DNA of 12,148 nt from a virus (IMGVR_UViG_2585427761_000002), one strand, 5' to 3'. Positions 1 through 12,148 are shown, counted from the stretch's first letter. Notes: a model not told the origin generated them from the letters alone. A program made the numbers and translations.

Positions 1-960
1 TTCCATATCTGGACGGCGTACAGTCCGTTCACCACCTGGGTACAGATTGTCTATGACTGGCTGGATGCACTGAAAGATCCCAACGGCCTGAAAACCTTTG
101 TGAACACCACGCTGGGCGAGACCTGGGAAGAGGCCGTGGGCGAAAAACTCGATCACCAGGTGCTGATGGATAAGGTTGTGCGTTACACGGCTGCGGTGCC
201 TTCCCGGGTGGTTTATCTGACGGCGGGCATTGACTCGCAGCGAAACCGTTTTGAGATGTATGTCTGGGGATGGGCTCCGGGAGAGGAAGCCTTTCTGGTG
301 GATAAAATCATCATTATGGGGCGTCCCGATGAGGAAGAGACGCTGTTACGTGTGGATGTGGCGATCAACAAAAAATACCGCCATGCAGACGGAACCGAAA
401 TGACCATTTCCCGTGTCTGCTGGGACACCGGGGGGATCGATGGCGAAATTGTCTATCAGAGGTCAAAAAAACACGGTGTTTTCCGGGTGCTGCCGGTAAA
501 AGGTGCATCTGTTTATGGCAAGCCGGTGATCACCATGCCAAAAACCCGCAATCAGCGGGGCGTGTATCTGTGCGAAGTGGGGACGGACACCGCAAAAGAA
601 ATTCTCTATGCCCGTATGAAAGCCGATCCCACGCCTGCGGATGAAGCCACGTCGTATGCCATCCGTTTTCCTGATGATCCGGAGATTTTTTCGCAGACAG
701 AGGCGCAGCAACTGGTGGCGGAAGAGCTTGTGGAGAAGTGGGAAAAAGGAAAGATGCGTCTGCTGTGGGATAACAAAAAGCGGCGTAACGAAGCGCTGGA
801 CTGCCTGGTGTATGCCTACGCGGCATTACGTGTGTCCGTGCAACGCTGGCAGCTTGATCTGGCTGTACTGGCAAAATCCCGGGAAGAAGAGACGACCCGG
901 CCAACCCTTAAAGAACTGGCAGCGAAGCTGTCCGGAGGAGTGAATGGTTACAGTCGCTGA
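1..960 (+). CDS. A: Terminase large subunit, C-terminal portion (5' end lies upstream of the window)
   Basis: Frame 1 is open from position 1 and translates FHIWTAYSPFTTWVQIV...KTFVNTTLGETWE...WGWAPGEE...CWDTGGID...SKKHGVFRV...KGASVYGKP...KKRRNEALDC...RWQLDL, which closely matches the C-terminal third of lambda gpA. Stop TGA at 958-960 overlaps the W start. Confidence 0.93.
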   Translation, partial: FHIWTAYSPFTTWVQIVYDWLDALKDPNGLKTFVNTTLGETWEEAVGEKLDHQVLMDKVVRYTAAVPSRVVYLTAGIDSQRNRFEMYVWGWAPGEEAFLVDKIIIMGRPDEEETLLRVDVAINKKYRHADGTEMTISRVCWDTGGIDGEIVYQRSKKHGVFRVLPVKGASVYGKPVITMPKTRNQRGVYLCEVGTDTAKEILYARMKADPTPADEATSYAIRFPDDPEIFSQTEAQQLVAEELVEKWEKGKMRLLWDNKKRRNEALDCLVYAYAALRVSVQRWQLDLAVLAKSREEETTRPTLKELAAKLSGGVNGYSR

Positions 961-1150
961 ACTGCAGGCGCTGCGTCAGGCGCGCCTTGATTTATTAACC
1001 GGTAAACGGGTGGTGTCTGTCCAGAAAGATGGTCGCAGAATTGAATATACGGCAGCTTCTCTGGATGAGCTTAACCGGGCGATCAATGATGCGGAGTCGG
1101 TACTGGGGACAACCCGCCGTCGCCGTCGTCCGCTGGGAGTGAGGTTATGA
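944..1150 (+). CDS. W: Head completion / head-tail joining protein gpW
   Basis: 68-aa product MVTVAELQALRQARLDLLTGKRVVSVQKDGRRIEYTAAS... matches lambda gpW (68 aa, ...[23 protein letters not shown]...). ATG at 944 is preceded by GGAGGA at 933-938; the stop overlaps the B start (ATGA). Confidence 0.92.
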   Translation: MVTVAELQALRQARLDLLTGKRVVSVQKDGRRIEYTAASLDELNRAINDAESVLGTTRRRRRPLGVRL

Positions 1151-2739
1151 AACGAACGCCTGTCCTGATTGATGTGAACGGCGTTCCGCTTCGGGAGAGC
1201 CTCAGCTACAACGGTGGCGGTGCAGGATTTGGCGGGCAAATGGCAGAGTGGTTGCCACCCTCGCAGAGTGCCGATGCGGCCCTGCTGCCCGCGTTGCGTC
1301 TGGGGAATGCCCGTGCAGATGATCTGGTGCGCAATAACGGAATAGCGGCCAATGCGGTGGCCCTGCATAAGGATCACATTGTCGGGCATATGTTTCTGAT
1401 TAGCTACCGTCCGAACTGGCGCTGGCTGGGGATGCGGGAGACCGCAGCAAAAAGCTTTGTCGATGAGGTGGAGGCGGCCTGGTCGGAATACGCCGAAGGG
1501 ATGTCTGGCGAGATCGACGTGGAAGGAAAACGCACGTTCACGGAATTTATCCGTGAAGGTGTGGGCGTTCATGCGTTTAACGGCGAAATCTTTGTGCAGC
1601 CGGTCTGGGATACGGAAACCACGCAGTTATTCCGTACGCGTTTTAAAGCCGTGAGTCCGAAACGGGTGGACACGCCAGGACACGGTATGGGGAACCGTTT
1701 TCTGCGGGCCGGGGTGGAGGTCGATCGATATGGCCGTGCCGTTGCGTACCATATCTGTGAGGATGATTTTCCTCGCTCCGGGAGTGGACGATGGGAACGG
1801 ATCCCGCGTGAACTTGCCACCGGGCGTCCGGCCATGCTGCATATTTTCGAGCCGGTGGAGGACGGGCAGACCCGTGGGGCTAATCAGTTTTACAGCGTCA
1901 TGGAACGGCTGAAGATGCTCGATTCCCTGCAGGCAACACAGCTTCAGTCGGCCATAGTGAAGGCGATGTATGCAGCGACGATTGAAAGTGAACTTGATAC
2001 CGAAAAGGCCTTTGAATATATCGCCGGCGCGCCACAGGAGCAGAAGGATAATCCGCTTATTAATATTCTGGAGAAGTTCTCCAGCTGGTATGACACGAAT
2101 AACGTGACACTGGGCGGTGTCAAAATTCCGCACCTTTTCCCTGGTGATGATCTGAAACTACAGACTGCGCAGGATTCAGACAATGGATTTTCTGCGCTTG
2201 AACAGGCGCTGCTGCGGTATATCGCCGCCGGTCTTGGCGTTTCCTACGAACAGTTGTCCCGTGATTACTCGAAGGTCAGTTATTCAAGTGCCAGGGCCTC
2301 TGCCAATGAGTCGTGGCGCTATTTTATGGGGCGGCGAAAATTTATTGCGGCCCGGCTGGCCACGCAGATGTTTTCCTGCTGGCTGGAAGAGGCACTTCTT
2401 CGGGGGATTATTCGTCCGCCACGGGCACGTTTTGATTTTTATCAGGCGCGATCAGCCTGGTCACGGGCAGAGTGGATTGGTGCCGGAAGAATGGCCATTG
2501 ACGGGCTCAAGGAGGTTCAGGAATCGGTGATGCGCATTGAGGCCGGACTGAGCACGTATGAGAAAGAGCTGGCGCTGATGGGCGAGGATTATCAGGACAT
2601 TTTCCGCCAGCAGGTCAGGGAATCTGCTGAGCGGCAAAAAGCCGGACTCTCACGTCCGGTGTGGATAGCGCAGGCGTATCAGCAGCAGATAGCGGAGAGT
2701 CGCAGGCCGGAAGAGGAGACAACACCACGTGAGACGTAA
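1147..2739 (+). CDS. B: Portal protein gpB
   Basis: 530-aa product with long stretches matching lambda gpB (for example NARADDLVRNNG, FEPVEDGQTRGAN, YSVME..KMLD.LQ.TQLQSAIVKAMYAATIESELDT, LLRYIAAGLGVSYEQLSR, GRMAIDGLKEVQE, AGLSTYEKE). ATG at 1147 overlaps the W stop. Confidence 0.95.
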   Translation: MKRTPVLIDVNGVPLRESLSYNGGGAGFGGQMAEWLPPSQSADAALLPALRLGNARADDLVRNNGIAANAVALHKDHIVGHMFLISYRPNWRWLGMRETAAKSFVDEVEAAWSEYAEGMSGEIDVEGKRTFTEFIREGVGVHAFNGEIFVQPVWDTETTQLFRTRFKAVSPKRVDTPGHGMGNRFLRAGVEVDRYGRAVAYHICEDDFPRSGSGRWERIPRELATGRPAMLHIFEPVEDGQTRGANQFYSVMERLKMLDSLQATQLQSAIVKAMYAATIESELDTEKAFEYIAGAPQEQKDNPLINILEKFSSWYDTNNVTLGGVKIPHLFPGDDLKLQTAQDSDNGFSALEQALLRYIAAGLGVSYEQLSRDYSKVSYSSARASANESWRYFMGRRKFIAARLATQMFSCWLEEALLRGIIRPPRARFDFYQARSAWSRAEWIGAGRMAIDGLKEVQESVMRIEAGLSTYEKELALMGEDYQDIFRQQVRESAERQKAGLSRPVWIAQAYQQQIAESRRPEEETTPRET

Positions 2740-4234
2740 TCTTTCACACATTATTGCCGCAGCATTCAATGAACCGCTGCTTCTGGAGCCCGCCTATGCG
2801 CGGGTTTTCTTTTGCGCGCTCGGGCGCGAGATGGGGGCAGCAAGTCTTTCGGTACCACAACAGCAGGTACAGTTTGATGCTCCCGGAATGCTGGCTGAAA
2901 CGGACGAGTACATGGCCGGAGGTAAACGACCGGCCCGTGTTTACAGGGTGGTGAACGGTATTGCTGTACTGCCGGTGACCGGCACGCTGGTGCACCGGCT
3001 GGGGGGGATGCGGCCATTTTCCGGAATGACAGGCTATGACGGCATTGTCGCCTGTCTTCAGCAGGCAATGGCGGATAGCCAGGTGCGGGGCGTACTGCTG
3101 GACATTGACAGTCCGGGCGGGCAGGCCGCCGGCGCGTTTGACTGCGCTGACATGATTTACCGCCTCCGTCAGCAGAAGCCGGTCTGGGCACTGTGCAATG
3201 ACACGGCCTGTTCTGCAGCCATGCTGCTGGCGTCGGCCTGCTCCCGACGGCTGGTTACCCAGACATCCCGTATCGGCTCCATTGGCGTGATGATGAGCCA
3301 TGTCAGCTATGCCGGTCATCTGGCGCAGGCCGGTGTGGATATCACGCTGATTTACTCAGGGGCGCACAAGGTGGATGGCAATCAGTTTGAAGCCTTACCG
3401 GCAGAGGTTCGCCAGGACATGCAGCAGCGCATTGATGCGGCGCGCCGGATGTTTGCCGAAAAAGTGGCCATGTTTACCGGTCTGTCTGTTGATGCCGTCA
3501 CGGGAACAGAGGCCGCCGTTTTTGAAGGTCAGTCCGGCATTGATGCCGGGCTGGCGGATGAATTAGTCAATGCGTCGGATGCCATCAGTGTGATGGCCAC
3601 GGCGCTGAACAGTAATGTCAGAGGAGGCACTATGCCGCAATTAACTGCAACGGAAGCCGCAGTGCAGGAGAACCAGCGAGTGATGGGGATCCTGACGTGT
3701 CAGGAAGCGAAAGGACGTGAACAGCTTGCCACGATGCTGGCAGGGCAACAGGGCATGAGCGTTGAACAGGCCCGGGCGATTCTGGCCGCGGCGGCACCGC
3801 AGCAGCCGGTGGCATCCACGCAGAGTGAAGCCGATCGCATTATGGCGTGTGAAGAAGCGAACGGTCGTGAACAACTGGCGGCAACGCTGGCGGCGATGCC
3901 GGAGATGACGGTGGAAAAAGCCCGCCCGATCCTGGCGGCTGCACCACTGGCGGATGCCGGGCCCTCACTTCGTGATCAGATCATGGCCCTGGATGAGGCA
4001 AAAGGGGCAGAAGCGCAGGCTGAAAAACTGGCGGCCTGCCCGGGAATGACCGTGGAGAACGCCCGGGCTGTGCTGGCTGCGGGATCAGGTAAGGCCGAAC
4101 CGGTCTCTGCATCCACAACCGCCCTGTTTGAACGCATCATGGCGAACCATTCACCGGCAGCGGTACAGGGTGGCGTGCCACAGACGTCAGCAGACGGTGA
4201 TGCGGACGTGAAAATGCTCATGGCTATGCCATGA
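2729..4234 (+). CDS. C: Prohead protease / scaffold protein gpC (S49 family serine peptidase, lambda gpC-like), probable GTG start
   Basis: 501-aa product; the N-terminal two-thirds matches lambda gpC (AFNEPLLLEPAYARVFFCAL, GYDGI, LLDIDSPGG, AFDCADMIYRLRQQKPVWALCNDTACSAAMLLASACSRRLVTQTSRIGSIGVMMSHVSYAGHLAQAGVDITLIYSGAHKVDGN). The first codon at 2729 is GTG, with GAGGAG about 10 nt upstream. The start overlaps the end of B by 11 nt. Confidence 0.9.
   Translation: MRRNLSHIIAAAFNEPLLLEPAYARVFFCALGREMGAASLSVPQQQVQFDAPGMLAETDEYMAGGKRPARVYRVVNGIAVLPVTGTLVHRLGGMRPFSGMTGYDGIVACLQQAMADSQVRGVLLDIDSPGGQAAGAFDCADMIYRLRQQKPVWALCNDTACSAAMLLASACSRRLVTQTSRIGSIGVMMSHVSYAGHLAQAGVDITLIYSGAHKVDGNQFEALPAEVRQDMQQRIDAARRMFAEKVAMFTGLSVDAVTGTEAAVFEGQSGIDAGLADELVNASDAISVMATALNSNVRGGTMPQLTATEAAVQENQRVMGILTCQEAKGREQLATMLAGQQGMSVEQARAILAAAAPQQPVASTQSEADRIMACEEANGREQLAATLAAMPEMTVEKARPILAAAPLADAGPSLRDQIMALDEAKGAEAQAEKLAACPGMTVENARAVLAAGSGKAEPVSASTTALFERIMANHSPAAVQGGVPQTSADGDADVKMLMAMP
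3632..4234 (+). CDS. Nu3: Nu3-like scaffolding protein from an internal in-frame start within C (nested gene)
   Basis: In-frame ATG at 3632 is preceded by a strong Shine-Dalgarno GAGGAGG at 3621-3627. In lambda, Nu3 is translated in the C frame from an internal start and shares the C-terminus of gpC. The exact start here is inferred, not proven. Confidence 0.55.
   Translation: MPQLTATEAAVQENQRVMGILTCQEAKGREQLATMLAGQQGMSVEQARAILAAAAPQQPVASTQSEADRIMACEEANGREQLAATLAAMPEMTVEKARPILAAAPLADAGPSLRDQIMALDEAKGAEAQAEKLAACPGMTVENARAVLAAGSGKAEPVSASTTALFERIMANHSPAAVQGGVPQTSADGDADVKMLMAMP
3668..4093 (+). repeat. Three degenerate tandem copies of a ~46-47-aa motif within the C/Nu3 C-terminal scaffold region
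   Basis: Protein-level repeats: ENQRVMGILTCQEAKGREQLATMLAGQQGMSVEQARAILAAAAP (from 3668); EADRIMACEEANGREQLAATLAAMPEMTVEKARPILAAAPL (from 3827); LRDQIMALDEAKGAEAQAEKLAACPGMTVENARAVLAAG (from 3968). Spacing is 159 and 141 nt; the copies are diverged at the DNA level. Confidence 0.8.
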
Positions 4235-4270
4235 AGTCAGTGCTGACCATCAACAGGAGGTTTTAACAAA

Positions 4271-4618
4271 ATGGTAACGAAAACCATCACTGAACAGCGT
4301 GCGGAAGTACGTATTTTTGCCGGTAATGATCCGGCTCATACCGCCACAGGCAGCAGCGGGATTTCCTCGGCAACACCGGCACTGACGCCCCTGATGCTGG
4401 ATGAAGCCAGCGGGAAACTGGTGGTCTGGGACGGACAGAAAGCCGGTAGTGCGGTTGGCATACTGGTACTGCCGCTTGAAGGCACAGAGACGGTACTGAC
4501 GTATTACAAGTCGGGGACCTTTGCGACGGAGGCAATCCGCTGGCCTGACAGTGTGGATGAACACAAAAAGGCAAATGCCTTTGCCGGCAGTGCCCTGAGT
4601 CACGCGGCGCTGCCGTAA
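4271..4618 (+). CDS. D: Head decoration protein gpD
   Basis: 115-aa product with DPAHTATG, TPLMLD, KLVVWDG, AVGIL, YYKSGTF and AFAG, matching lambda gpD (110 aa). ATG at 4271 with AGGAGG upstream. Confidence 0.93.
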   Translation: MVTKTITEQRAEVRIFAGNDPAHTATGSSGISSATPALTPLMLDEASGKLVVWDGQKAGSAVGILVLPLEGTETVLTYYKSGTFATEAIRWPDSVDEHKKANAFAGSALSHAALP

Positions 4619-4625
4619 CACGTTA

Positions 4626-4647
4626 TCAGGCCACCGCGGTGGCCTGA
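4626..4647. repeat. Perfect 22-bp palindrome TCAGGCCACCG|CGGTGGCCTGA in the D-E intergenic region
   Basis: The two 11-nt halves are exact reverse complements, counted base by base. It lies 8 nt after the D stop and 29 nt before the E start. No clean U-tract follows, so it is not a classical intrinsic terminator. Confidence 0.6.
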
Positions 4648-4675
4648 CTGATTTCTGAATGAAAGGAACTGATTT

Positions 4676-5701
4676 ATGGGATTGTTTACGACCCGCCAGT
4701 TACTCGGTTATACCGAACAAAAAGTGAAATTTCGTGCGCTGTTTCTGGAGCTGTTTTTCCGCCGTACGGTGAATTTCCATACCGAAGAGGTGATGCTGGA
4801 CAAAATTACCGGAAAAACGCCGGTGGCGGCCTATGTCTCCCCGGTCGTTGAAGGAAAAGTGCTGCGTCATCGCGGTGGTGAAACCCGCGTGTTACGTCCG
4901 GGCTACGTCAAGCCGAAACACGAATTTAATTACCAGCAGGCGGTTGAGCGTCTTCCCGGTGAAGATCCGGCTCAACTGAACGACCCGGCCTACCGTCGTC
5001 TGCGTATCATCACCGATAACCTCAAACAGGAAGAGCATGCCATTGTCCAGGTGGAAGAAATGCAGGCGGTGAATGCCGTGCTGTATGGCAAATACACCAT
5101 GGAAGGAGACCAGTTCGAGAAAATCGAAGTCGATTTTGGACGATCGAAGAAAATAACATCAGCAGGCAGCGGTAAAAAATGGTCAAAACAGGACCGTGAC
5201 ACGTTCGACCCGACACATGATATCGACCTCTACTGCGATCAGGCCAGCGATCTTGTGAATATTGCCATTATGGACGGTACTGTCTGGCGTCTGCTGAATG
5301 GTTTTAAGCTGTTCCGCGAAAAAATGGATACCCGTCGCGGCTCAAATTCACAACTCGAAACGGCAGTGAAAGACCTGGGCGCAGTGGTATCCTTCAAAGG
5401 GTATTACGGCGATCTGGCCATTGTGGTAGCGAAAACGTCTTATGTGGCAGAGGACGGTACCGAAAAACGTTATCTGCCGGAGGGCACGCTGGTGCTGGGG
5501 AATACGGCAGCAGAGGGGATTCGTTGCTATGGAGCCATTAAGGATGCACAGGCGTTGTCTGAAGGAGTGGTGGCTTCTTCCCGTTACCCGAAACACTGGC
5601 TGACCGTGGGCGATCCGTCCTGTGAATTCACCATGACGCAGTCCGCGCCGCTGATGGTGCTGCCGGATCCGGATGAGTTTGTGGTGGTACAGGTGAAATA
5701 A
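4676..5701 (+). CDS. E: Major capsid protein gpE
   Basis: 341-aa product, the same length as lambda gpE, with extensive identity (PGYVKPKHE, DPAYRR.RII, VEEMQAV.AVL.GKYTM, DTRRGSNS.LETAVKDLG, YPK.W.T.GDP..EFTM.QSAPLM.L.DPDEFV.VQ). AAGGAA lies 7 nt upstream of the ATG. Confidence 0.95.
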   Translation: MGLFTTRQLLGYTEQKVKFRALFLELFFRRTVNFHTEEVMLDKITGKTPVAAYVSPVVEGKVLRHRGGETRVLRPGYVKPKHEFNYQQAVERLPGEDPAQLNDPAYRRLRIITDNLKQEEHAIVQVEEMQAVNAVLYGKYTMEGDQFEKIEVDFGRSKKITSAGSGKKWSKQDRDTFDPTHDIDLYCDQASDLVNIAIMDGTVWRLLNGFKLFREKMDTRRGSNSQLETAVKDLGAVVSFKGYYGDLAIVVAKTSYVAEDGTEKRYLPEGTLVLGNTAAEGIRCYGAIKDAQALSEGVVASSRYPKHWLTVGDPSCEFTMTQSAPLMVLPDPDEFVVVQVK

Positions 5702-5709
5702 TCCGTGAG

Positions 5710-5737
5710 CGGGGGCGAAATGCCCCCGTGTTTTTTT
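5710..5737 (+). terminator. Canonical rho-independent terminator-like hairpin immediately downstream of E
   Basis: CGGGGGC (5710-5716), loop GAAAT, GCCCCCG (5722-5728): a 7-bp all-GC stem, followed after 2 nt by TTTTTTT (5731-5737). Confidence 0.6.
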
Positions 5738-5752
5738 CACAGGGAGCTGGAT

Positions 5753-6117
5753 ATGGCAACAAAAGAAGAAAATCAGAAACGTCTTCGTGAACTGGCTGGT
5801 CTGCTGGGGCGCGAGGCGGATATGTCGGGGAGTGCTGCGGATATCGCACAGCGTGTGGCAGAGTGGGAAGAGGAGGTTTGCGCCTCGGAAAATGAAATCG
5901 CAGATGTTGATGAGACCGGGCATGAGCAAAATCACACACACCGGTGAGCATGACAACACTATGCTGGAACGTAGCAGGCTTCGGAAATGCCTGCACCTGT
6001 GCGGTATTGACGGAAACAGGCCAGCCCGTTGAACTGACGTACCGGGGCATGCGTGTTCTGGTGCCATCACCACTGGCGACAGCCATGATACAGCACGGAA
6101 CGGCTGAGCATGCGTGA
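5753..6117 (+). pseudogene. FI: FI-like DNA-packaging / head assembly gene, apparently split across two reading frames
   Basis: ATG at 5753 with AGGGAG upstream. Frame 2 gives MATKEENQKRLRELAGLLGREADMSGSAADIAQRVAEWEEEV...DETGHEQNHTHR then a stop at 5945-5947, resembling the lambda gpFI N-terminus. Frame 1, open from 5926, gives ...CAVLTETGQPVELTYRGMRVLVPSPLATAMIQHGTAEHA and stops at 6115-6117 overlapping the FII start, resembling the lambda gpFI C-terminus. The frames overlap at 5926-5944, which contains a (CA)4 tract at 5933-5941. Confidence 0.55.
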
Positions 6118-6462
6118 TTTTCAGAATGCCTTTGATGCTGCCCTCGCCGGGGTGGACAGTACGATTGTTGAAGTGATGGGCTCTGTGCACAGTTCACCTC
6201 GGGGGCACAGTGTGGCGGAGAAGTTCAGGGGGTTTTTGACGATCCGGAGTCGCTGGGATTTGCCGGTAGCGGGGTCCGTATTGAAGGAAGCAGCCCGTCA
6301 TTATTTGTGCGGACGGATACGGTGCGTGCCGTGCGGCGTGGTGACACGCTGACCATTAACGGCGAGATGTTCTGGGTGGATCGTGTTTCTCCGGATGACG
6401 GGGGAAGCTGTTATCTCTGGCTCAACCGTGGGCAACCACCCGCTGTTAACCGGCGACGATAA
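6110..6462 (+). pseudogene. FII: FII head-tail joining gene with an apparent 1-nt deletion (frameshift) near codon 25
   Basis: Frame 2 from ATG 6110 gives MRDFQNAFDAALAGVDSTIVEVMGS, matching the lambda gpFII N-terminus MADFDNLFDAAIARADETIRGYMGTS. The homology then continues in frame 1 from about 6184: (C)AQFTSGAQCGGEVQGVFDDPESLGFAGSGVRIEGSSPSLFVRTDTVRAVRRGDTLTINGEMFWVDRVSPDDGGSCYLWLNRGQPPAVNRRR, stop 6460-6462, matching the rest of lambda gpFII. 25 + 92 codons = 117, the length I recall for lambda gpFII. The frame-2 ORF instead runs to 6352 with unrelated sequence. Confidence 0.8.
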
Positions 6463-6477
6463 ACGCAGGGTGAAATT

Positions 6478-7011
6478 ATGGCGATAAAAGGGCTTGAGCA
6501 GGCGATTGATAATCTGAGCCGGGTTCGTAAAAACGCCATTCCGGCGGCTTCTGCAATGACCATTAACCGCGTGGCCACAACGGCGATTAATCAGTCTTCA
6601 TCACAGGTTGCCCGGGAAACCAGGGTGAGACGGAAACTGGTAAAGGAACGGTCCAGACTGAAACGGGCGACGGTCAGAAATCCGAATGCCAGAATTATCG
6701 TTAACCGCGGTGATCTCCCGGTGATTAAGCTGGGGATCAGGATGCCGGGGCGTCGTCCGGACAGCATACTCAAAGCCGGTCAGCATCGTTATCAGCGGGC
6801 ATTTATTCAGCGATTAAAAAATGGTCGCTGGCATGTCATGCAGCGTGTGGTCGGGAAAAACCGTTACCCCATTGATGTGGTGAAAATCCCGATGGCGGCC
6901 CCACTGAAACAGGCGTTTGATGAGAATGTTGACCGTATCCGGCGTGAACGTCTGCCCAAAGAACTGGCATACGCGCTGAAACAACAACTGAGGATTGCGA
7001 TAAAACGATGA
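6478..7011 (+). CDS. Z: Tail completion protein gpZ
   Basis: 177-aa product MAIKGLEQAIDNLSR...INRVA...SQVARET.VRRKLVKER.RLKRATV.NP.ARI.VNRGDLPVIKLG...AFIQ.LKNGRWHVMQRV.GKNRYPIDVVKIPMA...RIRRERLPKEL.YAL..QLR..IKR, a strong match to lambda gpZ. Shorter than lambda in the middle. Confidence 0.93.
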   Translation: MAIKGLEQAIDNLSRVRKNAIPAASAMTINRVATTAINQSSSQVARETRVRRKLVKERSRLKRATVRNPNARIIVNRGDLPVIKLGIRMPGRRPDSILKAGQHRYQRAFIQRLKNGRWHVMQRVVGKNRYPIDVVKIPMAAPLKQAFDENVDRIRRERLPKELAYALKQQLRIAIKR

Positions 7012-7403
7012 AACACACTGACATTCGTGCCGCAGTGCTGGATGCACTGGAGCAGCATGAACACGGGGCGACGCTGTTTGATGGTCGCCCCGTTGTTTTT
7101 GACGAAGAGGATTTTCCTGCGATCGCGGTTTATCTGACGGATGCAGAGTATACCGGTGAAGAGCTGGATGCAGATACCTGGCGGGCCACACTGCATATTG
7201 AGGTGTTTTTACCGGCACAGGTACCGGATTCGGAGCTGGATTCGTGGATGGAGTCCCGGATTTATCCGGTGATGAGCGATATCCCGGCTCTGGCAGGACT
7301 GATTACCACGATGGTTACGCAGGGCTATGAGTATCGTCGTGATGACGATATGGCGTTATGGAGTTCTGCAGATCTGACTTATTCCATTACATACGAGATG
7401 TGA
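7008..7403 (+). CDS. U: Tail terminator protein gpU
   Basis: 131-aa product, the same length as lambda gpU and near-identical along its length ([108 protein letters not shown]). ATGA overlap with the Z stop. Confidence 0.95.
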
Positions 7404-7410
7404 GGACGAT

Positions 7411-8163
7411 ATGGCAACACCAAATCCCCTTGAGCCGGTAAAAGGTGCCGGTACCACTCTGTGGGTTTACAACGGCAAGGGTGATGCTTATGCAAACCCG
7501 TTGTCAGACGATGACTGGCTGCGACTGGCTAAGGTGAAGGATCTGACGCCGGGCGAGATGACGGCAGAACCCTACGATGATAACTACCTGGATGATGAAG
7601 ACGCGGACTGGACCGCGACCGGGCAGGGGCAGAAGTCTGCAGGAGATACCAGTTTTACGCTGGCCTGGAAACCGGGAGAAGAAGGTCAGAAAGGGCTTAT
7701 AGGCTGGTTTGAAAGCGGGGATGTGCGGGCCTATAAAATCCGTTTTCCGAACGGCACGGTGGATGTGTTTCGTGGCTGGGTCAGCAGTATCGGTAAGGCC
7801 GTGACGGCGAAAGAAGTGATCACCCGCACGGTGAAAGTGACCAACGTGGGCAAACCTTCTGTAGCGGAAGAACGCAGCAAAATTACGCCGGTCAGTGCGA
7901 TTAAGGTGACGCCGACATCCGGTACGGTGGCAAAAGGGAAAACAACCACCCTGACGGTTTCTTTTGAGCCGGAAAGTGCAACCGACAAGACGTTCAGAGC
8001 GGTTTCCGCCGATCCGTCGAAAGCCACCATTAGTGTGAAAGATATGACAATTACGGTAAACGGCGTGGCGACAGGTAAGGTGCAGATCCCTGTGGTGAGC
8101 GGAAATGGTCAGTTCGCCGCAGTGGCTGAAGTCACCGTTACTGAAGCGGGCGCTGCAGGGTAA
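7411..8163 (+). CDS. V: Major tail tube protein gpV, including the C-terminal Ig-like (Big_2-type) domain
   Basis: 250-aa product with [75 protein letters not shown]...[44 protein letters not shown], matching lambda gpV. The C-terminal ~90 aa resemble the lambda gpV Ig-like domain. Confidence 0.95.
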
Positions 8164-8176
8164 ACGGAGGTCATAC

Positions 8177-8608
8177 ATGTTTCTGAAAACAGAACAATTT
8201 GAATATAACGGTGTGTCCGTCACGCTTTCCGAATTGTCTGCGCTGCAGCGTATCGAGCATCTTGCCCTCCTGAAACGGCGTGCAGAACAGGCAGAATCCA
8301 GCGGCAACCTGCAGGTAAGCGTGGAAGATCTCGTCAGAACCGGCGCGTTTCTGGTGGCGATGTCCCTGTGGCATAACCATCCACAGAAAACGCAGTCACC
8401 GTCAATGAATGAGGCCGTGATGAAGATAGAGCAGGAAGTGCTCACCACCTGGCCTGCCGATGCCATTGCCCGGGCGGAAGACGTGGTGTTGTGCCTGTCC
8501 GGGATGATCGAAGCTGTTCGTCCGGATACTGATATTACTGAAGTGGCGAAAAATAACGCGCTGACTGATGATGATTTTTCTGCGGGAAAGTCTTCGACGG
8601 CGAGCTGA
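8177..8608 (+). CDS. G: Tail assembly chaperone gpG
   Basis: ATG at 8177 preceded by GGAGG at 8166-8170. Product MFLKTEQFEYNGVSVTLSELSALQRIEHLALLKRRAEQAES...TGAFLVAMSLWHNHPQKTQSPSMNEAV.KIEQEVLTTWP matches lambda gpG. The ORF-track start at 8105 lies inside the end of V and is rejected in favour of 8177. Confidence 0.9.
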   Translation: MFLKTEQFEYNGVSVTLSELSALQRIEHLALLKRRAEQAESSGNLQVSVEDLVRTGAFLVAMSLWHNHPQKTQSPSMNEAVMKIEQEVLTTWPADAIARAEDVVLCLSGMIEAVRPDTDITEVAKNNALTDDDFSAGKSSTAS

Positions 8609-9048
8609 ATTTTGCCCTCAGACTGGCGCGTGAGATGGGGAGGCCTGACTGGCGCGCCATGCTTGCCGGGATGACATCCACCGAATATGCCGACTGGCAC
8701 CGTTTTTACCGTACGCATTATTTTCTCGATACCCAGCTGGATATGCATTTTTCCGGGCTGACGTACGCCGTACTCAGCCTGTTTTTTTGCGATCCGGATA
8801 TGCATCCCTCTGATTTCAGTCTGCTTGCCCCCCGGCGTGAGGAAGCGCAGACGGAGATGTCGGATGAGGAAAAAATGCTGATGCAGAAAGCGGCAGGACT
8901 TGCCGGAGGCGTCCGGTTTGGTGGGGACGGAGGGCGTGAGATTTTATCGTCTGCGGATGTGGCGGATGTCAGCGAGGATGATGTCGCATTAATGATGGCT
9001 TCAGCGGGGATTTCCGGAGGTGTGAGATATGTCCCAGCCGGTTGGTGA
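8177..9048 (+). CDS. T: Tail assembly chaperone fusion gpG-T, made by a programmed -1 ribosomal frameshift at the slippery heptamer near the end of G
   Basis: Slippery sequence G GGA AAG at 8584-8590 in the G frame. The -1 frame then reads VFDGELNFALRLAREMGRPDWRAMLAGMTSTEYADWHRFY...MHFSGLTY.VLSLFF.DPDMHP.DFSLL...LMQKAAGLAGGVRFG...GGVRY, matching lambda gpT, with no stop until 9046-9048. The T frame has no independent ribosome-binding site. Confidence 0.85.
8584..8590 (+). promoter_or_regulatory. Programmed -1 frameshift slippery heptamer GGGAAAG (G/T recoding site)
   Basis: Heptamer sits in the X XXY YYZ register relative to the G frame, 18 nt before the G stop codon. It is the same heptamer used by lambda G-T. 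Confidence 0.85.
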
Positions 9049-11608
9049 TCTTGTTATTGACCTGAGTCTGGATGCGGTCCGTTTCGATGAGCAGATGAGC
9101 CGGGTAAGGCGTCATTTTTCCGGACTGGAGACTGACGCCAGAAAAACCGCCGGTGTTGTTGAGCAGAACCTGAGTCGTCAGGCGCTGGCTGCACAAAAAG
9201 CCGGGATTTCCGTCGGGCAGTATAAAGCGGCCATGCGAACCCTGCCCGCACAGTTTACGGATATCGCCACGCAGCTTGCCGGTGGTCAGAATCCCTGGCT
9301 GATCCTGCTGCAACAGGGCGGTCAGGTGAAGGACTCCTTCGGCGGGATGATCCCCATGTTCAGGGGGCTTGCCGGTGCGATCACCCTGCCGATGGTCGGG
9401 GTCACCTCGCTGGCGGTGGCGACAGGTGCGCTGGCGTACGCCTGGTACCAGGGGGATTCCACGCTTTCAGCGTTTAATAAAACCCTGGTTCTTTCCGGTA
9501 ATCAGTCCGGACTGACTGCCGATCGCATGCTGACGCTCTCCAGAGCCGGACAGGCCGCAGGGCTGACGTTTAACCAGGCGAGTGAGTCACTGGCAGCCCT
9601 GGTGAATGCCGGTGTGCGTGGTGGTGAACAGTTTGATGCCATCAACCAGAGTGTCGCGCGTTTTGCTTCTGCATCCGGTGTGGAGGTGGACAAGGTTGCA
9701 GAGGCTTTCGGAAAACTGACCACCGACCCTACGTCGGGGCTGATTGCGATGGCGCGCCAGTTCCGTAACGTGACGGCAGAGCAGATTGCGTATGTTGCGC
9801 AGCTGCAGCGTTCCGGTGATGAGGCCGGGGCCTTACAGGCGGCGAACGATATCGCCACGAAAGGCTTTGATGAGCAGACCCGTCGCCTGAAAGAAAACAT
9901 GGGGACACTGGAGACCTGGGCGGATAAAACCGGGAAGGCATTCAAATCGATGTGGGATGCCATTCTGGATATCGGTCGTCCTGAGTCCTCAGCGGATATG
10001 CTCGCCAGTGCGCAGAAGGCATTTGATGAGGCGGATAAAAAATGGCAGTGGTACCAGAGCCGGAGCCAGCGCCGCGGTAAAACCTCCTCTTTCCGGGCCA
10101 ACCTTCAGGGCGCATGGAATGACCGGGAAAATGCCCGTCTGGGGCTGGCAGCGGTCACGCTGCAGTCGGATATGGAAAAAGCCGGTGAACTGGCCGCCAG
10201 GGACCGGGCCGAACGGGACGCATCACAGCTGAAGTATACCGGAGAGGCGCAGAAGGCGTATGAGCGTCTGCTGACGCCGCTGGAGAAATATACCGCCCGT
10301 CAGGAAGAACTGAATAAGGCACTGAAAGACGGGAAAATCCTGCAGGCAGATTACAACACGCTGATGGCGGCGGCGAAAAAGGACTATGAAGCGACGCTGA
10401 AAAAGCCGAAACAGTCCGGCGTGAAGGTGTCTGCGGGCGATCGTCAGGAAGACAGTGCTCATGCTGCCCTGCTGACGCTTCAGGCAGAACTCCGGATGCT
10501 GGAGAAGCATGCCGGAGCGAATGAGAAAATCAGCCAGCAGCGTCGCGATTTATGGAAAGCGGAAAATCAGTATGCGGTCCTGAAAGAGGTAGCCACGAAA
10601 CGGCAGTTATCTGAGCAGGAAAAATCCCTGCTGACCCATGAGAAAGAGACGCTGGAGTACAAACGCCAGCTGGCTGAGCTGGGAGACAAAGTTGAACACC
10701 AGAAACGGCTGAATGAGCTGGCACAGCAGGCTGCGCGGTTTGAGCAGCAGCAGGGCGCGAAGCAGGCGGCCATCAGCGCAAAAGCCCGCGGCCTCACCGA
10801 CCGTCAGGCGCAGCGGGAGTCGGAAGAGCAGCGCCTTCGTGACGTGTACGGTGATAATCCGGATGCGCTGGCGAAGGCCACATCTGCACTGAAGAACACC
10901 TGGTCTGCGGAGGAGCAGCTTCGTGGAAGCTGGATGGCCGGTCTGAAGTCCGGCTGGGGCGAGTGGGCAGAAAGTGCGACGGACAGTTTTTCGCAGGTTA
11001 AAAGCGTGGCCACGCAGACCTTTGACGGTATTGCACAGAATATGGCAGCGATGCTGACCGGCAGCGAACAGAACTGGCGTGGGTTCACCCGTTCTGTGCT
11101 CTCCATGCTGACAGAGATTTTTCTGAAGCAGGCAATGGTGGGGATTGTCGGGAGTATCGGCAGCGCCATTGGCGGTGCTTTCGGTGGTGGTGCGTCTGCC
11201 TCCACGGGGACGGCCATTCAGGCTGCGGCGGCGAACTTCCATTTCGCGACCGGGGGATTTACGGGGACGGGGGGTAAATATGAACCTGCGGGAATTGTTC
11301 ATCGCGGGGAGTTTGTCTTCACGAAGGAGGCAACCAGCCGGATTGGCGTCGGCAACCTGTATCGTCTGATGCGCGGGTATGCGGAAGGTGGTTATGTGGG
11401 CGGTGCCGGAAGTCCGGCGCAGATGCGGCGGACGGAAGGCATTAATTTTAATCAGAACAATCACGTGGTGATTCAGAACGACGGCTCCAACGGACAGGCG
11501 GGGCCGCAGCTGATGAAGGCGGGGTATGACATGGCCCGCAAGGGGGCGCAGGATGAGATTCAGGCGCAGATGCGTGATGGCGGCGTCTTTTCCGGAGGCA
11601 GGCGATGA
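9029..11608 (+). CDS. H: Tail tape measure protein gpH
   Basis: 859-aa product (I recall lambda gpH as 853 aa) with long identical stretches (PVGDLV.DLSLDA.RFDEQM.RVRRHFSG, AGISVGQYKAAMR.LPAQFTD.ATQLAGGQ.PWLILLQQGGQVKDSFGGMIPMFRGLAGAITLPMVG, KYTARQEELNKALKDGKILQADYNTLMAAAKKDYEATLKKPKQS, GIVHRGEFVFTKEATSRIGVGNLYRLMRGY). ATG at 9029 with GGAGG upstream; overlaps the end of T by 20 nt. Confidence 0.95.
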   Translation: MSQPVGDLVIDLSLDAVRFDEQMSRVRRHFSGLETDARKTAGVVEQNLSRQALAAQKAGISVGQYKAAMRTLPAQFTDIATQLAGGQNPWLILLQQGGQVKDSFGGMIPMFRGLAGAITLPMVGVTSLAVATGALAYAWYQGDSTLSAFNKTLVLSGNQSGLTADRMLTLSRAGQAAGLTFNQASESLAALVNAGVRGGEQFDAINQSVARFASASGVEVDKVAEAFGKLTTDPTSGLIAMARQFRNVTAEQIAYVAQLQRSGDEAGALQAANDIATKGFDEQTRRLKENMGTLETWADKTGKAFKSMWDAILDIGRPESSADMLASAQKAFDEADKKWQWYQSRSQRRGKTSSFRANLQGAWNDRENARLGLAAVTLQSDMEKAGELAARDRAERDASQLKYTGEAQKAYERLLTPLEKYTARQEELNKALKDGKILQADYNTLMAAAKKDYEATLKKPKQSGVKVSAGDRQEDSAHAALLTLQAELRMLEKHAGANEKISQQRRDLWKAENQYAVLKEVATKRQLSEQEKSLLTHEKETLEYKRQLAELGDKVEHQKRLNELAQQAARFEQQQGAKQAAISAKARGLTDRQAQRESEEQRLRDVYGDNPDALAKATSALKNTWSAEEQLRGSWMAGLKSGWGEWAESATDSFSQVKSVATQTFDGIAQNMAAMLTGSEQNWRGFTRSVLSMLTEIFLKQAMVGIVGSIGSAIGGAFGGGASASTGTAIQAAAANFHFATGGFTGTGGKYEPAGIVHRGEFVFTKEATSRIGVGNLYRLMRGYAEGGYVGGAGSPAQMRRTEGINFNQNNHVVIQNDGSNGQAGPQLMKAGYDMARKGAQDEIQAQMRDGGVFSGGRR

Positions 11609-11934
11609 AAACCTTTCGCTGGAAAGTGAAGCCGGATATGGAGGTGAACTCGCAGCCATCGGTGCGTGAAGTGCGTTTTGGTGACGGGTATTCGCAGCGT
11701 ATGGCGGCGGGGCTGAATGCTGACCTGAAAACATACCGTGTGACGCTTTCCGTGACCCGGGAGGAGGCCCGGCATCTGGAAGCGTTCCTGGCAGAGCACG
11801 GAGGCTGGAAGGCATTTTTGTGGAAGCCACCCTATGCATACCGGCAGATAAAGGTGACCTGTGCCGGGTGGTCTGCGCGGGTCGGGATGTTGCGCGTTGA
11901 GTTCAGCGCGGAGTTTAAGCAGGTGGTGAACTGA
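11605..11934 (+). CDS. M: Tail tip protein gpM
   Basis: 109-aa product MKTFRWKVKP.M.V...PSVR.VRFGDGYSQR...GLNA.LKTY.VTLSV.REEA..LE.FL.EHGGWK.FLW.PPY..RQIKVTCA.WS.RV.MLRVEFSAEF.QVVN, the same length as and a close match to lambda gpM. ATGA overlap with the H stop. Confidence 0.93.
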   Translation: MKTFRWKVKPDMEVNSQPSVREVRFGDGYSQRMAAGLNADLKTYRVTLSVTREEARHLEAFLAEHGGWKAFLWKPPYAYRQIKVTCAGWSARVGMLRVEFSAEFKQVVN

Positions 11935-12148
11935 TGCAGGATATTCACGAAGAAAGCCTGAACGAGTCGGTTAAATCAGAGCAGTCACCGCGGGTGGTGC
12001 TCTGGGAAATTGACCTGACGGTGCAGGGTGGTGAGCGGTATTTTTTCTGCAATGCGCTGAATGAAAAAGGGGAGGCGGTTACCTGGCAGGGGCGGCAATA
12101 TCAGGCATACCCGATTGACGGCAGTGGCTTTGAGATGAACGGGAAGGG
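11934..12148 (+). CDS. L: Tail tip protein gpL, N-terminal portion (continues beyond the window end)
   Basis: ATG at 11934 overlaps the M stop (TGATG). Translation MQDIHEESLNESVKSEQSPRVVLWEIDLTVQGGERYFFCNALNEKGEAVTWQGRQYQAYPIDGSGFEMNGK matches the lambda gpL N-terminus. Absent from the ORF track because no stop is reached. Confidence 0.9.
   Translation, partial: MQDIHEESLNESVKSEQSPRVVLWEIDLTVQGGERYFFCNALNEKGEAVTWQGRQYQAYPIDGSGFEMNGK

What the first reader, a model, noticed from the sequence alone, without database searches (positions are those of the whole stretch)
3668..4093. Three-copy tandem motif in the C/Nu3 scaffold domain, apparently expanded relative to lambda
The C-terminal third of gpC (shared with the nested Nu3 frame) contains three diverged tandem copies of a ~46-aa unit with consensus [ED]xxRIM[GA].x.xEA.GRE.LA..LA..P.MTVE.AR.ILAAA. 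As I recall the lambda sequence, it has essentially one clear copy of this unit, and gpC is 439 aa versus 501 aa here, so the extra ~60 aa are accounted for by repeat copies. The copies are diverged at the nucleotide level, so this is an old duplication rather than recent slippage. The scaffold domain sets prohead assembly and is removed by the protease, so copy-number variation could alter scaffold-capsid stoichiometry or interactions.
Basis: partly seen in the sequence, partly recalled or inferred. Interest (0 to 1): 0.5.

Follow-up and report, generated by a model that had tools for sequence, protein, structure and literature searches.

The report
Known triplicated scaffold motif, phage 21-type
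The phage head-assembly (scaffold) protein in this window carries three diverged tandem copies of a roughly 42-residue helical motif that phage lambda has only once, but GenBank's 1990s phage 21 record already marks the triplication as "Tri boxes" and about a third of complete E. coli genomes carry it, so it is real but ordinary.

Summary
The gpC-like ORF (2729-4234, 501 aa) has an S49 protease domain followed by three tandem units at aa 314-355, 367-408 and 414-455 (nt 3668-4093). Pairwise scores lie 12-17 SD above shuffles, and the unit HMM gives i-E about 1e-25 per copy.

- **Copy number in relatives:** lambda, phi80, N15 and HK225 have one copy. Phage 21 and Salmonella Gifsy-1 have three.
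- **Age:** the copies are orthologous one-to-one between this window and Gifsy-1, and are 59-70% identical to each other at the nucleotide level. The triplication is therefore old.
- **Not new:** the window is 97.4% identical to the phage 21 head operon. GenBank record M81255 annotates "Tri1 box / Tri box / Tri3 box" at exactly these positions in gene 6, the Nu3 analogue. The same region occurs in 1865 of 5426 complete E. coli genomes.
- **What I add:**
  - Close relatives carry 2-, 2.5- and 4-copy variants made by recombination within the array. They sit next to 94-100% identical capsid proteins.
  - All 19 deposited phages of this type keep three copies.
- **Structure and function:**
  - AlphaFold predicts helix-turn-helix hairpins joined by flexible linkers.
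  - Their role as multivalent capsid-binding or self-association modules is inferred, not shown.

Verdict: already known, low interest.

The parts
2729..4234 (+). gpC / phage 21 gp5 homologue: S49 prohead protease fused to the scaffold domain. It is 501 aa, starts with GTG and overlaps the end of the portal gene by 11 nt.
   Evidence: ORF list. 97.4% nucleotide identity over the full length to phage 21 gene 5. 13 aa differences from phage 21 gp5.
3164..3607 (+). Peptidase_S49 domain (aa 146-293).
   Evidence: Pfam PF01343, E = 7e-35, 120.7 bits against a cutoff of 24.9. No Pfam family covers aa 300-501.
3621..3627 (+). Shine-Dalgarno-like GAGGAGG, encoded by the Gly-Gly codons, 4 nt upstream of the internal ATG.
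   Evidence: Sequence. Annotated as a putative RBS for gene 6 in both phage 21 records. The same arrangement occurs in lambda (Met309), Gifsy-1 and N15.
3632..4234 (+). Nested in-frame scaffold ORF (phage 21 gp6 / lambda Nu3 analogue), 200 aa, Met302 to the stop codon.
   Evidence: Annotated CDS 'head-tail preconnector gp6' / 'scaffolding protein' at the equivalent position in M81255 and OL657228. Hits phrog_8399 'head scaffolding protein'.
3668..3793 (+). Unit 1 (aa 314-355). It is the orthologue of lambda's single unit and shares its 3-residue 'MGI' insertion. The core coincides with the 'Tri1 box' (window 3699-3802).
   Evidence: HMM i-E 7e-25. Alignment. Tri1 box coordinates, offset +1228.
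3827..3952 (+). Unit 2 (aa 367-408). The core coincides with the 'Tri box' (window 3839-3949).
   Evidence: HMM i-E 3e-26. 77% identical to Gifsy-1 unit 2. Coordinates.
3968..4093 (+). Unit 3 (aa 414-455). The core coincides with the 'Tri3 box' (window 3980-4093).
   Evidence: HMM i-E 6e-26. 61% identical to Gifsy-1 unit 3. Coordinates.
4094..4231 (+). C-terminal tail (aa 456-501).
- It opens with ALFERIMANH, which resembles the start of a unit.
- It ends with KMLMAMP.
- It is predicted to be largely disordered.
   Evidence: AlphaFold pLDDT is below 50 for residues 174-200 of the nested protein. A 15-nt family encoding D/E-R/Q-I-M-A occurs at 3832, 3973 and 4129. Analogous tails are ALDRLMQ...DLLNTPV in lambda and AFDAFMQ...TLLMSIP in Gifsy-1.

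Best explanation
**What it is (near certain).** The window is the head-tail region of a phage 21-type lambdoid (pro)phage. The region is the scaffold part of its gp5/gp6 protein, the lambda C/Nu3 analogue. It contains the conserved roughly 42-residue core motif of lambda-type Nu3 scaffolds three times in tandem. The first copy is the orthologue of lambda's single copy. Copies 2 and 3 arose by ancient in-frame duplications that predate the split between E. coli phage 21-type and Salmonella Gifsy-1-type phages.

**How it most likely works (inferred, about 45% confidence).**
- Each unit folds as a small, independent helix-turn-helix hairpin.
- The hairpins are joined by flexible Pro/Ala/Gln-rich linkers.
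- The scaffold (gp6) and the protease (gp5), which share this C-terminus, therefore each present three equivalent contact modules.
- The modules bind the inner face of the major capsid protein and/or other scaffold chains during prohead assembly.
- This targets the protease into the shell.
- The S49 protease then degrades the scaffold before DNA packaging.

On this reading, three modules per chain do what lambda does with one module plus a long polar linker.
For: **Shown**
- An S49 domain is followed by three significant repeats.
- A nested start is preceded by a Shine-Dalgarno sequence.
- The gene order is terminase-W-portal-C-D-E, as in lambda.
- The window is 97.4% identical to phage 21, and that record annotates the Tri boxes.
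- Lambda, phi80, N15 and HK225 have one unit. Phage 21 and Gifsy-1 have three, with copy-by-copy orthology.
- The amino-acid sequence is conserved while synonymous sites are scrambled, so selection acts on the protein and not on the DNA.
- The unit is the conserved element of the family:
  - 463 cluster representatives match at E <= 1e-3.
  - Most of the 150 best are S49-scaffold fusions or small scaffold-sized proteins with one copy.
  - In the long proteins the unit ends a median of 52 aa before the C-terminus.
- AlphaFold predicts helix-turn-helix for every unit. Unit 1 reaches pLDDT 78-92 over its core. The linkers and the tail have low confidence.
- All 19 deposited phages of this type retain the complete three-unit array.

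**Background from the literature**
- Lambda Nu3 interacts with the capsid protein E, with C and with itself in two-hybrid assays (PMC3224144).
Against: - No experiment or structure assigns a partner to the unit. No PDB chain matches it by sequence.
- Fold searches return only generic two-helix matches with no scaffold protein among them.
- The models rest on 1-3 sequences. An invariant Gly, and a frequent Pro before 'EA.GRE' in relatives, suggest that the long first helix is really two helices.
- Variants with 2, 2.5 and 4 units coexist with 94-100% identical capsid proteins. Valency is therefore not tightly matched to the capsid protein, unless those prophages are defective.
- The conserved C-terminal tail, rather than the units, could be the capsid-binding element.
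Confidence: 0.5

Rival explanations
1. The units are scaffold-scaffold (oligomerisation) or portal/protease-contact modules. The conserved C-terminal tail (F-E/D-x-I/F-M ... LLxxP) is the element that binds the capsid protein. On this reading, triplication changes scaffold network connectivity rather than capsid valency.
For: [quoted passage not shown]
- A tail of about 40-50 aa with recurring motifs follows the last unit in lambda, phage 21, Gifsy-1 and many relatives.
- In P22 the coat-binding element lies at the extreme C-terminus (PMC11565965), which is where the tail sits here, not the units.
- Changes in copy number occur without any change in the capsid protein.
Against: - The tail is predicted disordered with pLDDT below 50.
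- The tail is far less conserved than the units. Only 42 of 138 tails carry the first motif and 28 of 138 the second, under loose patterns.
- There is no direct evidence for either partner.
Confidence: 0.27
2. The extra copies are mainly bulk or spacer. What matters is the length or volume of the flexible scaffold chain inside the prohead. Two extra units replace the long polar linker of lambda-type Nu3, and copy number is nearly neutral.
For: - Lambda, N15 and phi80 have a low-complexity linker of 47-60 aa between the internal Met and the unit, where phage 21 and Gifsy-1 have 12 aa.
- Variants with 2, 2.5, 3 and 4 copies occur with almost the same protease domain (98-99%) and capsid protein (94-100%).
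- The 482-aa form with a broken unit 2 is the most frequently seen variant, listed in 3592 index blocks.
Against: - All three units keep the same 16 invariant positions.
- Each unit is conserved with its Gifsy-1 orthologue at 61-77%, although the whole scaffold region is only 53.5% identical. A spacer would not be held like this.
- All 19 deposited phages have the intact three-unit form and none has a shortened one.
Confidence: 0.18
3. The apparent repeat is not a real protein feature. It could be a composition effect of an Ala/Glu-rich region, or a DNA-level element such as the CII-binding sites annotated in this region of OL657228.
For: - The region is Ala-rich.
- Two TTGYNNNNNNTTGY matches lie inside it on the minus strand, at 3637-3650 and 3871-3884.
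Against: - Composition-preserving shuffles never approach the observed scores (z = 12-17).
- The copies align in register with 16 invariant columns.
- The CII pattern occurs twice in the window against 2.29 expected by chance.
- Nucleotide identity between copies is low while the amino-acid motif is kept.
Confidence: 0.01

Closest known systems
Phage 21 gp5/gp6 (head-tail preconnector / scaffold) with 'Tri1', 'Tri' and 'Tri3' boxes. GenBank M81255 and OL657228. The Gifsy-1 record's note cites it as Swiss-Prot VG05_BPP21.
   Same: - It is the same gene: 1506 nt and 501 aa in both, 97.4% nucleotide identity, 13 aa differences.
- It has the same internal RBS and ATG.
- The annotated Tri boxes map onto the cores of units 1-3.
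   Different: Only point substitutions, five of them inside the units: A373V, A405S, L407Q, K433Q and N444S. The record notes 'function unknown; putative' for the boxes, so the function is still unassigned.
Lambda gpC / gpNu3, the S49 prohead protease with a nested scaffold. Also N15 gp5/gp6, phi80 and HK225.
   Same: - Same gene position.
- Same S49 domain; the N-terminal 300 aa are 60-62% identical.
- An internal start preceded by a Shine-Dalgarno sequence, at the aligned position.
- Same unit motif; unit 1 is 61-64% identical to the lambda and N15 units and shares their 3-residue insertion.
- A similar C-terminal tail.
   Different: - Lambda-type proteins have one unit preceded by a polar linker of 47-60 aa. 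This protein has three units and a 12-aa lead-in.
- The capsid proteins of the two groups are only 58-62% identical.
Salmonella prophage Gifsy-1 gpC homologue (STM2605).
   Same: A 498-aa protein with three units in the same order, each most similar to its positional counterpart here (76/77/61%).
   Different: It has a different host genus. The scaffold region is 53.5% identical and the protease domain 70% identical.
P22 scaffolding protein C-terminal helix-turn-helix coat-binding domain. Analogous helical motifs occur in the SPP1, phi29 and 80alpha scaffolds.
   Same: A small helix-turn-helix element in an otherwise flexible internal scaffold protein of a T=7 tailed phage (PMC11565965; predictions).
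   Different: - There is no sequence or specific fold match.
- The units here are repeated and are followed by a 46-aa tail, so they are not at the extreme C-terminus.
- The scaffold is fused in frame to a protease and is degraded, not recycled.
- This is an analogy only.

Membership tests
Lambda-type gpC/Nu3 (phage 21 gp5/gp6) S49 protease-scaffold | N-terminal Peptidase_S49 (SppA-like) domain. | tested here: met
   PF01343, E = 7e-35, aa 146-293. phrog_53 'head maturation protease', E = 7e-228.
Lambda-type gpC/Nu3 (phage 21 gp5/gp6) S49 protease-scaffold | Gene lies between the portal gene and the decoration and major capsid genes of a lambda-like head operon. | tested here: met
   The order is portal (1147-2739), this ORF, a 115-aa decoration protein (4271-4618) and a 341-aa capsid protein (4676-5701). 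The same order, with Pfam labels, occurs in relatives and in lambda.
Lambda-type gpC/Nu3 (phage 21 gp5/gp6) S49 protease-scaffold | In-frame internal translation start that yields a nested scaffold protein identical to the C-terminus of the protease. | tested here: inconclusive
   The sequence signals are present and conserved: GAGGAGG lies 4 nt before ATG 3632, and equivalents occur in lambda, Gifsy-1 and N15. The start is annotated in the phage 21 and N15 records. Actual translation from this start cannot be tested with these tools.
Lambda-type gpC/Nu3 (phage 21 gp5/gp6) S49 protease-scaffold | Conserved Nu3 core motif (R-I/V-M ... EA.GRE.LA..LA...M[TS]VE.A..ILAAA) followed by a tail of about 40-50 aa. 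| tested here: met
   The motif is present three times. Single-copy scaffold PHROG profiles hit three stretches. The tail is 46 aa.
Phage 21 'Tri box' triplication | Three annotated repeat regions within gene 6 at fixed positions. | tested here: met
   M81255 repeat_regions at locus 2471-2574, 2611-2721 and 2752-2865. The alignment is ungapped and full-length (offset +1228). They map to window 3699-3802, 3839-3949 and 3980-4093, which are the cores of units 1-3.
P22-type scaffold coat-binding helix-turn-helix domain | Structural similarity to the solved helix-turn-helix coat-binding domain, located at the extreme C-terminus. | tested here: not met
P22-type scaffold coat-binding helix-turn-helix domain | Direct binding to the major capsid protein. 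| not testable with these tools
   This needs binding assays, a prohead structure or a multimer prediction, none of which was available.

The most novel reading that the evidence does not exclude
The number of Nu3 units is an evolvable, loosely constrained parameter of lambda-type scaffolds.

- Recombination within the array, mostly between units, repeatedly generates 2-, 2.5-, 3- and 4-unit forms next to essentially the same T=7 capsid protein.
- Independent duplications occur in other lineages, for example the near-identical tandem copies in P0127, P0131 and P0132, and the two-copy distant forms P0165 and P0270.

If the shortened and lengthened forms are functional, each unit acts as an autonomous binding module. 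Scaffold valency could then be changed without re-tuning the capsid protein. That would make this a natural allelic series for testing how scaffold valency controls prohead assembly.
Probability: 0.3. Interest if true: 0.35.

Novelty: already known. Interest (0 to 1): 0.15.

Why it matters
It matters little as a discovery. The triplication has been annotated in the phage 21 GenBank record M81255 since the 1990s, and it is present in about a third of complete E. coli genomes.

Its residual value is practical. No function has been assigned to the boxes, and no structure exists for any lambda-type Nu3 unit. The natural series of 1, 2, 2.5, 3 and 4 copies next to near-identical capsid proteins offers ready-made material for asking which part of a protease-linked scaffold contacts the capsid, and whether valency matters.

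Tried and rejected
- **Tandem repeat detection on DNA.** TRF found nothing. The copies are too diverged, which fits an old duplication.
- **Fold searches.**
  - Foldseek of the 200-aa model against PDB gave no hit with E <= 0.001.
  - I therefore make no structural family assignment.
- **PDB sequence searches.** Searches with the nested protein and with the unit profile gave nothing below E = 0.2.
- **Family libraries.** Pfam and NCBIfam have no family for aa 300-501.
- **Literature.**
  - The original phage 21 head-gene paper is not in the searchable library.
  - The lambda gpNu3 biophysics paper (PMC3247018) is not held either.
  - Prior knowledge of the Tri boxes therefore rests on the GenBank annotation itself.
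- **Remnants in lambda's linker.** I considered that lambda's long linker might hold degenerate remnants of units. The unit HMM run with filters off finds only one domain in lambda, so I rejected this at the available sensitivity.
- **CII binding sites.** The sites annotated in OL657228 inside this region occur at the chance rate, 2 observed against 2.29 expected.
- **Composition artefact.** Composition-preserving shuffles reject this.

Full report
**1. What is in the window**

The window is the left-arm head and tail region of a lambdoid phage or prophage. Its genes, in order, are:
- the end of the large terminase gene;
- a W-like gene;
- portal, 1147-2739;
- a 501-aa ORF, 2729-4234;
- a 115-aa decoration protein;
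- a 341-aa major capsid protein;
- the tail genes Z, U, V, G/T, H and M.

The 501-aa ORF has a Peptidase_S49 domain at aa 146-293 (E = 7e-35). No Pfam family covers the last 200 residues. Over its full length the gene is 97.4% identical at the nucleotide level to phage 21 gene 5, without gaps. It differs from phage 21 gp5 at 13 of 501 residues.

**2. Checking the observation**

The coordinates 3668-4093 are in frame and cover aa 314-455. Three units are present, at aa 314-355, 367-408 and 414-455.

- Pairwise local alignment scores are 103, 82 and 97. Composition-preserving shuffles average about 25 with an SD of about 5, and none of 2000 shuffles reaches the observed values (z = 12-17).
- The three copies share 16 invariant columns out of about 43.
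- A unit HMM scores each copy at i-E about 1e-25.
- Profiles of single-copy scaffold proteins from PHROGs each match the nested protein in three stretches.

**3. Age of the duplication**

- The unit cores are 59-70% identical at the nucleotide level.
- Among codons for identical residues, fewer than half are the same codon.
- Tandem Repeats Finder reports nothing.
- The repeat finder reports one 105-nt pair at 70%.

The Salmonella prophage Gifsy-1 has a 498-aa homologue with three units. Each of those is most similar to the unit in the same position here: 76, 77 and 61%, against 43-61% for paralogous comparisons. The triplication therefore predates the split between the phage 21 and Gifsy-1 lineages.

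Unit 1 shares a three-residue insertion (R-V/I-M-G-I-L) with the single unit of lambda and N15, so it is their orthologue. Units 2 and 3 share the shorter form.

**4. Comparison with lambda and other relatives**

Lambda gpC (439 aa), phi80, N15 and HK225 (447 aa each) have exactly one unit.

The length arithmetic needs a correction:

| Segment | Change relative to lambda |
|---|---|
| Two extra units plus linkers | +99 aa |
| Tail | +6 aa |
| Stretch before the first unit | -43 aa |
| Net | +62 aa |

The stretch before the first unit is shorter because lambda-type proteins carry a polar linker of 47-60 aa between the internal Met and the unit. This protein has only 12 aa there.

In a library of 1.84 billion cluster representatives, 463 proteins match the unit at E <= 1e-3. 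Of the best 150, 133 have one copy, 12 have two and 5 have three. Many of these representatives are fragments or fusions of lambda-type and 21-type proteins, so the counts are not independent lineages. Even so, a single copy is clearly the common state. In the long proteins the unit ends a median of 52 aa from the C-terminus.

**5. Already known**

With the ungapped offset of +1228 they map to window 3699-3802, 3839-3949 and 3980-4093. These are the cores of units 1-3, and they end at the same base as the finding.

The 2022 complete phage 21 genome (OL657228; PMC9119081, which lists M81255 as a previously deposited fragment) annotates the nested scaffold CDS at the same internal start. The same 603-nt scaffold region occurs in 1865 of 5426 complete E. 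coli genomes at >= 80% coverage. The feature is real, but it is neither new nor rare.

**6. What I can add: copy-number polymorphism**

Among the 120 closest homologues, 93 have three units, 25 have two, 2 have four and 1 has six. The 93 include 482-aa forms in which unit 2 is truncated.

| Form | Change | Breakpoint |
|---|---|---|
| 451 aa | u1/u2 chimera | In-register 50-aa deletion at CQ\|EA.GRE |
| 551 aa | Extra u3/u2 chimera | In-register 50-aa duplication at GMT\|EMTVE |
| 482 aa | Unit 2 loses 19 aa | Between two LAA motifs |
| 472 aa | Loses 29 aa | Across the u1-u2 junction |
| 657 aa | Duplicates 156 aa | Includes the internal start |

The 2-, 2.5- and 4-copy alleles lie in otherwise normal head operons. 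Their protease domains are 98-99% identical to the one here, and their capsid proteins 94-100% identical. The capsid protein next to the 4-copy allele matches that of phage 21 at 100% (rounded).

The 482-aa allele is very common in bacterial assemblies, being listed in 3592 index blocks. However, all 19 deposited phage records of this type carry the full three-unit array. Queries built from the shortened alleles align to them in two pieces spanning 607 nt. Whether the shortened alleles are functional is therefore open.

**7. Structure and likely mechanism**

AlphaFold models predict each unit as a long helix, a short turn at the conserved G-M-[ST]-V-E capping motif, and a helix of about 11 residues. 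The models were built from a single sequence for the 200-aa nested protein and from a 3-row alignment for unit 1.

- pLDDT is 78-92 over the core of unit 1.
- pLDDT is low in the linkers and in the last 27 residues.
- An invariant Gly, and a frequent Pro just before 'EA.GRE' in relatives, suggest that the first helix is really two helices. The models are too shallow to decide this.

No PDB sequence matches the unit, and fold searches return only generic hairpins.

Background from the literature:
- Scaffolds of P22, SPP1, phi29 and 80alpha use helical or helix-turn-helix motifs to contact the capsid protein (PMC11565965).

My best reading is that the units are autonomous contact modules on a flexible chain. 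Both the scaffold and the protease present them because they share the C-terminus. The modules bind the inner capsid surface and/or other scaffold chains, and the S49 protease then degrades the scaffold. This step is inference, at about 45-50% confidence.

The rivals are:
- a role in self-association, with the C-terminal tail as the capsid-binding element;
- a spacer role equivalent to lambda's long linker.

The strong position-specific conservation of all three units argues against a pure spacer. The tolerance of copy-number change next to identical capsid proteins argues against tight stoichiometric matching.

**8. Verdict**

The feature is already annotated in the reference phage and is widespread. 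Novelty is 'already known', and interest is low (0.15).

Noticed in passing
window 5753-6465 (FI- and FII-like genes): Both genes appear frameshifted relative to close relatives.
- The FI-like reading frame stops after about 64 aa. Recognisable FI sequence then continues in two other frames.
- The FII-like ORF (6110-6352) is 80 aa instead of 117. A 1-nt deletion near 6177 explains this.

This suggests either a decaying prophage or indel errors in the assembly. The gpC-like gene itself is intact.
   Followed up: partly
window 5151-5163 (major capsid gene 4676-5701): Three single-base deletions relative to a close relative (L008) give a net 1-aa deletion and a locally different patch: GRS-KKITSAGSGKK against phage 21's GRSTKNNITQGSGKE. 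The capsid protein is 341 aa instead of 342. This could be a compensated frameshift or a variable loop.
   Followed up: partly
window 3621-3634; lambda locus L003 (gene C / nu3): - The internal scaffold start is preceded by a Shine-Dalgarno sequence formed by Gly-Gly codons (GG[TR]M).
- This is conserved at the aligned position in lambda (Met309), Gifsy-1 (Met302) and N15 (Met311). N15 gene 6 and phage 21 gene 6 are annotated from this Met.
- The lambda RefSeq record instead annotates nu3 as 201 aa starting about 70 codons upstream, at aa 239. I did not examine the sequence immediately upstream of that annotated start.

   Followed up: partly
proteins P0080 (721 aa), P0085/P0086 (577 aa), P0126: These are gpC-like proteins identical up to the 'AAGSG' that ends unit 3. 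After it they are fused to unrelated sequence. In P0085 and P0126 this is Gly/His-rich and looks like tail fibre (my visual impression, not tested); the P0080 extension was not characterised. They are probably deletion scars in prophage remnants.
   Followed up: no
protein P0001 (657 aa, on a 5.59-Mb contig): It carries a 156-aa internal duplication that repeats the end of the protease domain, the internal RBS and start, and units 1-3. The protein would therefore have two nested scaffold starts. This is either a rare rearrangement or an assembly artefact.
   Followed up: no
window 4129-4143 (tail, aa 467-472 'FERIMA'): The C-terminal tail begins with a motif like the first helix of a unit. A 15-nt family encoding D/E-R/Q-I-M-A occurs at 3832, 3973 and 4129. 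Lambda's tail has the analogous ALDRLMQ. This may be a vestigial partial fourth unit, but it is too short to test statistically.
   Followed up: partly
window 3637-3650 and 3871-3884 (minus strand): OL657228 annotates 'CII binding sites' (TTGYNNNNNNTTGY) at these positions inside the scaffold ORF. The window holds 2 matches against 2.29 expected by chance, so they are probably not meaningful.
   Followed up: yes
proteins P0127, P0131, P0132, P0165, P0270 (cluster representatives): Other lineages show their own duplications of the unit.
- P0127, P0131 and P0132 have near-identical tandem copies (GDQIMALPEAKGREQLAQALAEQPGMTVEQAKMLLAAAP), which looks recent.
- P0165 and P0270 are two-copy forms of a much more divergent unit.

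This suggests recurrent expansion.
   Followed up: no
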